From Bacteroidota bacterium (GTDB lineage: Bacteria > Bacteroidota > Ignavibacteria > UBA10030): 64,000 nucleotides of DNA. Of this stretch, positions 1-64,000 are shown one piece after another. Made by a program: the position numbers and the translations under genes. Location: assembly GCA_050013655.1 (NCBI GenBank), contig JBEKEV010000004.1, positions 88,407-152,406 on the forward strand. Reading direction: 5' to 3'. How positions within the stretch are numbered: position 1 is the stretch's first letter; each line of letters begins with the position of its first letter. Below the pieces are notes generated by a model. That model had not been told where the DNA came from. It made no database searches and worked only from the letters and a program-made list of their open reading frames with translations.

Positions 1-721
1 TCTGGAAATTGCCATCACACAATCGCGCTTGCAAGGTCGCGAGATCAAGTTCATCTATCCAAGTTCTATTGCAGTGTACGGCCTTCCCGATCTAGAGACA
101 AAGCGGAAAGCGGGCAAAGTAAAAGAAGATCAGTGGCTGGTACCTCGAACTATGTATGGCATTAATAAATTATACAACGAACAGCTTGGGAGGTATTATG
201 CTAATTATTATCGTCAACTAGATGCCGAGCCGCCAAAAGGACAAATTGATTTCCGTGGTGTACGATTTCCCGGTCTGATCAGCGCAGTAACTCTGCCGAC
301 CGGCGGAACCAGCGACTTCGCTCCCGAAATGCTGCACATGGCTGCAAGAAACAAACATTATGAATGTTTCGTGCATGAAGATACACGTATTCCGTTTATG
401 GCAATGCCAGATGCAATTACCGCTCTGCTGAGACTTCAAGCTGCTCCGCATGAAAAACTAACAAAGACCGTATATAATGTCGGTGCGTTCAATCCTTCGG
501 CTTTGGAAGTGTTTCAGATCCTTCAAAAAGCTTTCCCCGATACCAGCGTCAAGTTTGCATCGGATTACCGGCGGCAAGCAATCATTGATAGCTGGCCTGC
601 GGACGTGGATGATACGGCGGCGCGGCGCGACTGGGATTGGAAGCCAGAATATTCCTTGGATCGGGCTTTTTCCGAATATCTGATTCCTGCTATACGGAGA
701 CGATATCCATCAAAAGCATGA
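1..721 (+). CDS. C-terminal part of an NAD-dependent epimerase/dehydratase-family protein (L-threonine 3-dehydrogenase-like); the 5' end lies outside the window
   Basis: Open frame continues to position 1 (the track starts at an internal Met at 29). Sequence shows extended-SDR/epimerase-like C-terminal conservation (YGxxK region, substrate-binding domain). Confidence 0.5.
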   Translation, partial: LEIAITQSRLQGREIKFIYPSSIAVYGLPDLETKRKAGKVKEDQWLVPRTMYGINKLYNEQLGRYYANYYRQLDAEPPKGQIDFRGVRFPGLISAVTLPTGGTSDFAPEMLHMAARNKHYECFVHEDTRIPFMAMPDAITALLRLQAAPHEKLTKTVYNVGAFNPSALEVFQILQKAFPDTSVKFASDYRRQAIIDSWPADVDDTAARRDWDWKPEYSLDRAFSEYLIPAIRRRYPSKA

Positions 722-885
722 GATAAGCTTCAAAAAACGATCATCTGAACACCGATCTTTCACCACTGGTGTTTTTTTAAGTTCCTATCTGGATTTTTAA
801 ACAATTGTTGATTTAATTAGATACAGTGGTATTCTTTAAGACCGACGAAATCAATTCTCTATAATTTTGAAAGGATAGAAAAACA

Positions 886-2043
886 ATGCGTTTAGGTATT
901 TTAACAGGCGGGGGCGACGTTCCCGGGTTGAATGCATGTATGAAAGCAGCATCAATGCGGATTCTTGATGAAGGATATGAAATGCTCGGAATAAGACGCG
1001 GCTGGGGTGGATTACTGAATTACAATCCGGAAGATCCACAGACACACCAAGATCTCATCCTTCCGCTGACAAAAGCAATAGTACGCACCATCGATCGTAC
1101 CGGCGGAACATTCCTGCATACATCACGCACGAATCCCGGTAAAGTGCGCCCAAAAGATATGCCAGCGTTCTTGAAAGGTAAGTTTGAGCACAAAGATGGC
1201 ACAGAACCAGCCGATTGCACTGCACACGCACTTCGCGTTATTGAGCATCTCAAATTGGATGGACTCATTGCCATTGGCGGCGATGATACACTCAGCTATG
1301 CTGTACGCTTACATAAAGAAGGCGTACCGATGGTTTGCATCCCAAAGACAATGGATAACGACGTGTATGGAACCGATTACTGTATCGGTTTTTCTACAGC
1401 AGTCACACGCAGCGTGGAGTTCATTAACTCTATGCGTACACCAACCGGTTCACACGAACGCATCGCGGTTGTTGAATTGTTCGGACGCTATTCCGGAGAA
1501 ACCTCGCTCATCTCAGCATATCTCGCCGGTGTCGATCGGGCTATTATTTCTGAAGTGGAATTCGATATTGATAAACTTGTCAAGTTTCTTGTTGAAGATC
1601 GCAAAGCTAACTCCAGCAACTATGCAATCATGACCGTCTCCGAGGGTGCGAAACCTCTCGGCGGCGAAATGTCTCTCAAAGGCGAAGCGGATGCATATGG
1701 ACATCAGAAACTCGGCGGCATCGGCCATTTTATTGGCGGTGAAATTGAAAAACGTTCGGGTATCGGTGTGATGGTCCAGCAATTGGGATATCTCATGCGT
1801 GGCGGTGCACCCGATGCGCTCGACCGCATGGTCGCTACAACGTATGGCTATCTTGCCGCTGATTTGTTGATACAGAGAAAATCCGGCCGAATGGTTGCAT
1901 TGCGCGATGGTAAGTATACAACCATTTCTGCCAGTATGATTACCGAAGGCAAGAAGTGCGTCGATGTTGATGAGTTATACGATATTTCAAAATATCGGCC
2001 AAAAGTTGCACACCTGCTTGGCAAGCCGATGTTCTTGTACTAA
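886..2043 (+). CDS. pfp: 6-phosphofructokinase, probably pyrophosphate-dependent (PPi-PFK)
   Basis: N-terminal [19 protein letters not shown] and PKTMDNDV motifs. Asp in GGDD and Lys in PKTxDND occupy the positions that distinguish PPi-PFK (D104/K124) from ATP-PFK (G/G). Confidence 0.8.
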
Positions 2044-2067
2044 GTCATTGAAGAAGTAACTACAAAA

Positions 2068-2098
2068 ACCCCCTCCAATGCGAGGGGATTTTTATTTG
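2068..2098 (+). terminator. Rho-independent terminator after pfp
   Basis: aaaaaCCCCCTCcaatgcGAGGGGatttttattt: a GC-rich 6-7 bp stem followed by a T-run. Confidence 0.7.
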
Positions 2099-2114
2099 AA
2101 GGAAAAGAATCATT

Positions 2115-2738
2115 GTGCAAGATGAAAAATATTTAGAAGAACATGTATTGGTTTTTCCGACTCAGTTACTCGAACAAATTGGGGCATTCCAGGGACTTTC
2201 GTTTGAGTTGGATAAATACTTGGACATTATACTCAACCCAAAGAATCACACATTCCTCAAGAGAAAAGATGCGGAATCCAATCCTGCCTACAAGCAGTTG
2301 ATCCCTTATGCTCTTCTTCATTGTGGAGGCGATGTATTTGTCTATCGCCGCGGAAAACTTCTGGCAGAGAAAAGACTTCTTGGCAACTTTTCCTTAGGCG
2401 TGGGCGGACATATTTCTGTAACTGATCCCGGTTTGTTCGGTACAACATATGAAGATGGCTTGAAGCGGGAAATAAATGAAGAGGTCAATATTGAATCTCG
2501 GTACACACAGAGGATTGTCGCCTTGCTGAACGACGACTCCAACGATGTCGGAAAGGTTCACTTCGGCATTGTTCATGTTCTTGCACTGGAAAAACCGTTA
2601 GTCAAACCGAGAGAAAAATCGATTAATGAAACGAGATTCCTCAGCATGAGCGAACTCCAAAAAGATATTGACAAATTTGAAAACTGGTCAAAGATCTGCA
2701 TTCAACATATTCATCGATTAATCGTCTCTCATCAGTAG
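2115..2738 (+). CDS. Putative NUDIX-family hydrolase
   Basis: The track's start looks non-ATG. A REINEEVNIE segment resembles the Nudix box REUxEExGU, and the surrounding residues follow a Nudix-fold pattern; the upstream G-x5-E spacing is non-canonical. Confidence 0.4.
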   Translation: MQDEKYLEEHVLVFPTQLLEQIGAFQGLSFELDKYLDIILNPKNHTFLKRKDAESNPAYKQLIPYALLHCGGDVFVYRRGKLLAEKRLLGNFSLGVGGHISVTDPGLFGTTYEDGLKREINEEVNIESRYTQRIVALLNDDSNDVGKVHFGIVHVLALEKPLVKPREKSINETRFLSMSELQKDIDKFENWSKICIQHIHRLIVSHQ

Positions 2739-2742
2739 AGCC

Positions 2743-3888
2743 TTACGCGAATAATAAGTTCTCGACATACCGCGCAATTGCCGGCGAGGATGTTAATCCC
2801 GGCGATTCGATTCCAATCAGATTGACAAATCCGGACAAGCCGCGATCTTTCTCGTGAACGATAACAAAGTCGCGCGGGGGTTGTCCTTTCCTTTGAAGCT
2901 TTGGACGAATACCGCTCATATCCGGCGTGATATCTTCATCAGTGATGCTTGGTAAAATTCGGCGAATCGATTCTGCAAACGCATGCCGCTTGTTCTCTGC
3001 CACGCTATAGTCGGGCGTGCGGTCCTCAAGATATTCTAAATCAGGACCAAACTTCAACCTTCCGCCCAAATCCATGAGCGCATGTATGCCAAGTTCTTCG
3101 TTGGCCGGCATGGGATACACCAACCGCGATATAAGCTTTGCTTTGGATTGTGTGATTGAAAAGTACGAACCTTTTGCATAACTCAACCGCAAATCTTCTT
3201 TATCGATATCGATGCCGATCATCTGTGCGATGAGATCAGAACCAAGTCCAGCCGCATTGATGACGATCTCGGTTGTAACGCTTGATCTGCTTCCTGCTTC
3301 ATCGTAAACAATTTCATATCCACTCATAATCTGCCGAATGCCGGTAACTTGACACCGATGCTGAACTGTCCCGCCATTTGTTTGCGTCGTATGGAAAAAG
3401 TAATCCATCAGATCATGAGCGCTGATAATGCCGGTGAGCGGTGAGAACAGCGCGCCTTCCGTTCGAATGTTCGGTTCCAGTTTCAGCGCCGCTGTTTTAT
3501 CCAGAACCTGTAATTTCACTCCATTCTTTGCTGCGTTCTGCTGAATACTGTCGAGCTTTGTCAATTCCGTTAAAGTCGTCGCGGTGATCAGTTTTGTCAA
3601 CGGTTTATAAGCGATATCGTGTGCTTTGCAGAGAGCGTACAATTCATCCCTTCCTTCAACACATAAACGCGCCTTCAACGAGCCAGGTTCATAGTATATG
3701 CCTGCGTGTATCACCTCACTGTTGCGGCTCGATGTTTCCATTCCATACTTTTCATTTTTTTCTAGAAGAACAAGATTTGGATGTTGTTCAGAAAGACGCG
3801 CCGCAATTGCAAGTCCAACCACACCTGCACCAATTATTGCAATTTCAAAATCTGCCATAGAAATATCTTCCCCGTTACAATAGGACAA
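2743..3888 (-). CDS. lhgO: FAD-dependent oxidoreductase, L-2-hydroxyglutarate oxidase/dehydrogenase-like
   Basis: IAIIGAGVVGLAIA dinucleotide-binding motif. LLEK...SSRNSEVIHAGIYYEPGSLKARLC aligns well with E. coli LhgO as recalled. The true start is probably the Met at MADFEIAII. Confidence 0.65.
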   Translation of the reverse strand: MSYCNGEDISMADFEIAIIGAGVVGLAIAARLSEQHPNLVLLEKNEKYGMETSSRNSEVIHAGIYYEPGSLKARLCVEGRDELYALCKAHDIAYKPLTKLITATTLTELTKLDSIQQNAAKNGVKLQVLDKTAALKLEPNIRTEGALFSPLTGIISAHDLMDYFFHTTQTNGGTVQHRCQVTGIRQIMSGYEIVYDEAGSRSSVTTEIVINAAGLGSDLIAQMIGIDIDKEDLRLSYAKGSYFSITQSKAKLISRLVYPMPANEELGIHALMDLGGRLKFGPDLEYLEDRTPDYSVAENKRHAFAESIRRILPSITDEDITPDMSGIRPKLQRKGQPPRDFVIVHEKDRGLSGFVNLIGIESPGLTSSPAIARYVENLLFA

Positions 3889-3980
3889 TGTAACAGAAAA
3901 TTATGAAAATACTAAATCGTTTTTCAAAGGACACCTACAATCTTGATTGACTCCTTTTTGCTTCGTATGTTAAAGATACT

Positions 3981-4463
3981 ATGGAACCAACGAACGAAAT
4001 TCCTTTGCTGCTTCATCTTATCGATGAAGCCTACACGAAACAGGCATGGCATGGAACCAACCTGCATGGATCTATTAACGGCTTGACCGCACAACAAGCG
4101 GCATGGCGTCCCGCGCCAACTCGGCACAATATTTGGGAGATTGTTGTGCATGCGGCATATTGGAAGTACATCGTCCGCAGACGGCTGCTTGGAGAAAAGA
4201 AAGGTTCTTTTCCTTTGAAAGGGAGCAATTGGATCAAACGCCCTCTCGAGATGACTGAGAAAGCCTGGCGTGAAGATATCCACCTGCTGGATGAAATGCA
4301 TCGGTCGATGTGCGAAGCAATTGTTTTACTTAAACCATCAAATCTCAACCGAAAACCTGCCGGCAGTAAGGTCTCCAATGCATTTATCATTTCAGGAATT
4401 GCCTGCCACGATGTTTATCATACCGGACAAATACAATTGCTTAAACGATTGATGAAGCAATGA
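3981..4463 (+). CDS. DinB/YfiT-like family protein
   Basis: Size around 160 aa, and the His-containing four-helix pattern (HLIDEAY...WHG...HAAYW...HTGQI) is typical of the DinB_2 superfamily. Confidence 0.5.
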   Translation: MEPTNEIPLLLHLIDEAYTKQAWHGTNLHGSINGLTAQQAAWRPAPTRHNIWEIVVHAAYWKYIVRRRLLGEKKGSFPLKGSNWIKRPLEMTEKAWREDIHLLDEMHRSMCEAIVLLKPSNLNRKPAGSKVSNAFIISGIACHDVYHTGQIQLLKRLMKQ

Positions 4464-5680
4464 GTGACAATCCATCTTTTCGAAAACCAATCTGGCAAAA
4501 AACTTTTGCGGCGCTGAAACATAGGAATTACCGTCTCTGGTTCTGGGGGCAAATGGTATCGTTATTCGGCACGTGGATGCAAACAACTGCCCAGGGGTTT
4601 CTTATTTATCAAGTGACACATTCTTCGGCATATCTTGGGTATGTGGGATTTGCTTACGGCGTTCCTTCGTGGTTTCTTATGCTCTACGGTGGAGTTGTTG
4701 CAGATCGCGTTTCAAGGCGCAAGCTCCTCATCATTACACAATCCGTCATGATGATCCTCGCATTTGTTCTCGCAGCACTTGTATTCACCGACACTGTTCA
4801 AGCGTGGCATATTCTTTTGTTGGCATTCGGCCTGGGATCTGCCAACGCTTTTGATGCGCCGGCACGTCAAGCATTTGTCTCAGAAATGGTGGATCGTGAA
4901 GATTTAACAAACGCCGTTGCGCTCAATGCAACAATGTTTAACACCGCTCTTATCGTTGGTCCGGCAATTGCCGGCGTAATTTATGCCGCTTTCGGACCGG
5001 GGTGGTGTTTTGCTGTCAACGGAATATCATTCATTGCTGTCATCATCGCGCTGGCATCGATGCATTTTCTGCCGGGCACAGAAACTTCACAACATAGTTC
5101 AACACTCTCTGCATTAAAGGAAGGGATTAATTATGTACGTCATCAACCGATCATTCGTGCGCTCATTGGATTGGTTGCAACAACAAGTTTATTCGGCATG
5201 TCCTTAGGAACATTACTCCCGGCATGGTCGGTGAAAATACTCCACGGGAACGCAGCGACAAACGGCCTTCTCTTTTCTGCTCGCGGTGTCGGTTCTCTTT
5301 TTGGAGCATTGACTATAGCTACCTTCGGGAGATCTCATGTCCGTGGTAAATTTATTACGTTCGGCTCCCTCTGCTTCCCCATTTTTATTACTTTCTTTGC
5401 AATAACATATTGGCTGCCGCTCTCGCTGCTCTTCATGGTCTTTGTCGGCACAGCTATGATATTTGTAGTTAATTTTTCTAATGCCACCATACAATCGATT
5501 GTACCCGACTCATTGAGAGGACGTGTTATGGGTGTGTACACCACGATCTTCATGGGATCGATGCCGCTTGGTGCACTTTTGCTCGGAACTATCGCAGAAC
5601 ATGCCGGTGAAGCAGAAGCGGCTCTTTTTATTGCATGCCTCATATGGTTTTTGATACCCAAGGTACGAACGATAGAATAG
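4460..5680 (+). CDS. MFS transporter
   Basis: About 12 predicted TM segments with MFS-type GxxxDRxGRR-like loops (VVADRVSRRKLL); 406 aa. Confidence 0.8.
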   Translation: MSDNPSFRKPIWQKTFAALKHRNYRLWFWGQMVSLFGTWMQTTAQGFLIYQVTHSSAYLGYVGFAYGVPSWFLMLYGGVVADRVSRRKLLIITQSVMMILAFVLAALVFTDTVQAWHILLLAFGLGSANAFDAPARQAFVSEMVDREDLTNAVALNATMFNTALIVGPAIAGVIYAAFGPGWCFAVNGISFIAVIIALASMHFLPGTETSQHSSTLSALKEGINYVRHQPIIRALIGLVATTSLFGMSLGTLLPAWSVKILHGNAATNGLLFSARGVGSLFGALTIATFGRSHVRGKFITFGSLCFPIFITFFAITYWLPLSLLFMVFVGTAMIFVVNFSNATIQSIVPDSLRGRVMGVYTTIFMGSMPLGALLLGTIAEHAGEAEAALFIACLIWFLIPKVRTIE

Positions 5681-5689
5681 ATAAGTACA

Positions 5690-5730
5690 AAAAAGGGTGA
5701 AGCATTTATTCCCTTCTGCTTCACCCTTTG
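5690..5730. terminator. Bidirectional intrinsic terminator between the convergent MFS and dctM genes
   Basis: aaaaaGGGTGAAGCAtttattcccttcTGCTTCACCCtttg: an 11 bp stem flanked by an A-run and a T-run. Confidence 0.75.
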
Positions 5731-5755
5731 CAAACCCATTATATATTATTCTTTT

Positions 5756-7033
5756 CTACTGGGTGCCCAATGCGTTCACGAGCCACAAGCTTAACTCGGG
5801 AATGTATGTAATAACCATCAGTGCAATAAATTCAAATAAGACAAACATGATTACTGCCCTTGAAATTTGGAAAATCGATTTCTCGAACCGAAGACTGGAA
5901 AGAAACAAATTGAGTCCCATTGGCGGCATGAGATATCCAAGTTCAAGATTTGTTAGGAAGATAATACCGAGATGCACCGGATCAATATTAAAATGTGCCG
6001 CGATAGGTAAAATGATCGGAACAGAAACAATCGCCGAAAATATTTCCATCATCATACCAATGACGATGAGAAACGCATTTAAAATCAGAAGAAACATGAT
6101 TTTACTGGACACATATGTTTGGACGAATTCAAATAATCTCTGCGGAACCTGTTGATCGATAAGAAAATTCATTAATCCTAGCGCACAGCCTAAGATCATT
6201 AATATAGCACCGACGAGGAGCATGCTTCGTTTCATCACACGCGGGATATCACGGAAAATATGAAGATCACGATAGATGAATACTTCGACTACAAATGCAT
6301 AAAACGCTGTAATTGCAGCTGCTTCCGTTGCAGTGAAGAAACCACCATAAATTCCACCGATCACGACAAAGGGTAATGGTATTTCCCAAATCGCTGCCCG
6401 TAATGAGGACCAGACATTTTTCCAAAGGAAGGGAATTTTAGGAACTTTGTATTTTACGCTCACTCGGAAACTATATACACATAAGAACAAAATGAGAATA
6501 ATTCCAGGAATAAGTCCGGCAACGAAAAGCTTATTGATGCTCACACCTGCAACAAATGCAAAAAGAATTATAGGAAGGCTCGGCGGGAAAAGTAATCCAA
6601 TGCTTCCTGACGCCGTTACCAGTCCAAGAGAAAATTTCTCCGGGTATTTTTGTTTTATGAGAATCGGATAAAGAAGCCCGCCCAATGCAACAATTGTTAC
6701 ACCGGACGCTCCAGTAAATGCGGTAAAGATTGCACAGGAAAACAGTGCTACAATCGCTAACCCTGCAGGCATCCACCCGAACAATGCTTCTGCAAGATTA
6801 ACCAATCGTTTTGGAGATTTACTTTCCGCAAGCAAATAGCCTGCAAAGGTAAACAATGGCACGGCGATGAGTGTCGGTTGATCAGCAATTTTACTGTAAA
6901 AATCGATGATGAGGGCAGACGTATCGATATCAGCAGAGCTGAAAGCATATAATCCCACCGCTCCAATGATCGTAAACAACGGTGCGCCAAAGAACGCGAT
7001 AAGCAGCAATCCTAAAATCAACCAGATGCTCAT
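5756..7033 (-). CDS. dctM: TRAP transporter large permease subunit (DctM)
   Basis: 425 aa polytopic membrane protein with DctM-like composition. It is translationally coupled to the downstream DctQ and DctP genes. Confidence 0.8.
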   Translation of the reverse strand: MSIWLILGLLLIAFFGAPLFTIIGAVGLYAFSSADIDTSALIIDFYSKIADQPTLIAVPLFTFAGYLLAESKSPKRLVNLAEALFGWMPAGLAIVALFSCAIFTAFTGASGVTIVALGGLLYPILIKQKYPEKFSLGLVTASGSIGLLFPPSLPIILFAFVAGVSINKLFVAGLIPGIILILFLCVYSFRVSVKYKVPKIPFLWKNVWSSLRAAIWEIPLPFVVIGGIYGGFFTATEAAAITAFYAFVVEVFIYRDLHIFRDIPRVMKRSMLLVGAILMILGCALGLMNFLIDQQVPQRLFEFVQTYVSSKIMFLLILNAFLIVIGMMMEIFSAIVSVPIILPIAAHFNIDPVHLGIIFLTNLELGYLMPPMGLNLFLSSLRFEKSIFQISRAVIMFVLFEFIALMVITYIPELSLWLVNALGTQ

Positions 7034-7524
7034 TCACCACCGCCTTTCGTGAGAGCATGTCCCCGGATTATTGCCCGGATGGCAAAATGCACTACGAGCA
7101 ATCCAAAGCCGACTGGAATAATAATCTGGGCATACCACACGGGGATATTCTGATACATCATTTGTCCTGCCGCTTTTTCGGATTCAACGAAAACCCGGGC
7201 AGCATTCATCAGAAAGTAACAGACAATCGCGGCGAAGAGGTCTGTAATAACATCAACAGCAGAGCGAATACGAGGAGGAAGGAATCGCCGAAGGGCATCG
7301 ATATTAATATGCCTTTTTTCACTGGTGGCAATTGCAGCACCAAGAAATCCAATCCAGAGGACAAGGTGTCGTAATAAAACATCTGCACCATTGATACCCG
7401 TATGGAATACATTTCGCAGCATGACCTGGCTGAACGCAACTAGCACCATGATAGAAAGCATCAGAATGAGCAAGGCGCCTTCAGCTTTGTTGAGGGCAAG
7501 GTCAAGTGATTTAAGTAGTTTCAT
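7030..7524 (-). CDS. dctQ: TRAP transporter small permease subunit (DctQ)
   Basis: 164 aa, four TM segments, and a 4-nt overlap with both dctM and dctP. Confidence 0.75.
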   Translation of the reverse strand: MKLLKSLDLALNKAEGALLILMLSIMVLVAFSQVMLRNVFHTGINGADVLLRHLVLWIGFLGAAIATSEKRHINIDALRRFLPPRIRSAVDVITDLFAAIVCYFLMNAARVFVESEKAAGQMMYQNIPVWYAQIIIPVGFGLLVVHFAIRAIIRGHALTKGGGE

Positions 7525-8540
7525 TTGGATTTTCGGCTCTTTCTATAATCGGCAACTTCATTTTCTACACGCTTTAAAAATCCTTCATCATACAGTTTGC
7601 CTAGAAGCATTCTTCGCGCGCGCGTGCCTGTTTCAATATATTCTTTTGTTGCTTTTGCATCTGCCTTAGTAAAAATGATGCCGCGCTTTTTTAATTCAAT
7701 CAACGCATTCTGGTTGTCCTTACGTCCCAGCTCAGAAAGTTTATCCATGTAGATTTTTCCATTACGAAGAAGAATTTCCTTAAGATCAGTAGGCAGGTTG
7801 TCGAAAAACTTTTTTGAGATAACGACAGCACCGGTTGAACACGTGAGCGGGAAATCGACCATATATTTCGCTTGTGTATACCATTGTAACGAAATTCCAG
7901 CATACGGTGTTGTATAGAACGCATTAATCAATCCCGTTTGTAGAGAAGTATAGACGTTGTCGATGGAAAGTGGAATAGGCGTAAGACCGATAGCTGCAAA
8001 TGCTGCCTCTGCAACGGGATCTCCTTCCCATACCCACATTTTCAGTTGCTTAATATCGGAAGGCTGTATGATTGGACTCTTGCTGAACACATATACAAAT
8101 CCAATTTCAACTAAACCAAGTAATTCGTATCCGTTTGCTTCAAAAGCTCCGCGAATTTCTCCATCAAATTTTTTATACAGGTTATCGGCTTCATCGTCCG
8201 TTTGAATGAGAAAAGGTGCATCGAATAAACGAATCTTCGGCGCTATCTCGCCAAGTCCGACACCTGTAAATCCGGCTGCGTGCAATTGGCCGACAGAAAT
8301 TTTTCGCACCACTGTTTTTTCATCTCCCTGCACCATGCCAGGATACATTTTGAATCCAAGTCGTCCGCTGCTTTCCTTCCGGATTGTATTATCATACTCA
8401 TGCATCACATTCATCCATGTGGTGCCCTCCGGTGAGATAGAAGCGAATTTGATGGTATATTGCTGACTCAAAGCAGTTGAGAGTACTACAGCAACGAGGA
8501 GTTGAGTAAAAAAAATGATTTTCATAAATTGTTTTGTCAT
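7521..8540 (-). CDS. dctP: TRAP transporter substrate-binding protein (DctP family)
   Basis: DctP-like periplasmic binding-protein sequence. The likely start is the MTKQFMKIIFF signal peptide, about 37 codons inside the track ORF, which removes the overlap with the upstream gene. Confidence 0.75.
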   Translation of the reverse strand: MTKQFMKIIFFTQLLVAVVLSTALSQQYTIKFASISPEGTTWMNVMHEYDNTIRKESSGRLGFKMYPGMVQGDEKTVVRKISVGQLHAAGFTGVGLGEIAPKIRLFDAPFLIQTDDEADNLYKKFDGEIRGAFEANGYELLGLVEIGFVYVFSKSPIIQPSDIKQLKMWVWEGDPVAEAAFAAIGLTPIPLSIDNVYTSLQTGLINAFYTTPYAGISLQWYTQAKYMVDFPLTCSTGAVVISKKFFDNLPTDLKEILLRNGKIYMDKLSELGRKDNQNALIELKKRGIIFTKADAKATKEYIETGTRARRMLLGKLYDEGFLKRVENEVADYRKSRKSK

Positions 8541-8553
8541 TTCTATGGTCCTT

Positions 8554-9411
8554 TTAGAATAATTCGTTTGATTGCGCCAGCAGTTTCCGCGCTTTCTTTT
8601 TTGCAATAACATTGACAACCCGTGCCTCGGGTAAAATATCAAGCGAAGCATCTTCGATCTGCTTCAGTAATGATTCGAATAACTGCTGGTCCTGTGTTGC
8701 TACGGCATACGTCTTTGCATAGTAAAATTGCGCCATCAAGAATTTACCACCGTTGACTGCAAAGCATTTTTTAAAAAGTTCCTTCGATTTATCTGGATTA
8801 CCTCCAAGTGTTCGCGGTGTACTGGCTTCGATAGCAGCAAGAAACATATACGCACCGCCATAGTAGAAAGATGAATCTTTGTCTGCTACAAATTCCATTA
8901 AGGCGCTTACTTTGCTTAGATCTGCAAGTCCTGCCACATCAGTGCGTGTAATATTAATATAACTGCCCCAGCTTAACGCTGTCCAAAAAATGGCAGGCAC
9001 ATCTTCCTTGCCAAACGTTTTCACGGCATCACGGAATTGAGTGATTTCACCATCGAAGGCATCTTTAAATTCCTTGTTTTTAATCAGAATGCGCATGCCA
9101 TAATCCTTGGCACGCAGATAGAATACGCGTGCGCGCTCTACGCTGTCATCTTCGCAAAACGCTAATGCGTACGCGTTGTATCCCTGCGCCGCAAAGATAA
9201 GAAATTGCTCATTCTCTGGGTCGCTCTTGATCAATCCCTCGATCAGCTTGAGGTTGCTACCAAGCGCTTCGTGCACCAGTTGCAAGTCGGATTCTTCGTT
9301 GAATGCCGCCATTCCGTTATCGAGAATACCGCCCATCGAGCGTAAAGCGATGGTCTGGATACAACCTTCAAAAAGGAACACCACCACGGTCAGTAAAAGT
9401 ATTCGTTTCAT
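8554..9411 (-). CDS. tatT: TRAP-associated TPR protein (TatT family)
   Basis: Signal peptide plus an all-helical TPR-like protein sitting directly upstream of dctPQM, matching the TatT/TPAT architecture. Confidence 0.6.
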   Translation of the reverse strand: MKRILLLTVVVFLFEGCIQTIALRSMGGILDNGMAAFNEESDLQLVHEALGSNLKLIEGLIKSDPENEQFLIFAAQGYNAYALAFCEDDSVERARVFYLRAKDYGMRILIKNKEFKDAFDGEITQFRDAVKTFGKEDVPAIFWTALSWGSYINITRTDVAGLADLSKVSALMEFVADKDSSFYYGGAYMFLAAIEASTPRTLGGNPDKSKELFKKCFAVNGGKFLMAQFYYAKTYAVATQDQQLFESLLKQIEDASLDILPEARVVNVIAKKKARKLLAQSNELF

Positions 9412-9641
9412 TTTTTTATCCTTGAATAACTTGACAACTTTCCGAAGCTTCTCATTCCGATTTTATCATGAGGAGTATGTAAGGTTTCTTAGATGATGCC
9501 CAAAAAATATAGGAAAAAATGTGTGGGATTCAAAGATAACTGTATGAAGAGTTTTTCATATAATGCGACCACCGTATTCAGAAAACAGTTTAAAGACGAA
9601 TGATTGTTTTCCATTAATTGCCACAAAATACTTTCTTTTTA

Positions 9642-9662
9642 CTTCTGTCTTCTATCTTCTGT
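9642..9662 (+). promoter_or_regulatory. Three tandem heptamers (CTTCTGT CTTCTAT CTTCTGT) about 85 nt upstream of the response-regulator gene
   Basis: A direct repeat visible in the divergent tatT/RR intergenic region. OmpR-family regulators bind direct repeats. Confidence 0.3.
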
Positions 9663-9745
9663 TTTCAGGATTTGACACTTTTCCGATAAACGAGTAACTT
9701 CCCCAAGTATGATATCGTGACGACTACATCATAAGAAAGATAATT

Positions 9746-10459
9746 ATGCGCATCCTCGTGATTGAGGACGAACAGAAGGTTGCCCGTTTTCTCAAGAAGG
9801 GTTTAGAAGCAGAGGGTTATGAAGTTGAAACCGCCGCCGATGGAAAGATCGGCGAGAAGTGTGCTCGAACAGAAGTGTACGATCTCATCCTGCTCGATGT
9901 CTTGCTTCCCAAGAAAAATGGTTTTGAAATCCTGCGCGATTTGCGGAAAGACGAAATTCGAACCCCGATCTTGATGCTGACAGCTCGCAGTGCAACGGAA
10001 GATATCGTAGGCGGGCTTGATCAGGGCGCGGATGATTACCTAACGAAACCATTTGCTTTTAACGTATTGTTAGCACGTATTCGCTCATTGATGCGCCGAG
10101 GTACGGTCAGGACAAAACTCAAATATGCCGATCTTATTTTGGACACCGTTGCACATACAGCCAGCCGTTCCGGTACTCCCATTGAGCTGACTGCACGCGA
10201 GTATACTCTCATCGAATATTTTTTACGTCACCGCGGTAAACTCATTTCACGCCAGGAGCTTTCAAGGGATATTTGGGGATACAATTTTGATCCGGGTACA
10301 AACGTCGTAGATGTGTATGTCAATCACCTGCGGAAAAAAATCGATGCCGACTTCTCAGTGAAGCTTCTTCAGACCGACCGTGGTAAAGGGTACTATCTTT
10401 CTGACAAGAAGTTGTCATTCAAACCCGCCAAAGGAACGTCGGCGGGCAAGTCCGCATGA
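9746..10459 (+). CDS. OmpR-family response regulator with winged-helix output domain
   Basis: MRILVIEDEQKVARFLKKGLEAEGYEV receiver domain (the heavy-metal CusR/CopR-like subgroup) and a C-terminal trans_reg_C domain. Confidence 0.85.
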   Translation: MRILVIEDEQKVARFLKKGLEAEGYEVETAADGKIGEKCARTEVYDLILLDVLLPKKNGFEILRDLRKDEIRTPILMLTARSATEDIVGGLDQGADDYLTKPFAFNVLLARIRSLMRRGTVRTKLKYADLILDTVAHTASRSGTPIELTAREYTLIEYFLRHRGKLISRQELSRDIWGYNFDPGTNVVDVYVNHLRKKIDADFSVKLLQTDRGKGYYLSDKKLSFKPAKGTSAGKSA

Positions 10460-11943
10460 CAATACTTCATTCTATCCGAACAAAACTTTCATTGTGGTAT
10501 GCCGCAATTCTTGCCGTCACGCTTCTCGGTTCAGGTGTCATTGCATATGTTGCATCACGATCCTCGCTCCTCGATAATCTGGACTATTCTTTAAAGAACG
10601 AAGTGCAATGGGTGAACGAATTCATCGGACCGCAAGCGAAGAAAGTAAAAATAAAACGCGCCGCACTCAAAGAACTGCAGGAACTCAAGCGGAGCGCCGC
10701 ACAACAGGAAGAACAACCGGAAGTAATTGACACAAGCGCCGGTAAGCGTGCTGAAATTGACGAGATGTGGAACCAAATTTACCAGCATACCTTGCTGAGT
10801 CCGAGGCGCCACTACATTCAGATTCTTGATCGCAACGGCGACTTGCTGTACCGATCTCAAAGTCTGCGCGGACACACAATCAACTATAACGAAATTCCAT
10901 ATCAATGGATCAACGTCGTTAGTACGAAAGGCCCGGACAACCAGGATATTCGTCTCGCGTTGACACAAAACGACTATGTCAAGATTTTTGTCGCGTACCC
11001 GCTGGAACCGGTGTACGAAGTAACGGACAGTGTCTTCTACAACTTCCTCTTCATCACGCCATTGGCATTATTGATCTCTGTTATCGGCGGATGGTTTCTG
11101 GCGCACAAATCGCTTAAGCCCGTGGATGAACTGACGAAGACCGCTAAAGAAATTACTGCGCAAAATCTTAGCCGCCGACTTCCAACACACCGCGTCAATG
11201 ACGAACTTGGACGGCTCACAGAACAATTCAACGATATGATCAGCCGCTTGCAGGCGTCATTCGTGCAAATTCAGCAATTCTCCGCAGATGCATCGCACGA
11301 GTTACGGACGCCGCTCACTATTATGCGCGGTGAAATTGAAGTCGCGCTGCGCAACCAACGAATGTCCAAACAAGCACGCGAACTTTTCATGAGCATGAAC
11401 GATGAATTGGTCCGGCTCTCCTCGATCGTTGAAAGTCTGATGATCCTGGTAAAATCGGATACCGGGCGATTGGTATTCAACATGCAGCCGGTCGCGATGG
11501 ATGAATTCATCCACCAACTCTTTGAAGAGGCACAAGTACTTGCTGAAACAAAAAAGATCAAGGTAAAGTTAGAACACTCCGAGGAGTTGAACATCAAAGG
11601 CGATGCCGCACGTTTGAAGCAGCTTTTCTTGAATCTTATCGATAACGCCATCAAATACACACAACCGCACGGAGTTGTGACACTCTCGCTTGCGAAGGAG
11701 GATGGAAACGCATTAATAATGGTGAAAGATAACGGTATGGGTATCCCGCGAAAGGATCAAAGCAAAATATTTAAGCGATTTTATCGCGTAGAGCGAAGCT
11801 CCGGAAACGTTGAAAACACCTCCGGCAGCGGGCTCGGTCTCCCTATCGCCAAATGGATCGCAGAAGCGCATAATGGCTCAATCGAAGTAAAAAGTAGAGA
11901 AGGCAAGGGAAGTACATTCACCATCCGGTTACCAATTCTGTAG
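10456..11943 (+). CDS. Sensor histidine kinase (TM, periplasmic domain, HAMP, HisKA, HATPase)
   Basis: H-box SHELRTPLT, an N box and G boxes (DNAIKYT, GSGLGLPI); 4-nt overlap with the regulator gene. Confidence 0.85.
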   Translation: MTILHSIRTKLSLWYAAILAVTLLGSGVIAYVASRSSLLDNLDYSLKNEVQWVNEFIGPQAKKVKIKRAALKELQELKRSAAQQEEQPEVIDTSAGKRAEIDEMWNQIYQHTLLSPRRHYIQILDRNGDLLYRSQSLRGHTINYNEIPYQWINVVSTKGPDNQDIRLALTQNDYVKIFVAYPLEPVYEVTDSVFYNFLFITPLALLISVIGGWFLAHKSLKPVDELTKTAKEITAQNLSRRLPTHRVNDELGRLTEQFNDMISRLQASFVQIQQFSADASHELRTPLTIMRGEIEVALRNQRMSKQARELFMSMNDELVRLSSIVESLMILVKSDTGRLVFNMQPVAMDEFIHQLFEEAQVLAETKKIKVKLEHSEELNIKGDAARLKQLFLNLIDNAIKYTQPHGVVTLSLAKEDGNALIMVKDNGMGIPRKDQSKIFKRFYRVERSSGNVENTSGSGLGLPIAKWIAEAHNGSIEVKSREGKGSTFTIRLPIL

Positions 11944-11994
11944 AGCGTATTATCGCCAATTTTTGTCAGGAAAGAAAAAAGAGCTTTCTCAGTA

Positions 11995-12471
11995 TCATCG
12001 ATTTTTCTGTCGAAGCGCTTTGAGAACAACCAGCGGCACAAACTTGCTCACATCGCCGCCCAGCCGCGCAATTTCTCGAACGACATTGGAACTGAGATAG
12101 GTGTATTTTTCGGTGGGCATGAGAAAGATGGTCTCCATCTTCTCATCTAACTTCCGGTTCATCAGCGCCATCTGCAATTCGTACTCGAAGTCTGTCATTG
12201 CTCGCAGTCCGCGAACGACGGCAATGGCTTTTTTTTGCCGTACGTAATCCACTAAGAGTCCCTGAAAAGAATCGACCTCTACATTCTTGTAACGTTTCGT
12301 CACTTGTCGGAGAAGCATGATGCGCTCTTCTTCCGTGAAGAACGGATTCTTCGTCGTATTCCGGGCGACAGTAATAATGACACTGTCGAAGAGCTTGAGC
12401 GCGCGTTCAAGAATATCTAAGTGCCCGTTTGTTACGGGATCGAATGTTCCGGGGTAGATGGCAATTTTCAT
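11995..12471 (-). CDS. coaD: Phosphopantetheine adenylyltransferase
   Basis: MKIAIYPGTFDPVTNGHLDI. The start is moved to this Met, giving 159 aa. Confidence 0.9.
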   Translation of the reverse strand: MKIAIYPGTFDPVTNGHLDILERALKLFDSVIITVARNTTKNPFFTEEERIMLLRQVTKRYKNVEVDSFQGLLVDYVRQKKAIAVVRGLRAMTDFEYELQMALMNRKLDEKMETIFLMPTEKYTYLSSNVVREIARLGGDVSKFVPLVVLKALRQKNR

Positions 12472-12472
12472 C

Positions 12473-13042
12473 TCACGTCCTTGGATGTCTGGGTGGAACA
12501 AGAGCTTTCAGAATCAACACGGTTGTTTGACCGAACGGTTTTTTGAGAATCTCATACTTTTGTTCATCCAATTCTATCATGGATTCGCGGCTATGTTCCA
12601 TCACGACGTAGGAACCATGACGCACCGCTCCCGAATCATAAATAGCATTCGGCAACAAACCGATGTTTTCCAACTTATACGGCGGATCCGCAAAAACAAG
12701 ATCGTAAGCCCGCTTCATATTTTTCAGATACCAAAATACATCCGCTTGATACACTGAACATTGCGATTCGCATCCGAGCGATGCAGCATTCTTTTCAAGC
12801 ACCTCCAATGATTTTCTTGATTTGTCGATGAACGTGACACTCTTGATGCCGCGACTGATCGCTTCCAAACCGAGGCTGCCGCTGCCAGCAAATAAATCAA
12901 GCGCTTCCAGATCATCAAAAACGATACGGTTTGTGAGAATGTCAAAGATCGTTTGCTTCGCGCGATCCGTTGTTGGACGAACAGATAGATCAGGTACCGA
13001 TTCCAATAAGCGGCCGCGAAAGTCACCGGCGATAATTCTCAT
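12473..13042 (-). CDS. rsmD: 16S rRNA (guanine966-N2)-methyltransferase RsmD
   Basis: DLFAGSGSLGLEA and FADPPY motifs; the conserved rsmD-coaD gene pair. Confidence 0.85.
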   Translation of the reverse strand: MRIIAGDFRGRLLESVPDLSVRPTTDRAKQTIFDILTNRIVFDDLEALDLFAGSGSLGLEAISRGIKSVTFIDKSRKSLEVLEKNAASLGCESQCSVYQADVFWYLKNMKRAYDLVFADPPYKLENIGLLPNAIYDSGAVRHGSYVVMEHSRESMIELDEQKYEILKKPFGQTTVLILKALVPPRHPRT

Positions 13043-13959
13043 TTCGTGCGCAATGCCAGACCGATCGCCGCAGAGAATCGGTAGCCCTCTTTTATAAACG
13101 ATGGATTGAGATTTTTTGCGGCAACAAGTTTGCGAAATGGGTTAAGCGCTAACGTTTGTCTAATCTCGGTTGTTGTCCGGAGTGACACAACCAAACTTTT
13201 TGTAACATCAATCCCATGCAGAAGTAAGGCTGCCGGCGTGCTATTATCTTTTTGCTTCAGATATTTTAAGTATTGCAAAATGTATTTATCTGGATATGGT
13301 TCACCGTTATAGAGGAACGATCGATAATCTGTCATCTGCCCGTTATGAATGAGACTTGCATCAATACCGCTTTTACGAAGCCCAATGAGTACAATATCGT
13401 ATTCAAGTATTTCGGGGTAGTTTGTGATGAGAGTCTTTTCCGTGCTGAATTGATCAATATCGATAATGTTCAGTTTCATTTTCAGTCCGACCACTGCTTT
13501 CTGTAAGAAAGCTACCATTCCGCGCCGCACCGCGACCATAAATGTTTGCTGGGCTCCGGCGTTTTCAAGTGGTAATCCATGTGAGTCAATAATAAATTCT
13601 CTTGGTGATGCATGCGGAAAGTACTGATCCACTTCCCATTGAAGATATTGAGAGAGATCCTTGCCGTTCAGGCCGGGTTCCACAGGAATGATATTAATAT
13701 AAAGCGGATCAGGCGGCAGCGCAAACGAAACAGATTCCGTCGAGACCTTATGCTGCTTCATCATTTCTTTCAACTCTCTCACAAACATACTCAACTGCGG
13801 GTGATCCGCCGAGATGGTTGCAGCCGTGCGAGTAAAATCTATGGTCGTATCACGTTCAGCCAATACGGTGACGATTGACTTCTTCTTTTTATGCTCGACC
13901 TCAGCTAATTGGATCTTTCCTCTGAGGAACGAAAAGCCGACATAATAAGTTGATTTCAT
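13039..13959 (-). CDS. PilM-like actin-fold protein (type IV pilus/competence assembly family)
   Basis: N-terminal VGFSF...IQLAEV resembles the PilM LGLDIG start. EVDQYFP matches the PilM EAEQYIPF region, and the C-terminal AIGLALR is a PilM-type ending. Confidence 0.45.
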   Translation of the reverse strand: MKSTYYVGFSFLRGKIQLAEVEHKKKKSIVTVLAERDTTIDFTRTAATISADHPQLSMFVRELKEMMKQHKVSTESVSFALPPDPLYINIIPVEPGLNGKDLSQYLQWEVDQYFPHASPREFIIDSHGLPLENAGAQQTFMVAVRRGMVAFLQKAVVGLKMKLNIIDIDQFSTEKTLITNYPEILEYDIVLIGLRKSGIDASLIHNGQMTDYRSFLYNGEPYPDKYILQYLKYLKQKDNSTPAALLLHGIDVTKSLVVSLRTTTEIRQTLALNPFRKLVAAKNLNPSFIKEGYRFSAAIGLALRTK

Positions 13960-13985
13960 GTGTGGAATCTCTCGATGGGTGGTGG

Positions 13986-14414
13986 CTATTGAGTTGTAAT
14001 CATAGGACTGAGACGTTCCAATTTATTTTTACTTATTCCTTTAATAGCGCGAAGATCTTCGATTGTGGTAAATTTTCCTGTCTCTTTGCGATACTTCAGA
14101 ATATGTTCCGCTGTCACTTTGCCGATTCCCGGCAAATCCATCAGTTGTTGCTCTGTCGCCGTATTGATATTGAGCTTTCCGGATTCTTCTCCGGTCTTCA
14201 TGCTTGTCGGAATAACACTCACACTGTCTTCCGGCGCCGCGCTGAGTACGGCAAATGTGCTATCTGATGCGCGATAATCAAACTGCGGTAAAGCCGGAAA
14301 TGTTGCCTGATATAAACGAATAGCCGCACCAAGAATCATCGTTGTTACCAAAAACAGAATCACATTCCGTTCAGTTTTCGTTAATGCCAACCATTCCACA
14401 ATACGTTTCAACAT
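13986..14414 (-). CDS. comEA: ComEA-family DNA-binding competence protein (helix-hairpin-helix)
   Basis: KLNINTATEQQLMDLPGIGKVTAEHILKYRKETGKFTTIEDL. Confidence 0.85.
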   Translation of the reverse strand: MLKRIVEWLALTKTERNVILFLVTTMILGAAIRLYQATFPALPQFDYRASDSTFAVLSAAPEDSVSVIPTSMKTGEESGKLNINTATEQQLMDLPGIGKVTAEHILKYRKETGKFTTIEDLRAIKGISKNKLERLSPMITTQ

Positions 14415-14420
14415 ATCCGA

Positions 14421-15602
14421 TCAAGAAAAAACATCTTTCACTTTATCGAAAAAAGACCGGTCGGTGTTGAGACGATCTTCTTCGCTCGGGTTCACATGCT
14501 CGCACGTCGAAAGGTCGCGCAGCAATTCTTTTTCTTTCGCATTGAGTTTTGCAGGCACCCATACATTCACACGCACAAGTTCATCACCGCGGCCGTAGTT
14601 ATTCAAATGTGGAATACCACGCTCGCGCATTCGAAGCATTCTGCCTCCTGGTGTTCCGGAATCAATGGCAAGCTTTGCTTTCCCTGTAAGCGTCGGAATT
14701 TCCACATCGCCGCCAAGCGCTGCTGTCGGGTAACTGATCCATAATTCATAGATGATATCATCGCCATTGCGCTTGAAGTGTTGATGCGGTTCTTCTTCGA
14801 TAACAACAATGAGATCACCGGCGGGGCCACCGCGACGCCCAGCATTCCCTTGACCTTGAAGAGGAATATAGTTTCCTTCCGTCACACCGGCGGGCACGTT
14901 CACCTTAATAGTCGATTCACCTTGTACGCGTCCTTCACCATGACAACTTAAACATGGATCTTTTACAATGCGTCCTTCGCCTTCGCAGGAGGGACATGTC
15001 GTGATATTGACAAACTGGCCGAACATAGAACGCGATACCTGCCGCAGTTCACCACTGCCGCCGCACTGAGGGCAGGTCGATTTGCCGCTGGATGTCTTTG
15101 CTCCGCTTCCACTGCATATATCGCATTTCTTCTGACGCTTCACCTTAATCTTCTTTTCAACACCGCCGGCGATTTCTTCCAATGTCAAAGAAAGGCGCAC
15201 ACGCAAGTCTGAACCCGGTTGCCCATGTTGTGCAGAAGAACGCCGCCGAGATCGTTGACCGCCGGTGAACATTTCGTCGAAGATTGAACCGCCAAAGCCT
15301 CCTGAAAAAACATCACTAAAGGTGCTAAAAATATCATTGATGTCATGGAAGTCATGGTAATTCGTACCGCGCAGACCTTCATGTCCATACTGGTCGTAGC
15401 GTTGTTTCTTTTCAGGGTCGCCTAACACTTCGTATGCTTCTGCCGCTTCCTTGAATTTCTCTTCCGCTTCTTTATTTCCGGCATTGCGGTCAGGATGGTG
15501 CTTCATAGCCATCTGCCGATACGCTTTTTTAATTTCCTCTTGTGTTGCACTGCGATCAACTCCCAATATTTCGTAAAAATCTCTTTTTGCCATCGTCTTC
15601 AC
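14421..15602 (-). CDS. dnaJ: Molecular chaperone DnaJ
   Basis: J domain (DFYEILGV...HPDRN), a G/F region, and four CxxCxGxG zinc-finger repeats. The true start is probably the MAKRDFY Met at 15593. Confidence 0.95.
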
Positions 15603-16238
15603 TTATTTTCCAGAAGTGCCGGTTGATGTTTCTGTTTGATCGGTTCCGCTTGGCGACTCATCTGGAGTGGACGAAACAACCACCTTTGCATGGCGAATGA
15701 CTTTATCGTTCAGTGTATATCCCTTTTCAACTTCTTCAAGAATCGTATAATGCGGTACATCGCTGCGCGGAATTTGCATCAGTGCGTCATGATACTCAAC
15801 GTTAAATTCTTTTCCCACTGTATCGAATGGTTTGACACCGCGTCTTTCCAGCACCTTCACGAGTTTCTGATAAATCAGCTCAATGCCTTTCACCAGTGCT
15901 TCGTTATCTTTGCTTTCTTTCCTGTGTTTCAGTGAGCGTTCAAAATCATCAAGCACCGGCAGCAAATCCTCAATCAATGATTCTGTTGCATATTTAAGAA
16001 AGTTTGCTGTTTCACTTTCACTGCGGCGCTTGTAGTTATCGAACTCCGCTGCTTTCCGCAACAATAAATCTTTATACTGGTCAAATTGTTTCTGAAGCTC
16101 CTCCATCTGGAGAGCTGATTCGGTCGCCTCCGGTAATTCAGGTGGAACACCCATTTCTGGTCTTAACTCTTCTCCTGTTCCGTTGTTTTTATTTTCCAAT
16201 TCGTTTTCTGCCATAATTCCTTTGAAAATATTGTACAA
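15603..16238 (-). CDS. grpE: Nucleotide exchange factor GrpE
   Basis: GrpE-type coiled coil plus C-terminal beta domain, placed between hrcA and dnaJ. Confidence 0.85.
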   Translation of the reverse strand: MYNIFKGIMAENELENKNNGTGEELRPEMGVPPELPEATESALQMEELQKQFDQYKDLLLRKAAEFDNYKRRSESETANFLKYATESLIEDLLPVLDDFERSLKHRKESKDNEALVKGIELIYQKLVKVLERRGVKPFDTVGKEFNVEYHDALMQIPRSDVPHYTILEEVEKGYTLNDKVIRHAKVVVSSTPDESPSGTDQTETSTGTSGK

Positions 16239-16261
16239 TCAAATGTGCAATATTCTTTTTT

Positions 16262-17311
16262 CTATGCACTTAACATTTTTGCAATTGTCTGGGCAACATA
16301 ATCCACCAAGGGAATAACTTTGCTATAATTCATACGCGTCGGACCGATTACGCCGACACGCCCCGTCACTCCCTCGACATCGTATATTGCCGTTACAAAG
16401 CTGTATTCTTTTGTTGTCTCGTCTTTATTCTCTGTTCCAATCGTTACCACAAAACCTTTTTGAAGTTCGTCATGCTTCTCCAAAAGGTGAACAATAATAT
16501 CTTCGTTTTCGATCAGTTCGATCACGGAACGAAAATTCTTCGGGTCTATGAATTCCGGATGCTCAATGATATTCTTTGTACCGCCGATCAGGACCTTGTC
16601 GCGTTCTTTGGAATCGGTGAACAGTTGATCGACTGATTCGATAAAGAGGCGTATCAGTCCGGTCTGTTCACTCTGCATGTCCCGAACCCGGTCCACAAAT
16701 GAATCGCGAATTTCATGAAGTGTTAATCCTGATAACCGTTCATTCAATAAATGGCCGACCTGATCGAGGTGATCTCTCCGGACTTCAACTCCTATCTCCA
16801 TCATAATCGTGCGCACTATTCCCGTACGAATGGAAATCACGACGAGCAGCTTGGAACTCGCGATCGGAATAAGTTCGATCTTTTCAAATACACCGCTGCT
16901 GAGATGCGGTGATGTTACAATACTGAGTTGATGTGAAATCTTGCCGAGCAGCTTCGAGGTCTCGCGCAGCATTTCATCGGCATCGTTTGTTTGATCCAGC
17001 TGTTGATGAATCCGCAATTTTTCATCATCGCCAAGTTGCTGCATTTCCATCAGATAATCAATATAAAATCTATACCCCAGATCGGTTGGCACCCTGCCTG
17101 CGGATGTATGCGGATGAGACAAAAAACCCAGTTCTTCGAGGTCTGCCATGACATTACGGATAGATGCAGCGCTCAAGCTGGATTCAAAATGCTTGGAGAT
17201 ATACCGCGAACCCACCGGAATAGCCGTTTGAATATAGTTATACACTACATGGTGCAGAATGCTCTGTTCACGTTCATTTAACGTTTGGTTCTTATCGGGT
17301 GCTTCTCCCAT
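16262..17311 (-). CDS. hrcA: Heat-inducible transcription repressor HrcA
   Basis: N-terminal winged HTH (LNEREQSILHHVVYNYIQTAIPVGSRYISK) and a CIRCE element upstream. Confidence 0.9.
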   Translation of the reverse strand: MGEAPDKNQTLNEREQSILHHVVYNYIQTAIPVGSRYISKHFESSLSAASIRNVMADLEELGFLSHPHTSAGRVPTDLGYRFYIDYLMEMQQLGDDEKLRIHQQLDQTNDADEMLRETSKLLGKISHQLSIVTSPHLSSGVFEKIELIPIASSKLLVVISIRTGIVRTIMMEIGVEVRRDHLDQVGHLLNERLSGLTLHEIRDSFVDRVRDMQSEQTGLIRLFIESVDQLFTDSKERDKVLIGGTKNIIEHPEFIDPKNFRSVIELIENEDIIVHLLEKHDELQKGFVVTIGTENKDETTKEYSFVTAIYDVEGVTGRVGVIGPTRMNYSKVIPLVDYVAQTIAKMLSA

Positions 17312-17365
17312 ACTACTTCTTTATCTCCAATACAAAATTAACCATTAAACGCTCCGTTGTCAAGG

Positions 17366-17392
17366 TAAGCACTCAATGAGTATGAGTGCTCA
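17366..17392 (-). promoter_or_regulatory. CIRCE operator (HrcA binding site) upstream of hrcA
   Basis: TAAGCACTC-aatgagtat-GAGTGCTCA matches the CIRCE consensus TTAGCACTC-N9-GAGTGCTAA. On the minus strand it is followed directly by TTGACA-N17-TAATTT. Confidence 0.85.
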
Positions 17393-17475
17393 GAAATATG
17401 TATCGAAATTTAAAAAAATGCAGCAGCGCCTAGGAAATTGCATCGCCCCACATTTCTCCTTATCTTATCGTCGGA

Positions 17476-18591
17476 ATGAAAGCAAAACTCATACTCGAAA
17501 ACGGCACAATCTTCACAGGAGAGTCATTCGGTGCAAGCAATGAGACAACCGGTGAAGTTGTATTCAATACCAGCATCACTGGCTACCAAGAAATTCTGAC
17601 AGATCCTTCCTACAACGGACAAATCGTGACAATGACTTATCCGCTTATCGGGAACTATGGTGTTAATGGCGATGATCTCGAATCAGTCAAACCGCAAGTT
17701 GCAGGGTTTATTGTAAAGGAATATAGCACTTTCCCGAGCAATTTCCGCTCGACGGAAAGCCTTGGCGATTGGTTGGCAAAACATAACATTACCGGCATTC
17801 AAGGAATCGACACACGGATGTTGACGAAAATGATCCGTTCTGTGGGAGCAATGCGTGGAATAATTTCTACAGAAGATTTAGACGATAAGAGCTTGCTTGC
17901 CAAAGTAAAAAAATCGCCGCACATGGCTGGTCTCGACCTCGCAAGCCGTGTCACCACAGACAAATCTTATACATGGAATAAAATCGATACCACACCATTC
18001 GCGCTTCCAGCAATAAATTCCAGCGGCAAGAAGTGGAATGTCGTCGTTTATGATTATGGTGTCAAACGAAATATTCTTCGACGATTGACTTCCTACGGAT
18101 GCAACCTCACTGTTTTACCTGCACAAACTCCCGCAGATGAATTATTGAAGATGAATCCGGATGGCATATTCCTTTCCAACGGTCCCGGCGATCCGGCAGC
18201 GGTAACATATGCCATTGAGAATATCAAGAAACTCATTGGGAAGAAACCCATTTTCGGAATTTGCCTTGGCCACCAATTGCTGGCGTTAGCATTAGGAGGG
18301 AAAACATTCAAGTTAAAATTTGGCCATCGCGGCGCAAACCACCCTGTAAAGAATTTAAAGACTGGATCGATTGAAATTACATCGCAGAACCACGGTTTTG
18401 CGGTCGATCCTGATTCGCTGGATCCTAGGTCTATCGAAATTACACATACCAACCTAAACGACAACACAAATGAGGGATTCTGTCATCGTTCTTTGCCGAT
18501 CTTCTCGGTACAATATCATCCGGAAGCTTCTCCTGGTCCCCACGACAGCGATTACCTTTTCGCGCGATTTATAGAAATACTGCAACGATAA
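17476..18591 (+). CDS. carA: Carbamoyl-phosphate synthase small (glutamine amidotransferase) subunit
   Basis: CPSase small-chain N-terminal domain plus a class I GATase domain ([12 protein letters not shown]). Confidence 0.9.
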
Positions 18592-18810
18592 TAGCACTAT
18601 ACGTTAGGTTTCACTGACCTTTTAGTTCTAGTGGTGCATCCATTTCTCCCAAATGAAGAATCAGGAATATTGATTTTAGTCACAACAATAGAAAAAACAA
18701 TGAAACACTGTTGTAAGTTTTGTTCTTTTTATATAGTTTCATATAAATAATTTTATATTCGCAAGTAACATAATTTACTAATCACATCACAATCAACTTT
18801 CGGAGGTTAT

Positions 18811-19383
18811 ATGCAAAAGATATTATCACTGGTGCTCATTGTACTGTTGGTCACTTTCGCCGGGTGTAAAAAAGACTCCAGCAGTAGTCCCACAAATCCA
18901 ATTACTCCAGCCAGCAATCTCTACGGTTCTGGATCGTTATCATTCACTGCAGGCTCGCTCGGGAATCTTAGTTTTAGCGGATCATGGACCGGCGCTTCTG
19001 TCGGAAGCACTGGTACCGCAGTGGAAGCGTTGACCGGAAAAAGCGGCTCGGATTATGGTGCGATTATTTATGGATATACTTGGCATAGCTCTACCAGTTG
19101 GGATAATGCTATGGTTGATATCGCGACCACTGGAACTCCAATAACTACCGGTACCTACACAACCAACGACGGACTTACATTCTTGTTTACAAAAGGAAGC
19201 ACATCAAACACCGATTATTCGAACGAGTACATGCTGACAACTGGTTCATGTCAATTAACGAGTTATTCTTCAAGCGGGATGAAAGGAACATTCAGTGGTA
19301 CTGCAACGAAATTATCAGACCAAACTACGGTTTCCATCACAACTGGTTCTTTTGATGTAACATTTGGAACCACAGGAATGTAA
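18811..19383 (+). CDS. Ser/Thr/Gly-rich lipoprotein, hypothetical
   Basis: Signal peptide with a lipobox (LVTFAGC) and a low-complexity S/T/G-rich body; a very AT-rich upstream region lies at 18650-18810. Confidence 0.55.
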   Translation: MQKILSLVLIVLLVTFAGCKKDSSSSPTNPITPASNLYGSGSLSFTAGSLGNLSFSGSWTGASVGSTGTAVEALTGKSGSDYGAIIYGYTWHSSTSWDNAMVDIATTGTPITTGTYTTNDGLTFLFTKGSTSNTDYSNEYMLTTGSCQLTSYSSSGMKGTFSGTATKLSDQTTVSITTGSFDVTFGTTGM

Positions 19384-19419
19384 AAAAACCAAACTGTTTA
19401 TAATTTTCTTTTTGAAAAA

Positions 19420-19454
19420 CACCAACGCTCAAAATGAACGATGGTGTTTTTTTT
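19420..19454 (+). terminator. Intrinsic terminator after the 18811-19383 lipoprotein gene
   Basis: CACCAACG-loop-CGATGGTG (8 bp stem, one mismatch) followed by T8. Confidence 0.5.
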
Positions 19455-19729
19455 AGGTGAGAATTGAGTGAAATAACCAGGACATAATTTTAGAAAAACC
19501 TTTATAATAATGAGCCGGATGTGAAAGCACCCAGCTTTTTTTATTGTACACATTCTAACACTCTACTCACTGCTTTGAAATCATTGGAGACGGGATAATC
19601 CGAAGTTATCGAGCAGAATGGAAAGCAGATCAATCCGGACAAGAATGGTATTATCAAGCAGACGGTATAACAATCATCACCCACAATACTTGGGTCAAGA
19701 GCTAACGTGTCAAAATATTGAATTTTAGA

Positions 19730-19759
19730 GGTCGGATGCTTCGGTGTCTGACCTTTTTT
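19730..19759 (+). terminator. Plus-strand hairpin with a T-run at the end of an ORF-free stretch
   Basis: GGTCGGAtgcttcggtgTCTGACC followed by TTTTTTA. The minus-strand reading of the same hairpin lacks a U-run. Confidence 0.45.
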
Positions 19760-20372
19760 ATTTCTCTAATCTCTTAAAAATCACATAGAGGTCGCCATAT
19801 TTGATGGGTTTTGTATATCCATTGATGGCGAGATCCTCTATGGACTTGTATATATTCTCCGGATACATGTTAATATTTACTTCTCCAAGAATTCCTTTCA
19901 TTTCACGCGACGGATCGACAGAATACCGCATTGCCAACTCACCAAAATCATGTCCATGCTCTATCGCTTCATAAACCGAATCAGATTCTTCCGGTGTAGT
20001 ACACAATATTTCTGCAAGATTCATAATTTGTAATTTCGCATAGCGTACTTTAGTTCGCAGGTGAAACCATGTACTGATCGGTTGGTTCTCTGTGCGGGCA
20101 GGAGTAAAACGCCACTGCTTAATTGATGCTATAGCAAGTGAATCCCACGAAGCATCGTCGCTGCCTTTGAGAAGCCGGGCTTTACTCACTGATCCATCTT
20201 CCAGTATAAACAGCACTACATCTAAATCGAAAGATAATCGGGAGAATGATTCTGGAATCGGGGGAAGCGGGTGCTTCAAGAGCAACTGTGGAACCGATCC
20301 ATCTGAAGTCTGCTCCATCGACGAACAACCTACAAAGCACACAATGCAGAGTAAAAATATCGCGAGTCTCAT
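19758..20372 (-). CDS. Lipoprotein with a TonB-C-like domain fused to a PpiC/parvulin-type peptidyl-prolyl isomerase domain
   Basis: Lipobox FVGCSS. DLDVVLFILEDGSVSKARLLKGSDDASWDSLAIASIKQWRFTPA matches the TonB_C pattern. The C-terminus (FGELAMRYSVDPS..GILGEV..GDLYVIF) matches the rotamase pattern. Confidence 0.5.
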   Translation of the reverse strand: MRLAIFLLCIVCFVGCSSMEQTSDGSVPQLLLKHPLPPIPESFSRLSFDLDVVLFILEDGSVSKARLLKGSDDASWDSLAIASIKQWRFTPARTENQPISTWFHLRTKVRYAKLQIMNLAEILCTTPEESDSVYEAIEHGHDFGELAMRYSVDPSREMKGILGEVNINMYPENIYKSIEDLAINGYTKPIKYGDLYVIFKRLEK

Positions 20373-20680
20373 GATATACCTCCTATAGTAATTGTGTTGA
20401 AATTAAAATAATAACTTTACGATATAAATTTCTTGGATCACCTAAAAATATTGTACTCAGTTTTCCTTAAAATCTCAAGAAATATTCGGTACGATAAACC
20501 GGATATCACCGGTTTAAGTTGTTAGCACGTAAATAATAAAAATGGATATTTTTATTATGAACTCCTTATGCAATTTGTAATGTACTCTTGTGCTTTCCTG
20601 ACAGTGACGACTTGAGAGCATTAGCAGGAATAATACTCAGTTTTTTATCCGTCGTACATGAGGTTTTGTGCTTATGAATA

Positions 20681-21034
20681 TTACTTTGGAATTACCTGGA
20701 ATATTTTAAGAATTGGAAGAAGAATTTTTACGGCGAATATACTCAGAATAGAACCAACGAGGAACAAGATGATCCCCACTATCGCCCACCGTTTTTGCAC
20801 CCGTTGAAACTGTTCAATGCTTTTCCAGTGTTTATTTTGCCAAGCCCATTCATTCCCTTTGAATCCTAATACAAATGCCATGAGAATCCCAAAAACCGGA
20901 ATAACGCAGAGCAGCGCAATATATGTCCTGTTGAACAATCCCCATAATGCATTAAGAAAAAAGGCGCCCCAGTTCCATGTTTGAATTTCTGAAGGAACGT
21001 CAGAATCTTTTCCTTGTCCTGATGTGTTTTCCAT
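20681..21034 (-). CDS. Small inner-membrane protein, DUF2628-like
   Basis: WNWGAFFLNALWGLFNRTY resembles the DUF2628 signature as recalled; one further TM segment. Confidence 0.45.
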   Translation of the reverse strand: MENTSGQGKDSDVPSEIQTWNWGAFFLNALWGLFNRTYIALLCVIPVFGILMAFVLGFKGNEWAWQNKHWKSIEQFQRVQKRWAIVGIILFLVGSILSIFAVKILLPILKIFQVIPK

Positions 21035-21126
21035 ACAAGAATTCTATTTTCCTGATGACGAGATGCCTACAATCAACTACGGAAAAATGGATTACTGGTT
21101 TCTAATTCCAGTGTCGAAATGGTAGA

Positions 21127-21168
21127 GATTTTTTAGCCAAAACACAACCGCCGATGACCTGAGAGCAC
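21127..21168 (-). repeat. Conserved intergenic motif, copy 1, upstream of the 20681-21034 gene
   Basis: GTGCTCTCAGGTCATCGGC-N6-GTTTTGGCTAAAAAATC in minus-strand orientation. There is an 18/18 nt identical core with copy 2, about 100-145 nt upstream of the start codon. Confidence 0.6.
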
Positions 21169-21212
21169 CTAAACTGTGAGGAGAATGAATCTGGAGGAGA
21201 TTAATTTCCTTT

Positions 21213-21611
21213 TTACTTCGGTTTTTCCAGTAACTTCAATTTTGATTCTATAATCATCAGTAGTACCATTATCCCACCGAAAGACAACATGACATACTTT
21301 ATGAATGAATTTTCAATAATTGAATTCTTTAGTTTCTCGATATGAAAGAGTATCTCATGAGGCATACCGATCAGCCGAATAGTTAATTCAAAAATATTCA
21401 GACCTGAAAGCCACAGAACAAGGAAGATGAGACTATCAACCGCGACGAAGACGAGAAAACACAAGAGAATATTTTCCAGAACGCGCTGCTTGCGGCTTTC
21501 ACGCAGAATTTTCTTCATCGTCGTCACGTTGAAATCCGGATCGGTTATTTCCAGATAACTACTCTTCAGGATATCTTTTGCGAGCTTGTCAATATTTGAA
21601 TTCTTCATCAT
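21213..21611 (-). CDS. Two-TM membrane protein, putative anti-sigma factor (assigned by position)
   Basis: Overlaps the ECF sigma gene stop by 4 nt. It has a cytoplasmic N-terminal segment followed by two TM helices and no ZAS (HxxxCxxC) motif. Confidence 0.4.
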   Translation of the reverse strand: MMKNSNIDKLAKDILKSSYLEITDPDFNVTTMKKILRESRKQRVLENILLCFLVFVAVDSLIFLVLWLSGLNIFELTIRLIGMPHEILFHIEKLKNSIIENSFIKYVMLSFGGIMVLLMIIESKLKLLEKPK

Positions 21612-22171
21612 AGGAGAGATTGAATTTCCGACTTCAGGTTTCTATTTAAGATTTTATACATTTTATTTCTTGCCCTGTGCAATTTCATTTTCACGTTTTC
21701 CTGAGCAATGCCCGTTATTTCCGTAATTTCGTCAATGGAATTTTCATTTAAATAATACAGCGTCAGAAGTAACCGGTTTTCGATGCTCAATTCTTCCAGT
21801 GCAAGATGGACGAACTTTTTCTGATCCGACAAATCCAGACTGCTATACGCCGATTCTACGCTTTCTACGACGACGTCGGTAATATCCTCTTCATCTATAC
21901 TGCTTAACTCCGGTCTTTTATTCCTTGCTCTCGACAACGAGCTGTTCACCACAATCCTGTAAAACCACGTAGAAAATTTCGAGTCTTTCCTGAATTTATC
22001 AAGCGACCTGAATGCTTTCAGAAATGCATCCTGAACGATCTCTTCTGCATCTTCTCTGTTATTGACAATTCGAAACGCTATGGAGAAAGCCATACCTTTA
22101 TATTTCTCGATAAAATAAGAAAATTTAGATGTGTTTCCTTCAAGAACCAGTTTTAAATACAGATCGTCCAT
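21608..22171 (-). CDS. ECF-type RNA polymerase sigma factor (sigma-70 family, group 4)
   Basis: Region 2 (EEIVQDAFLKAFRSLDKFRKDSKFSTWFYRIVVN) and region 4 (ENSIDEITEITGIAQENVKMKLHRARNKM). Confidence 0.9.
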   Translation of the reverse strand: MDDLYLKLVLEGNTSKFSYFIEKYKGMAFSIAFRIVNNREDAEEIVQDAFLKAFRSLDKFRKDSKFSTWFYRIVVNSSLSRARNKRPELSSIDEEDITDVVVESVESAYSSLDLSDQKKFVHLALEELSIENRLLLTLYYLNENSIDEITEITGIAQENVKMKLHRARNKMYKILNRNLKSEIQSLL

Positions 22172-22173
22172 TA

Positions 22174-22545
22174 CTACTGGGCAGATTTCGTCTCGGTTTT
22201 CTTTCTATACACATAATAGCCAATTAATCCGAGACCGCCAAATAGAAGCGCCATAATCGGCATTATAATTTCTTGTCGCATTGGAGTATAGACAGAGAAA
22301 ATGTACCCCAAAAGCAATCCAAGTCCGATTCCGCCTATAAGCATTCCCCACAGTAGGACTTTATGGAAAGTGGTTTCTTCTTTTATAAAAATCGAAGCGT
22401 CTATTCCCTTTTCAATCAAAGCCATTCTCTCTTTGTGTTTTGCTTTCCGGCTAAAGTAGTAAATCAGTACAACTAAGGCGGGCGGCGCTCCAAAAATAAG
22501 GATGATGGCTAACATTCCTGTTAATATTGCCAGTACGTCTTGCAT
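22174..22545 (-). CDS. Small membrane protein (2+2 TM) immediately upstream of the ECF sigma gene and probably co-transcribed
   Basis: A hydrophobic N-terminus, then a charged amphipathic loop (KERMALIEKGIDASIF), then two TM helices and a basic tail; a 2-nt gap to the sigma gene. Confidence 0.6.
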   Translation of the reverse strand: MQDVLAILTGMLAIILIFGAPPALVVLIYYFSRKAKHKERMALIEKGIDASIFIKEETTFHKVLLWGMLIGGIGLGLLLGYIFSVYTPMRQEIIMPIMALLFGGLGLIGYYVYRKKTETKSAQ

Positions 22546-22663
22546 TTTATTCTCCTGTCATATGTTTGTGTGTGTTATTGAGTATTCCGTTCACATTATA
22601 TATGACTACAAGAAATGAATTTAGGTAACAGGATCGAGTGAAAATTTTGTATAAATAATCGAA

Positions 22664-22706
22664 GATTTTTTTAGCTAAACCGCAGTTGCCGATGACCTGA
22701 GAGCAC
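22664..22706 (-). repeat. Conserved intergenic motif, copy 2, upstream of the 22174-22545 sigma operon
   Basis: GTGCTCTCAGGTCATCGGC-N6-GGTTTAGCTAAAAAAATC in minus-strand orientation. Confidence 0.6.
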
Positions 22707-22748
22707 GGGCGAGGCGTAATAACATAAAGAAAGAGATCTCTTTCGGTT

Positions 22749-23141
22749 CTATTCACCGCCGAATACCGACACTAACAATTGTGTTGCAAAGGTTATTACA
22801 TACCAATGCACGATAACGAATGTTCCAATCACAAGAGCAAAAACAACGACACGCACGGCAGTCATGCCTTTTAATTCCTCGAAGAATCTCTGAAAAAGAG
22901 CGAAAGGCGTAAATAAGCCAACTAAAATCCATATCACGATGGAAACAGAGAAATAGAGGAAAAAATACGCATTAAATTCTTCTAAATCTAAATGTAAGAG
23001 TATGGCAACCATATACCCAAGGAGAACTAACAATAAACCGAGGAGTGCACAAAGAAACATCGCCCCAAATCTCAAAAATTTAGTTCCGAATGAAGTTAAT
23101 TGTTCCGACTCTTCAGGAGGTTCTATTTGTAAGTCTGCCAT
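22749..23141 (-). CDS. Membrane protein (3-4 TM), hypothetical
   Basis: Hydrophobic segments. The likely start is the MADLQIEPPEE Met, 11 codons inside the track ORF. Confidence 0.5.
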   Translation of the reverse strand: MADLQIEPPEESEQLTSFGTKFLRFGAMFLCALLGLLLVLLGYMVAILLHLDLEEFNAYFFLYFSVSIVIWILVGLFTPFALFQRFFEELKGMTAVRVVVFALVIGTFVIVHWYVITFATQLLVSVFGGE

Positions 23142-23272
23142 ATGCGTTCCCTTCAATGATGATGAAGTACCCAAGGAGTAAATCTATACTTCTTTAGACG
23201 TATAGACTTTCTGTGATGGATATTGGTATTATGAAGCATAATGGAGATAAATTGATTTAATTACAATAGAAT

Positions 23273-23300
23273 GGCAACTAAAAAAACAAACGCCGATGAT
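23273..23300 (-). repeat. Conserved intergenic motif, degenerate copy 3, upstream of the 22749-23141 gene
   Basis: ATCATCGGCGTTTGTTTTTTTAGTTGCC (minus-strand orientation) aligns with the GTCATCGGCGGTTGTGTTTTGGCTAAAA region of copy 1. An upstream ATTACG...CGCC segment is also shared with copy 2. Confidence 0.4.
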
Positions 23301-23484
23301 GTTGCCACCACCGGCGTCCGTCGTAATTTTACTTTCTGTTTTTACTTCCCCCGCTACTCATTGCCTCACCTATTTGTTGTGAATATCTTTTCCTCTAAGT
23401 TATACCCGCAAGCTTTTGGCGGGTATCCAGCCTTAAGCTAATTTCTGGATTCCCGACAGAAGCACTCGGGAATGACGACAAAAA

Positions 23485-26253
23485 TTACGAACACCCGCTC
23501 GTGCTTCCACATTCCAAGCATTTGTAGCACGAGCCGCTTCTAATCATAATACTTCCGCATTCGTGGCACGGAGGCGCGTCGGATTGGGTCTCAAATACAA
23601 GCTTCTCGTTCTTCTCCCACACCGAAGCGGCTTTTGTCGCAGCGGCGTTAAGAATCCCAACCGGTTTCCTTGCGGTCTCTTCCGAAATTTTCACGTCGCT
23701 GACTTCATTATTCGTATTTGTCGTACCGTTCTCTTCTTTGATAAATTTCTTGCCGAGCCAGCGGAAAATGTAATCGCTTACAGATTTCGCAATCGGGATA
23801 TCCGGATTGTTCGTGAAGCCGGACGGCTCATAGCGCGCATGACTGAACTTATCCACCATCACCTTCAACGGTACGCCGTATTGCAGTGCAATCGAAATCG
23901 ATGTGGCAAGTGAATCCATCAAGCCGGAAATAGTGGAACCCTCCTTGGACATCGTGATGAATAACTCGCCCGGTGTTCCGTCTTCAAACATCCCGACAGT
24001 AATGTAGCCCTCGTGCCCGGCAATACTGAACTTGTGCGTAATGGATTGGCGCTCGTCCTGCAAGTGACGGCGTGCAGGTTTGTTGGTCGTCGCCTGTTTT
24101 TCTTTTTTCTTGTCGAGCGATGTGCTGAGCGGCTGTGTGCGCTTGCATCCGTCGCGGTACACGGCAATGGCTTTCAACCCGAGCTTCCACGCTTCGGTAT
24201 ATGCTTGCATAATATCTTCAGCGGTCACATCGGTCGGCATGTTTACCGTTTTGGAAATCGCGCCAGAGAGGTACGGCTGTGCTGCCGCCATCATCTTGAT
24301 ATGCCCCATATAGTGAATGGAGCGCTTGCCGTTTGCCGGTTTGAATGCGCAGTCGAATACCGAAAGATGTTCTTCTTTCAGATGCGGTGCGCCTTCGATG
24401 GTATCGTTCTTATCGATGTGTGCAATAATGTGCTCGATCTGTTCGCCGTCGTATCCTAACTTCGTGAGCGCTTCCGGTACGGTTTGGTTGACGATCTTCA
24501 TCAACCCGCCACCGCTCATTTTCTTGTACTTCACCAAAGCAATGTCCGGTTCAATGCCCGTGGTATCGCAATCCATCATGAAACCGATCGTGCCGGTCGG
24601 GGCAAGAACGGTTGTCTGCGAGTTGCGGATGCCGTGCATTTGTCCTAACTCAACAACATCCTTCCATACATTGCGCTGTGCTTCCCAGAGACCGGGTTCC
24701 ACTGCATTTTTGTCGATGCGTTCTGCATGAATACCATGTTTCGCCATCACATTCAACATCGGATCCCTATTCGCTGCAAATCCGCTGAATGGTCCCTGCG
24801 CTTCGGCAATCTTTGCAGATTGTTTGTACGCTTCGCCGCACAGGAGAGAGGTGATAGCAGCGGTAAGCGTTCTGCCTTCGTCGCTGTCGTACGCAACACC
24901 GCGGGACATCAGCAGCGCGCCGAGGTTTGCGTACCCGAGTCCGAGCGGACGATAGTCGTGACTGTTTTGCGTGATCGCCGGTGTCGGGTAACTCGAATTA
25001 TCGACGGACATTTCCATTGCGGTAATCGTGATCTGAATGGCTTTCTGAAACGCTTCCACATCGATATCGCCGTTCGCTCTGCGGAACTTCATCAGGTTCA
25101 GCGATGCAAGGTTGCATGCGCTGTCATCGAGGAACATGTACTCGCTGCATGGATTCGACGAATGGATGGGCGCCGTACTGGAGCAGGTGTGCCAGTTGTT
25201 GATTGTCGTATGGAATTGGATACCGGGATCGCCGCAGATCCAAGCCGCATCGGCAATTTGTTTCATCAGATCGCGCGCCCGGAATTTTTCCAACGGCATT
25301 CCGCCTTTTACGGCTTTGGTCCAGAATTCTTTATCCTCTAGAACGGCTTTCATAAATTCATCGCTCACGCGAATGGAGTGATTGGCGTTCTGATAAAAAA
25401 TAGAATCGTACGCGCCGCCGGGCACATTGAAGCCGCCGTCATAGCCCGCGTCGATGAGCGCCCATGCTTTTTTCTCCTCTTCCGCTTTACAGTTGATGAA
25501 GCTGACAATATCCGGATGTTCGACATTCAAAATCACCATCTTTGCCGCGCGGCGTGTCTTCCCTCCGGATTTAATAACGCCCGCAAACGCATCGTACCCT
25601 TTCATGAACGAGACCGGCCCGGACGCAGTACCGCCGCCGGTGATACGTTCCTTGGAGGAGCGAAGTGTGGAAAGATTGGAACCCGTGCCCGAACCATACT
25701 TAAAGAGCATACCTTCCGTCTTCGCCAGCTCCAGAATGGAGGACATTGAATCTTTAACTGAATTGATAAAGCATGCGGAACACTGCGGCATTTTTTCCAC
25801 GCCGACGTTGAACCAGACCGGGCTGTTGAACGACATATATTGGTTGACGAGAAGATACAGTAACTCGTAATAAAATATTTCTGCATCTTCTTCCGATGCG
25901 AAATAACCGTCTTTCAATCCCCATGTATAGTACGATTTGGCAACACGATCGACAAGCTGCCGTATGCTCGTTTCGCGTTCTGCTGTCCCTACTTGACCAT
26001 AGAAGTATTTCGAGACAACAACATTGGTTGCTGTCATCGACCATGATTTTGGAATTTCGACATCTTTTTGTTCAAAGATTTTTTCCCCTCGATCGTTCGA
26101 GATCGTAGCAGTGCGCCGCTCCCATTCAACTTCATCGAAGGGGTGCACGCCTCGTTTCGTAAAGAATCTTTCGAAACGTAATCCCCGTTTCACAGTTTCG
26201 TTTTCGTGTGTACGGGAATCAATTTGGGCGGTGGGGGACTGCACATTTTGCAT
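23485..26253 (-). CDS. nrdJ: Class II adenosylcobalamin-dependent ribonucleotide reductase (NrdJ)
   Basis: 922 aa counted from MQNVQSP. It has the RNR barrel motifs (CSEYMFLDDSACNLASLNLMKF) and a C-terminal CxxC...CxxC zinc ribbon. The many antisense ORFs in the track are spurious. Confidence 0.85.
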   Translation of the reverse strand: MQNVQSPTAQIDSRTHENETVKRGLRFERFFTKRGVHPFDEVEWERRTATISNDRGEKIFEQKDVEIPKSWSMTATNVVVSKYFYGQVGTAERETSIRQLVDRVAKSYYTWGLKDGYFASEEDAEIFYYELLYLLVNQYMSFNSPVWFNVGVEKMPQCSACFINSVKDSMSSILELAKTEGMLFKYGSGTGSNLSTLRSSKERITGGGTASGPVSFMKGYDAFAGVIKSGGKTRRAAKMVILNVEHPDIVSFINCKAEEEKKAWALIDAGYDGGFNVPGGAYDSIFYQNANHSIRVSDEFMKAVLEDKEFWTKAVKGGMPLEKFRARDLMKQIADAAWICGDPGIQFHTTINNWHTCSSTAPIHSSNPCSEYMFLDDSACNLASLNLMKFRRANGDIDVEAFQKAIQITITAMEMSVDNSSYPTPAITQNSHDYRPLGLGYANLGALLMSRGVAYDSDEGRTLTAAITSLLCGEAYKQSAKIAEAQGPFSGFAANRDPMLNVMAKHGIHAERIDKNAVEPGLWEAQRNVWKDVVELGQMHGIRNSQTTVLAPTGTIGFMMDCDTTGIEPDIALVKYKKMSGGGLMKIVNQTVPEALTKLGYDGEQIEHIIAHIDKNDTIEGAPHLKEEHLSVFDCAFKPANGKRSIHYMGHIKMMAAAQPYLSGAISKTVNMPTDVTAEDIMQAYTEAWKLGLKAIAVYRDGCKRTQPLSTSLDKKKEKQATTNKPARRHLQDERQSITHKFSIAGHEGYITVGMFEDGTPGELFITMSKEGSTISGLMDSLATSISIALQYGVPLKVMVDKFSHARYEPSGFTNNPDIPIAKSVSDYIFRWLGKKFIKEENGTTNTNNEVSDVKISEETARKPVGILNAAATKAASVWEKNEKLVFETQSDAPPCHECGSIMIRSGSCYKCLECGSTSGCS

Positions 26254-26482
26254 ATGGTACTCCTTGCTTAAAAAGTGTGGTGCAATACAAAAGCTTACAA
26301 CCAACGAATAATAGATACGTCTTACGACGGTTGGGATAATTTGATTTCAATTTCCAGAAATAATATTGATGATAAAAAATGGGCGGCCGTTGCGCGCCAC
26401 ATTTATTCTCCTCTTTTACAACTCCAAACTTACAGAAACCTCTAACCCTTCCTCTTTCTTTTTGGCGTCGCAACTGGTTGTA

Positions 26483-26511
26483 AATATATTCTGTTACAGT
26501 CCCTTTGTCAA
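26483..26511 (-). promoter_or_regulatory. Candidate promoter for nrdJ (TTGACA-N17-TATATT on the minus strand), about 225 nt upstream of the start codon
   Basis: Perfect -35 and near-consensus -10 hexamers with a 17 nt spacer. The -10 lies in an AT palindrome-like ACAGAATATATTTACA that partly resembles an NrdR box. Confidence 0.4.
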
Positions 26512-27027
26512 GTTAATAATTAAGTGTTTTTTGAGAGGCTAAACACATAAAAAAATCACTTGACACAAAAAACATTTATTCCTGATGAGCCAAGCTTGAA
26601 CTCATTATATTTTTGACATCTCTCATACCTCTTCAGTACATCCGACTGTAAGAATCCATCACATAAAATAAACAAATCAGATTTCTCTTTTTTTTATTTC
26701 GCAAAAAAAATATTTTACACTCTCCACCATCTTCTCTCCTCAAGAAAGAGAGAAAGGAGTGGTGATAATTACTCTGGATCCATAATAATGAATCATTAAA
26801 AATGAAAGAATAAATAACTTCTAACAACCTGAGTAGTTAACACTTCCGATCTCGAAAAAGTTCTCCCTCTCATCGAGATGTCTATGTCCAGCTAAAAATT
26901 CTTTAGGAGAAAATGATGGTCTCCCCACGAATGCTTCGGAAAATTATATCCTTTGCGATGAAACCTAAAGGAAGGTAAAAAAAACCGATTGTCTGTACTG
27001 TAAAGATAGACGAAATCCGATGAAAAA

Positions 27028-27570
27028 TCACTTTGGAAGAGGAACGCGTACAAATTTCCGCTGAACAATTCTATCCGGGACAATCCAAGCATCGCGGTAT
27101 CCTTTTTCCGTGAACTCCGGTAGTCGTTGGTTTGCTTCGTAGCGGTTCACAAAATCTCCCACCCGTACTTTATACACCGGCGCATCATACACCACATACA
27201 CTGAATCACCGATAAATTTCTCCGTCACGACTTCCTTCATCCGTGTTGCTTCATCGACGCCGGAGGAAGAAAAAACCTGAATGCGAAATCCTTGCACTAC
27301 TTCTTCCTCAACGGCAAAACTATCTTTCGGAATTTCTAACGGCGCCCGCTGTTTCTTTTCCTCAACGTGTGCCTTCTCAACGACCTCAACTTCCTGATCA
27401 TAATCTGCCGGGTTGAGCGTTGCTTCGTATTCCGCCAACGAACGTCTATTTTCTTTCGGTGTTTCCTGCTTCGATTCTTCATCCCGAATAAAAGGCGGCG
27501 ATGATGTACAGCCTGCCGTTAAGAACACCAGCACACACAGTGCGGAAAAAAGAATTTGTGTTTTTATCAT
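27028..27570 (-). CDS. SPOR-domain lipoprotein (peptidoglycan-binding)
   Basis: Signal peptide with lipobox (LTAGC) and a C-terminal SPOR-like domain (GFRIQVFSSSG...YKVRVGDF). The start is placed at MIKTQ, giving an ATGA overlap with the upstream paralog. Confidence 0.65.
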   Translation of the reverse strand: MIKTQILFSALCVLVFLTAGCTSSPPFIRDEESKQETPKENRRSLAEYEATLNPADYDQEVEVVEKAHVEEKKQRAPLEIPKDSFAVEEEVVQGFRIQVFSSSGVDEATRMKEVVTEKFIGDSVYVVYDAPVYKVRVGDFVNRYEANQRLPEFTEKGYRDAWIVPDRIVQRKFVRVPLPK

Positions 27571-28142
27571 GGGATGAAGTTGATCCAGCATTGGTTGTAC
27601 TCTTCGGAATATTGTTCTTTCATAGTATCGGCAAGTGCGAACGCATTCTTGCGGTCTTCATACCTCCCGACACTCACGCGGTACAATTTGGCGCTCTTGA
27701 CATATTTATTAAAGATGGGTTGATGGGTAAATCGTCCTTTTGCTTTCTTTTGTGTTCTCAATGCATTGGATGCTTGAGCGAACGCGCCTATCTGCACGGT
27801 ATACATCGGATGTTCCGGGCGTTCGATCATGATGTGCGGATGCGTAGAAAATTTCATTTTTTTTATCATAGATGCTCGCACCGTATCCTGCTTTGATTTG
27901 AATTTTGGTGCAACACGCGACGATTTTTCTGAAAAAAGTTTTGAGTTATTTTTTGAATTCAACATGGAATCTTGCTTCATGTCCTGACCACCCACATGGT
28001 GTGTCGTATCAATCGAACCAAAGATCTGTACCGGAGATTTTGCCCTATTCCCTGCGCCCGTTTCTTCCGACGAAACACAGCCCATGAGGGAGAGAACTAT
28101 ACCGAATAACAACACGCTGATTATGAAAAATTGTCGACTCAC
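27567..28142 (-). CDS. SPOR-domain lipoprotein, tandem paralog
   Basis: The true start is GTG (VSRQFF) with an AAGAGG Shine-Dalgarno; the track's N-terminal extension overlaps deoC and is rejected. Lipobox LMGC and a C-terminal SPOR domain (YTVQIGAFAQ...LYRVSVGRYE). Confidence 0.6.
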   Translation of the reverse strand: MSRQFFIISVLLFGIVLSLMGCVSSEETGAGNRAKSPVQIFGSIDTTHHVGGQDMKQDSMLNSKNNSKLFSEKSSRVAPKFKSKQDTVRASMIKKMKFSTHPHIMIERPEHPMYTVQIGAFAQASNALRTQKKAKGRFTHQPIFNKYVKSAKLYRVSVGRYEDRKNAFALADTMKEQYSEEYNQCWINFIP

Positions 28143-28153
28143 CGAGGACCTCT

Positions 28154-28912
28154 TTATGAAATGGATAGCGATACTATTTCTTCCTCTGTAACGATCTTGA
28201 CACTCGCGCTTGCACCGATTCGCGTCGCACCGCTTGCAAGAAGAGCAAGCGCTTGCTTCTTTGAACGCACACCGCCGGAAGCTTTCACTCCCAATGCCGG
28301 ACCAACAACTTTCCGCATGAGTGCAATGTCCTCGACGGTCGCCCCGCCATTCACAAATCCTGTCGACGTCTTCACGAAGTCTGCCCCTGCGTGCTTCGCG
28401 AGCGCACATGCTTTTATCTTTTCATCGTCGTTCAGCAATCCGGTTTCAATGATTACTTTTACCAGCACTTTCAAGCGATGCGCTACATCGACAACTGCAA
28501 GGATGTCGTGTTCGACATAATCATACTCGCGGGACTTCAACATTCCAATATTGATAACCATATCAACTTCACGTGCACCATGTTTGATTGCCTGTTCCGT
28601 TTCGAATGCTTTCGCTGCACTCGATGTCGCGCCCAACGGGAAACCGATGACGGTACAAACTTTTACACTCGAATTGCGCAGCACGTCCGCACACAATCTC
28701 ACATACGCCGGATTGATACACACGCTTGCGAAACCATAGTGTTTTGCTTCAGCACAGAGATTCTCAATTTCCTGCATAGTTGCTTCCGGTTTCAGAAGCG
28801 TATGGTCGATCATCCGAGCGAGCTTGGCATCGAAAACGCTTCGTTCTATTCCGACATCGGCTGGAATTTGATCTTCTCCGTTCTGCATTCTCTTGCTCAC
28901 AATGTCTTTCAT
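28154..28912 (-). CDS. deoC: Deoxyribose-phosphate aldolase
   Basis: [11 protein letters not shown], a catalytic-Lys region (DFVKTSTGF), and the DeoC TIM-barrel pattern. Confidence 0.9.
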
Positions 28913-29039
28913 ATGGAGAATCGCTTGCCAAACTCTTGGTCTATGCAGATTTTTTTTGCATCTGCTTGTGTAAATATACGAGAATTATTTTGAGTTACAA
29001 GCACGACAATGTAAGAACATCGTCGGCAATAAGAAACTC

Positions 29040-29963
29040 TTACAAAAACATTTCGCCTGACTCAATCGGATAGCCCCTGAGAAATTCTTCGATGCCGAGC
29101 CGGCGTTTTCCTTCTTGCTGAATTTCAAGAAGAGAAACGACACCGCTTCCGGTTCCGACCTCCAGTATGTTCTGTGTTCGATTCAAGACAATTCCCGCTT
29201 GTGTTGATTGTCTCTCAACCATTCTGGTGCGGAACACTTTAATCAGCTTGCCCATGTGTGTCGTCCACGCGGAAGGGTGAGGCGAAAGTCCTCGAATAAA
29301 ATTGTGGATCTGCTGCGACGGTTTCGTCCAATCGATACGGCAGTCTTCTTTGAAAATCTTCGGTGCGGGACAGGCAAGTGAATCGTCTTGCCGATGCGGC
29401 TGGACGCTACCAAGTTCAATGAGGCGAACAGTCTGAAGAACAATCTCTGCACCTACCACGGAAAGAGTATCGTGCAAATCACCTGCAGTGTCATTCAAAC
29501 CAATCGGCACTTGTGTCTGAAGAAGAATAGAGCCGGTATCCACCTCTTCCTTTAAAAAGAATGTCGTAACGCCAGATTCTTTTTCTCCATTCATAATAGC
29601 CCAATTGATCGGCGCGGCACCACGATATTTCGGCAGGAGCGATGCATGAAGATTAACGGAACCAAGTTTCGGGATCGTGTACACTTCTCGCGGCAAAATC
29701 CGGAATGCAACTACAACAATGAGATCGGGATGAAGCTGTTGAATTTCGGCGACGAACGCTGCGTCGTTAAGTCTCTCTGGTTGAAGAACCGGAATCTGAT
29801 GGTGAAGAGCAACCTCCTTTATAAAGGTGAAGGAAACTTGATGTCCGCGCCCTCGCGGTTTGTCTGGTGCTGTCACGACAGCGGGAATTTCATAGGAATG
29901 ATCGAGAAGGATACGAAGACTTGGAACAGCAAATTCCGGTGTGCCCATGAAAAGGATTCGCAT
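29040..29963 (-). CDS. fmt: Methionyl-tRNA formyltransferase
   Basis: MRILFMGTPEFAVPSL, the formyltransferase N-terminal SLLP motif, and a C-terminal domain. Confidence 0.9.
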   Translation of the reverse strand: MRILFMGTPEFAVPSLRILLDHSYEIPAVVTAPDKPRGRGHQVSFTFIKEVALHHQIPVLQPERLNDAAFVAEIQQLHPDLIVVVAFRILPREVYTIPKLGSVNLHASLLPKYRGAAPINWAIMNGEKESGVTTFFLKEEVDTGSILLQTQVPIGLNDTAGDLHDTLSVVGAEIVLQTVRLIELGSVQPHRQDDSLACPAPKIFKEDCRIDWTKPSQQIHNFIRGLSPHPSAWTTHMGKLIKVFRTRMVERQSTQAGIVLNRTQNILEVGTGSGVVSLLEIQQEGKRRLGIEEFLRGYPIESGEMFL

Positions 29964-29966
29964 GCT

Positions 29967-30566
29967 TTACACCTTTCCAGCAGTAACCACCGGATAGTCG
30001 GGATCAATTTCTCCCTTTCGAATCTTTCTCAACTTGGGCAGCAGCATACTTCGTTTTGCCTTGTTGACACGATCCACAAAGAGAACACCGTTGAGATGGT
30101 CAAATTCATGGAGAACAACGCGGGCAAGAAATCCATCCAAGAAGAGTTCCTGTTTCTTGAATTCACCATCACGAAAGCGGATACGTACTTTTTCTGCCCG
30201 TTCCACTGCACCACGCACGCCAGGAAGACTTAAACATCCTTCTTCCATCGACCACCAGGCACCTTCTTCATTCACTATCTCAGGGTTGATAAGCGCAAGC
30301 GTGCGCGGAAGATCGGGCGAAGTCGGATGCGCAGAATCTTCCATCTCACCTTCTGCATTCGGTTCGGTGACATCCGAAATATCTATCGTAATCACGCGCC
30401 GAAGATCGCCAACCTGATTCGCTGCAAGACCTATCCCATTGGCCTTATGCATCGTATCGAACATGTCATAGATGAGCTTGACGGTCGAATCATCCAGCGA
30501 CTCAACCAGTTTGGCTTTTTTCTTGAGAACTTCGGTTCCGAAAAGATAAATGGGAAGAATGGACAT
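29967..30566 (-). CDS. def: Peptide deformylase
   Basis: GIGLAANQVG, EGCLSLPG and HEFDHLNG motifs. Confidence 0.95.
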   Translation of the reverse strand: MSILPIYLFGTEVLKKKAKLVESLDDSTVKLIYDMFDTMHKANGIGLAANQVGDLRRVITIDISDVTEPNAEGEMEDSAHPTSPDLPRTLALINPEIVNEEGAWWSMEEGCLSLPGVRGAVERAEKVRIRFRDGEFKKQELFLDGFLARVVLHEFDHLNGVLFVDRVNKAKRSMLLPKLRKIRKGEIDPDYPVVTAGKV

Positions 30567-30607
30567 GGGGTTTTGCGTTCTATTGTGTATTCTCTATTCT
30601 CAGGATA

Positions 30608-31309
30608 TCATTCCACAATCCGCCGGGCACATTCATATCGCTTGACATAATAGGTACTCTGGAGCGAAGAGATCGTCACACCGAGTGAAACGCTGGCGTG
30701 TGCGAACAGATCATCGCCCAAATAGAGACCGACGTGAGAAGCATTCTCGCCTGTTGTATTAAAAAAAATCAAATCTCCGAATTTCAATTCACTCAACTCT
30801 ACCGCCGTACCCCTTTTTGATTGCTCATAACTTGAGCGTGGAAGTAGAATACCCATGGAATTCTTATACACCGTCATAGTATATCCCGAACAATCCATTC
30901 CATCTACGCTCGATCCACCATGCACATACGATACGCCCATATATTTAGAAATTTCCCGCATCATTTTACTTTGATCAAGTGGTTTTATAGCGGCGTTTTT
31001 TTCTTTTCGAAAATCTCGACCGCCCTTGGCGATGCTTTCTATCTCTTTCTTCTCCGGTTTTTTGTCGGTCTCTTTTACTTCTTCTTCCGCTTCTTTCGAT
31101 GAAAAACGCGGTCCATGGTGAGGTGGTGTGGCAGAAGAAGATTCTTTCTCCTGACTTCTGAATCGCGGTGATGATCCACTGCAGCCTACGAGCACGAAGA
31201 CTGCGAGAACGATACTGATCACCAATAGAATGCGTTGTCTGCCCACGTTGAAGAAAGTGCTTTCGTTATGACAAAGCCCCGCACGCCGCGGGGCTTGCTT
31301 CGACAACAA
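30608..31309 (-). CDS. NlpC/P60 (C40) family peptidoglycan endopeptidase lipoprotein
   Basis: Signal/lipobox (VLVGCSG). The catalytic region DCSGYT...H carries the conserved Cys/His of the C40 family. Confidence 0.8.
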   Translation of the reverse strand: MLSKQAPRRAGLCHNESTFFNVGRQRILLVISIVLAVFVLVGCSGSSPRFRSQEKESSSATPPHHGPRFSSKEAEEEVKETDKKPEKKEIESIAKGGRDFRKEKNAAIKPLDQSKMMREISKYMGVSYVHGGSSVDGMDCSGYTMTVYKNSMGILLPRSSYEQSKRGTAVELSELKFGDLIFFNTTGENASHVGLYLGDDLFAHASVSLGVTISSLQSTYYVKRYECARRIVE

Positions 31310-31342
31310 CCACGATTTTCCGGTTCTCCCGGCACGTTTCGT

Positions 31343-32200
31343 TTATCCAAGATATGCACGCAACGCTTTGCTTCGCGATGCATGGCGCAGACGGCGAATT
31401 GCCTTTTCTTTGATCTGTCGAACGCGTTCACGCGTTAAGTTAAATTTCTCACCGATCTCTTCCAATGTCAGCGAATGCTCCGAATCGAGACCAAAATATA
31501 ACTTGATGACTTGCGCTTCGCGTTCGCTCAGTGTTGCCAACGCACGCTTTACTTCATTCTTCAATGATTCTTCTAAAAGACCGGAGTCGGGTGTCGGTTG
31601 ACGATTGTCTTGAATAACATCGAGCAAGCGGTTATCCTCGCCTTGTGCAAACGGCGCATCCATCGATAAGTGCCTGCCGGAAATCTTCAGCGTGTCGGAA
31701 ACTTCAAAGAGCGACATATCCAGTTCTTCTGCTAGTTCACTCGTGCTTGGTTCGCGTTCAAACTCTTGTTCCAGCGTACTGAATGCCTTGCCAATTTTAT
31801 TGAGTGCGCCGACGCGGTTTAACGGCAAACGTACGATACGGGATTGTTCGGCCAGCGCCTGCAAGATCGACTGACGAATCCACCACACCGCATACGAAAT
31901 GAATTTGAATCCGCGTGTCTCGTCAAAACGTTTTGCCGCCTTGATCAATCCCAGGTTACCCTCATTGATTAAATCACCGAGCGATAATCCTTGGTTCTGG
32001 TATTGCTTTGCCACGCTCACCACGAAGCGTAAATTTGCTTTCGTCAATTTCTCCAACGCCTTTTGGTCGCCCTTTTTAATGCGTCGCGCGAGATCAATTT
32101 CTTCCTGCGGCACTAATAACTCGACTTTACCAATTTCTTGGAGGTACTTATCGAGCGATTGGCTTTCACGATTTGTATATTGTTTGCTTATTTTCACCAT
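31343..32200 (-). CDS. rpoD: Primary RNA polymerase sigma factor (SigA/RpoD; short form lacking region 1.1)
   Basis: Regions 1.2 through 4.2 are present ([12 protein letters not shown], the region 2.4/3 helix, and [29 protein letters not shown]). It is about 285 aa, as in Bacteroidetes/Chlorobi SigA. Confidence 0.85.
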
Positions 32201-32415
32201 TGACTCTTTGCCAAAATTCAACTTTCGTTGCCCGTAGGATTGCTACGGGGGTTCCAGCGGGATATTCTACTATGTTATAACACGCCAAGGAGGGTGGAAA
32301 GTTCACAATTGCTGGAAACCGATCCAATCCACATTCCTGATACTATTCGAATTTACCTCATTTCTGACCTGTTCATTAGACTCTGCAAACGGTGTATTGT
32401 TTCCCGTCGCAGTAT

Positions 32416-32766
32416 TTAGAAAACTTCCTCGAAGAAGCTTTGACCCGCCAATGATTGAGCACTGCCAACACCAAAGAATTCTGCTGCAGTTCTACCGACA
32501 TCCGCGAATGAACAGCGCACTCCGAGATTCACATTTTTTTTCCCAGAAGTACTAGCACAAAGCAGAGGAACATATTCATACGTATGATCCGTACTTTGAT
32601 CTGTTGGATCGTTTCCGTGATCAGCAATGAGGACAAGCAAATCACCATCGCTGATGCACTCCTGGATATCCGGAAGTTTTATTTCAAACTCCTCAAACAC
32701 CCGATGCGTCCTTTTACACGAAGAAATGTTTCGAGTACACTTTTCGGATAGCCCTAACGTTGTCAA
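32416..32766 (-). pseudogene. deoB: C-terminal remnant (about 95 aa) of phosphopentomutase deoB
   Basis: EEFEIKLPDIQECISDGDLLVLIADHGNDPT...TDHTYEYVPLL...FADVGRTAAEFFG aligns with the last quarter of DeoB. The first ~300 aa are absent, with only 244 bp to the next gene. Confidence 0.6.
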
Positions 32767-32778
32767 GAACTGGGATAA

Positions 32779-32973
32779 TTATCCCAAAATTTCCTTTTCA
32801 TTGCACTTGCATAATTGGATGTGCTGCCGATTAAACCGGTAAGAACCATGCGCTGAACGTACCGATTGCACATAGAGCGTCGGGGTTCTTATGGTCCCGC
32901 ACTTCGGACACTTGACTCCTTTTTCCTGTCCGGCTTTTTTTGCTTTTTCCGCAAAATCAGTTTGTTTTGCCAT
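32779..32973 (-). CDS. Small putative zinc-ribbon protein (64 aa), hypothetical
   Basis: CPKC...CKC cysteine pairs, plausible codon usage, and an RBS-like GGAG upstream. Confidence 0.3.
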   Translation of the reverse strand: MAKQTDFAEKAKKAGQEKGVKCPKCGTIRTPTLYVQSVRSAHGSYRFNRQHIQLCKCNEKEILG

Positions 32974-33010
32974 TTAGATCTCCAAAAGAAAATAGTTACA
33001 GTGTTGTCAT

Positions 33011-34954
33011 TTAATATACTCGTACGATATTACCGCCTGCTTCAATCGCCTTCCGAAGAACACGGTCTGTATTCTCCAGCAAATCAACGTCGGATGCTTC
33101 ATCGATTGCACCGGCAACACCCACGCTGATCGTTACAGAAAAACTTTTATTGTCGATATTAAGGATATTGCTGGCAACATTCTTACGGATCTTTTCTGCC
33201 CATAACGATGCTTCATTGGACGTCGTATTCACAAGAAGGATGACAAAACAATTAAAATCAAATCTACCGACGACATCGTAGGGACGAATGGAAACCTTCA
33301 CCATGCGGCCGACATTCTGCAGTATGAAATCAAAGGCTTCCCTGCCATAACGTGCAATATGATCATCCATCCGGTCGATGGAAATCATTACTAAGGACAA
33401 ATCATTCGAAAAATCACTTGCACGCTGCACTTCTTCATGCAAACGGCCCATAAAACTCTTACGCGTCAAGACACCTGTTGTTTCATCAAGCGAAACGTAA
33501 TTGTTCATGACTTCCGTGAGGCTCAGAATTTCCAATGCCCACGATGAAGTCTCGGCAAGCTTCTGCACCAGCTTCACATCAGCATCAGAATATGTTTTTA
33601 GATCCTTACTTTCTATAAGCAAGGCGCCATAGCACCGATTCAATGAATTCAGCGGTATGATAACCAACGCGCCCTTCGATTCACATCGTTCAGCTTGATA
33701 AAACCGCGGCACTGTAGTGGTGGACAGATCATCAATGATCTTGGGAACACCAGTCTGTATGACTCCTATGACCAAACTCTGTTGAGGATCCAGTTCACTC
33801 ATGAGTGGAACATACGGATCGTTCATCCGGTTGAGGAGATTATGCACAATCCAAGATTTTCTGCTGTCGTCAAATAAAACAATTGCAATATAATCCCATG
33901 GAACCAGTCTCGATGTCTCCTCGGCAAGCGATCGCGTGATGGAATGAGCGCCAAAGTCAATACTCAACTGTTCGCGCACCCGACTAATCGATCGGAGTAC
34001 TTCAGAATCCAACAGGAGATCGTACTTGGATGTATAGCTTCGAATGAGCGTCGAAATCAGTTTTGCAACCTGTGCCAGTGAAGCGATCGTTTCGTTTCCA
34101 TAGGCATCCGCTTCTAAACAATCCAAGGCAAGAACTGCCACCGGATCCTGCGATTGAATTCCGCTAAAAAATATCGGCACGCCCACAAATGTTTTTACTA
34201 CATCTGTTGTCTCGTAATATGGCACCATATCATCTTGACCAAGAGCATCCACAAAATTGACGATCTGTGGTTTCCCATTCAATGCAATTTGACTGACGAC
34301 ATCAGAACCGATTGGCAACCGTCTGTTTGTCATGAATTTTTCGCTATCGGTCACATACCCTTCGAGCACCAATTGTTGTTTCTCTCTATTCATCCAAAAA
34401 AGAGCAACTGTATGGGCAAATTGAGCATCCTTCACGACACTCAACACCCGTTGAATCAGCGTATTGAATTCGGCTCTCGGACTTTCCTCGGCATTTTCTC
34501 CGATGCCGGGAATTTCGATAAACTCATTTAATTCAAACACTGTTGTAGTTGTTTTTTCTGAATCCTTTTTTTCCAACGCTATATTGTCTTGCTCATGGTA
34601 CATCGGTTGTGAATGTTCCGGCTCGTCAACATAATCAACTTGGTATTGCTTGCCGGTAACTTGAAAATCATCAAAAACGAGTTTCTTCATCCGAATATTG
34701 GACTCCTCTGATGTGAGAGAATGACGATCCTCATCTGCTGCTTGGATAAAAAATCCTCTGCGTTTCCCCACTCGTACAATCACATAAGCGATCAATGCTG
34801 CAGAAAACAATAAGAGCACTGCCTTCACGAATGTAGCTGAAAGGACAAGTCCCCATAAAAATGAAACGACGCCCACCACTACAATCAATTCCTCTGCAAA
34901 CGTTAACGAATGCATCCAGGAAAAGAATGTGTTGAACCTTCGGGCGTCAGTCAT
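33011..34954 (-). CDS. Membrane-anchored GAF and GGDEF-domain protein with degenerate active-site motifs
   Basis: N-terminal TM helices, GAF-like middle domains, and a C-terminal GGDEF fold. The signature reads GRFDFNCF instead of RxGGDEF, and GREAFD instead of GHxxGD. Confidence 0.7.
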   Translation of the reverse strand: MTDARRFNTFFSWMHSLTFAEELIVVVGVVSFLWGLVLSATFVKAVLLLFSAALIAYVIVRVGKRRGFFIQAADEDRHSLTSEESNIRMKKLVFDDFQVTGKQYQVDYVDEPEHSQPMYHEQDNIALEKKDSEKTTTTVFELNEFIEIPGIGENAEESPRAEFNTLIQRVLSVVKDAQFAHTVALFWMNREKQQLVLEGYVTDSEKFMTNRRLPIGSDVVSQIALNGKPQIVNFVDALGQDDMVPYYETTDVVKTFVGVPIFFSGIQSQDPVAVLALDCLEADAYGNETIASLAQVAKLISTLIRSYTSKYDLLLDSEVLRSISRVREQLSIDFGAHSITRSLAEETSRLVPWDYIAIVLFDDSRKSWIVHNLLNRMNDPYVPLMSELDPQQSLVIGVIQTGVPKIIDDLSTTTVPRFYQAERCESKGALVIIPLNSLNRCYGALLIESKDLKTYSDADVKLVQKLAETSSWALEILSLTEVMNNYVSLDETTGVLTRKSFMGRLHEEVQRASDFSNDLSLVMISIDRMDDHIARYGREAFDFILQNVGRMVKVSIRPYDVVGRFDFNCFVILLVNTTSNEASLWAEKIRKNVASNILNIDNKSFSVTISVGVAGAIDEASDVDLLENTDRVLRKAIEAGGNIVRVY

Positions 34955-35168
34955 TGAGTATCGAGAGTCTTATGGTTGCCCTCAAATTTCATTAAATTTA
35001 CCTGTTTTGTGCTGAAAAGTCAACCAATCATTATAGATATTAATTGTTTCTAACCTGACACCGCTGACCGGATGTTTTATTATGATTGTAGTCGCCAATT
35101 GCTTGCGGCAGTATTTTTTTTTGCATAACTTTTTGCCATTGAGTCATATCTGCTTCATATCTTTTTAG

Positions 35169-37706
35169 TTGGAAGCGCCCATGAAAGCTGTTATCATGGC
35201 TGGTGGATTTGGCACACGTTTGCGACCTCTCACCAGCAACATTCCAAAACCGATGGTTCCAATGGTCAATAAGCCTATTATGGAACACATTGTTGAACTG
35301 CTCAAAACGCACAACATAAAAGATATCGTCTCCACGCTCTTCTATCAGCCGGATGCCATCACAGGCTATTTCGGAGATGGAAGCGCCTTCGGCATCAACA
35401 TGCAATATCGCAAAGCAGAAGCGGATTACGGAACAGCGGGAAGTGTCCGTAATGCGAAAGATTTTTTAAACGAGCGTTTTTTAGTTATCAGTGGAGATGT
35501 TCTTACCGATTTTGATTTGACAGCCGCTCTTCGCTTCCATGAAGAGAAGAAAGCAAAAGCCACATTGCTGCTCACACGAGTTTCCAATCCGCTCCAGTTC
35601 GGAGTTGTCTTAACAAAAGAAGATGGGAAAATTGCACGTTTTCTTGAAAAACCATCGTGGGGAGAAGTGTTTAGCGACACGATCAACACAGGAATTTATA
35701 TTATAGAGCCTGAGGTGTTGGATTTTATACCTGAAAAACAAGAATTTGACTTTAGTAAGAATCTCTTCCCCATTCTCTTGAAACGTGACCTTGGCATCTA
35801 TGGCTATATCGCAAAAGGATACTGGAAAGATATTGGCAGTCTAAACGATTACCAGGACGCACACATGGATGCGCTTCGTGGTGATGTAAAATTACACATT
35901 GAGGGAACGAAGAAGGAAAATCTCACCCTTGGTGAAGGTACAACCGTTGAGACTGACCCGCGTCATCTTACAGGAACAAGTATCATTGGAAAGAACTGCC
36001 GGATACACAATGGAGCAGTTATCAGTAATTCTGTTATCAGCGACGATTGCGAAATTTTCCCCGGGGGTATCATTCGCAATTCAGTCATCTGGAAGAAATC
36101 GAAAATTGGCGCTCGTTCTGAATTATCGCTCGACGTCATCGGAGCCGGATGCACCATCAGTGACGATGTCGTCATCCTCGAAAATGTATTCATCGGTGAT
36201 TCGTGTATTATTGGAAAACGGAGCAAACTACTCTCCAATATTAAAATATGGCCGGATAAAAGCATTGAAGACGGTTCTATCGTTACACGTAGTTTGATAT
36301 GGGAAGATAGATGGTTGCGAGAACTTTTCACCGACGCCCGCGTCACCGGTCTTTCCAATATAGAAATCAGTCCTGAATTTGGCGCGAAATTGGGAGCTGC
36401 GTTTGGTGCACTCGTAGGAGCCGGAGCAACGGTCGTTACCAGCCGAGATTCAGACAATGTCTCCAGAATGATCAATCGCGCAATTATGTCCGGTCTCATG
36501 TCCGCTGGAGTTCATTGCACCGATCTACGCACAACATCGATTCCCATTGTCCGGCACGAATTACAAACCGGAAAAGAACGCGGCGGCATCCACGTTCGCA
36601 AATCCCCGTTCGACAGAAATAGTTCCGATATCATTTTTTTCGATTCACAAGGTAAAGACCTGCCTTCGAGCAAGACAAAATCCATGGAACGGCTGTTCTT
36701 CGGTGAAGACTTCAACCGCGCCCATCCAGATCAAGTCGGCTCGATCTCATTCCCGGAACGGACAACGGAAAGCTACATTCAGCGATTCTTGAAAACACTC
36801 AATACCGATGTTATTCAATCTGCAGGTCTGAAGTTGGTGATTGACTATTCGAACGGAATCGCTTCCACCATCTTCCCGAACATTCTTGGAAATATGAACG
36901 TTCAAGTGGTTGCTCTCAACGCATATCTCGACAGCCGAAAAATTACTCGAACAAAAGAAGAGTTTGACGAATCATTGCGTCAACTGGCATATGTTGTCAC
37001 TTCACTGAAATATGATGTCGGTTGTATGCTCGATGCTGGGGCAGAAAAGATCTTTATCGTCAATGAGCAAGGAAATATTATCGATAATGACCGTTTGTTA
37101 ACGCTGATGGTAAAATTCTTAGTGCTCGCCAAAAACGATATTACCAAGTTTGCCGTTCCCATTTCTGCAAGCGGGGAGATTGATCTCTTAGCAAAAGATT
37201 TTAATTTGGAAGTCGTTAAAACACGCGACAGCCACCTTGCACTGATGGATGCCGCAACCGACAAGCAGATCAAGTTCGTCGGCGGAACGAAGGGCGGATT
37301 TATCTTCAACGAATTCCTCTTTGCTTCCGATGGAATGTATTCTATTTCCAAATTGCTTGAATGCATCGCGATAACGAAAAAACGAATCGGTCAACTCGAC
37401 AAAGAGACACCGCGACTCTATTTCGTCAAGAAAAATATCTCGTGCCCGTGGCACACGAAGGGACGCATCATGCGTAAGCTTACAGAGCAGTCGGAACGAA
37501 TCCCTCGCGATCTGATCGAAGGGATCAAGCTCTATCCATCCGATCTCTGCGCGTACACATCAATCTTGTTGAGTCCCGATCGCGCACGGCCGATGTTTCA
37601 TATTAACGCAGAATCCAGCGATGTGGTCGTAGCTGAGCGTCTTGCGAACGAATATGAGACCCTTATTCAACAGTGGATAGAAGGTGGGCAGCGGGAAGAA
37701 TTGTAA
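35169..37706 (+). CDS. Bifunctional-type protein: sugar-1-phosphate nucleotidyltransferase with left-handed beta-helix, fused to a phosphohexomutase (PGM/PMM)-like domain
   Basis: N-terminal MKAVIMAGGFGTRLRPLT (GGxGTRL) followed by hexapeptide repeats. The C-terminal 450 aa align with the alpha-D-phosphohexomutase fold, but the motifs read VRKSPFD (TASHNP), DAGAEK (DGDGDR) and GGTKGG (GEESG). Confidence 0.7.
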   Translation: MEAPMKAVIMAGGFGTRLRPLTSNIPKPMVPMVNKPIMEHIVELLKTHNIKDIVSTLFYQPDAITGYFGDGSAFGINMQYRKAEADYGTAGSVRNAKDFLNERFLVISGDVLTDFDLTAALRFHEEKKAKATLLLTRVSNPLQFGVVLTKEDGKIARFLEKPSWGEVFSDTINTGIYIIEPEVLDFIPEKQEFDFSKNLFPILLKRDLGIYGYIAKGYWKDIGSLNDYQDAHMDALRGDVKLHIEGTKKENLTLGEGTTVETDPRHLTGTSIIGKNCRIHNGAVISNSVISDDCEIFPGGIIRNSVIWKKSKIGARSELSLDVIGAGCTISDDVVILENVFIGDSCIIGKRSKLLSNIKIWPDKSIEDGSIVTRSLIWEDRWLRELFTDARVTGLSNIEISPEFGAKLGAAFGALVGAGATVVTSRDSDNVSRMINRAIMSGLMSAGVHCTDLRTTSIPIVRHELQTGKERGGIHVRKSPFDRNSSDIIFFDSQGKDLPSSKTKSMERLFFGEDFNRAHPDQVGSISFPERTTESYIQRFLKTLNTDVIQSAGLKLVIDYSNGIASTIFPNILGNMNVQVVALNAYLDSRKITRTKEEFDESLRQLAYVVTSLKYDVGCMLDAGAEKIFIVNEQGNIIDNDRLLTLMVKFLVLAKNDITKFAVPISASGEIDLLAKDFNLEVVKTRDSHLALMDAATDKQIKFVGGTKGGFIFNEFLFASDGMYSISKLLECIAITKKRIGQLDKETPRLYFVKKNISCPWHTKGRIMRKLTEQSERIPRDLIEGIKLYPSDLCAYTSILLSPDRARPMFHINAESSDVVVAERLANEYETLIQQWIEGGQREEL

Positions 37707-37811
37707 TTTCATTTGTATTTTGATAGAAATTCTGCAATCTTTGATGGTTCACTTCAAGTCGGAGGTGAACCTCTGCATTCCTTATGCGACTCTGGTAACT
37801 TGGAGACTTGA

Positions 37812-38282
37812 ATGAAAATTACTGACATATTAAATGAATCGGTTGTGCGAACGAATCTTCCCGGCGCGACAAAGGAAGAAGTGATTAATGCGATGATCGA
37901 ACTTGCCGGCACTCAGAAACAAGTTGCCGACAAAGAGCGCATGCGTACAGCGATTTTTGATCGAGAAAAAATAATGTCCACCGGAGTCGGATCGGGGTTT
38001 GCTATCCCGCACGGCAAAACGGACGCAGTGAACGACATCGTTGCAGCATTTGCGGTCACTGCACAGGCTATTGATTATCAATCATTGGATGATCAACCGG
38101 TACGGCTGATATTTCTCCTTGTGGGGCGTGATAATATGGTCGGCCCACACATCAAGCTCCTGAGTCGTATTTCTCGTCTGATGAACAAAGAAGATTTTCG
38201 GAAGCAACTCCTCGAAGCAGAAACACCTAAAGACATCCTCGAGATCTTTCGACAGGAAGAAGCTGACATTACAGAGGGATAG
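37812..38282 (+). CDS. ptsN: PTS EIIA(Ntr)-type nitrogen regulatory protein
   Basis: PTS_EIIA_2 fold with the phosphorylatable His in GSGFAIPHGK. Confidence 0.75.
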   Translation: MKITDILNESVVRTNLPGATKEEVINAMIELAGTQKQVADKERMRTAIFDREKIMSTGVGSGFAIPHGKTDAVNDIVAAFAVTAQAIDYQSLDDQPVRLIFLLVGRDNMVGPHIKLLSRISRLMNKEDFRKQLLEAETPKDILEIFRQEEADITEG

Positions 38283-38333
38283 CTTCACCGACGTGTACAT
38301 ACTTCATATCAATACCCTGCTCATTAAAAATCG

Positions 38334-39608
38334 TTGACATTGCAGGAAGGGCTGCACATTTTGAAATTCCGTACGATAAAAGGCACAAAAGATATTCTAC
38401 CCGATGAAATCGCCGGCTGGCAGCACGTTGAATCGGTTGTCCGCCGCGTGATGCACGACTTCAACTACCGGGAAATCCGCACTCCTGCATTCGAACAAAC
38501 AGGTTTGTTCGCTCGCAGCATCGGTGAACTCACGGATATTGTCAGTAAGGAAATGTACACCTTTCTCGACCGAAGCGAAGAAAGTCTCACTCTCCGCCCG
38601 GAAGGTACCGCGGCGACACTACGCGCGTATATTCAAAATAATCTTGGCGAGCAATCACCACTGACCAAAGTGTATTACATCGGGCCGATGTTTCGACAGG
38701 AACGCCCCCAAGCCGGACGATTGCGGCAATTTCATCAATTCGGTGCGGAAGCACTTGGCGCATCGTCGCCGCTGCTGGATGTCGAAACGATGGTCTTGCC
38801 GCTGGAAATCTACAAACAGCTTGGCATTGATCGCTTTGCGCTCAAGATCAATTCTGTAGGATGTGAGAAGTGTCGCCCGGCATACAAGCAGCTTCTGCAA
38901 ACAGAGCTGCGCAAAGTATTCTCCCAGCTTTCCCCGGACAGTCAGGCACGGGTCGAACAAAACCCGCTTCGTGTCCTCGACTCCAAAAATGAAAAAGACC
39001 GCGAGCTAACGAACAACATGCCGCTCATGAGCGAACATTTCTGTGAAAAATGCGCTTTACACTTTGCATCGGTTCGGTCGCTCCTCGAAGCACTTTCTAT
39101 TGCATATGAAGTGGATGGACGGCTCGTCCGCGGACTAGATTATTATACAAAGACTGCTTTTGAAATCACGAGCACTGCGCTTGGTTCGCAAGACGCTCTT
39201 GCAGGCGGTGGCAGATATGATTTGCTTATTGAAGAGCTTGGCGGTAAATCAACACCGGGAGTTGGATTCGCTGCAGGGATCGAACGACTCTTGATGGTGC
39301 TCTCCAAACTCGGGAAAAGTAAACAAACGCGAGCTACTCCGATTCTTTACTTCATTGGATTAGATGAGCCGGCTCGTATATGGGCATTTCTGAAAGCGAA
39401 TGAGTTGCGCCGGCAGGATATCTGCGCCGAGGTGGACTATCTTGGACGAAGTGTTAAATCCCAAATGAGAGAAGCGAATCGCCAACAGGCGCACTATGTA
39501 ATTGTAGTAGGTGAGCAAGAGTTGAAGACCAAAGCTGCCAAATTGAAAAATATGCGCACCGGTGAAGAAACTTCCATTTCACTCGATGACATCAAGATTC
39601 CCTCCTGA
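38334..39608 (+). CDS. hisS: Histidine--tRNA ligase
   Basis: Class II aaRS motifs (FRQERPQAGRLRQFHQ, GGGRYD) and an anticodon-binding domain. Confidence 0.9.
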   Translation: MTLQEGLHILKFRTIKGTKDILPDEIAGWQHVESVVRRVMHDFNYREIRTPAFEQTGLFARSIGELTDIVSKEMYTFLDRSEESLTLRPEGTAATLRAYIQNNLGEQSPLTKVYYIGPMFRQERPQAGRLRQFHQFGAEALGASSPLLDVETMVLPLEIYKQLGIDRFALKINSVGCEKCRPAYKQLLQTELRKVFSQLSPDSQARVEQNPLRVLDSKNEKDRELTNNMPLMSEHFCEKCALHFASVRSLLEALSIAYEVDGRLVRGLDYYTKTAFEITSTALGSQDALAGGGRYDLLIEELGGKSTPGVGFAAGIERLLMVLSKLGKSKQTRATPILYFIGLDEPARIWAFLKANELRRQDICAEVDYLGRSVKSQMREANRQQAHYVIVVGEQELKTKAAKLKNMRTGEETSISLDDIKIPS

Positions 39609-39610
39609 CT

Positions 39611-40012
39611 ATGACAAGCAAGAAAAAGCGAGATCCGGATTACACACTAAACATCTTCCATCATTATGATGAGAAAACCAAGCGAGACGTTGTAGTATTT
39701 CTCGTTCAGACGACAAAAATATTTGTCAGCTTCCGCTATGAGATTCTATTAGAAGATGAAATTGTCGGCAGAGAGATTCATCTCCGTGTCAAAGGACTTC
39801 ATGTTCCTGAATTGTTGATGCCGCAATCAGGTCCCGCACAAGGACGGCGTGACTATACGCACCTTGAGGGAACGTATCATCTCGTTGTGACAAAACAAGA
39901 TAAGACTGTGAATGAATTCTCCGTACACATTACACCGGAATCTGTCGATATCAAGCAAAAACCAAAAACCCCGTTTATCATAATTTCGAATGATCCTTTG
40001 AATCTTGCTTAA
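39611..40012 (+). CDS. Hypothetical protein (133 aa)
   Basis: ORF with good coding character, a 3-nt gap after hisS, and no recognisable motif. Confidence 0.4.
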   Translation: MTSKKKRDPDYTLNIFHHYDEKTKRDVVVFLVQTTKIFVSFRYEILLEDEIVGREIHLRVKGLHVPELLMPQSGPAQGRRDYTHLEGTYHLVVTKQDKTVNEFSVHITPESVDIKQKPKTPFIIISNDPLNLA

Positions 40013-40048
40013 TTTGAAGATTGTGTGATTAATTTTAATTGATCTTTT

Positions 40049-40873
40049 ATGTGTCCACGACTTTTCCAAATTGGTCCTTTTACTGTTTATGGTTATGGAT
40101 TGATGCTTGCACTCGGATTCATCGGCGGAAGCTATCTGTTTGTCAGGGAATTCAAACGCCGCAAACTTGATCCAAACATCGCTAACAATATCACACTCAT
40201 TGCCTTAGTTGCTGGAGTTGCAGGCTCGAAGATATTATATTTGATCGAAAATTGGTCTTCGTTTATCCTTGACCCTATCGGCATGACATTCAATCCCGGC
40301 GGTTTGACGTACTACGGTGGATTTATCCTTGCAACTTTATCCATTTATATGTATGGAAATAAAAAAGGAATAAAATTTTTTACTATCGCCGATGCCATAG
40401 CACCCGGTCTGATTCTCGGTTACGGAATCGCTCGCATTGGATGTCACCTTGCCGGCGACGGCGATTACGGTTTCCCGACGACTCTTCCGTGGGGAACAAA
40501 TTATTCCAACGGAACTTACCCTCCTTCAGTTGCATTTCAAAATTTTCCTGAAATTACCGGCCAATTCCCTGGAGGGATCGTTCCAAATAATATTCCTTGT
40601 CACCCAACACCAGTGTACGAATTCATCCTCTGTGCATTGATCTGTTGGTTTCTCTGGAGCATCAGGAAGAAAACAACACCGACCGGCAAGCTCTTTATGA
40701 TTTATTTGATGTTGGCAGGCATTGAACGGTTTATCATAGAGTTTCTTCGTCCTAATCCAAGAATTATTTTCGGTTTAAGCGAAGCACAACTTATCTCAGT
40801 GGTACTCATCGCGCTGGGACTTTTTGGCTGGCGAAGGTTCACCACGTCGGCCCAAACATCAAAAGTAAAGTAA
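40049..40873 (+). CDS. lgt: Prolipoprotein diacylglyceryl transferase
   Basis: Lgt signature region (GYGLMLALGF, GARIGCHLAGDGDYG-like) and seven TM segments. Confidence 0.85.
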   Translation: MCPRLFQIGPFTVYGYGLMLALGFIGGSYLFVREFKRRKLDPNIANNITLIALVAGVAGSKILYLIENWSSFILDPIGMTFNPGGLTYYGGFILATLSIYMYGNKKGIKFFTIADAIAPGLILGYGIARIGCHLAGDGDYGFPTTLPWGTNYSNGTYPPSVAFQNFPEITGQFPGGIVPNNIPCHPTPVYEFILCALICWFLWSIRKKTTPTGKLFMIYLMLAGIERFIIEFLRPNPRIIFGLSEAQLISVVLIALGLFGWRRFTTSAQTSKVK

Positions 40874-40874
40874 A

Positions 40875-41618
40875 ATGGACAACCTTATAGTTGGCAGGCA
40901 GCCTGTTTTAGAAGCGCTCAAATCGCGTCAACCTATTGAGAGAATTTTGATTTTGCATGGTACATCCGGCAGCCATATTGATCAAGCAAAACAGCTTGCA
41001 CGGAAGCTTGCTATTCCTGTAAAAGAAACAGACAAAGAGCGTTTTGCTGAACTCGCCGACGACACTCAGGCGCAAGGTATCATTGCAATAATCGATTCCT
41101 ACCGATATGTCGAGATAGAGGAAATTTTTGCCATCGCTCAGAAAAAGAATGAATCGCCATTTATTCTTGTTCTCGACGAAATTGAAGACCCGCACAATCT
41201 CGGCGCACTGATTCGTTCTGCAGAATGTGCCGGTGTCCACGGGGTTATTATTCCGCTGCACAATGCCGCATCAGTAAATTCTACAGTTGTAAAAACATCG
41301 GCTGGCGCCACGGCACATCTTCCCATTGCGCGTGTCACCAACATCGCACAAACACTTGATGAGTTGAAGAAAGCCGGAGTTTGGATTGTAGGAACAGAAA
41401 TGAAAAATGACAAGCTCTATTATGATCACGACTACCGCGGCTCACTTGCCATCGTCATCGGGAATGAAGGAAAAGGCATACGCCGATTGGTTAAAGAAAA
41501 ATGCGACTTCTTGGTGAACATACCGATGCACGGAAAGATTGAATCGCTGAATGCGTCTGTGGCGGGTGCATTAGTGATGTTCGAAGCGGCAAAGGGAAGA
41601 TTACAGAACTCAAAGTAA
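40875..41618 (+). CDS. rlmB: 23S rRNA (guanosine-2'-O)-methyltransferase RlmB (SpoU/TrmH family)
   Basis: N-terminal L30e-like domain and SpoU motifs (LVLDEIEDPHNLGALIRSAE, IVIGNEGKGI, SLNASVAGAL). Confidence 0.8.
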   Translation: MDNLIVGRQPVLEALKSRQPIERILILHGTSGSHIDQAKQLARKLAIPVKETDKERFAELADDTQAQGIIAIIDSYRYVEIEEIFAIAQKKNESPFILVLDEIEDPHNLGALIRSAECAGVHGVIIPLHNAASVNSTVVKTSAGATAHLPIARVTNIAQTLDELKKAGVWIVGTEMKNDKLYYDHDYRGSLAIVIGNEGKGIRRLVKEKCDFLVNIPMHGKIESLNASVAGALVMFEAAKGRLQNSK

Positions 41619-41898
41619 GTATGATCCAACAGTAACACAAAAGCCTGTCATTGCAAGTCCTGCGTTTTGTGTAGAACGCTGCAATCCGAACATTCAAACA
41701 CTTCTCCAAGAACCTCGCTTAGCAGATTGCCGCGTTATTCATTCAACTTCGAGTGATTCAATCCTCGAAATGACTTTTCCTTATTTATGACCTTCGGAAA
41801 AGAAAAACGTGTTTTCCTCGTAGGGACGTTTAATTAAACCTCCCTATAAAAGCCCTCCTTGATTTTCTCACCCCGACCAATAACAAAATGGCCATTTT

Positions 41899-43272
41899 TC
41901 ATTCACCCCCTTCTTCTTCCTCATCCTTCATCAATCCATACCGTTTCATTTTAGTATAGAGATGGCTACGCTGGATTTCCATTGCCTCGGCGGCTTTGGT
42001 GATGTTCCAGTTGTGTATTTCCAACTGTTTTTTTATAAATGCCGCTTCTGCTCGTTCTTTGAAATCCTGAAACGTCCCGGTGATCTCAAGCGACCCTGTC
42101 ACTACTTTACCGGGTGTTTCTCCAAATGCATCGAGCACGGAAATATCAATCGCTGTTCCAGGCGAAAGGATGACGAGTCGTTCGACAGCATTACGAAGTT
42201 CACGTACATTGCCGGGCCAATCTTTCTGCATAAGAACATTGAGTGCTTCGCTGGATATCGATTTCTTTGCAATGCCATTTCTCGTGCAGACATCATCGAT
42301 AAATGAATGTACAAGAATTGAAATGTCATCACGGTGTTCGCGTAACGCGGGAGCATGAATCGGAATAACATTCAGCCGATGGAAAAGATCCTTCCGGAAA
42401 TGTTCTTTAGCGATTTCTTCGTCTAATTTCTTGTTGGTCGCAGCCAGAACGCGAACATCGACAGCAATAAGTTTGTTGCTGCCGACACGCTCCACTTTCC
42501 CTTCTTCCAAAGCCCGCAGCACTTTTGCTTGTGCCTGCAGGCTCATATCACCAATCTCATCCAAAAAAATTGTTCCACCGTCCGCTTGTTCAAATTTTCC
42601 AATGCGCTGTACCGTTGCACCAGTAAAAGAACCTTTTTCATGACCAAATAATTCGGATTCAATCAGCTCTGAAGGGATTGCTGCACAGTTCACTTCTACA
42701 AACGGTTTCGCCGCCCGTTTGCTTCCGCGGTGAATGGCCCGAGCAATCAGCTCCTTCCCAGTTCCATTCTCACCGGTTATGAGCACACGCGCATCGGTAG
42801 GTGCCACCCGATGAATGACTGCAAGGATTTCTTTGATCTTCTCGCTTTCACCGAGGATGCATCGTTTTCCTTCCACATGCTCCTGCAGTTTTTCGTACTC
42901 TTCAGCAAGTTTTGCATGCTGCAATACATTGCGGATGGTCACAAGAAGTTTGTCTCGGTCAAGCGGCTTGGAGAGAAAATCAAACGCACCAAGTTTGGTT
43001 GCCTCCACTGCTGTCTCAACGGTGCCGTGACCGGAGATCATCACAACCGGAAGCTTTTCATTCTTCTGTCGAATCTTCGTCAGCACTTCGATGCCATCCA
43101 TGCCGGACATTTTCACATCTAACAAAACGACATCCACAGGGAAGCGGTCAAGTTTTTGTATTCCTTGTTCACCATTCTCGGCAAATTCAACTTCATAATG
43201 TTCGTACTCGAGAATCATTTTGAGCGAATCGCGTACAGATTTGTCGTCATCGATAATAAGAATAGTTTTCAT
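41899..43272 (-). CDS. Sigma-54-dependent response regulator (REC, AAA+, Fis-HTH; NtrC family)
   Basis: Receiver domain, GENGTGKE Walker A, GSFTGA, and a C-terminal HTH. Confidence 0.9.
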   Translation of the reverse strand: MKTILIIDDDKSVRDSLKMILEYEHYEVEFAENGEQGIQKLDRFPVDVVLLDVKMSGMDGIEVLTKIRQKNEKLPVVMISGHGTVETAVEATKLGAFDFLSKPLDRDKLLVTIRNVLQHAKLAEEYEKLQEHVEGKRCILGESEKIKEILAVIHRVAPTDARVLITGENGTGKELIARAIHRGSKRAAKPFVEVNCAAIPSELIESELFGHEKGSFTGATVQRIGKFEQADGGTIFLDEIGDMSLQAQAKVLRALEEGKVERVGSNKLIAVDVRVLAATNKKLDEEIAKEHFRKDLFHRLNVIPIHAPALREHRDDISILVHSFIDDVCTRNGIAKKSISSEALNVLMQKDWPGNVRELRNAVERLVILSPGTAIDISVLDAFGETPGKVVTGSLEITGTFQDFKERAEAAFIKKQLEIHNWNITKAAEAMEIQRSHLYTKMKRYGLMKDEEEEGGE

Positions 43273-43320
43273 AGAGGCTTTCTGTTGTCAGGTATTACCA
43301 TTCAACACTATGAGTCGTAT

Positions 43321-44073
43321 CTATTTACGGTCTTCATATTGAAAAGTCAAGTAGTCGGAAGGCAAGAGGGTCGTCACGACCAACAAATCTCGTCCGAAGC
43401 TTTCCCCTTGTTTGTTGGCATGCTTATCGCGTGGATCATCGGTGCCACCAACAATGAATATTGGTTCTCCCCATTCAATAAAGTCGCCTACTGCTTTTGC
43501 AAATTGCGGTGCTTCGGATGTATAGGAAAGATAGGCGGATCCAAAAAAATGCTGAAGTTTATCTCGATCCCCTCCATGAGTAGTCGGTGAATCCGAGTAA
43601 ACATGAGTGGGAAGATGTTTCATACGAGCAAAAAAGACACTATCCTTTTCGAACGTAAGAGGCACTTTCAGCGGATTGACAATTGGCATTATAAAATCGA
43701 CCGTACGATGTTCTAATACCGCCAAAAAGGAAAGAAACAACGCGCGGGCAATGTTGTAGTCTGCTATCTTGAGCGACTTCAGATATATGGCATCGATAGT
43801 ACGCATATCGCCGCATTGATTCCGCAAAACCTGAAACCGCTCATCGAGTATATATTGTCGAATATGCTTGGTGTCAATGATTATCTGAGGCGTGAAAATT
43901 TCTGAAAGAAATATGCCAATTGAAAAATCTTCGCTGTTCCCTTCATCGAAGTCCCACGAAAGTCCATCCGGACTTTTTTCATCATTGCATTGAGCATGTG
44001 CCTCGAATAAAAACATTATAAGAAGAAAAAGTGTAAGCACGAGTGCGAGCTTGAGAGGGGATATAAGTTTCAT
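43321..44073 (-). CDS. Secreted hypothetical protein (250 aa)
   Basis: Signal peptide and no recognised domain. It sits between meaB and the sigma-54 regulator. Confidence 0.4.
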   Translation of the reverse strand: MKLISPLKLALVLTLFLLIMFLFEAHAQCNDEKSPDGLSWDFDEGNSEDFSIGIFLSEIFTPQIIIDTKHIRQYILDERFQVLRNQCGDMRTIDAIYLKSLKIADYNIARALFLSFLAVLEHRTVDFIMPIVNPLKVPLTFEKDSVFFARMKHLPTHVYSDSPTTHGGDRDKLQHFFGSAYLSYTSEAPQFAKAVGDFIEWGEPIFIVGGTDDPRDKHANKQGESFGRDLLVVTTLLPSDYLTFQYEDRK

Positions 44074-44094
44074 GGGGGCCCACTCATTTTATCG

Positions 44095-45042
44095 TTATTT
44101 GAAATGAAGAATGAGTTCTTGGGCTACATCGTACGGTGTAAGAGATCGGGAAAATACTTGTTCAATGTGCTCTGTTAAATAAGCGGCACGCTCGGAAGTC
44201 CAAAAATCAAAATGCCACTGCTCATTGATAATTTCATGAATACGCTGCTCTAGTTGTATTTTACGCCGTTTGACAAGTGTATTGGAAGTTTGGAGAAAAC
44301 TGCGATGTTGATCTATCATCGTAACAACTTCAGCAACACCTTTACCCTCATGGGCCTGTGTCTTTACAATACGTACTAGCCAATCTTGTCGGCTGTGCGG
44401 ACGGAGCCCAAGAATAAACTCAATGGAAGTCATCGTCTGGTCAGCGCCTGGACGATCCGCTTTGTTCATCACAAATAGATCGGCAATTTCCATCAATCCT
44501 GCTTTCATCGCCTGAATACCATCGCCGGATTCAGGGACCAGAACTACAACGGTCGTGTCAACGGCGTGCGCAATATCAAGTTCCGATTGACCCACGCCGA
44601 CAGTTTCCATCAGAATAATATTATATCCCGCGGCATCGAGAATATCTGCTGCCTCTTTTGCTTTCTTGCTCAATCCGCCGAGGCTTCCGCGAGATGCCAT
44701 ACTGCGGATGAACACACCTTCATCCAATTCAACATCAGACATACGCACACGATCGCCTAAGAGTGCTCCGCCTGTAAACGGACTTGTCGGATCAACGGCG
44801 ATGACGCCTACTTTACAGTTCTGTGTTCGATAGTATTTCGCGAGTTCATTTGTCAGCGTGCTTTTACCTGCGCCAGGCGGACCGGTAATCCCTATCCGAT
44901 ACGCATTACCAGTTCGGGGAAACAGAGCGCGTAGAACATCGGTACACTCTTTTGCCTCATTCTCAACAAGCGAGATTGCTTGTGCAACGGTACGTGGATC
45001 ATTGTGTATGATCCGATCAACCATATTATCGGTTGAAATCAC
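44095..45042 (-). CDS. meaB: Methylmalonyl-CoA mutase-associated G-protein chaperone MeaB/ArgK
   Basis: GITGPPGAGKSTL P-loop, and the NKAD and SA motifs of the G3E family. Confidence 0.85.
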   Translation of the reverse strand: MISTDNMVDRIIHNDPRTVAQAISLVENEAKECTDVLRALFPRTGNAYRIGITGPPGAGKSTLTNELAKYYRTQNCKVGVIAVDPTSPFTGGALLGDRVRMSDVELDEGVFIRSMASRGSLGGLSKKAKEAADILDAAGYNIILMETVGVGQSELDIAHAVDTTVVVLVPESGDGIQAMKAGLMEIADLFVMNKADRPGADQTMTSIEFILGLRPHSRQDWLVRIVKTQAHEGKGVAEVVTMIDQHRSFLQTSNTLVKRRKIQLEQRIHEIINEQWHFDFWTSERAAYLTEHIEQVFSRSLTPYDVAQELILHFK

Positions 45043-45971
45043 TTCTGTTGGGAAATCTTCTTCTTAAAATATTCTGCCGTCAGCCGCAAACCTTCATCTA
45101 ACTGGACAGTAGGACGCCAGCCAAGTTCTTGCTCAATTCTTTTAAAGCTGATGACACTACGCTGTTGCTCTCCAGCTTTCGCCGGAGCATGTTGTTCAGG
45201 GCAGGATGGATTGAGATGACTTCGTAGTTCGTAAAACAGTTTGTTCACATCGCTTTCTATGCTCGTGCCAACATTATAGATAGCAGACCCGTCGTGCTTC
45301 AATGCTAACAGATTAGCTTTCACAACATCACCAACGAAAGTGTAGTCGCGCGTCTGCTTTCCATCGCCATTGATCAAGGGTCTTTCACCCTTCAACATCG
45401 TATTGCAGAAAATGGCAACAACACCGGCTTCGCCGTGAGGGTTCTGGCGCGGACCATACACATTAGCATAACGAAGAATGATATGATTGATACCGTAGAC
45501 AGCTTTGTAGAAAAATAAGTATTTTTCTGTACAGAGCTTCGTAATGCCGTAAGGAGAAAGTGGACGCATCGGATGTTCTTCATCGGCAGGGAAATAATCC
45601 TGCTCACCGTAAATTGCGCCGCCGGTGGAAGAGAAGATAATTTTCTTAATTCGGTGCTTGCGTGCAGATTCGAAAAGATTGAGTCCACCAAGGACATTGA
45701 CAGAAGCATCGAACTTCGGATCAGCAACCGACCGTCGTACATCCATTTGTGCGGCATGGTGATTCACGATATCAATCTTTTCTTTCTGAAACACGTCTTC
45801 CAATTTTTCACTTCGGATATCAAGTTGATAGAAAACAGCCTTCGGGTTGATATTTTCCAGAATCCCTCCAGACAAATTATCTACAATAACAACATGGTGT
45901 CCTTCGGCGACGTACGCATCCGCGATGTGCGATGCAATAAATCCTGCTCCACCTGTGATAAGAATATTCAA
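45039..45971 (-). CDS. NAD-dependent epimerase/dehydratase (UDP-sugar 4-epimerase-like)
   Basis: MNILITGGAGFIASHI Rossmann motif, a YxxxK catalytic dyad, and a 4-nt overlap with meaB. Confidence 0.8.
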   Translation of the reverse strand: MNILITGGAGFIASHIADAYVAEGHHVVIVDNLSGGILENINPKAVFYQLDIRSEKLEDVFQKEKIDIVNHHAAQMDVRRSVADPKFDASVNVLGGLNLFESARKHRIKKIIFSSTGGAIYGEQDYFPADEEHPMRPLSPYGITKLCTEKYLFFYKAVYGINHIILRYANVYGPRQNPHGEAGVVAIFCNTMLKGERPLINGDGKQTRDYTFVGDVVKANLLALKHDGSAIYNVGTSIESDVNKLFYELRSHLNPSCPEQHAPAKAGEQQRSVISFKRIEQELGWRPTVQLDEGLRLTAEYFKKKISQQK

Positions 45972-45980
45972 AACGATTCC

Positions 45981-47294
45981 TTATTGCTTATTATTTTGTT
46001 TCGTTGTATGTAAATACTTGAGTGCTTTCTTGCCGATGTCGCTGCGATAATAAGTGCCATCAAACGTAATTTTTTCTACGGCACGATATGCGTTTCGAAT
46101 CGTTTGGTCCAGTTCGTTATTATAACCAATCGCTGTCACACCAAGAACACGTCCGCCGGAAGTTACGATTTTACCGCCGTCTTTCCGAGTACCTGCATGA
46201 AACACAACAACGCCATCTTCCATCTTGATGTTTTCGAGTCCTAAAATTTGTTTGCCGGACTGATATTCGTCCGGATATCCTTGCGAAGCCATCACGACAC
46301 ACACAGCGGTTGCTTGATGCATTTTCACTTTCGACGGGTCGAGCCGGCGTTCCGCGATAGAGAGAAATATCTCCGCTAAATCTCCATCAATGAGGGGAAC
46401 AACAACTTGCGTTTCCGGATCGCCGAAACGGCAATTATATTCGAGCACTTGAGGCCCATCGGCTGTCATCATTAATCCAATATAGAGACAACCGCGATAG
46501 GGAGATCCTTCACTCTTCATACCGCCAAGTGTTGGCCGAACAACTTCGCGTATGACGCGCTGGAGAATTTCTTCGGTCACGATCGGTGCCGGAGCATATG
46601 CTCCCATGCCGCCGGTATTCTTTCCAAGATCGCCATCGAGAATGCGTTTGTGATCTTGCGCAGATGAAAGTGGGACAAAATGCTCGCCATCGGTAAGGAT
46701 AAAAATAGACGCTTCTTCACCAACGAGAAATTCCTCTACGACAATCCGATCACCCGCGTCACCAAAAGCCCGATGCAAAACGATATCATCCAGCGCAACG
46801 AGTGCTTCCTGCCGATCTTTACAGATAATGACTCCCTTGCCAGCTGCAAGACCGTCAGCCTTCACTACCATCGGCGGATCAAGTGTGTTGATATATTTTT
46901 TCGCTGCTTCATATTCAGCCGCTGCAAAGTTACGGTATTGGGCGGTTGGAATGTGATGTCGCGTCATAAAATCCTTGGAGAAAACTTTACTCCCTTCCAA
47001 TTGGGCGGCGGATTTGCTTGGACCGAAAACTTTGAATCCATTTTCTTCAAAAGTATCTACGAGTCCTTCTACAAGGGGCTGCTCAGAACCAACAACCGTC
47101 AGATCTATTCTTTTTTCTTTCGCAAATTTTAACAACCCTTTGACATCCGTCGGTGGTAATTGCACAAGTGTGGCAAGTTGTTCGATGCCGGCATTACCGG
47201 GGGCACAAAAAATGCTTCTTACTTGAGGACTCTGACGAAGCTTCCACACGAGCGCATGCTCTCTTCCTCCTGAACCGATAACAAGAAGATTCAT
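45981..47294 (-). CDS. purD: Phosphoribosylamine--glycine ligase
   Basis: MNLLVIGSGGREHALVWKL and the ATP-grasp domains. Confidence 0.9.
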   Translation of the reverse strand: MNLLVIGSGGREHALVWKLRQSPQVRSIFCAPGNAGIEQLATLVQLPPTDVKGLLKFAKEKRIDLTVVGSEQPLVEGLVDTFEENGFKVFGPSKSAAQLEGSKVFSKDFMTRHHIPTAQYRNFAAAEYEAAKKYINTLDPPMVVKADGLAAGKGVIICKDRQEALVALDDIVLHRAFGDAGDRIVVEEFLVGEEASIFILTDGEHFVPLSSAQDHKRILDGDLGKNTGGMGAYAPAPIVTEEILQRVIREVVRPTLGGMKSEGSPYRGCLYIGLMMTADGPQVLEYNCRFGDPETQVVVPLIDGDLAEIFLSIAERRLDPSKVKMHQATAVCVVMASQGYPDEYQSGKQILGLENIKMEDGVVVFHAGTRKDGGKIVTSGGRVLGVTAIGYNNELDQTIRNAYRAVEKITFDGTYYRSDIGKKALKYLHTTKQNNKQ

Positions 47295-48613
47295 GCAGAT
47301 TGTTCCTTCACGGTGATAATACCGGCACGATCATAATCCATCAATGATTCGAACAGTTTTGCCAATTCGCCGGTCAGCACAAGTCGATTGAATTTTGAAG
47401 AAAAGGCACTCGGCATTCGTTCCAACTTTTTATGTTCGAATCGATTGAACTGCTCAAGAATGGCTTGTTCATGCGCTGCAACATCTTTCAGTGGAACACA
47501 CATCGCTGCACCGCATTCATGAATAAGCTGCTTGGTGTATCCCTCAACCAAAGACGCAATCATGGGTTTACGTGTACCAAAATATTCATACAGTTTTCCA
47601 GGCGTTTGATAGTCATTATCGATAACAAACCAGAGGAGGTCAGACTCGGAAAGGTACTTAACACAATCGCGATGCGGAAGATAGCCGAGAAAATTCACCG
47701 CATCCTGCAAATCCAAACGCTTCACAAGTCGTTTATCTTCTTCACGTGCATTGCCGATCAGATTTATCTCAATACGTCCCCGAATTCTTGGATTCGCCCG
47801 CAAAACGTTAGCAAGCGCCCGTAAAAAAACTTCAGGACTCCTCTCGGCATAAAATGTACCTGCGTGTGCAATCTTCATTCGCACCGGTCGAATCCGCTTC
47901 TCGCTGACCGTCGATGGAAAATCTTCTGGATCAAATCCTTGCGATATGATGGTCACTTCGTTGTACCTCACAAATGGATACCGCCGAAGAATGCTCTCCT
48001 TTACTCGCCGATGCGTTACGATCACACGGTCGGCTGCTTTCAACACTCGCTTTTCCAAATGCTTGTGCCAAAACCGGTGTAATGGCGTGGGGAAGTATTT
48101 AAACGGATACTCCAGCCATGCATCCCGATATTCCACAACAAGCGGAATTTCAAACTTCCGTTTCAATGCAACACCTATCAAAAAATCTGTCTGCGGCGGT
48201 GCAGTTGCAAAAATCAAATCGAACTGCTCCTGCTCAAGCAAACCAGAAGCTACTTTTACAGCAGTAATTTTCCAACCTATTTTAGTATCAGGAATGAAGA
48301 ACAAATCACCGAGGAATTGTAATATCTTCCGCATTCGTTCGGATGGCATTTTAACGATTCCTCGCTTCTTGAACAAGTGATTGGCATCGTATGAATGTGT
48401 ACGGATAATCTTCACACCGGCTTCTTCTGCTTCCTTCAGCAACGTATCATCAAATGCGTAATATCCTGTCGGTTCAACTGTGAGCACGGATGGCTTCCAA
48501 CCGTATTGAGGCAGAAACTTCGCGAACTTCACCGTTCGCTGCACACCACTTAATCCCATCGGAGGAAAATAATAAGCAATAAGCAGGACTTTTCTAAATC
48601 CGTCGTTCATCAT
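47291..48613 (-). CDS. Glycosyltransferase family 4 (GT-B)
   Basis: N-terminal Gly-rich donor-binding region and the C-terminal EX7E-like motif of GT4; 4-nt overlap with purD. Confidence 0.7.
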   Translation of the reverse strand: MMNDGFRKVLLIAYYFPPMGLSGVQRTVKFAKFLPQYGWKPSVLTVEPTGYYAFDDTLLKEAEEAGVKIIRTHSYDANHLFKKRGIVKMPSERMRKILQFLGDLFFIPDTKIGWKITAVKVASGLLEQEQFDLIFATAPPQTDFLIGVALKRKFEIPLVVEYRDAWLEYPFKYFPTPLHRFWHKHLEKRVLKAADRVIVTHRRVKESILRRYPFVRYNEVTIISQGFDPEDFPSTVSEKRIRPVRMKIAHAGTFYAERSPEVFLRALANVLRANPRIRGRIEINLIGNAREEDKRLVKRLDLQDAVNFLGYLPHRDCVKYLSESDLLWFVIDNDYQTPGKLYEYFGTRKPMIASLVEGYTKQLIHECGAAMCVPLKDVAAHEQAILEQFNRFEHKKLERMPSAFSSKFNRLVLTGELAKLFESLMDYDRAGIITVKEQSA

Positions 48614-48616
48614 AGT

Positions 48617-49687
48617 TCACACTATAATTAATTCTTTGGAAGATGTTGTCAGCACATCGCAGCCATTTTCGCGAACAACAATATCGTCCTCAATCCGCAC
48701 ACCGCCGCCGCCCGGAATATAAATTCCCGGTTCTATCGTCACCACATTGCCCGTTTGGAGTATTGCTGTGCTGAGCGCAGAAAGTCGCATGGGCTCATGG
48801 ACTTGAATGCCAAGTCCGTGACCAAGTGAGTGAATAAAATATCGTCCATAGCCAGCTTGCCGAATATATTTCCGCGCAACCGCATCAACAGAACGGGCCG
48901 CAACGCCATTGTGCACAGTATCGATCGCTTTCTTCTGTGCCTCAAATACAATTTTGTATATCTTTTTCATTTCAACCGACGGTTTCCCAACAGCAATAGT
49001 TCTTGTAAGATCGCTATGGTAGCCGCAATATCGGCAGCCGAAATCCAGAACCACCATTTCACCGCGCCGGATAATTTTATCAGATGCCCTTGCATGGGGT
49101 AGTGCACCGCGTTCACCGCTTGCCACGATGGGATCGAAGGCATCACACTCTGCGCCGTACTTTCGATGCCAGTAGCTGATTTCTGCAGCAATATCACATT
49201 CGCGTATGCCAGGTCGGATCAGCGCCAATATTTTCTTGAACACCTTATCGGTAATTTGCGCAGCATATCGGATGAGTGCTATCTCCCCATCATCTTTTAC
49301 CGCAGTTACAGTTTCGAGAATCCTCGTTGCTGGTGTAAAGTGTCGACCAGGCAGAAGTTTTTTTAGACTCTTCATATCTGCTACTGAAACATATTCACTC
49401 TCGAACCCGATGCGTACCTCTTTAGGAATCAGCGATTTTTCTGTGATGAGTGGAAAGAGACGCTGCTTCGCAATGATGATGGTGAAGCCGTCAACTTCTT
49501 GCGGCGCTTGAGATTTATATCGTCTATCCGTGATAAAAAATTGTTTTTCCGGAGTAATCACACATAGCCCGCTGGAGCCGGAGAAACCTGTTAGATAACG
49601 AACGTGAGCCATTTCGGTTACAAGCAATGCTTGAAGCCGAAGCTCTGTCATCGCTGTGCGAACTGCGGTAAGCCGTCGGTGAATCAT
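48617..49687 (-). CDS. pepP: Xaa-Pro aminopeptidase, M24 family
   Basis: Creatinase N-domain plus M24 metal ligands (HGLGHGLGIQVHE). The start is moved to MIHRRL to avoid overlap with guaB. Confidence 0.8.
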   Translation of the reverse strand: MIHRRLTAVRTAMTELRLQALLVTEMAHVRYLTGFSGSSGLCVITPEKQFFITDRRYKSQAPQEVDGFTIIIAKQRLFPLITEKSLIPKEVRIGFESEYVSVADMKSLKKLLPGRHFTPATRILETVTAVKDDGEIALIRYAAQITDKVFKKILALIRPGIRECDIAAEISYWHRKYGAECDAFDPIVASGERGALPHARASDKIIRRGEMVVLDFGCRYCGYHSDLTRTIAVGKPSVEMKKIYKIVFEAQKKAIDTVHNGVAARSVDAVARKYIRQAGYGRYFIHSLGHGLGIQVHEPMRLSALSTAILQTGNVVTIEPGIYIPGGGGVRIEDDIVVRENGCDVLTTSSKELIIV

Positions 49688-49694
49688 CGAGAGA

Positions 49695-51173
<1,479 letters not shown>

Positions 51174-51499
51174 TTATTAAAATCGAATGACAAAATTCCT
51201 GTTCTGAATTTCATCACGGAAACTTCCTTGGAAGGATAAGTGATGTCTCGCTTATACCGAGTAAACAACCGTGCGATTAATTTTGCTAAAAAAATTAGGC
51301 AATAATCGACGCAAAAGCAAGAAAACGATGGCTGGTATAAATATAGAAAAGCCGGCTTCTCGATCAACCTCACCATGAGTGATCAAATACCGGCTCTACA
51401 AGAAGGAGTTTTGGGAATCTTGAGTTTATTCCCAATTGTTGTTACGAATTATGAAATAGAAAGTTGCACAATAGATGAGATTTTTTTACTTAAGATGAT

Positions 51500-52870
51500 C
51501 TATTCGGGAGAATCCCACCGTGGCACTTGAATGTTATATCGCTTGATCTTAAGATAGAGCGTCTTTGGTGTAATGCCCAATGCCTTTGCAGTTTTGACAC
51601 GATTCCAATGGAGATGTTTCAATGTACGTTCGATATGAAGTTTTTCAAGATCCTCAATGGTAACGAGAGTCTCTGCCTGTGGGAGTTCAGAGAGAGCTGC
51701 GGACTGAGGAGGTGCAGCACTCAATGCAACATTCATCCATAAATCTTTTGGTTCCACTACATCGGCATGGCTGAGAGCAATTGCGCCTTCAATGACATGC
51801 TCAAGTTCACGGACATTACCCGGCCAATCATAGATCATCAACACTTGCAACGCTTCCGGGCTGAGGTGTTTCGTTTTTGTTTTTCGGGCAAGAAAACTTT
51901 CTACAAGAAGCGGAATATCTTCTTTACGTTCTTTGAGATTAGGCAAACGGAGACTCACGACATTCAATCGATAGAGTAAATCCTCGCGGAACCGATTCTC
52001 TTTTACTTCTTCCTGTAAATTTTTATTTGTTGCCGATACGACACGAACATCCACCGTTCGAGTGTTGGTTCCTCCGACTCGGCGAAACTCACCTGTCTCA
52101 AGAAAGCGAAGAAGTTTTGGCTGAGTAGTTACACTGATATCACCGACTTCATCCAGGAACAACGTGCCGCCATCAGCAACTTCGACAAGTCCTTGTTTCG
52201 TCTTTATGGCACTTGTGAAAGATCCTTTTTCATGTCCGAACAGTTCACTTTCCAAGAGCTGGTCCGGCATCGCAGCACAGTTGACAGCGATAAACGCCTG
52301 ATTCTTCCTCATACTATGCTGATGAACAAGCCGTGCAAAAAGTTCTTTGCCCGTGCCGCTCGCTCCTTGAATCAATACAAATGCTTCGCTCGACGCTAAC
52401 TTGATCGCCTTGTTGACGACATCTTTGAATATTTGGCAATCACCAATCAACTCAACCGGACGGGCGAGCTGATTCACTTCCTTTTCGATGAGTAGTTGTT
52501 TGTGTTCGAGTGCACGTCGGACTGTCGCAATAAGTTCAGCCGTTTCGTATGGTTTGCTGACAAAATCGTACGCTCCAAGTTTTGTCGTCTCAATGGCAGT
52601 TTTAACATCCACGATATTCGTCAGCATAATGACTTGTGTAGCCGGAGCATGTTCTTTGATATGCTTCAGTACTTCGACTCCGCTGATGCGTGGCATCTTG
52701 ACGTCGAGCAAGACAACATCGTACACTTTTGCTTGTATAAGATTGATGGCGTCTGAGCCGCTCAGCACGGTATCAACTTCGAACTCCGGCAGATCTTCCA
52801 GCTCAGTTTTGACAAGATAGGTTATCGATTCTTCGTCATCAACGACTAGAATCCGATGTTTTTTTGACAT
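51500..52870 (-). CDS. Sigma-54-dependent Fis-family transcriptional regulator (REC, AAA+, HTH)
   Basis: Receiver domain, GASGTGKE, a GSFTSA variant of GAFTGA, and a C-terminal HTH. Confidence 0.85.
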   Translation of the reverse strand: MSKKHRILVVDDEESITYLVKTELEDLPEFEVDTVLSGSDAINLIQAKVYDVVLLDVKMPRISGVEVLKHIKEHAPATQVIMLTNIVDVKTAIETTKLGAYDFVSKPYETAELIATVRRALEHKQLLIEKEVNQLARPVELIGDCQIFKDVVNKAIKLASSEAFVLIQGASGTGKELFARLVHQHSMRKNQAFIAVNCAAMPDQLLESELFGHEKGSFTSAIKTKQGLVEVADGGTLFLDEVGDISVTTQPKLLRFLETGEFRRVGGTNTRTVDVRVVSATNKNLQEEVKENRFREDLLYRLNVVSLRLPNLKERKEDIPLLVESFLARKTKTKHLSPEALQVLMIYDWPGNVRELEHVIEGAIALSHADVVEPKDLWMNVALSAAPPQSAALSELPQAETLVTIEDLEKLHIERTLKHLHWNRVKTAKALGITPKTLYLKIKRYNIQVPRWDSPE

Positions 52871-52894
52871 AGCGGCAAGGCTCCCTTGCCAGCT

Positions 52895-53272
52895 TTATGT
52901 ACTAGTAAGAACTCTTTCGACTGTGGTAAGCAGATCGACGAGATCGTAGGGCTTACTTACGAAATCTTCTGCGCCAAGTTTTTTCGACTCGATCGCATTC
53001 TTGAGGTCAGCAAAACCTGTTAACATAACGACCTTGGTTTTGGGCCAGCGGTCCTTGACAAATTTTAGAACTTCAAATCCATCAACATTGGGCATTTTAA
53101 TGTCCAAGAGGATAAGATCAAAACCTTTTGTTGTTAAAATATTGATAGCATCTTGTCCGTCGGCGGCATTGGTGACTTGATACCCTTCGCCTTCTAATTC
53201 TGCACTCAGGACAACACGAAGCGCTTCTTCATCATCAACAACCAAAATTCTGTTTTTTGCAGGCATAGCCAA
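52895..53272 (-). CDS. Single-domain response regulator (CheY-like)
   Basis: 125 aa receiver domain only; a 24-nt gap to the downstream sigma-54 regulator gene. Confidence 0.8.
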   Translation of the reverse strand: MAMPAKNRILVVDDEEALRVVLSAELEGEGYQVTNAADGQDAINILTTKGFDLILLDIKMPNVDGFEVLKFVKDRWPKTKVVMLTGFADLKNAIESKKLGAEDFVSKPYDLVDLLTTVERVLTST

Positions 53273-53483
53273 GCTCCTTGCGGAATGTCTGTTTTCGATT
53301 AGAAAACCGATATCATCATTGATTCTTAATCGATATTAGCTCTGCTGATTATAGGAAGAATACTTTTGAAAAGCAACTTCTACAATGAGAAAGCTTTGAT
53401 ATTTCATATTTAAGAATATTTTACTCCTGCATGGACAAATCTGTGATTGAATATTATGAGAACTTATGGTACAATAAGTCTGT

Positions 53484-54194
53484 ATGAGTACTGTTGATTC
53501 GAATAACGCATCAAATCCCGTGCGCATCCTTATGGTAGATGATGACGTTGCATTTTCCAGGGTTGTTCGGGCTATTCTTCAACTCTACCGACAGCGCACA
53601 TTCATCATTACATGGAAGGAGTCCGTCGAAAGTGCACTTGTTGAAATCGAACAAAATCAAGAGATAGATCTCATTCTCGTAGATTATTACTTCCCAACTT
53701 CTAACGGCTTGGAATTCTGCTTGCAACTGGACCAAATGGGGCGTTCCATTCCCATTATCTTTTTAACTGGCTCCCGTGACTTCAAACTCGCCGTGGAAGC
53801 AATGAAACTCGGAGTTGAAGATTACCTGCTGAAAGAAGACCTAGATCAAGCCTATTTACCACGAACCATCCTTAGCATTCTTGACCGCGTTCACGTACGC
53901 AAGCACAAACTTGCGGTTGAAAAGAGATTGGCGATGGCTGAGAACCGTGCCCAAGCAATTCGCGAGCTGGTTGTCACGGTCTGCCATGAGTTCAACAACC
54001 CATTGGCGGCAATTAAAATCAGCTTCGACCTCCTTCAGCGTCAAACCGTGGAGATAGTTGCGCCAGAAATAATGAGGTCTTTTGAGAGCCGTTTTAATAC
54101 CATTGATTCAGAAATCAAACATTTGCGCGATTTGAACTTCGAGAAAATTGATTTCCATGAGGAGAAGACATCCAACTCTCAAGAGACTCCGTAA
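53484..54194 (+). CDS. Receiver domain fused to a HisKA dimerization/phosphoacceptor domain, lacking an ATPase domain
   Basis: Receiver with a conserved Asp/Thr/Lys set, then a coiled coil, then an H-box (CHEFNNPLAAI). The gene ends at 236 aa with no N/G boxes. Confidence 0.7.
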   Translation: MSTVDSNNASNPVRILMVDDDVAFSRVVRAILQLYRQRTFIITWKESVESALVEIEQNQEIDLILVDYYFPTSNGLEFCLQLDQMGRSIPIIFLTGSRDFKLAVEAMKLGVEDYLLKEDLDQAYLPRTILSILDRVHVRKHKLAVEKRLAMAENRAQAIRELVVTVCHEFNNPLAAIKISFDLLQRQTVEIVAPEIMRSFESRFNTIDSEIKHLRDLNFEKIDFHEEKTSNSQETP

Positions 54195-54349
54195 ATCTTG
54201 CATCTCTGTCTATTTTTTGCTATACTTTGAGTAGTTCAATGGAATAGAATGAATCCTTGCCAGTGGTTGTAACATAGATCGAGATGCTTGCAAACAAGAA
54301 ATTAATAATCGCTCTTCCTGCAAATAAAAAACATAGAGAGTTTTAGAAA

Positions 54350-54382
54350 GTGTCCCGCCCAATAAGCGGGACACTTTTTTTT
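54350..54382 (+). terminator. Strong intrinsic terminator whose T-run ends 4 nt before the nif3 start codon
   Basis: GTGTCCCGC-ccaataa-GCGGGACAC followed by T8. Confidence 0.75.
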
Positions 54383-54386
54383 GTAT

Positions 54387-55499
54387 ATGAGCTTACATGT
54401 GACCGATATTGTACAAGCGTTTGAAGAATGGGCACCGAGGTGGGTAGCATGGGAGAGAGATAACGTAGGCCTGCAAGTTGGAGACCAACTGCAAAATGTC
54501 ACAAAAATTTTGGTTACGCTTGACGTAACGAAACAAATTGTTGCCGAGGCAATCGCAAGAAAAACTGAACTGATCATCTCACATCACCCGCTTCTCTTCC
54601 GACCGCCATCGTCAATCACGATGAGTGATGCTGTCGGTGAGTTAATTTTGAAGCTTGCACAACACAAGATTTCCCTTTTTTCTGCGCATACGAATCTAGA
54701 TTTTACACAAGGCGGAGTAAGCTTCGAACTTGCAGAAACACTCGGATTGGAAAACATTCGATTTCTCTCGCCATTAAAAAATTCACTGGCAAAAATTGCT
54801 GTCTTTATTCCGGAAGGTCATGTTGAGCACGTGATGCACGCAATGACACGGGCAGGAGCCGGTATGATAGGTAAGTATTCATCATGCTCATTCGGTACAA
54901 AAGGCACAGGAAGTTTCCGCGGCTCTCCATCATCCAATCCTTTTAGAGGAAAACGCCAAAGTCTGGAATTTGTCAAAGAGACAAGGCTCGAGATGATTAC
55001 GCCGCGCGCAGGCGTGAACGGAGTGATCGCTGCCATGAAAACAGTGCATCCCTATGAAGAAATTGCGTACGACATCTATAATGTTGAAAATCCGAATCCC
55101 AATTTCGGAATGGGTGCATTCGGCACATTGTTAAAGCCACAGCCGCTAGGAACATTTTTAAAGTTCGTCAAGCGAACACTGGGCAGCGGAACGTTGCGTT
55201 TCACAGGCAGAACAACAAACGAAGTCCAGAACATAGCGGTCTGCAGCGGGGCCGGCTCGGACCTTCTGTCCGATGCCATTGCCGCAAAGGCAGATGTATT
55301 TATCACTGCGGACGTGCGATATCATGCGTTTCACACAGCGGCAGGCAACATTGCCCTTGTAGATGCAGGCCACTGGGAAACTGAACAAATTGTTTTAAAA
55401 CCTATTGCGGATCGAATTCGCGCTGTCGCCCGAAAGGCGAACGAGCCTTTAACCGTTTGGATCACCAAACATATAACGAACCCGATTCAAACGATGTAA
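54387..55499 (+). CDS. Nif3-like dinuclear-metal-center protein (YbgI/YqfO family) with an inserted PII-like domain
   Basis: Nif3 N-terminal and C-terminal halves (HHP, HA/HWETE metal ligands) and a length of about 370 aa. Confidence 0.8.
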   Translation: MSLHVTDIVQAFEEWAPRWVAWERDNVGLQVGDQLQNVTKILVTLDVTKQIVAEAIARKTELIISHHPLLFRPPSSITMSDAVGELILKLAQHKISLFSAHTNLDFTQGGVSFELAETLGLENIRFLSPLKNSLAKIAVFIPEGHVEHVMHAMTRAGAGMIGKYSSCSFGTKGTGSFRGSPSSNPFRGKRQSLEFVKETRLEMITPRAGVNGVIAAMKTVHPYEEIAYDIYNVENPNPNFGMGAFGTLLKPQPLGTFLKFVKRTLGSGTLRFTGRTTNEVQNIAVCSGAGSDLLSDAIAAKADVFITADVRYHAFHTAAGNIALVDAGHWETEQIVLKPIADRIRAVARKANEPLTVWITKHITNPIQTM

Positions 55500-55527
55500 A
55501 CTGTTAGATTATTGAGAGGAGTAACCG

Positions 55528-56259
55528 TTGGAAAATCGATTACGATTGTTGTACTCATTACAGTTGGTTGATTCCAATCTTGATGAGCTCCAGGAAATGA
55601 AAGGCGATTTACCGAAAATCGTAGCCGAATTATCGGAGACTATAAAAGGCAAACTCGCACAAAGGAAGGAACTTGATGACATCTTAAAAAAATCGATCGT
55701 CAATCGAGACAAAGCAGATGTGGACATACTGTCTCTCAAAGAGAAGATCGAGAAATATAAAACCCAGCAGTTTCAAGTGAAAACCAACAAACAATACGAT
55801 GCATTGGCACGAGAGGTCGATCACGCTCAGGAGAAGATCACAAAACTCCAAAGAGAGATGGACGGTCTGGAAGGTAAAGCTGAATTTGCGAAGGAGGATG
55901 CAGAGAAACTTCGACCTGAGATTGAAACATTGCAGGCAGAATTTGCAGATCGCAAGAAAGAACTCGCTGCCGTCAACAAAGAACACGAAGACGAAGAGTT
56001 GAAACTCCAGCACCAACGCGAGAAGATTGTCAGTCGCATCTCGAAAACAGATTACCAGATGTACGACCGAATCCGTAAGGCAAAAGAGGGACGTGCCATT
56101 GTTCAGGTACAGCGAAATTCCTGCGGCGGATGCTTTAACCGCGTGACACCACAGAGAGTACTGGAACTGCGGAAAAATTCAACTCTCATCACATGTGAAC
56201 GATGCGGCCGCGTACTCGTTTCGGATGAGATAGTTGAAAGTGCAAAGAAATCTGTATGA
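55528..56259 (+). CDS. Coiled-coil plus C4 zinc-ribbon protein (COG1579/DUF164 type), a conserved partner of Nif3
   Basis: Long coiled coil followed by CGGCF..CERCG, located immediately downstream of nif3. Confidence 0.75.
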   Translation: MENRLRLLYSLQLVDSNLDELQEMKGDLPKIVAELSETIKGKLAQRKELDDILKKSIVNRDKADVDILSLKEKIEKYKTQQFQVKTNKQYDALAREVDHAQEKITKLQREMDGLEGKAEFAKEDAEKLRPEIETLQAEFADRKKELAAVNKEHEDEELKLQHQREKIVSRISKTDYQMYDRIRKAKEGRAIVQVQRNSCGGCFNRVTPQRVLELRKNSTLITCERCGRVLVSDEIVESAKKSV

Positions 56260-56672
56260 CCATACTCGCCTACACGGATGGTGCATCACGCGGTAATCCT
56301 GGTGAAAGCGGAGTTGGCATCGTACTGAAGGATGAACTTGGCAATGTGATTGGATCACATTTTGGCTACATTGGACAAGCAACAAATAACATCGCCGAAT
56401 ACACGGCTCTTGCTACTTGTCTAAAGCTCGTGAAAGAAATTGAATGCGACCACCTTGTCGTCCATTCCGACAGTGAGTTGATGGTGCGTCAAATAAACGG
56501 CCAATACAAAGTGAAGGATGAAGGATTGAAGAAACACTTCCTACACATCCAAAAAATTCTTACGGCATCACCATTCCAATTTGCAATTAAACATGTGCCA
56601 CGAGAAGAGAACCGTGAAGCAGACCAATTGGCGAATCGCGGCATTGATACAAAAAAACGTTTACACGTATGA
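56256..56672 (+). CDS. rnhA: Ribonuclease HI-family protein
   Basis: RNase H fold with a DEDD-type pattern (TDGASRGNPG...AEY...HSDSELMV...D); 4-nt overlap with the upstream gene. Confidence 0.75.
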   Translation: MTILAYTDGASRGNPGESGVGIVLKDELGNVIGSHFGYIGQATNNIAEYTALATCLKLVKEIECDHLVVHSDSELMVRQINGQYKVKDEGLKKHFLHIQKILTASPFQFAIKHVPREENREADQLANRGIDTKKRLHV

Positions 56673-56700
56673 GCTTCCAGTTTGGGAAGCTCGTCATACT
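56671..56700 (+). terminator. Hairpin terminator after rnhA, preceding rnpB
   Basis: GAGCTTCCagtttgGGAAGCTC followed by a T-rich tail. Confidence 0.5.
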
Positions 56701-56746
56701 TTTGGCAAAGTGTTGTTGAGAAGGCTGGACGTTGGGTCCAGAAGCA

Positions 56747-57239
56747 GAAGCTGGTGCGTCAGGCAGTCGCCCTATTCTGGTTATATAGAATAGGGAGGAA
56801 AGTCCGAACACCACAAGGCAAGGCGCCTCGCGTGTACGCTTAGGGCGTAGAAAGCGAGGGTCCCGCAGGCAACATCCTGCAGGAACGGAGAGTATCACAG
56901 AAAACGCACATCCCGATTTCTTCGATAAGAAGAAGCCGAGAAAAGGTGAAAAGGTGGTGTAAGAGACCACCGCATCGTCAGTAATGACGATGGTCGCGTG
57001 AGCGATCCCATCTCGATCTATGGATTGAGATGGAACAAGAGAAACCCCGCTTGGTGCAAGACCGTGTAGATCCCGTTTCCGATTTAGCGAAAGCTAAGTC
57101 GGGATAGAGTTGCCCGCTCCAGTTCACACACGTGAAGACGGGATGGGTAGGTCGCCAAGAGAAATGGCTGCCTCGTTTCGTCGGTTGCTTCGGCAGTTAA
57201 CGGAATTAGACAGAATTCGGCTTATCGACTAACCACTTC
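56747..57239 (+). ncRNA. rnpB: RNase P RNA (bacterial type A), rnpB
   Basis: GGAGGAAAGTCCGAACACC (P4 5' strand), AAGGTGAAAAGGTGGTGTAAGAGACCACC, and ACAGAATTCGGCTTATCG (P4 3' strand). A compensatory UCCGAA/UUCGG change relative to E. coli CCGG/CCGG supports the call. Ends pair as P1 GAAGCTGGT/ACCACTTC, and the region has no coherent ORF. Confidence 0.9.
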
Positions 57240-57328
57240 ATGCTTCTGGATGTATTGACATGCTTGCATCCGACCATACGCATCCACCTTCTTACTATAA
57301 TCTTCAATCATTGTACTGAAGGATACTG

Positions 57329-59071
57329 GTGACACCAAATCGTGAATATCGCTGGACGTTTCGCAAAGATTCGGATTTAATAGCAGAAGATGCTCAAATT
57401 GCACAATCCTTAGCTCAGGAGCTTTCAATCTCCCCGATTCTGACAAAGATACTTGTCAGTCGGCGCATTGATACATTCGAGAAAGCTCGGGCTTACTTCC
57501 GTCCAAGCATGGAAGACCTCCATGATCCTTTTGCAATGGAACAAATGGATGTAGCAGTGGAACGAATCACGAGGGCAATATCGAGCAATGAGCACATGGT
57601 CATCTTTGGTGATTATGATGTTGATGGAACAGACAGCACAGCAATGTTGTGGAAGTTTCTAAAAGATATCGGAGCACACGTTGACTATTTTATTCCCGAT
57701 CGGATTAAAGATGGTTATGGCATTTCTCTTGCTGGCATCGACCATATACACGACATAGGGGCAACTCTTCTCATTGCGGTAGATTGCGGCATCACTGCGG
57801 TACAACAAGTGCAGTATGCACGTTCGCAGGGAATCGATGTTGTGATATGCGATCATCATGAACCGGGGAGCGAAATCCCAAATGCTTCGGCAGTTCTCGA
57901 TACGTTGAAGCCATCATGTATGTATCCATTCAAATTTCTCTGTGGATGCGGTGTTGCATTTAAACTCATTCAAGCACTGGCATTATCCGAACCGATACGA
58001 AGTCAACTGGGTGAAGATGCTCCAAAGCGATTGCTCGATTATCTCCAATATGTCACATTAGCGACCACAGCAGACATCGTTCCTCTTGTCAATGAAAACC
58101 GTATCATGGTGAAGTTGGGGTTGGAACTCATCAACTCTATTCCTGTTCCGGGAATTCGTGCACTCATTGAAACCTCCGGATTATCACCGGGAAAAATTTC
58201 TTCCGGACAGATCGTCTTTGTGCTTGCACCGCGTATCAATGCGGTTGGTCGGCTAGGCGATGCCAACCGGGCAGTTGAAATGCTCGCCAGCAATTCATTC
58301 GATCATGCAGTTCAAATCGCCAAGGTTATGGAAGATGAAAATTTCCAACGGCGGAAGATTGATGAGGAAACATTCATTCAAGCGCAAGAAATTGTGGAAC
58401 GCTATTTAAACGCCGACAACGACAGCGCAATTGTCCTGCATCAAGAAACATGGCATCCGGGTGTTATCGGCATCGTCGCTTCACGATTGGTGGAACGGTA
58501 CTATCGTCCCACGATCATGATGACGACGGTGGATGGAGTTGCCAAAGGATCAGCACGGAGTGTATCCGGCTTCAACATTCACGAGGCATTGAAGCGATGT
58601 GAAGATAAACTCATCCAATTTGGCGGACATAAATACGCAGCAGGTCTCACGGTGGAACTTGACAGGCTGGATGAATTCCGCGATGCATTCAAACAAGTTG
58701 CCGCCGAACTTCTTACAGAAGATTTACTCACACCGGAAATCCATATCGATGCGGAAATACAACTTTCCGATCTGACGCCAAAATTCATAAAAGTACTAAG
58801 TCAATTCGCTCCATTCGGCCCGGAGAATATGCGTCCCGTGTTCACAGTACATGGCATAGAGGTGCTTGGTCAACCGCGTATTGTGGGGAAAAACCATCTT
58901 CGTTTTAAGGTACGGAGCAACACTCACGTTGTAGATGCTATTGGATTTAATTTGGGTCATTTGCTCAACCGTGTGCAGAGCAGCAAAAAAGTTGATGTTG
59001 CTTTTTCACTCGATGAAGGCGAATTTGCAGGAGAAACTATCCCGCAATTAAAAATTCGAGATATAAAGTAA
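57329..59071 (+). CDS. recJ: Single-stranded-DNA-specific exonuclease RecJ
   Basis: DHH motifs (DYDVDG, DHH in VICDHHEPG) and a DHHA1 domain. Confidence 0.9.
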   Translation: MTPNREYRWTFRKDSDLIAEDAQIAQSLAQELSISPILTKILVSRRIDTFEKARAYFRPSMEDLHDPFAMEQMDVAVERITRAISSNEHMVIFGDYDVDGTDSTAMLWKFLKDIGAHVDYFIPDRIKDGYGISLAGIDHIHDIGATLLIAVDCGITAVQQVQYARSQGIDVVICDHHEPGSEIPNASAVLDTLKPSCMYPFKFLCGCGVAFKLIQALALSEPIRSQLGEDAPKRLLDYLQYVTLATTADIVPLVNENRIMVKLGLELINSIPVPGIRALIETSGLSPGKISSGQIVFVLAPRINAVGRLGDANRAVEMLASNSFDHAVQIAKVMEDENFQRRKIDEETFIQAQEIVERYLNADNDSAIVLHQETWHPGVIGIVASRLVERYYRPTIMMTTVDGVAKGSARSVSGFNIHEALKRCEDKLIQFGGHKYAAGLTVELDRLDEFRDAFKQVAAELLTEDLLTPEIHIDAEIQLSDLTPKFIKVLSQFAPFGPENMRPVFTVHGIEVLGQPRIVGKNHLRFKVRSNTHVVDAIGFNLGHLLNRVQSSKKVDVAFSLDEGEFAGETIPQLKIRDIK

Positions 59072-59165
59072 GTATCATTGTATGAAAGTCTTTTCACTCA
59101 TTGAGTCATGAAGCACACACGCAAGAACAGTTCACTCGACACTCCATAGTCTAAGGAGAGGAACA

Positions 59166-59921
59166 TTGTCAGGGCACAGTAAATGGTCCACGATCAAGAG
59201 AAAGAAAGCTGTCACTGATGCACGGCGCGGAAAAATTTTTACGCAAGTCATCAGGGAAATTACCGTCGCTGCAAAAATGGGCGGTGGCAGTTCAGAAACC
59301 AATGCGCGCCTTCGCTTCGCCATCGATAAAGCGAAAGCATGCAATATGCCTGCAGACAATATTAAGCGCGCCATTCAGAAAGGTACCGGCGAACTTCCCG
59401 GGGTCAATTATGAAGATGCCGTGTACGAAGCATATGGTCCCGGTGGCGTTGCCATCATTATTGAAACGGTGACAGATAATAAGAATCGAACGATCTCGGA
59501 CATTCGACATATCCTTGAACGAAACAATGGCAAAGTTGCCGTGTCCGGATCTGTCGCATTCCAGTTTCACAAGAAAGGTATTATTCTTATTTCAAAGTCC
59601 ATTGTACCGGAAGACGACCTCCTTTCTATTATTCTCGATGCGGGCGCAGAAGACATGAAAACCGAAGACGATGAATATTACATTATTTGCACTCCGGAGA
59701 ATTTTGAAACAGTAAAGCAAGCCATCGAGACAAAAAACATCAAGATTGAATCAGCGGAAATTCATCTTGTCGCCGACAACACCGTGAAAGTAGAAGGAAA
59801 AGATGCGGAAAATGTTTTGAAGCTGATGGAAGCACTCGAAGAACACGACGACGTTCAGAAAGTGCATGCAAACTTTGATATTGACGATAAGGAATTAGTA
59901 CGACTGGGAACCGGAAGTTAG
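59166..59921 (+). CDS. yebC: YebC/PmpR-family transcriptional regulator
   Basis: MSGHSKWSTIKRKKAVTDARRGKIFTQ. Confidence 0.9.
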   Translation: MSGHSKWSTIKRKKAVTDARRGKIFTQVIREITVAAKMGGGSSETNARLRFAIDKAKACNMPADNIKRAIQKGTGELPGVNYEDAVYEAYGPGGVAIIIETVTDNKNRTISDIRHILERNNGKVAVSGSVAFQFHKKGIILISKSIVPEDDLLSIILDAGAEDMKTEDDEYYIICTPENFETVKQAIETKNIKIESAEIHLVADNTVKVEGKDAENVLKLMEALEEHDDVQKVHANFDIDDKELVRLGTGS

Positions 59922-59990
59922 TTCACCGGTGAGTGCAGAATTGTCAAACTCACAACACACAAATAAATCAATCACAAAGTATAAATTGGT

Positions 59991-60566
59991 ATGATCATTC
60001 TCGGTGTCGATCCAGGAACCCTCATCACCGGCTACGGCATTATCGAAGTAGAGCGTGGAACGTACTCTGTGCTCACGTATGATGTAGTCAAAAATGCCAG
60101 TGATCGATCCATGCCCATCCGATTGAAACAGATCTATGACAGAATCTGCAAGATTATTCATCAGTACCATCCGGATGAATTTGCCATCGAGACAGCGTTC
60201 TACGGTAAGAACGCTCAATCGGCATTGAAGCTAGGCCACGCACGCGGTGTGTCGATTTTGGCTGCCGTAAATTTTCAAATTCCCACAACAGAGTATTCTC
60301 CGCGCGAGGTCAAGAAAGCAGTTACCGGAAACGGTGCAGCTTCCAAGCAACAGGTTCAATTTATGGTGAAATCTCAATTGAAGCTCCGCGAAGTACCAAA
60401 ATTTTTCGATGCCTCGGACGCGTTGGCGATCGCCTTGTGTCATTCATTCCGGATCATGGGCGGCAAAGCAAAATCGCGGCATACACGAACGCTAGGACTA
60501 CAATCGCATCGTACCTGGTCGGATTTCATTCGCGCACATCCAGAACGAGTAGTGAGGAACAAATGA
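59991..60566 (+). CDS. ruvC: Holliday junction resolvase RuvC
   Basis: MIILGVDPGTLITGYGIIE and the catalytic acidic residues. Confidence 0.9.
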   Translation: MIILGVDPGTLITGYGIIEVERGTYSVLTYDVVKNASDRSMPIRLKQIYDRICKIIHQYHPDEFAIETAFYGKNAQSALKLGHARGVSILAAVNFQIPTTEYSPREVKKAVTGNGAASKQQVQFMVKSQLKLREVPKFFDASDALAIALCHSFRIMGGKAKSRHTRTLGLQSHRTWSDFIRAHPERVVRNK

Positions 60567-61171
60567 TTGCTACTCTCACAGGTATCCTCAAATTTAAGAG
60601 CCCAACGGAAATTCTCGTTGAGGTACACGGCATTGGTTACACGATCAGCATTCCGCTCTCGACGTATGAAAAACTGGGCGATCTCGGCTCCTCTGTTTCC
60701 CTGTTAACGTATTTCCATGTACGTGAAGATGCTATGCTGTTATTCGGATTCTCCACGGAAGAGGAGCGGAGGCTTTTTAAGCTCCTGATTTCGGTGTCTG
60801 GCATCGGTCCAAAGATCGCACAAAGCACATTATCCGGAATGAATGTCGAGGAATTGAAATCGCATATCGTCGGCGGGAATGTGAATGCACTTATGGCTAT
60901 TCCGGGAGTCGGCAAAAAAACCGCCGAGCGTCTTATTGTGGAATTGCGTGACAAAGCCGGCAAAACCCTCACTGAATCTGAACCAATTTCTGTCATCGGA
61001 ATGGCAACCGCCGCAATGCGAATCGAAGCGCTTCAAGCGCTTACATCGCTTGGTTACAACCAACAAATTGCCGAGAAAGCCATCCGGCTTGTCGTGAAAG
61101 AAGCTGAAGGATCAACGATTTCTCTTGAAGAATTAATTAAACGGGCGCTCCGCCACACGAACGCCCGATGA
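60563..61171 (+). CDS. ruvA: Holliday junction DNA helicase subunit RuvA
   Basis: The start is the MIATLTG Met (ATGA overlap with ruvC), not the track's upstream extension. The OB domain and two HhH motifs are present. Confidence 0.9.
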
Positions 61172-61208
61172 AGCACACACAACAAACGACGAACCATTTT
61201 CCTGTGTT

Positions 61209-62300
61209 GTGTTGCTATTCTCTGCGGTTCTTGGTAATATTGTATTCGTGAGGCAGTCCAATTTAACAAAACCGGAACGACAAGAGCAGGAAACTGATCT
61301 TGACCAAACGTTGCGTCCATCGGCGTTAACTGAATTTGTAGGTCAAGATAAAATTGTCGCGAACCTCAAAGTATTCATCTTGGCAGCACATCAGCGATGT
61401 GAACCGCTCGATCATGTCCTTCTGACCGGACATCCGGGACTGGGAAAGACAACCCTTGCCCACATTGTTGCAAATGAAATGGGCACGGGCATAAAAATGA
61501 CGTCTGGGCCTGCGCTGGAAAAACCGGGCGATCTTGCGGGCATTTTGACTTCATTGGAAAAATCTGAAGTGCTTTTCATCGATGAAATCCATCGTGTACC
61601 AGCAAAGATTGAGGAATACTTGTATTCGGCCATGGAGGATTTTCGTGTAGACATTATAATAGATAGTGGACCCGGTGCAAAGACCATCCAGCTTGGTCTT
61701 CAGCCGTTCACCCTGATCGGAGCCACAACACGGGCAGGATTATTGAGCTCACCGTTACGATCGCGTTTCGGCATCACAAATCGTTTGGATTATTATTCCC
61801 ATAGTCAGTTAGAACGTATCATCCGACGCTCAGCAGAAATTCTATCAATTACATCAGAGCCGGATGCAATAATGGAAATTGCCAAACGTTCGCGTGGAAC
61901 TCCTCGCATCGCTAATCGTCTGCTAAAACGATGCCGCGATTTTGCCGAGGCTGATAAACGGTTATCGCAATACGACGGCGTCATTACAAAAGAAGTTGCC
62001 GAGTTTTCGCTCAAAGCGTTGGAAGTAGATGAACATGGATTTGATGAGATGGACAAACGCATTCTGCGTACGATCATCGATAAATATGATGGCGGTCCTG
62101 TCGGAGTCGGCACGCTTGCCGTTGCAGTTGGAGAAGAACCGGGAACCCTGGAAGAAGTCTATGAACCGTACCTCATTCAAGAAGGATTTTTAAAGCGGAC
62201 TCCACGTGGAAGAGAAGCAACAGAGCTTGCCTATACACACTTTGGAGGAGCATTAAAACAACGGTCCGCGAACAAAACACAACTTGAGTTGGGTAACTAA
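61209..62300 (+). CDS. ruvB: Holliday junction DNA helicase RuvB
   Basis: [19 protein letters not shown] Walker A and AAA+ sensor motifs. The track start is GTG; the true start could be an internal GTG at 61248. Confidence 0.9.
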
Positions 62301-62308
62301 TACCGCTC

Positions 62309-64000
62309 ATGAGGAAGAATACTTTGCAAAAACACAATGGGAAGATTATTTTGCTTCTGGTCGTCGGCTGCTGTGTGATCAGCATTGCGAGTTGGGAATT
62401 TCTTTTCTCCCAGAACGACCCCTCAGATGGAATCGTCTTTCGCGCAGTAGCGTTTGCGGATGCGAAAACGGTAATCGCTGTCGGTGATAGCGGAATCGTT
62501 GCACGTTCAACGGATCAAGGTGGTACGTGGTCTGTATGGCAAAATATGAATCGCCTCACGACACCCTTGAACGGAATCTGTTTTACAGATCCAACACATG
62601 GATTTGCGGTTGGAGCAAATGGCACTCTCCTTATGACGACGAATGGCGGAACAACTTGGATCAATAAACTTGTGAGCACAAGTGAAAATTTCCGGTCTGT
62701 CTTTTTCAGTGACGCAAAGACGGGTACTATCGTCGGCAACAATGGTTTCATTTTCCGTACTCTCGACGGTGGAAGCACATGGCTCGCACAAACAAGCGAC
62801 ATTCATCTGAACCTCAACGACGTTTCCTTTGTAGATAACGAAACGGGTATCATCGTCGGCGATCGGGGAACTATCCTCCGCACAACAAACGGTGGAGAGA
62901 ATTGGACGAATCTTTCATCTTCATTTATTACGTATAATTTTTATTCGGTTTCTTTTTCTGCATTGAATAATGGTATCATCGTAGGAGAGAATGGAACCAT
63001 CCTCTATACAACCAACGGTGGTGAAAATTGGACATTAGAACCCAGCGGAACCACAGAAACACTTTTCTGCAATGCTTTCCCTTCTGCAAATTTTTCCGCA
63101 GCAGTTGGCAACACTGGCACGATTCTCGTTTCCTATACAAAAGGAACGAATTGGCTGCGGCAAAAGAGTAGTACACGTAGAGCACTTTTTTCGGCAGCGT
63201 TCACCGATGCAAAAATCGGGGTTGCAGTCGGGGCAAAACAAACCATCATTCGGACAACAGACGGTGCAACTTCTTGGGAAGCTTCTACACTTAGTTTCGA
63301 AAAACCTATCGAGCTTTCAATCGCTGAGTTACTTCCTCGGGACAGGTATCCCAAAAATAATATTGCAGTCGCTGTCGGAGCAAATGGTGCTCTTTTTCAA
63401 TCTAAAGATTTCGGTGCAAATTGGACTAAGTTGACCAATAAGAGTGAGAACACTTTGATGACGGTTACATCAATAGATCAGACGAGTATGATTGCTGTAG
63501 GAAACGGTGGTGTTATTCTCCGTTCGGATGATGCAGGAACGACATGGACCCCACAGATAAGCACAACCTCTCGTCCACTTTTCCGCGCTTGCTTTACCCG
63601 CAGCGATTCTGGCATTATTGTGGGTGATTATGGAATGATATTAAGAACAACCAACGGCGGAATAACATGGTCGAAAATCTCCTCAGGAACGAGCAACCAT
63701 TTGCGCGATATAGTATTTTCTGATAACCAAACCGGAATTGCAGTCGGAGCAATGGGAACTATCTTGAGTACAACAGACAGAGGAATGACTTGGACATCAC
63801 AGGTAAGTGGAACATCCAGTTGGCTTAATGCTGTCTCGCCGCTCGATAAATCTACGTTCATCACTGTCGGTGCCGCTGGCACCATCCTTCGGACTACCAA
63901 TAAGGGTACAACGTGGACGGCACAACCAAGCGGAACAACGAAAGAATTGTTAAATGTGTCCTTCTCCGATACAGCAAACGGATTTATCGTGGGAATAGAA
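62309..64000 (+). CDS. Membrane-anchored Ycf48-like / BNR-repeat beta-propeller protein; the 3' end lies outside the window
   Basis: It is not in the ORF track because it has no stop before the window end. Manual translation from ATG 62309 gives at least 564 aa with no stop. There is an N-terminal TM helix and at least 12 repeats of the GTILRTTNGGxxW type. Confidence 0.8.
   Translation, partial: MRKNTLQKHNGKIILLLVVGCCVISIASWEFLFSQNDPSDGIVFRAVAFADAKTVIAVGDSGIVARSTDQGGTWSVWQNMNRLTTPLNGICFTDPTHGFAVGANGTLLMTTNGGTTWINKLVSTSENFRSVFFSDAKTGTIVGNNGFIFRTLDGGSTWLAQTSDIHLNLNDVSFVDNETGIIVGDRGTILRTTNGGENWTNLSSSFITYNFYSVSFSALNNGIIVGENGTILYTTNGGENWTLEPSGTTETLFCNAFPSANFSAAVGNTGTILVSYTKGTNWLRQKSSTRRALFSAAFTDAKIGVAVGAKQTIIRTTDGATSWEASTLSFEKPIELSIAELLPRDRYPKNNIAVAVGANGALFQSKDFGANWTKLTNKSENTLMTVTSIDQTSMIAVGNGGVILRSDDAGTTWTPQISTTSRPLFRACFTRSDSGIIVGDYGMILRTTNGGITWSKISSGTSNHLRDIVFSDNQTGIAVGAMGTILSTTDRGMTWTSQVSGTSSWLNAVSPLDKSTFITVGAAGTILRTTNKGTTWTAQPSGTTKELLNVSFSDTANGFIVGIE

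Follow-up and report, generated by a model that had tools for sequence, protein, structure and literature searches.

For RsiW, the anti-sigma factor of B. subtilis SigW, it was shown that helix alpha4' contacts sigma2, and CnrY of C. metallidurans inhibits its sigma factor with only the equivalents of the RsiW helices alpha3' and alpha4' and without zinc (PMC5358783). The Bacteroidota encode very many ECF sigma factors, few of which have a recognisable anti-sigma factor. ECF03, a mainly Bacteroidetes RpoE-like group in the classifications of Staron 2009 and Casas-Pastor 2021, was described without a conserved or recognised anti-sigma factor, and only approximately 6% of the Bacteroidetes ECF sigma factors come with a class I anti-sigma domain (PMC7406223). 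A consecutive, co-regulated set of P. gingivalis genes comprises PG1662 (DUF6249), PG1661, PG1660 (an ECF sigma factor, 'RpoE') and PG1659 (PMC12094164; PMC4222909), and mutants of the PG1660 system are H2O2-sensitive (PMC9862357). Similarly, DUF5056, DUF6249 and a sigma factor gene are conserved neighbours in B. fragilis.

Here, a locus within a stretch of 64 kb of DNA, which was analysed as a whole and is referred to as the window, is compared with these systems. The locus probably represents a three-gene ECF sigma module, in which a putative anti-sigma factor with two transmembrane (TM) helices accompanies the sigma factor and a sigma-driven operon includes DUF6249.

Gene layout and conservation of the module

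The ORF listing of the window contains five neighbouring ORFs on the minus strand (22749-23174, 22174-22545, 21608-22171, 21213-21611 and 20681-21034), all of them at the positions given in an earlier note on this DNA. For the upstream flanking gene the longest ORF encodes 141 aa starting from TTG, and the JGI call starts with the ATG at 23141 and gives 130 aa. The genes are as follows:

22749..23141, minus strand: neighbour gene, 130-aa protein with 3-4 TM helices and without family match, outside the conserved module
22174..22545, minus strand: DUF6249 membrane protein, 123 aa, three TM helices, first gene of the operon (Pfam PF19762, alignment, AF2)
21608..22171, minus strand: ECF (group IV) sigma factor, RpoE/SigW-like, 187 aa (Sigma70_r2, Sigma70_r4_2, TIGR02937)
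21213..21611, minus strand: putative membrane anti-sigma factor, 132 aa, with an N-terminal cytoplasmic two-helix segment carrying TDPDFNVTTMKKIL and two TM helices (family HMM, match to an RsiW helix)
20681..21034, minus strand: neighbour gene, 117-aa membrane protein with a sub-threshold match to MpPF26 only, outside the conserved module

The three middle genes, encoding the DUF6249 protein, the RpoE/SigW-like ECF sigma factor and the 132-aa two-TM protein, form a unit. The ORF coordinates bear out the spacing of 2 nt between the 123-aa gene and the sigma gene as well as the 4-nt overlap (ATGA) of the sigma gene with the 132-aa gene, both of which had been described before.

The assignment of the sigma factor as an ECF protein holds, with Sigma70_r2 found at residues 20-86 (E=3.6e-18) and Sigma70_r4_2 at residues 122-171 (E=5e-10) in the profile search. 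At 187 aa and with sigma2 and sigma4 domains only, the protein has the composition of ECF (group IV) sigma factors, which comprise approximately 170-200 aa, and TIGR02937 is matched with 106 bits (cut-off 42.9). In the NCBIfam search no equivalog model passes its cut-off for the sigma factor, the GFO_1088/PG0214 sigma model stays below its own cut-off for every sigma factor tested, and no specific model naming the trio of sigma factor, anti-sigma factor and DUF6249 was found. The closest solved relative in the PDB search is SigW (5wuq_A, E=3.2e-22).

A scan for DUF6249 in GTDB species-representative genomes yielded at least 554 loci, 80 of which were kept for the analysis of the gene neighbourhood. 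An ECF sigma gene directly adjoins DUF6249 in 69 of these 80 loci, co-directionally in 15 and divergently in 54, and DUF6249 is unlinked from the sigma gene in the orphan loci L084-L089. A two-TM family HMM seeded from the 132-aa protein recognised 71 of the 73 ORFs picked downstream of sigma genes; in the two others (L010 and L016) it matches the correct ORF in place of the picked one, and the next-best unrelated ORF among 3146 reaches E=0.14. In each of the 69 loci with an adjacent sigma gene, the gene following it belongs to this one two-TM family according to the HMM, and sigma gene and two-TM ORF overlap or lie at most 5 nt apart in 62 of the 69, with an overlap of exactly 4 nt in 29. An apparent natural fusion of sigma and anti-sigma factor in L010 was rejected, as it is an in-frame deletion removing sigma region 4.2.

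The earlier note had regarded the core as an ECF sigma unit complete in itself, in which the membrane partner is of a non-ZAS type and a recognisable sensor domain is missing, and had proposed a synteny analysis that might expose it as a random juxtaposition of genes. This analysis instead revealed conserved synteny, with sigma gene and DUF6249 adjoining in most loci and a homologous two-TM gene after the sigma gene every time, and it supports the unit. The sequence comparisons demonstrate the gene families, their synteny and the promoter motif described below. The three-gene ECF sigma module is widespread in the Bacteroidota, Ignavibacteriota and Kryptoniota, occurring in hundreds of species, and the window contains an ordinary, poorly annotated copy of it.

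The two-TM partner of the sigma factor

The two TM segments predicted earlier for the 132-aa protein are confirmed, with TM1 at residues ~48-66, a loop of ~35 aa and TM2 at residues ~103-121. Searching Pfam and NCBIfam with this protein gave no match of any kind and therefore no match to ZAS or RskA; zf-HC2, RskA and the other anti-sigma models are among those not matched. Moreover, the zinc motif H-x3-C-x2-C is absent and residues 1-50, ahead of TM1, contain neither His nor Cys, in agreement with the earlier claim that ZAS and RskA signatures are missing. DUF5056 (PF16479) is matched at E<=1 neither by the protein of the window nor by 10 diverse family members. Only 4 of 80 subfamily relatives match it (best E=3e-6), and a distant relationship to DUF5056 rather than membership therefore has to be assumed. 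A broad protein search with the family-wide two-TM alignment returned 54 entries named 'hypothetical protein', none of them from P. gingivalis or Bacteroides.

In the AF2 model of the 132-aa protein (pLDDT 72) helices span residues 5-22 and 25-68 and the cytoplasmic part comprises ~45 aa. The model shows two helices before and into TM1 and not the four-helix cytoplasmic domain of class I anti-sigma factors, i.e., a bundle of alpha1-alpha3 plus alpha4. No PDB match was obtained with the narrow-family profile or with the AF2 model of the protein. The N-terminus of the two-TM family is characterised by the motif 'P-x-DF-T-x-x-VM-x-x-I' located in a cytoplasmic helix, and the motif profile matches RsiW alpha4' (5wuq_C residues 56-76, HVEAPADFTANVMAKLPKEKK, E=0.0056, 21 residues), this being its sole significant match among 177,635 PDB sequences. 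In the subfamily to which the protein of the window belongs, the motif is degenerate, with N and T replacing T and V. Similarity of the N-terminal helix of the family to the RsiW helix is established by this profile match, and the family motif profile in this way recovers the sigma2-binding alpha4 helix of class I. The view that the presumptive anti-sigma factor has none of the usual signatures consequently stands for ZAS and RskA but not for the RsiW alpha4'-type helix, which the motif profile match indicates to be kept. The class II (CnrY-like) architecture fits the AF2 model, although in the PDB searches CnrY was matched neither by sequence nor by fold. The 132-aa protein is most readily interpreted as a minimal, CnrY-like (class-II-like) putative anti-sigma factor, which presumably binds the sigma factor physically.

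Alternatively, the 132-aa protein might merely be a co-transcribed membrane effector, with control of the sigma factor residing solely in its transcription or in an anti-sigma factor encoded elsewhere. The protein matches no anti-sigma model, and the description of ECF03 without a conserved anti-sigma factor as well as the share of 6% of Bacteroidetes ECFs with a class I domain would be in line with such a situation (PMC7406223). However, the gene always follows the sigma gene immediately, with overlapping stop and start codons, and the conserved helix of the cytoplasmic N-terminus matches RsiW alpha4', which renders a mere effector quite improbable. Furthermore, PG1659, which occupies this position in P. 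gingivalis, reportedly encodes an anti-sigma factor, going by the title of Dou et al. 2021.

A promoter predicted to be recognised by the sigma factor

Upstream of the operon the following element was predicted from a motif search and from its conservation across loci:

22604..22629, minus strand: predicted ECF-type promoter, GTTACC (-35), 14 nt, GTAGTC (-10)

Its end lies 58 nt ahead of the ATG of DUF6249. GTTAC-N13-17-GTAGTC has a single match in the 64 kb (0.02 expected), and further convincing copies of the promoter were not found in the window. A motif of the GTTACC-N14-GTAGTC type occurs at the same position in L001-L012 and L073, and elsewhere the related motif is GTAACC-N15-18-GTC. An ECF-type promoter motif is present upstream of 76 of 81 DUF6249 genes compared to 23 of 1370 control windows. 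In the divergent loci GTAACC-N15-18-GTC precedes DUF6249 in 53 of 54 cases and the sigma gene in 51 of 54, and 51 of the 54 intergenic regions contain the motif in both orientations, compared to 0.66 of 54 for shuffled sequences. Orphan DUF6249 genes retain the promoter motif as well.

For autoregulated ECF sigma factors an 'AAC'-type -35 and a 'CGT/GTC'-type -10 element are expected upstream of their own operon, and this is what the sequence of the locus contains. Since an ECF-type promoter precedes DUF6249, and in divergent loci also the sigma gene, the sigma factor is predicted to be autoregulated via this promoter and DUF6249 to be its conserved, invariant target or output.

The DUF6249 protein

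The protein encoded first in the operon falls into Pfam DUF6249, a family that had already been described. The match to PF19762 (E=2.9e-18) reaches 66.2 bits against a gathering threshold of 33 and covers 103 of 104 profile positions, and PF19762 is carried by all 106 of 106 homologues of the 123-aa protein. Profile searches had been suggested in order to see whether the membrane proteins fall into well-characterised families; the families matched are not well characterised. The protein is rich in glycine zippers and has a conserved cytoplasmic amphipathic helix. Its AF2 model (pLDDT 77) contains helices at residues 2-45, 50-56, 58-86 and 91-122, and together with the alignment it gives three TM helices plus the cytoplasmic amphipathic helix in place of the '2+2 TM' topology assumed before. 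Similarly, the KERMALIEKG loop, which had appeared unusual, is an invariant hallmark of Pfam DUF6249 in the alignment.

It is conceivable that DUF6249 itself is the real anti-sigma factor, a sensor or an obligatory co-anti-sigma factor, with the KERMALIEKG helix contacting the sigma or anti-sigma factor in a three-component switch like SigM-YhdL-YhdK or RpoE-RseA-RseC. DUF6249 is linked to the sigma gene almost everywhere and is the operon's first gene in the window, its most conserved element is the cytoplasmic amphipathic helix, and it weakly matches the TM region of RseC/MucC, although at chance level (E=0.12). However, DUF6249 can be unlinked (L084-L089) or divergent, whereas the two-TM gene is always translationally coupled to the sigma gene, the RsiW alpha4' motif sits in the two-TM protein instead, and the DUF6249 profile has no meaningful match in the PDB, so that a regulator of this kind appears unlikely. 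It is further conceivable, albeit not probable, that DUF6249 is more than a target and forms the obligatory third part of a new membrane-stress switch, next to the ECF sigma factor and a minimal two-TM anti-sigma factor having an alpha4'-type helix only, with the KERMALIEKG helix modulating anti-sigma stability or sigma release. If true, this switch would provide the regulator that is missing for the RpoE-like sigma factors of the Bacteroidetes, which were described without an anti-sigma factor.

Flanking genes and a 40-nt repeat

Two copies of an intergenic repeat are found in the window:

22667..22706, minus strand: 40-nt intergenic repeat, copy 1, GTGCTCTCAGGTCATCGGC...GCTAAAAAA, 38-77 nt upstream of the -35 element
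21129..21168, minus strand: 40-nt repeat, copy 2, between the anti-sigma gene and the 117-aa gene (repeat search)

The copies are 85% identical and no others exist in the 64 kb. The shared upstream motif reported earlier is thus a real repeat; however, it is confined to close relatives, absent from most orthologous loci and is not the promoter. Inspected by eye, it fits none of the sigma-70, sigma-54 and Bacteroidetes sigma-A consensus sequences. As a candidate RNA element it was rejected, as shuffled sequence folds with an energy at least as good, and Rfam gave no match above threshold in 19300-27000.

As to the flanking genes, the 117-aa protein had been called DUF2628-like, but it has no DUF2628 match at E<=1, and its sole match, MpPF26, scores 25.9 bits and thus stays below the cut-off of 37.2. 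Only two close relatives, L007 and L011, contain homologues of the 141-aa and 117-aa flanks, a few kb from the module and in differing order, with those of the 141-aa flank being non-adjacent to it.

All five genes including both flanks could in principle form one functional island coordinated by the 40-nt motif, considering that the repeat lies ahead of both the operon and the 117-aa gene, that in L007 and L011 the homologues of both flanks lie only a few kb away from the module and that L011 has repeat copies. However, the flanks are missing from the other loci, no fourth gene family is conserved around the module in the loci compared, and the flank order differs in L007 and L011. Moreover, the related repeat copies in L011 precede unrelated genes, one beta-lactamase-like and one nitroreductase-like, and the motif search of the window found no sigma promoter at either flanking gene. 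A five-gene unit is accordingly very improbable, and the 40-nt repeat is not part of the conserved module.

Proposed mechanism and significance

In the three-gene module, translational coupling would fix the proportion of 132-aa protein to sigma factor. The sigma factor would be tethered at the inner membrane by the short zinc-free cytoplasmic segment, i.e., by helix 5-22 and, after it, the RsiW-alpha4'-like helix around PDFNVTTMKKIL. Perturbation of the membrane or envelope might then inactivate the anti-sigma factor, most likely by proteolysis in analogy to RsiW and RseA, or alternatively by a conformational change. The freed sigma factor would bind GTTACC-N14-GTAGTC at 22604-22629, by which DUF6249, sigma and anti-sigma genes would be transcribed together, resulting in positive autoregulation of the sigma factor and negative feedback via the anti-sigma factor. 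DUF6249 might either be an effector in membrane stress or modulate the feedback.

The gene after the sigma gene represents a conserved two-TM family that Pfam and NCBIfam do not detect across its range, with few members reaching DUF5056. The two-TM family, the RsiW alpha4'-type helix and DUF6249 with its promoter consensus can serve as a rule for annotating hundreds of genomes, among them those of gut Bacteroides and P. gingivalis. Moreover, the GTAACC-N15-18-GTC promoter offers a simple reporter for finding the inducing stress.

Comparison with known systems

The module resembles B. subtilis SigW-RsiW in that SigW is the closest solved relative of the sigma factor, the partner's helix is similar to RsiW alpha4', and the gene of a membrane-anchored, in the window putative, anti-sigma factor directly follows the sigma gene in an operon that is autoregulated or, in the window, predicted to be so. 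RsiW, a ZAS protein, is inactivated by regulated intramembrane proteolysis, and for the partner in the window proteolysis is suggested by analogy. Unlike RsiW, this partner lacks the zinc-binding CHCC motif and the alpha1'-alpha3' bundle, and it has two TM helices with a loop of ~35 aa outside the membrane, whereas RsiW has one TM helix and an extracytoplasmic domain. Moreover, the module in the window has a DUF6249 gene attached.

With C. metallidurans CnrH-CnrY (class II) it shares a small membrane-anchored protein with a short zinc-free two-helix segment, although the searches revealed no similarity of its sequence to that of CnrY. With its single TM helix, CnrY is paired with the periplasmic sensor CnrX, for which the module has no counterpart.

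In E. coli rpoE-rseABC and B. subtilis sigM-yhdL-yhdK, three-component operons likewise place a small multi-TM protein beside sigma and anti-sigma factor. Beyond the chance-level RseC match (E=0.12) homology to them was not detected, and the small protein of the window type is encoded upstream or divergently, with its own predicted sigma-dependent promoter.

The trio of DUF5056, DUF6249 and sigma gene next to clsB in Bacteroides is the same by annotation, although the 132-aa protein itself has no DUF5056 match. In P. gingivalis the order of DUF6249 (PG1662), ECF sigma factor (PG1660) and downstream reported anti-sigma factor (PG1659) is alike, with PG1659 being likened by gene position. Going by its title as cited, Dou et al. 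2021 is said to describe PG1659 as the anti-sigma factor of PG1660. P. gingivalis differs by the extra small ORF PG1661 and an adjoining MacAB-like efflux cluster. PG1660/PG1659/PG1662 is probably an experimentally studied member of the same module.

Gene content and family assignment

The five ORFs that the earlier note had claimed at 20681-23174 were present in the ORF calls, all on the minus strand, and are given here together with a repeat that lies between them:

22749-23174, minus strand: 141-aa ORF (130 aa in JGI records, from the ATG at 23141)
22174-22545, minus strand: 123-aa DUF6249 protein (Pfam)
21608-22171, minus strand: 187-aa ECF sigma factor, starting 2 nt past the stop of the 123-aa gene
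21213-21611, minus strand: 132-aa protein with two transmembrane (TM) segments, its ATG overlapping the sigma stop as ATGA
20681-21034, minus strand: 117-aa protein (ORF call)
22667-22706 and 21129-21168, minus strand: 40-nt repeat, the only two copies in the window

Metagenome contigs from peat and fen contain the same locus or a nearly identical one, as do MAGs labelled Bacteroidota or Ignavibacteriota. The sigma factor consists of the r2 and r4 domains only and passes no NCBIfam model but the generic ECF one; SigW and RpoE are the relatives it matches best, SigW being the best solved one. Nothing above threshold was found in Pfam or NCBIfam for the 132-aa, 141-aa and 117-aa proteins. The description of the 117-aa protein as DUF2628-like was not reproduced.

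The 123-aa protein covers DUF6249 over its full length (66.2 bits, Pfam cut-off 33). Its KERMALIEKG loop, which had been regarded as unusual, is the invariant signature of the family in the DUF6249 alignment, with R40, L43 and I44 invariant and K38, E39, E45, K46 and G47 conserved at 90% or more. Both this alignment and the protein's AF2 model (pLDDT 77; helices 2-45, 50-56, 58-86 and 91-122) point to three TM helices instead of the 2+2 arrangement proposed before, and the positive-inside rule predicts the KERMALIEKG helix on the cytoplasmic side.

Upstream of these genes lies a class II (B12-type) ribonucleotide reductase gene with a TSCPD domain (23485-26304, minus strand), followed at its 3' side by a strong terminator-like hairpin (23285-23322); the GC content is 51.6% at 24001-26000 vs 39-41% in the neighbouring module. 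Just past the stop of the 141-aa gene, a perfect 16-nt palindrome, GAAAGAGATCTCTTTC, is followed by TTTATGTT (22729-22744, minus strand). It is a weak terminator-like hairpin that would insulate the sigma operon from the 141-aa gene; with few G-C pairs in its stem, it goes uncalled in the terminator scan.

Conservation of a three-gene unit

The DUF6249 alignment was scanned against one genome per GTDB species, which confirmed at least 554 DUF6249 loci among the 600 pattern matches listed. The 80 loci kept derive from Flavobacteriaceae, Cytophagales, Chitinophagaceae, Bacteroidales, Ignavibacteriota, Kryptoniota and MAGs labelled Chlorobiota. An ECF sigma gene homologous to that of the window directly adjoins DUF6249 in 69/80 of them. 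The order DUF6249, sigma, two-TM gene as in the window is present in 15 loci (L004-L014, the Bacteroidales loci L046, L050 and L057, and L073), and in 54 loci the sigma and two-TM genes are divergent from DUF6249, with 50-300 bp between. The ORF past the sigma gene always encodes 100-180 aa with two TM segments. An iterated HMM seeded with the window's 132-aa family takes 71 of the 73 post-sigma ORFs and matches the correct ORF instead at the other two loci; there was no further match among 3146 ORFs (next-best E=0.14).

Clustering of all ORFs of the loci revealed no fourth conserved family, and L007 and L011 are the only loci with homologues of the two flanking proteins (141 aa and 117 aa), which sit at other positions there. 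The conserved unit therefore comprises three genes instead of five, and the flanking genes are neighbours through local, recent synteny only.

The DUF6249 locus L031 (contig JAKISW010000039.1) derives from a MAG whose label is Devosiaceae (Alphaproteobacteria), and P0080 carries the label Acidoferrales; both are probably mis-binned contigs rather than real spread beyond the FCB group. In a Kryptoniota MAG (L010, 4372-5181), an in-frame deletion that takes out region 4.2 of sigma together with ~7 residues at the start of the anti-sigma fuses the sigma and two-TM genes into a 269-aa ORF; this is a pseudogene or else an artefact of assembly.

The two-TM partner as a putative anti-sigma factor

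Overlapping or nearly abutting genes are the usual layout of sigma and anti-sigma pairs. The two-TM ORF overlaps the sigma gene or begins at most 5 nt away in 62/69 loci, and the overlap is exactly 4 nt in 29 of the 69. As had been noticed from the sequence, the 132-aa protein, with only ~45 cytoplasmic residues, has no ZAS motif. The family shares the cytoplasmic motif P-[SA]-x-D-F-[TS]-x-x-V-M-x-x-I, which is single in most members and a tandem pair in many Flavobacteriaceae. Tandem copies of P-S-x-D-F-T-x-x-V-M-x-x-I, ~35 aa apart and before TM1, are seen in L017, L019, L021, L024, L041, L047, L054 and L058, suggesting an internal duplication of a putative sigma-binding element. Pfam DUF5056 was matched by 4/80 subfamily relatives of the 132-aa protein.

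A 35-column profile of the N-terminal motif segment was searched against all PDB sequences and gave one significant match, to residues 56-76 (HVEAPADFTANVMAKLPKEKK, E=0.0056) of RsiW, the anti-sigma factor of B. subtilis SigW. In the SigW-RsiW crystal structure, these residues form helix alpha4' of the anti-sigma domain. The match makes biological sense, since SigW is also the best solved relative of the sigma factor. Helix alpha4' touches sigma2 in the SigW-RsiW, SigE-RseA and SigE-ChrR complexes, and CnrY inhibits CnrH using the equivalents of alpha3'-alpha4' only (PMC5358783). Taking the gene coupling, the lack of a ZAS motif and the RsiW alpha4' match together, we read the 132-aa protein as a putative minimal, zinc-free membrane anti-sigma factor, class-II-like in organisation, that would bind its sigma factor through this helix.

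A predicted ECF-type promoter and a separate repeat

In the co-directional clade, the alignment upstream of DUF6249 shows a sharply conserved GTTACC-N14-GTAGTCATATA, which occurs once in the window (22604-22629; 0.02 matches expected by chance) and likewise once, at the corresponding position, in L001-L012 and L073. In the divergent loci, GTAACC-N15-18-GTC (usually CGTC) faces DUF6249 in 53/54, ending 30-50 nt ahead of the ATG and leaving a leader of that length, and faces sigma in 51/54. Both orientations are found in 51/54 divergent loci vs 0.66 loci in shuffled sequences. As the -10 of the sigma-facing promoter ends ~10 nt before the start codon in most cases, the sigma mRNA of the divergent loci (L015-L083) is probably leaderless or nearly so. 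Overall the motif precedes 76/81 DUF6249 genes vs 23/1370 control windows. With an AAC-type -35 and a CGTC-type -10, its layout is the classic one for ECF promoters.

DUF6249 paralogues away from any sigma gene still carry the motif. L084-L089, a DUF6249 subfamily between beta-eliminating lyase and uridine kinase genes, retain it as TTTGTAACC-N14-15-CGTCATAAC ~40 nt ahead of the ATG, pointing to regulation in trans by a sigma factor of this type. In the simplest reading, the sigma factor would drive its own operon as well as DUF6249, which would be its single invariant target. The 64 kb contain no second promoter site, and therefore nothing links either flanking gene (141 aa or 117 aa) to the regulon.

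The shared upstream motif of the earlier note is real as the 40-nt repeat, GTGCTCTCAG(G/C/A)TCATCGGCG-TTGTGTTTTGGCTAAAAAA, but it is missing from most orthologous loci and distinct from the promoter, upstream of which its DUF6249-side copy sits. Its copies cluster in this neighbourhood, each preceding a gene on the same strand by 70-200 nt. In the window these genes are the first of the DUF6249 operon and the one for the 117-aa protein; in the close relative L011 (related copies at about 1440-1490, 2880-2925 and 3790-3835) they are two unrelated genes, beta-lactamase-like and nitroreductase-like, and DUF6249. The repeat showed no significant RNA structure, Rfam match or known promoter consensus. 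A binding site for a genus-specific regulator, or an intergenic repeat, are possible readings of it.

Proposed mechanism and relation to known systems

In the favoured model, a membrane-tethered sigma/anti-sigma pair would activate its own expression, and DUF6249 would be its output. Either an effector role or one in feedback regulation could apply to DUF6249; the glycine-zipper TM helices and the conserved helix on the cytoplasmic side suit both, and on this question rests the reading of DUF6249 as more than a target. The anti-sigma candidate exposes a loop of ~35 aa outside the membrane and DUF6249 only a few residues on the outer side; because both are barely exposed, the signal would probably be sensed in or at the membrane, or by generic proteases as for RsiW and RseA.

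The two-TM family and the trio are unnamed in curated resources, all relatives being "hypothetical protein" and NCBIfam having no model. The value for annotation is at the family level, namely an alpha4'-only anti-sigma candidate, DUF6249 as putative invariant target and the promoter consensus; within the family, the window locus itself is unexceptional. Modules of an ECF sigma factor and a membrane anti-sigma factor are of an already known kind, and this family is very widespread and has probably been studied in part before. Going by the title of Dou et al. 2021, PG1659 is reportedly the anti-sigma factor of P. gingivalis RpoE (PG1660); its link to the 132-aa family is positional and not one of demonstrated homology. 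Bacteroidetes RpoE-like sigma factors were stated to be without a recognised anti-sigma factor (PMC7406223). In Bacteroides, DUF5056, DUF6249 and the sigma gene are conserved neighbours beside clsB (bioRxiv 10.1101/2025.05.12.653583). In P. gingivalis, PG1662 (DUF6249), PG1661, PG1660 (RpoE) and PG1659 follow one another and are regulated together (PMC12094164, PMC4222909), and the only phenotypes of this probable counterpart are H2O2 sensitivity (PMC9862357), less gingipain activity and a changed ampicillin MIC.

Follow-up and report, generated by a model that had tools for sequence, protein, structure and literature searches.

Does a gene that joins a nucleotidyltransferase to a phosphohexomutase fold encode two enzymes or one? 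The question is raised by a fusion gene in a window of 64,000 nucleotides (the whole stretch of DNA that was analyzed) from a Bacteroidota bacterium of the class Ignavibacteria. Members of this fusion family are routinely annotated as bifunctional mannose-1-phosphate guanylyltransferase/phosphomannomutase. The first-pass annotation of the window described an active-looking transferase followed by a mutase-like half with degenerate catalytic motifs.

Extent and Architecture of the Fusion Gene

The mechanically predicted ORF occupies positions 35169–37706 of the forward strand, starts with a TTG at 35169 and encodes 845 aa. The true start is probably the ATG at 35181, because the close homologs have a length of 841 aa and begin with MKAVIMAGG. 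The gene would then extend over 35181–37706 (stop codon included) and encode 841 aa. Residue numbers such as Ser479, Thr393, and Ile489 follow the 845-aa numbering.

In order, the protein consists of an NDP-sugar pyrophosphorylase, a left-handed beta-helix (LbH) and a complete four-domain phosphohexomutase fold. It belongs among the collinear 800–850 aa proteins of the K16881-type architecture with a non-canonical mutase half. Pfam analysis of the 845-aa protein located NTP_transferase at residues 6–236 (185 bits), the LbH at 266–336, and the mutase domains PGM_PMM_I, II, and III at 392–516, 534–635, and 640–747, respectively, all above their gathering scores. The same architecture is common to 120 homologs (66–95% identity) and 72 divergent full-length representatives. 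The family is found in Ignavibacteriota, Margulisbacteria/Saganbacteria, NC10, Actinobacteriota, Eremiobacterota, Cyanobacteria, Chloroflexota, and Armatimonadota. In the Rfam search, no riboswitch or other known RNA was located near the fusion gene, and the sole match was a distant RNase P RNA.

The Nucleotidyltransferase Half

The catalytic domain (PF00483; 35184–35876, forward strand) was identified by Pfam and by its motifs. It scores 185 bits against a cut-off of 21.2 bits and includes the Lys of PKP, the Asp of SGD, and the Asp of KDIG. The nucleotidyltransferase signature AGGFGTRLRPLT lies at 35199–35234 (forward strand), and the GTAG, SGD, EKP, and KDIG motifs are all present in the N half. 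The hexapeptide LbH, of the GMPPB/GlgC/eIF2B type, is placed at 35964–36272 (forward strand) by Pfam and the structural model. These motifs are widely conserved: GGxGTRLRPLT, GTAG, SGD, EKP, and K/RDxG are kept in nearly all of the 121 close homologs, and GGxGxRxxPxT is near-universal among the 72 divergent representatives. The description of this part as an active-looking nucleotidyltransferase with an LbH is thus well founded, with the Pfam score high and every signature motif intact.

The specific models were less decisive. The score for ManC (NF052502) is 273.7 bits with the full protein and 278.1 with the N half alone (cut-off 440). Those for GlgC are 132 and 139.6 (cut-offs 425 for TIGR02091 and 470 for NF003670), and the NCBIfam model of the long RmlA gives 155 (cut-off 320). 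None of the NCBIfam equivalog cut-offs is attained by the N half, and therefore no sugar or nucleotide specificity was assigned from models. The nearest solved structure is the UDP-glucose pyrophosphorylase 8x7s (37% identity). The most likely substrate of the pyrophosphorylase is glucose-1-phosphate, so that its product would probably be NDP-glucose.

The Mutase Fold and Its Altered Loops

The C half contains domains I (36342–36716), II (36768–37073), and III (37086–37409), assigned by Pfam and alignments, and domain IV (37416–37661), assigned by the fold and by TIGR03990, all on the forward strand. There was no Pfam match to PGM_PMM_IV (PF00408) in the fusion protein. TIGR03990, the model of the archaeal-type phosphoglucosamine mutase, spans residues 386–831 from end to end (model positions 3–442 of 444), with a score of 216.7 bits that misses the cut-off of 439. 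The AlphaFold model of the fusion (pLDDT 89.7, pTM 0.75) superposes in Foldseek on the PGM/PMM structures 1wqa and 9du5 over ~460 columns with a TM of 0.88–0.90. At the level of the fold, with four alpha/beta domains around a central cleft, the C half is a member of the phosphohexomutase superfamily, as had been proposed from the sequence. Domain I is the best conserved of the mutase-like domains (38% pairwise identity vs. 25–28% in the others). Domain IV carries the motif CPWHTKGRIMR (37443–37475, forward strand), conserved in the family as CPWxxKGxxMR and missing from 1wqa, the sole canonical mutase compared.

The active-site loops were mapped with five HMMER pairwise alignments (9du5, 1wqa, 2f7l, 9ix8, and 9g69) and a MAFFT alignment, which were concordant. 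All four loops are non-canonical (coordinates on the forward strand). In domain I, the Ser loop reads VRKSPFD (36594–36614) in place of ITASHNP; Ser479 is retained, and Pro, Phe, and Asp stand where canonical mutases have His, Asn, and Pro. In domain II, the metal loop reads DAGAEK (37032–37049) in place of DGDADR; the first Asp is retained, Gly and Glu occupy the second and third Asp positions, and Lys takes the place of the Arg. The sugar loop of domain III is GGTKGG (37281–37298) in place of GEENGG or GEQSGH.

All alignments agree on the altered Ser, metal, and sugar loops, so that the first-pass mapping of these motifs is unshifted. The accompanying statement that two of the three metal-binding Asp are lost is correct for the second Asp, which is Gly, but the third is exchanged for Glu and its carboxylate is kept; only one position is fully lost. 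A shift of the alignment that hides canonical motifs elsewhere was also considered and rejected, since a regular-expression scan of the whole protein found no SHNP-like, DxDxD(R), GE[EQ]/GExSG, or SGTEP motif.

Three further changes were observed beyond the motifs originally noticed. The phosphate loop of domain IV is SPDRARP (37572–37592, forward strand; aligned with 2f7l) in place of RxSGTEP. Thr393, within FTDARVTG (36327–36350, forward strand), replaces the conserved Arg of FGTxGxRG, and Ile489 in domain I replaces the Lys of NGxK. The last two are conserved basic residues in canonical mutases. Compared with a competent mutase, the protein therefore differs in the Ser, metal, sugar, and phosphate loops alike.

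Conservation across the Fusion Family

SHNP is found in 0 of the 72 divergent full-length representatives (C halves 26–56% identical) and DGDADR in only one, and neither motif occurs in any of 83 metagenomic fusion ORFs. Since SHNP is missing from both sets, the degeneracy is a family trait and not a local accident. With four loops and two basic residues changed in the protein and the degeneracy shared by the family, the alignments support the view that the mutase half is probably not a conventional catalyst.

The residues that remain are not kept evenly. Ser at the nucleophile position is retained in the query and in 44 of the 72 representatives (61%); it is missing in the remaining 39%, including one cultured cyanobacterium. 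The first and second Asp are present in 60% and 14% of the representatives, respectively. The query's own subfamily shows almost no variation at the Ser, the first Asp, or the Glu of the third metal position, and little or none at R477, P480, G624, and E626. Conserved basic positions of the cleft (R477, K478, K627, K764, and R769) lie beside the retained Ser479, Asp622, and Glu626.

In 101 subfamily sequences, the altered loops have an entropy of 0.92; the remainder of the mutase half has 1.55 and the catalytic N domain a mean of 1.03. This loop conservation was matched by 0 of 10,000 random position sets. In the whole family the difference is marginal (2.25 for the loops vs. 2.46 for the rest of the half, P = 0.057). 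Comparison with two orthologs, the more distant L005–L007 being left out for saturated synonymous sites and indels, gave dN/dS values of 0.069 and 0.063 for the mutase-like half and of 0.079 and 0.052 for the N half. The mutase half is under purifying selection as strong as that on the transferase half. A decaying relic domain is therefore ruled out, and a binding site put to a new use, for sensing or docking, would explain the constraint on the subfamily loops better than a relic would.

Genomic Neighborhood

In 27 of 71 diverse loci, the next gene on the same strand is a canonical stand-alone PGM/PMM with TASHNP, DGDADR, GEES, and SGTEP. The metagenomic loci were gathered with 5-sequence alignments, and the 80 obtained were ordered by their resemblance to a protein that itself has a mutase gene next to it; the resulting 38% is therefore not an unbiased frequency for the family. 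The fusions adjoining a canonical mutase fall into four clusters at 50% identity, and the one stand-alone mutase tested (locus L085) has TIGR03990 as its best model. Such a genuine mutase often follows the fusion immediately, which speaks against the fused copy as a source of mutase activity.

In 11 of 71 loci, all from one clade, the next gene encodes glycogen synthase. A GH57 branching enzyme is directly upstream in 8 of 83 fusion loci and is the usual companion of the glycogen synthase case. Start and stop codons often overlap at the loci of fusion and glycogen genes, and one locus (L086) has two GlgC-like genes directly upstream of the fusion. This gene context in one clade suggests a link with glycogen. 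A tblastn search found no glycogen genes or canonical mutase in the 64-kb window or beside the fusion genes of Ignavibacteriota.

Directly downstream of the fusion in the window is a PTS EIIA-type gene (PtsN/FruA-IIA-like; 37812–38282, forward strand), which follows the fusion in 73 of 80 Ignavibacteriota loci and occupies the slot held by the canonical mutase in other lineages. A general functional link between the two was rejected, as the pairing is confined to Ignavibacteriota-like loci and occurs in 1 of 87 elsewhere.

Role of the Mutase-Like Half

Four readings of the C half were weighed. If the protein were a true bifunctional mannose-1-phosphate guanylyltransferase and phosphomannomutase (K16881), the mutase half would convert the 6-phosphate into the 1-phosphate and pass this product on to the transferase. 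This reading can draw on the complete fold with Pfam domains I–III above their thresholds, on the Ser kept in the query and 44 of the 72 representatives, and on the label that JGI gives to many homologs. In Streptomyces coelicolor, SCO1388 has been read as apparently bifunctional from its domain content, but its transposon mutant has no GDP-mannose-related phenotype, from which the authors concluded that its share in GDP-mannose pyrophosphorylase activity is small (PMC5982138). SCO1388 and K16881 are likened to our fusion by domain architecture and database name only. Against two activities also stand the replacement of the His, Asn, Pro, second Asp, domain-I Arg and Lys, sugar-loop Glu, and entire phosphate loop, a TIGR03990 score of 217 bits against a cut-off of 439, the missing Ser in 39% of the representatives (a cultured cyanobacterium included), and the canonical mutase frequently encoded next door. 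Hence we hold a bifunctional enzyme to be very improbable.

The half could also be a mere architectural element, serving oligomerization or stability, with no ligand or regulatory role and an irrelevant cleft. Domain I forms the dimer interface in GlmM and is the best conserved mutase-like domain here (38% vs. 25–28%); a pTM of 0.75 speaks for a definite overall architecture, and family-wide the loops have only a slight edge in conservation over the rest (P = 0.057). In the subfamily, however, no part of the half is better conserved than the loops, which surpass even the average of the N domain, and the near-invariance of R477, P480, G624, and E626 has no obvious purpose in a pure scaffold, which makes this reading unlikely. 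The remodeled cleft could instead perform a chemistry other than the classical mutase reaction (phosphatase, phosphotransfer, or a reaction on another phospho-sugar) with the retained Ser479, Asp622, and Glu626 and the conserved Arg and Lys. In favor are the near-invariance of these residues in the subfamily and the CPWxxKGxxMR motif missing from 1wqa. Given how little the Ser, the first Asp, and the Glu vary there, metal- or phosphoserine-dependent chemistry of some kind is conceivable. Outside the subfamily, however, these positions vary freely (Ser 61%, first Asp 60%, and second Asp 14%), which is unusual for a catalytic site; we know of no precedent for such chemistry, and we regard this reading as quite doubtful.

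We consider it probable that the gene encodes an active NDP-hexose pyrophosphorylase with a C-terminal pseudo-phosphohexomutase that binds a ligand or a partner. The C half would have kept the mutase fold and lost the residues for phosphoserine- and Mg-dependent phosphoryl transfer, and with them, as far as the motifs allow us to judge, its mutase activity; its cleft would have been remodeled and then conserved in its new form. The pseudo-mutase module would most likely bind an anionic metabolite or a partner protein, for which the genuine mutase producing the sugar-1-phosphate substrate is a candidate, and in this way the N-terminal transferase would be tuned or fed. The bound ligand and its coupling to the transferase are proposed here on this basis.

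A more specific version is put forward tentatively. The pseudo-mutase may be an allosteric receptor of a phospho-metabolite and/or a dock for a genuine phosphoglucomutase, assembling a glucose-6-P to glucose-1-P to NDP-glucose unit that would control alpha-glucan (glycogen) synthesis where the fusion is in the position of GlgC. If true, this would be an undescribed regulation of sugar-nucleotide supply, with an inactive version of the preceding enzyme of the pathway as the regulator.

Comparison with Known Systems

The archaeal-type mutases 1wqa (Pyrococcus horikoshii), 9du5 (Thermococcus kodakarensis), and 2f7l (Sulfolobus tokodaii), as well as GlmM, have the same four-domain fold. The C half of the fusion matches the archaeal-type mutases from end to end (TM 0.87–0.90, 24–27% identity, E = 1e-42 to 1e-37), and the stand-alone mutases adjoining fusions elsewhere belong to the same subgroup. 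Unlike them, the fusion module sits behind a nucleotidyltransferase, has four altered loops, and lacks a Pfam domain IV. The N half shares the Rossmann-like domain, the LbH, and the signature motifs with enzymes of the CugP/ManC/GMPPB type (8x7s tlr0611, 7x8j VTC1, and 7d72 GMPPB), with 37% identity to 8x7s and 28–30% to the GDP-mannose enzymes; in contrast to these, the fusion has a mutase-like extension of 470 residues.

Other members of the mutase fold have roles beyond catalysis. PGM5/aciculin is a non-catalytic one, a eukaryotic cytoskeletal protein with no fused transferase. GlmM bound to the c-di-AMP cyclase CdaA (7olh), which was among the structural matches, is a case of the mutase fold in protein binding and regulation; unlike the C half of the fusion, GlmM stays an active enzyme and has no fused transferase.

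An inert relative accompanies an active pyrophosphorylase and takes part in metabolite sensing in GMPPA/GMPPB, GlgD/GlgC, and the large subunit of the plant ADP-glucose pyrophosphorylase. For instance, GMPPA, itself non-catalytic, binds GDP-mannose and controls its paralogue GMPPB (PMC11228364). By analogy, a pseudoenzyme regulator serves as our working model for the fusion. In GMPPA, GlgD, and the plant large subunit, the inert partner is derived from the transferase and is a separate polypeptide, whereas in the fusion it is derived from the mutase, that is, the preceding enzyme of the pathway, and is covalently fused; its regulatory role is a proposal. Synechocystis sll1496, a candidate member for which a paper gives 643 aa and no sequence, was left out of the family.

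Consequences for Annotation

Literature searches found no account of a degenerate mutase half and no biochemistry on the fusion. In a review of prokaryotic alpha-glucan enzymes, neither CugP nor a "phosphoglucomutase domain" nor a pseudoenzyme is mentioned, and the word "fused" appears twice, for other proteins. Because the mutase half has lost its catalytic residues, the "ManC/ManB bifunctional" label (K16881) is probably wrong for the mutase part. If this half is inert, any metabolic reconstruction in which the fusion gene counts as a mutase is in error. If it is a sensor or docking module, the fusion would represent a regulated entry to sugar-nucleotide or glycogen synthesis unlike the classical GlgC paradigm, and a clear example from bacteria of a pathway's upstream enzyme being reused as a pseudoenzyme domain.

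The fusion gene and its domains

The open reading frame of the fusion spans 35169-37706 (+). Translation most likely begins at the ATG at 35181 and yields a protein of 841 aa, because the closest 120 homologs are mostly 835-841 aa long and begin with MKAVIMAGG. Residue numbers follow the 845-residue scheme of the first-pass annotation unless stated otherwise. The best 80 genome loci all belong to Ignavibacteriota or "Bacteroidota" metagenome-assembled genomes, the nearest being OY969585.1, a 3.64-Mb Ignavibacteriota metagenome-assembled chromosome with 95% amino acid identity and identical gene order.

Pfam matches cover NTP_transferase (residues 6-236, 185 bits), LbH (266-336) and, above the gathering score, PGM_PMM domains I (392-516), II (534-635) and III (640-747). 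For PGM_PMM domain IV the fusion protein gave no Pfam match. Residues 386-831 can be aligned with positions 3-442 of the 444 in TIGR03990, a model of archaeal-type mutases; the score is just 217 bits, with the cut-off at 439. The AlphaFold2 model, built with 101 sequences as input, is confident (mean pLDDT 89.7, pTM 0.75), and Foldseek matches its C half to the structures 1wqa, 9du5 and 2f7l over ~460 columns (TM 0.87-0.90, identity 24-27%). Taken together, the TIGR03990 alignment, the predicted model and the superposition indicate that the four-domain mutase fold is present in the C half, domain IV included. Among solved structures matched by Foldseek, the N half is closest to 8x7s, listed as a UTP-glucose-1-phosphate uridylyltransferase (37% identity), compared with 28-30% for GDP-mannose pyrophosphorylases, and scores below every equivalog cut-off.

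Loss of the mutase motifs

The canonical loops of the mutase superfamily are four well-established motifs, which can be read directly off the reference chains and the stand-alone mutases described below. In five independent HMMER alignments, all pairwise, as well as in one from MAFFT, the same query residues stand opposite them. The Ser loop I-T-A-S-H-N-P reads V-R-K-S-P-F-D (36594-36614, +), the metal loop D-G-D-A-D-R reads D-A-G-A-E-K (37032-37049, +) and the sugar loop G-E-E-N-G-G or G-E-Q-S-G-H reads G-G-T-K-G-G (37281-37298, +), as the first-pass annotation had mapped them. A fourth change, which it had not mentioned, concerns the phosphate loop, where R-K-S-G-T-E-P is replaced by S-P-D-R-A-R-P (37572-37592, +). 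In addition, Thr393 takes the place of Arg in the N-terminal FGTxGxRG motif, and Ile489 that of Lys in NGxK. A pattern scan of the whole fusion protein found no canonical mutase motif at any place, so the mapping is not a shifted one and the degenerate motifs are confirmed. The claim that two of the three metal-binding Asp are lost holds for the second, now Gly; the third has become Glu and its carboxylate stays.

Constraint on the altered half

By the Nei-Gojobori method, comparison of the window's gene with two orthologs gives the mutase-like half dN/dS ratios of 0.069 and 0.063, and the transferase-LbH half 0.079 and 0.052. In 120 close homologs HVRKSP, LDxGAEK, GGTKGGFIF and NPDRxRP, the altered forms of the motifs, are almost fixed. 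Entropy was examined at 52 positions in six segments, namely the four former loops and the two stretches of domain I that carry the Arg and the Lys. In the subfamily alignment (101 sequences, 43-95% identity) these positions average 0.92, against 1.55 in the remaining C half and 1.03 in the N-terminal catalytic domain, and none of 10,000 random position sets matched their conservation. Over the family as a whole, these positions are weakly enriched for conservation (2.25 vs 2.46, p = 0.057). A CPWxxKGxxMR motif in domain IV is nearly invariant and is absent from 1wqa, the sole canonical mutase compared. These sequence patterns indicate that the mutase-like half is functional; from the low entropy of the loops and the near invariance of the domain IV motif, its cleft seems, at least within the query's subfamily, to have been remodelled and kept under constraint, not abandoned.

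A widely distributed family

A search with the C half among 1.84 billion cluster representatives returned mostly fusions of 800-850 aa, with identity down to 26%. SHNP occurs in none of the 72 full-length representatives and DGDADR in a single one, itself without the Ser; the N-terminal GGxGxRxxPxT loop is kept in nearly all. Across the family, Ser is found at its canonical position in 61%, Asp at the first and second metal positions in 60% and 14%, and Glu at the third in 79%; the x-Ser of the phosphate loop has become Pro-Asp in 74-90%. The named members belong to NC10, Deltaproteobacteria, Margulisbacteria, Saganbacteria, Kryptonia, Eremiobacterota, Chloroflexota, Armatimonadota, Actinobacteriota (Aquicultor, Gaiellaceae) and Cyanobacteria (Parathermosynechococcus lividus PCC 6715). 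They are labelled "mannose-1-phosphate guanylyltransferase/phosphomannomutase" or "sugar phosphate nucleotidyltransferase", and a PGM-like subfamily of the NCBI Conserved Domain Database covers "MPG1 transferase" proteins of this kind. The finding reaches beyond one gene, to a large and widely distributed family that is probably mis-annotated.

A Candidatus Aquicultor fusion (P0148) shares its 90%-identity cluster with canonical mutases of 471-476 aa (P0387, P0388) that carry TASHNP, DGDADR, GEESGG and SGTEP and are clearly not 90% identical to it. This mixture probably arose from read-through gene calls spanning neighbouring genes.

Gene neighbourhoods

In Ignavibacteriota a PTS EIIA-type gene (37812-38282, +, above the FruA-IIA domain cut-off and below that of PtsN) comes next after the fusion in 73 of 80 loci, mostly at a gap of 19-150 nt; after it come HisRS, a small ORF, Lgt and a SpoU methylase. 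Among 87 loci of other lineages, only 1 has the EIIA-type gene in that position. The two genes may conceivably be linked in regulation. Upstream, a divergent GAF-GGDEF (diguanylate cyclase-type) gene (33011-34954, -) is separated from the fusion by a common intergenic region of 226 nt and recurs in 56 of the 80 loci. Neither glycogen genes nor a canonical mutase were found near the Ignavibacteriota fusions. The window's only Rfam match is a full-length bacterial class A RNase P RNA (56751-57240, +, 165 bits).

The neighbourhoods in other lineages tell more. On Margulisbacteria/Saganbacteria-type contigs the fusion is flanked by genes for a GH57 branching enzyme and a GT5 glycogen synthase, with overlapping start and stop codons and more alpha-glucan genes upstream. 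In locus L085 a stand-alone four-domain mutase with FTASHNP, DGDADR, GGEESAG and ESGTEP lies 3 nt downstream. Of 83 diverse loci, 71 extend far enough downstream; the following gene on the same strand encodes a canonical mutase in 27/71 and a glycogen synthase in 11/71. A branching enzyme lies directly upstream in 8/83. These frequencies are not unbiased, since similarity to the L085 protein was the criterion for ranking the 80 metagenomic loci. At 50% identity the mutase-linked fusions split into four clusters, and their pairwise identity goes as low as 42%; the glycogen-linked ones form a single clade.

HisRS is linked to the fusion across lineages (L115, L125, L134, L135, L137, L139, L140 and L142, compared with window 35181-39608). 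Several mutase-linked loci have the order fusion, canonical mutase, zero to three genes, HisRS, and Ignavibacteriota have fusion, EIIA, HisRS; by this correspondence EIIA fills the slot of the canonical mutase.

Two glycogen-type clusters surrounding the fusion (L084, 1-4575; L088, 1-6004) also contain a GalT-like gene (galactose-1-phosphate uridylyltransferase family) and a DUF4912 gene, the latter cluster with a radical-SAM gene as well. Beside GH57 amylase/transferase genes, such a set is unusual for an alpha-glucan operon.

Function of the fusion

The transferase half shows every feature of an active enzyme, and the mutase half is without the residues for the canonical mechanism. This supports in outline the earlier proposal that it is not a conventional catalyst. 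The simplest reading is an NDP-hexose pyrophosphorylase carrying a pseudo-mutase module, given the intact transferase half, the lost catalytic residues, the conservation of the altered form and the real mutase that often adjoins it. Glucose-1-phosphate is the favoured candidate substrate because of the glycogen operons, the GlgC-like neighbours (two directly upstream of the fusion in locus L086) and the closest solved relative, although the glycogen operons belong to a single clade and no equivalog cut-off is reached by the N half.

There are two candidates for what the module would bind. One is a phospho-metabolite with an allosteric effect, on the model of GlgC and of GMPPA/GMPPB (PMC11228364); the other is the genuine mutase, which would allow substrate hand-over. 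The conserved positions of the altered half include several basic residues. A purely structural role is possible, as is new chemistry in the remodelled cleft.

On one metagenomic contig (L086, 3403-10873) a tandem GlgC/GlgD-like pair and the fusion are followed by a 682-aa PP2C-type protein phosphatase. As the pseudo-mutase retains the Ser, it might be regulated by phosphorylation.

The fusion architecture is already catalogued (KEGG K16881). No literature on motif loss or a non-catalytic role of the mutase half was found, most subscription journals being outside reach. Of SCO1388 in S. coelicolor the authors stated that it "appears to be a bifunctional enzyme"; disrupting it, whether singly or together with further manC candidates, caused no additional phenotype (PMC5982138). 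The fusion of P. lividus PCC 6715 (P0429, 841 aa) has lost the Ser itself (VRAHPDR), and its host is a cultured thermophilic cyanobacterium, tractable for genetics on this family.
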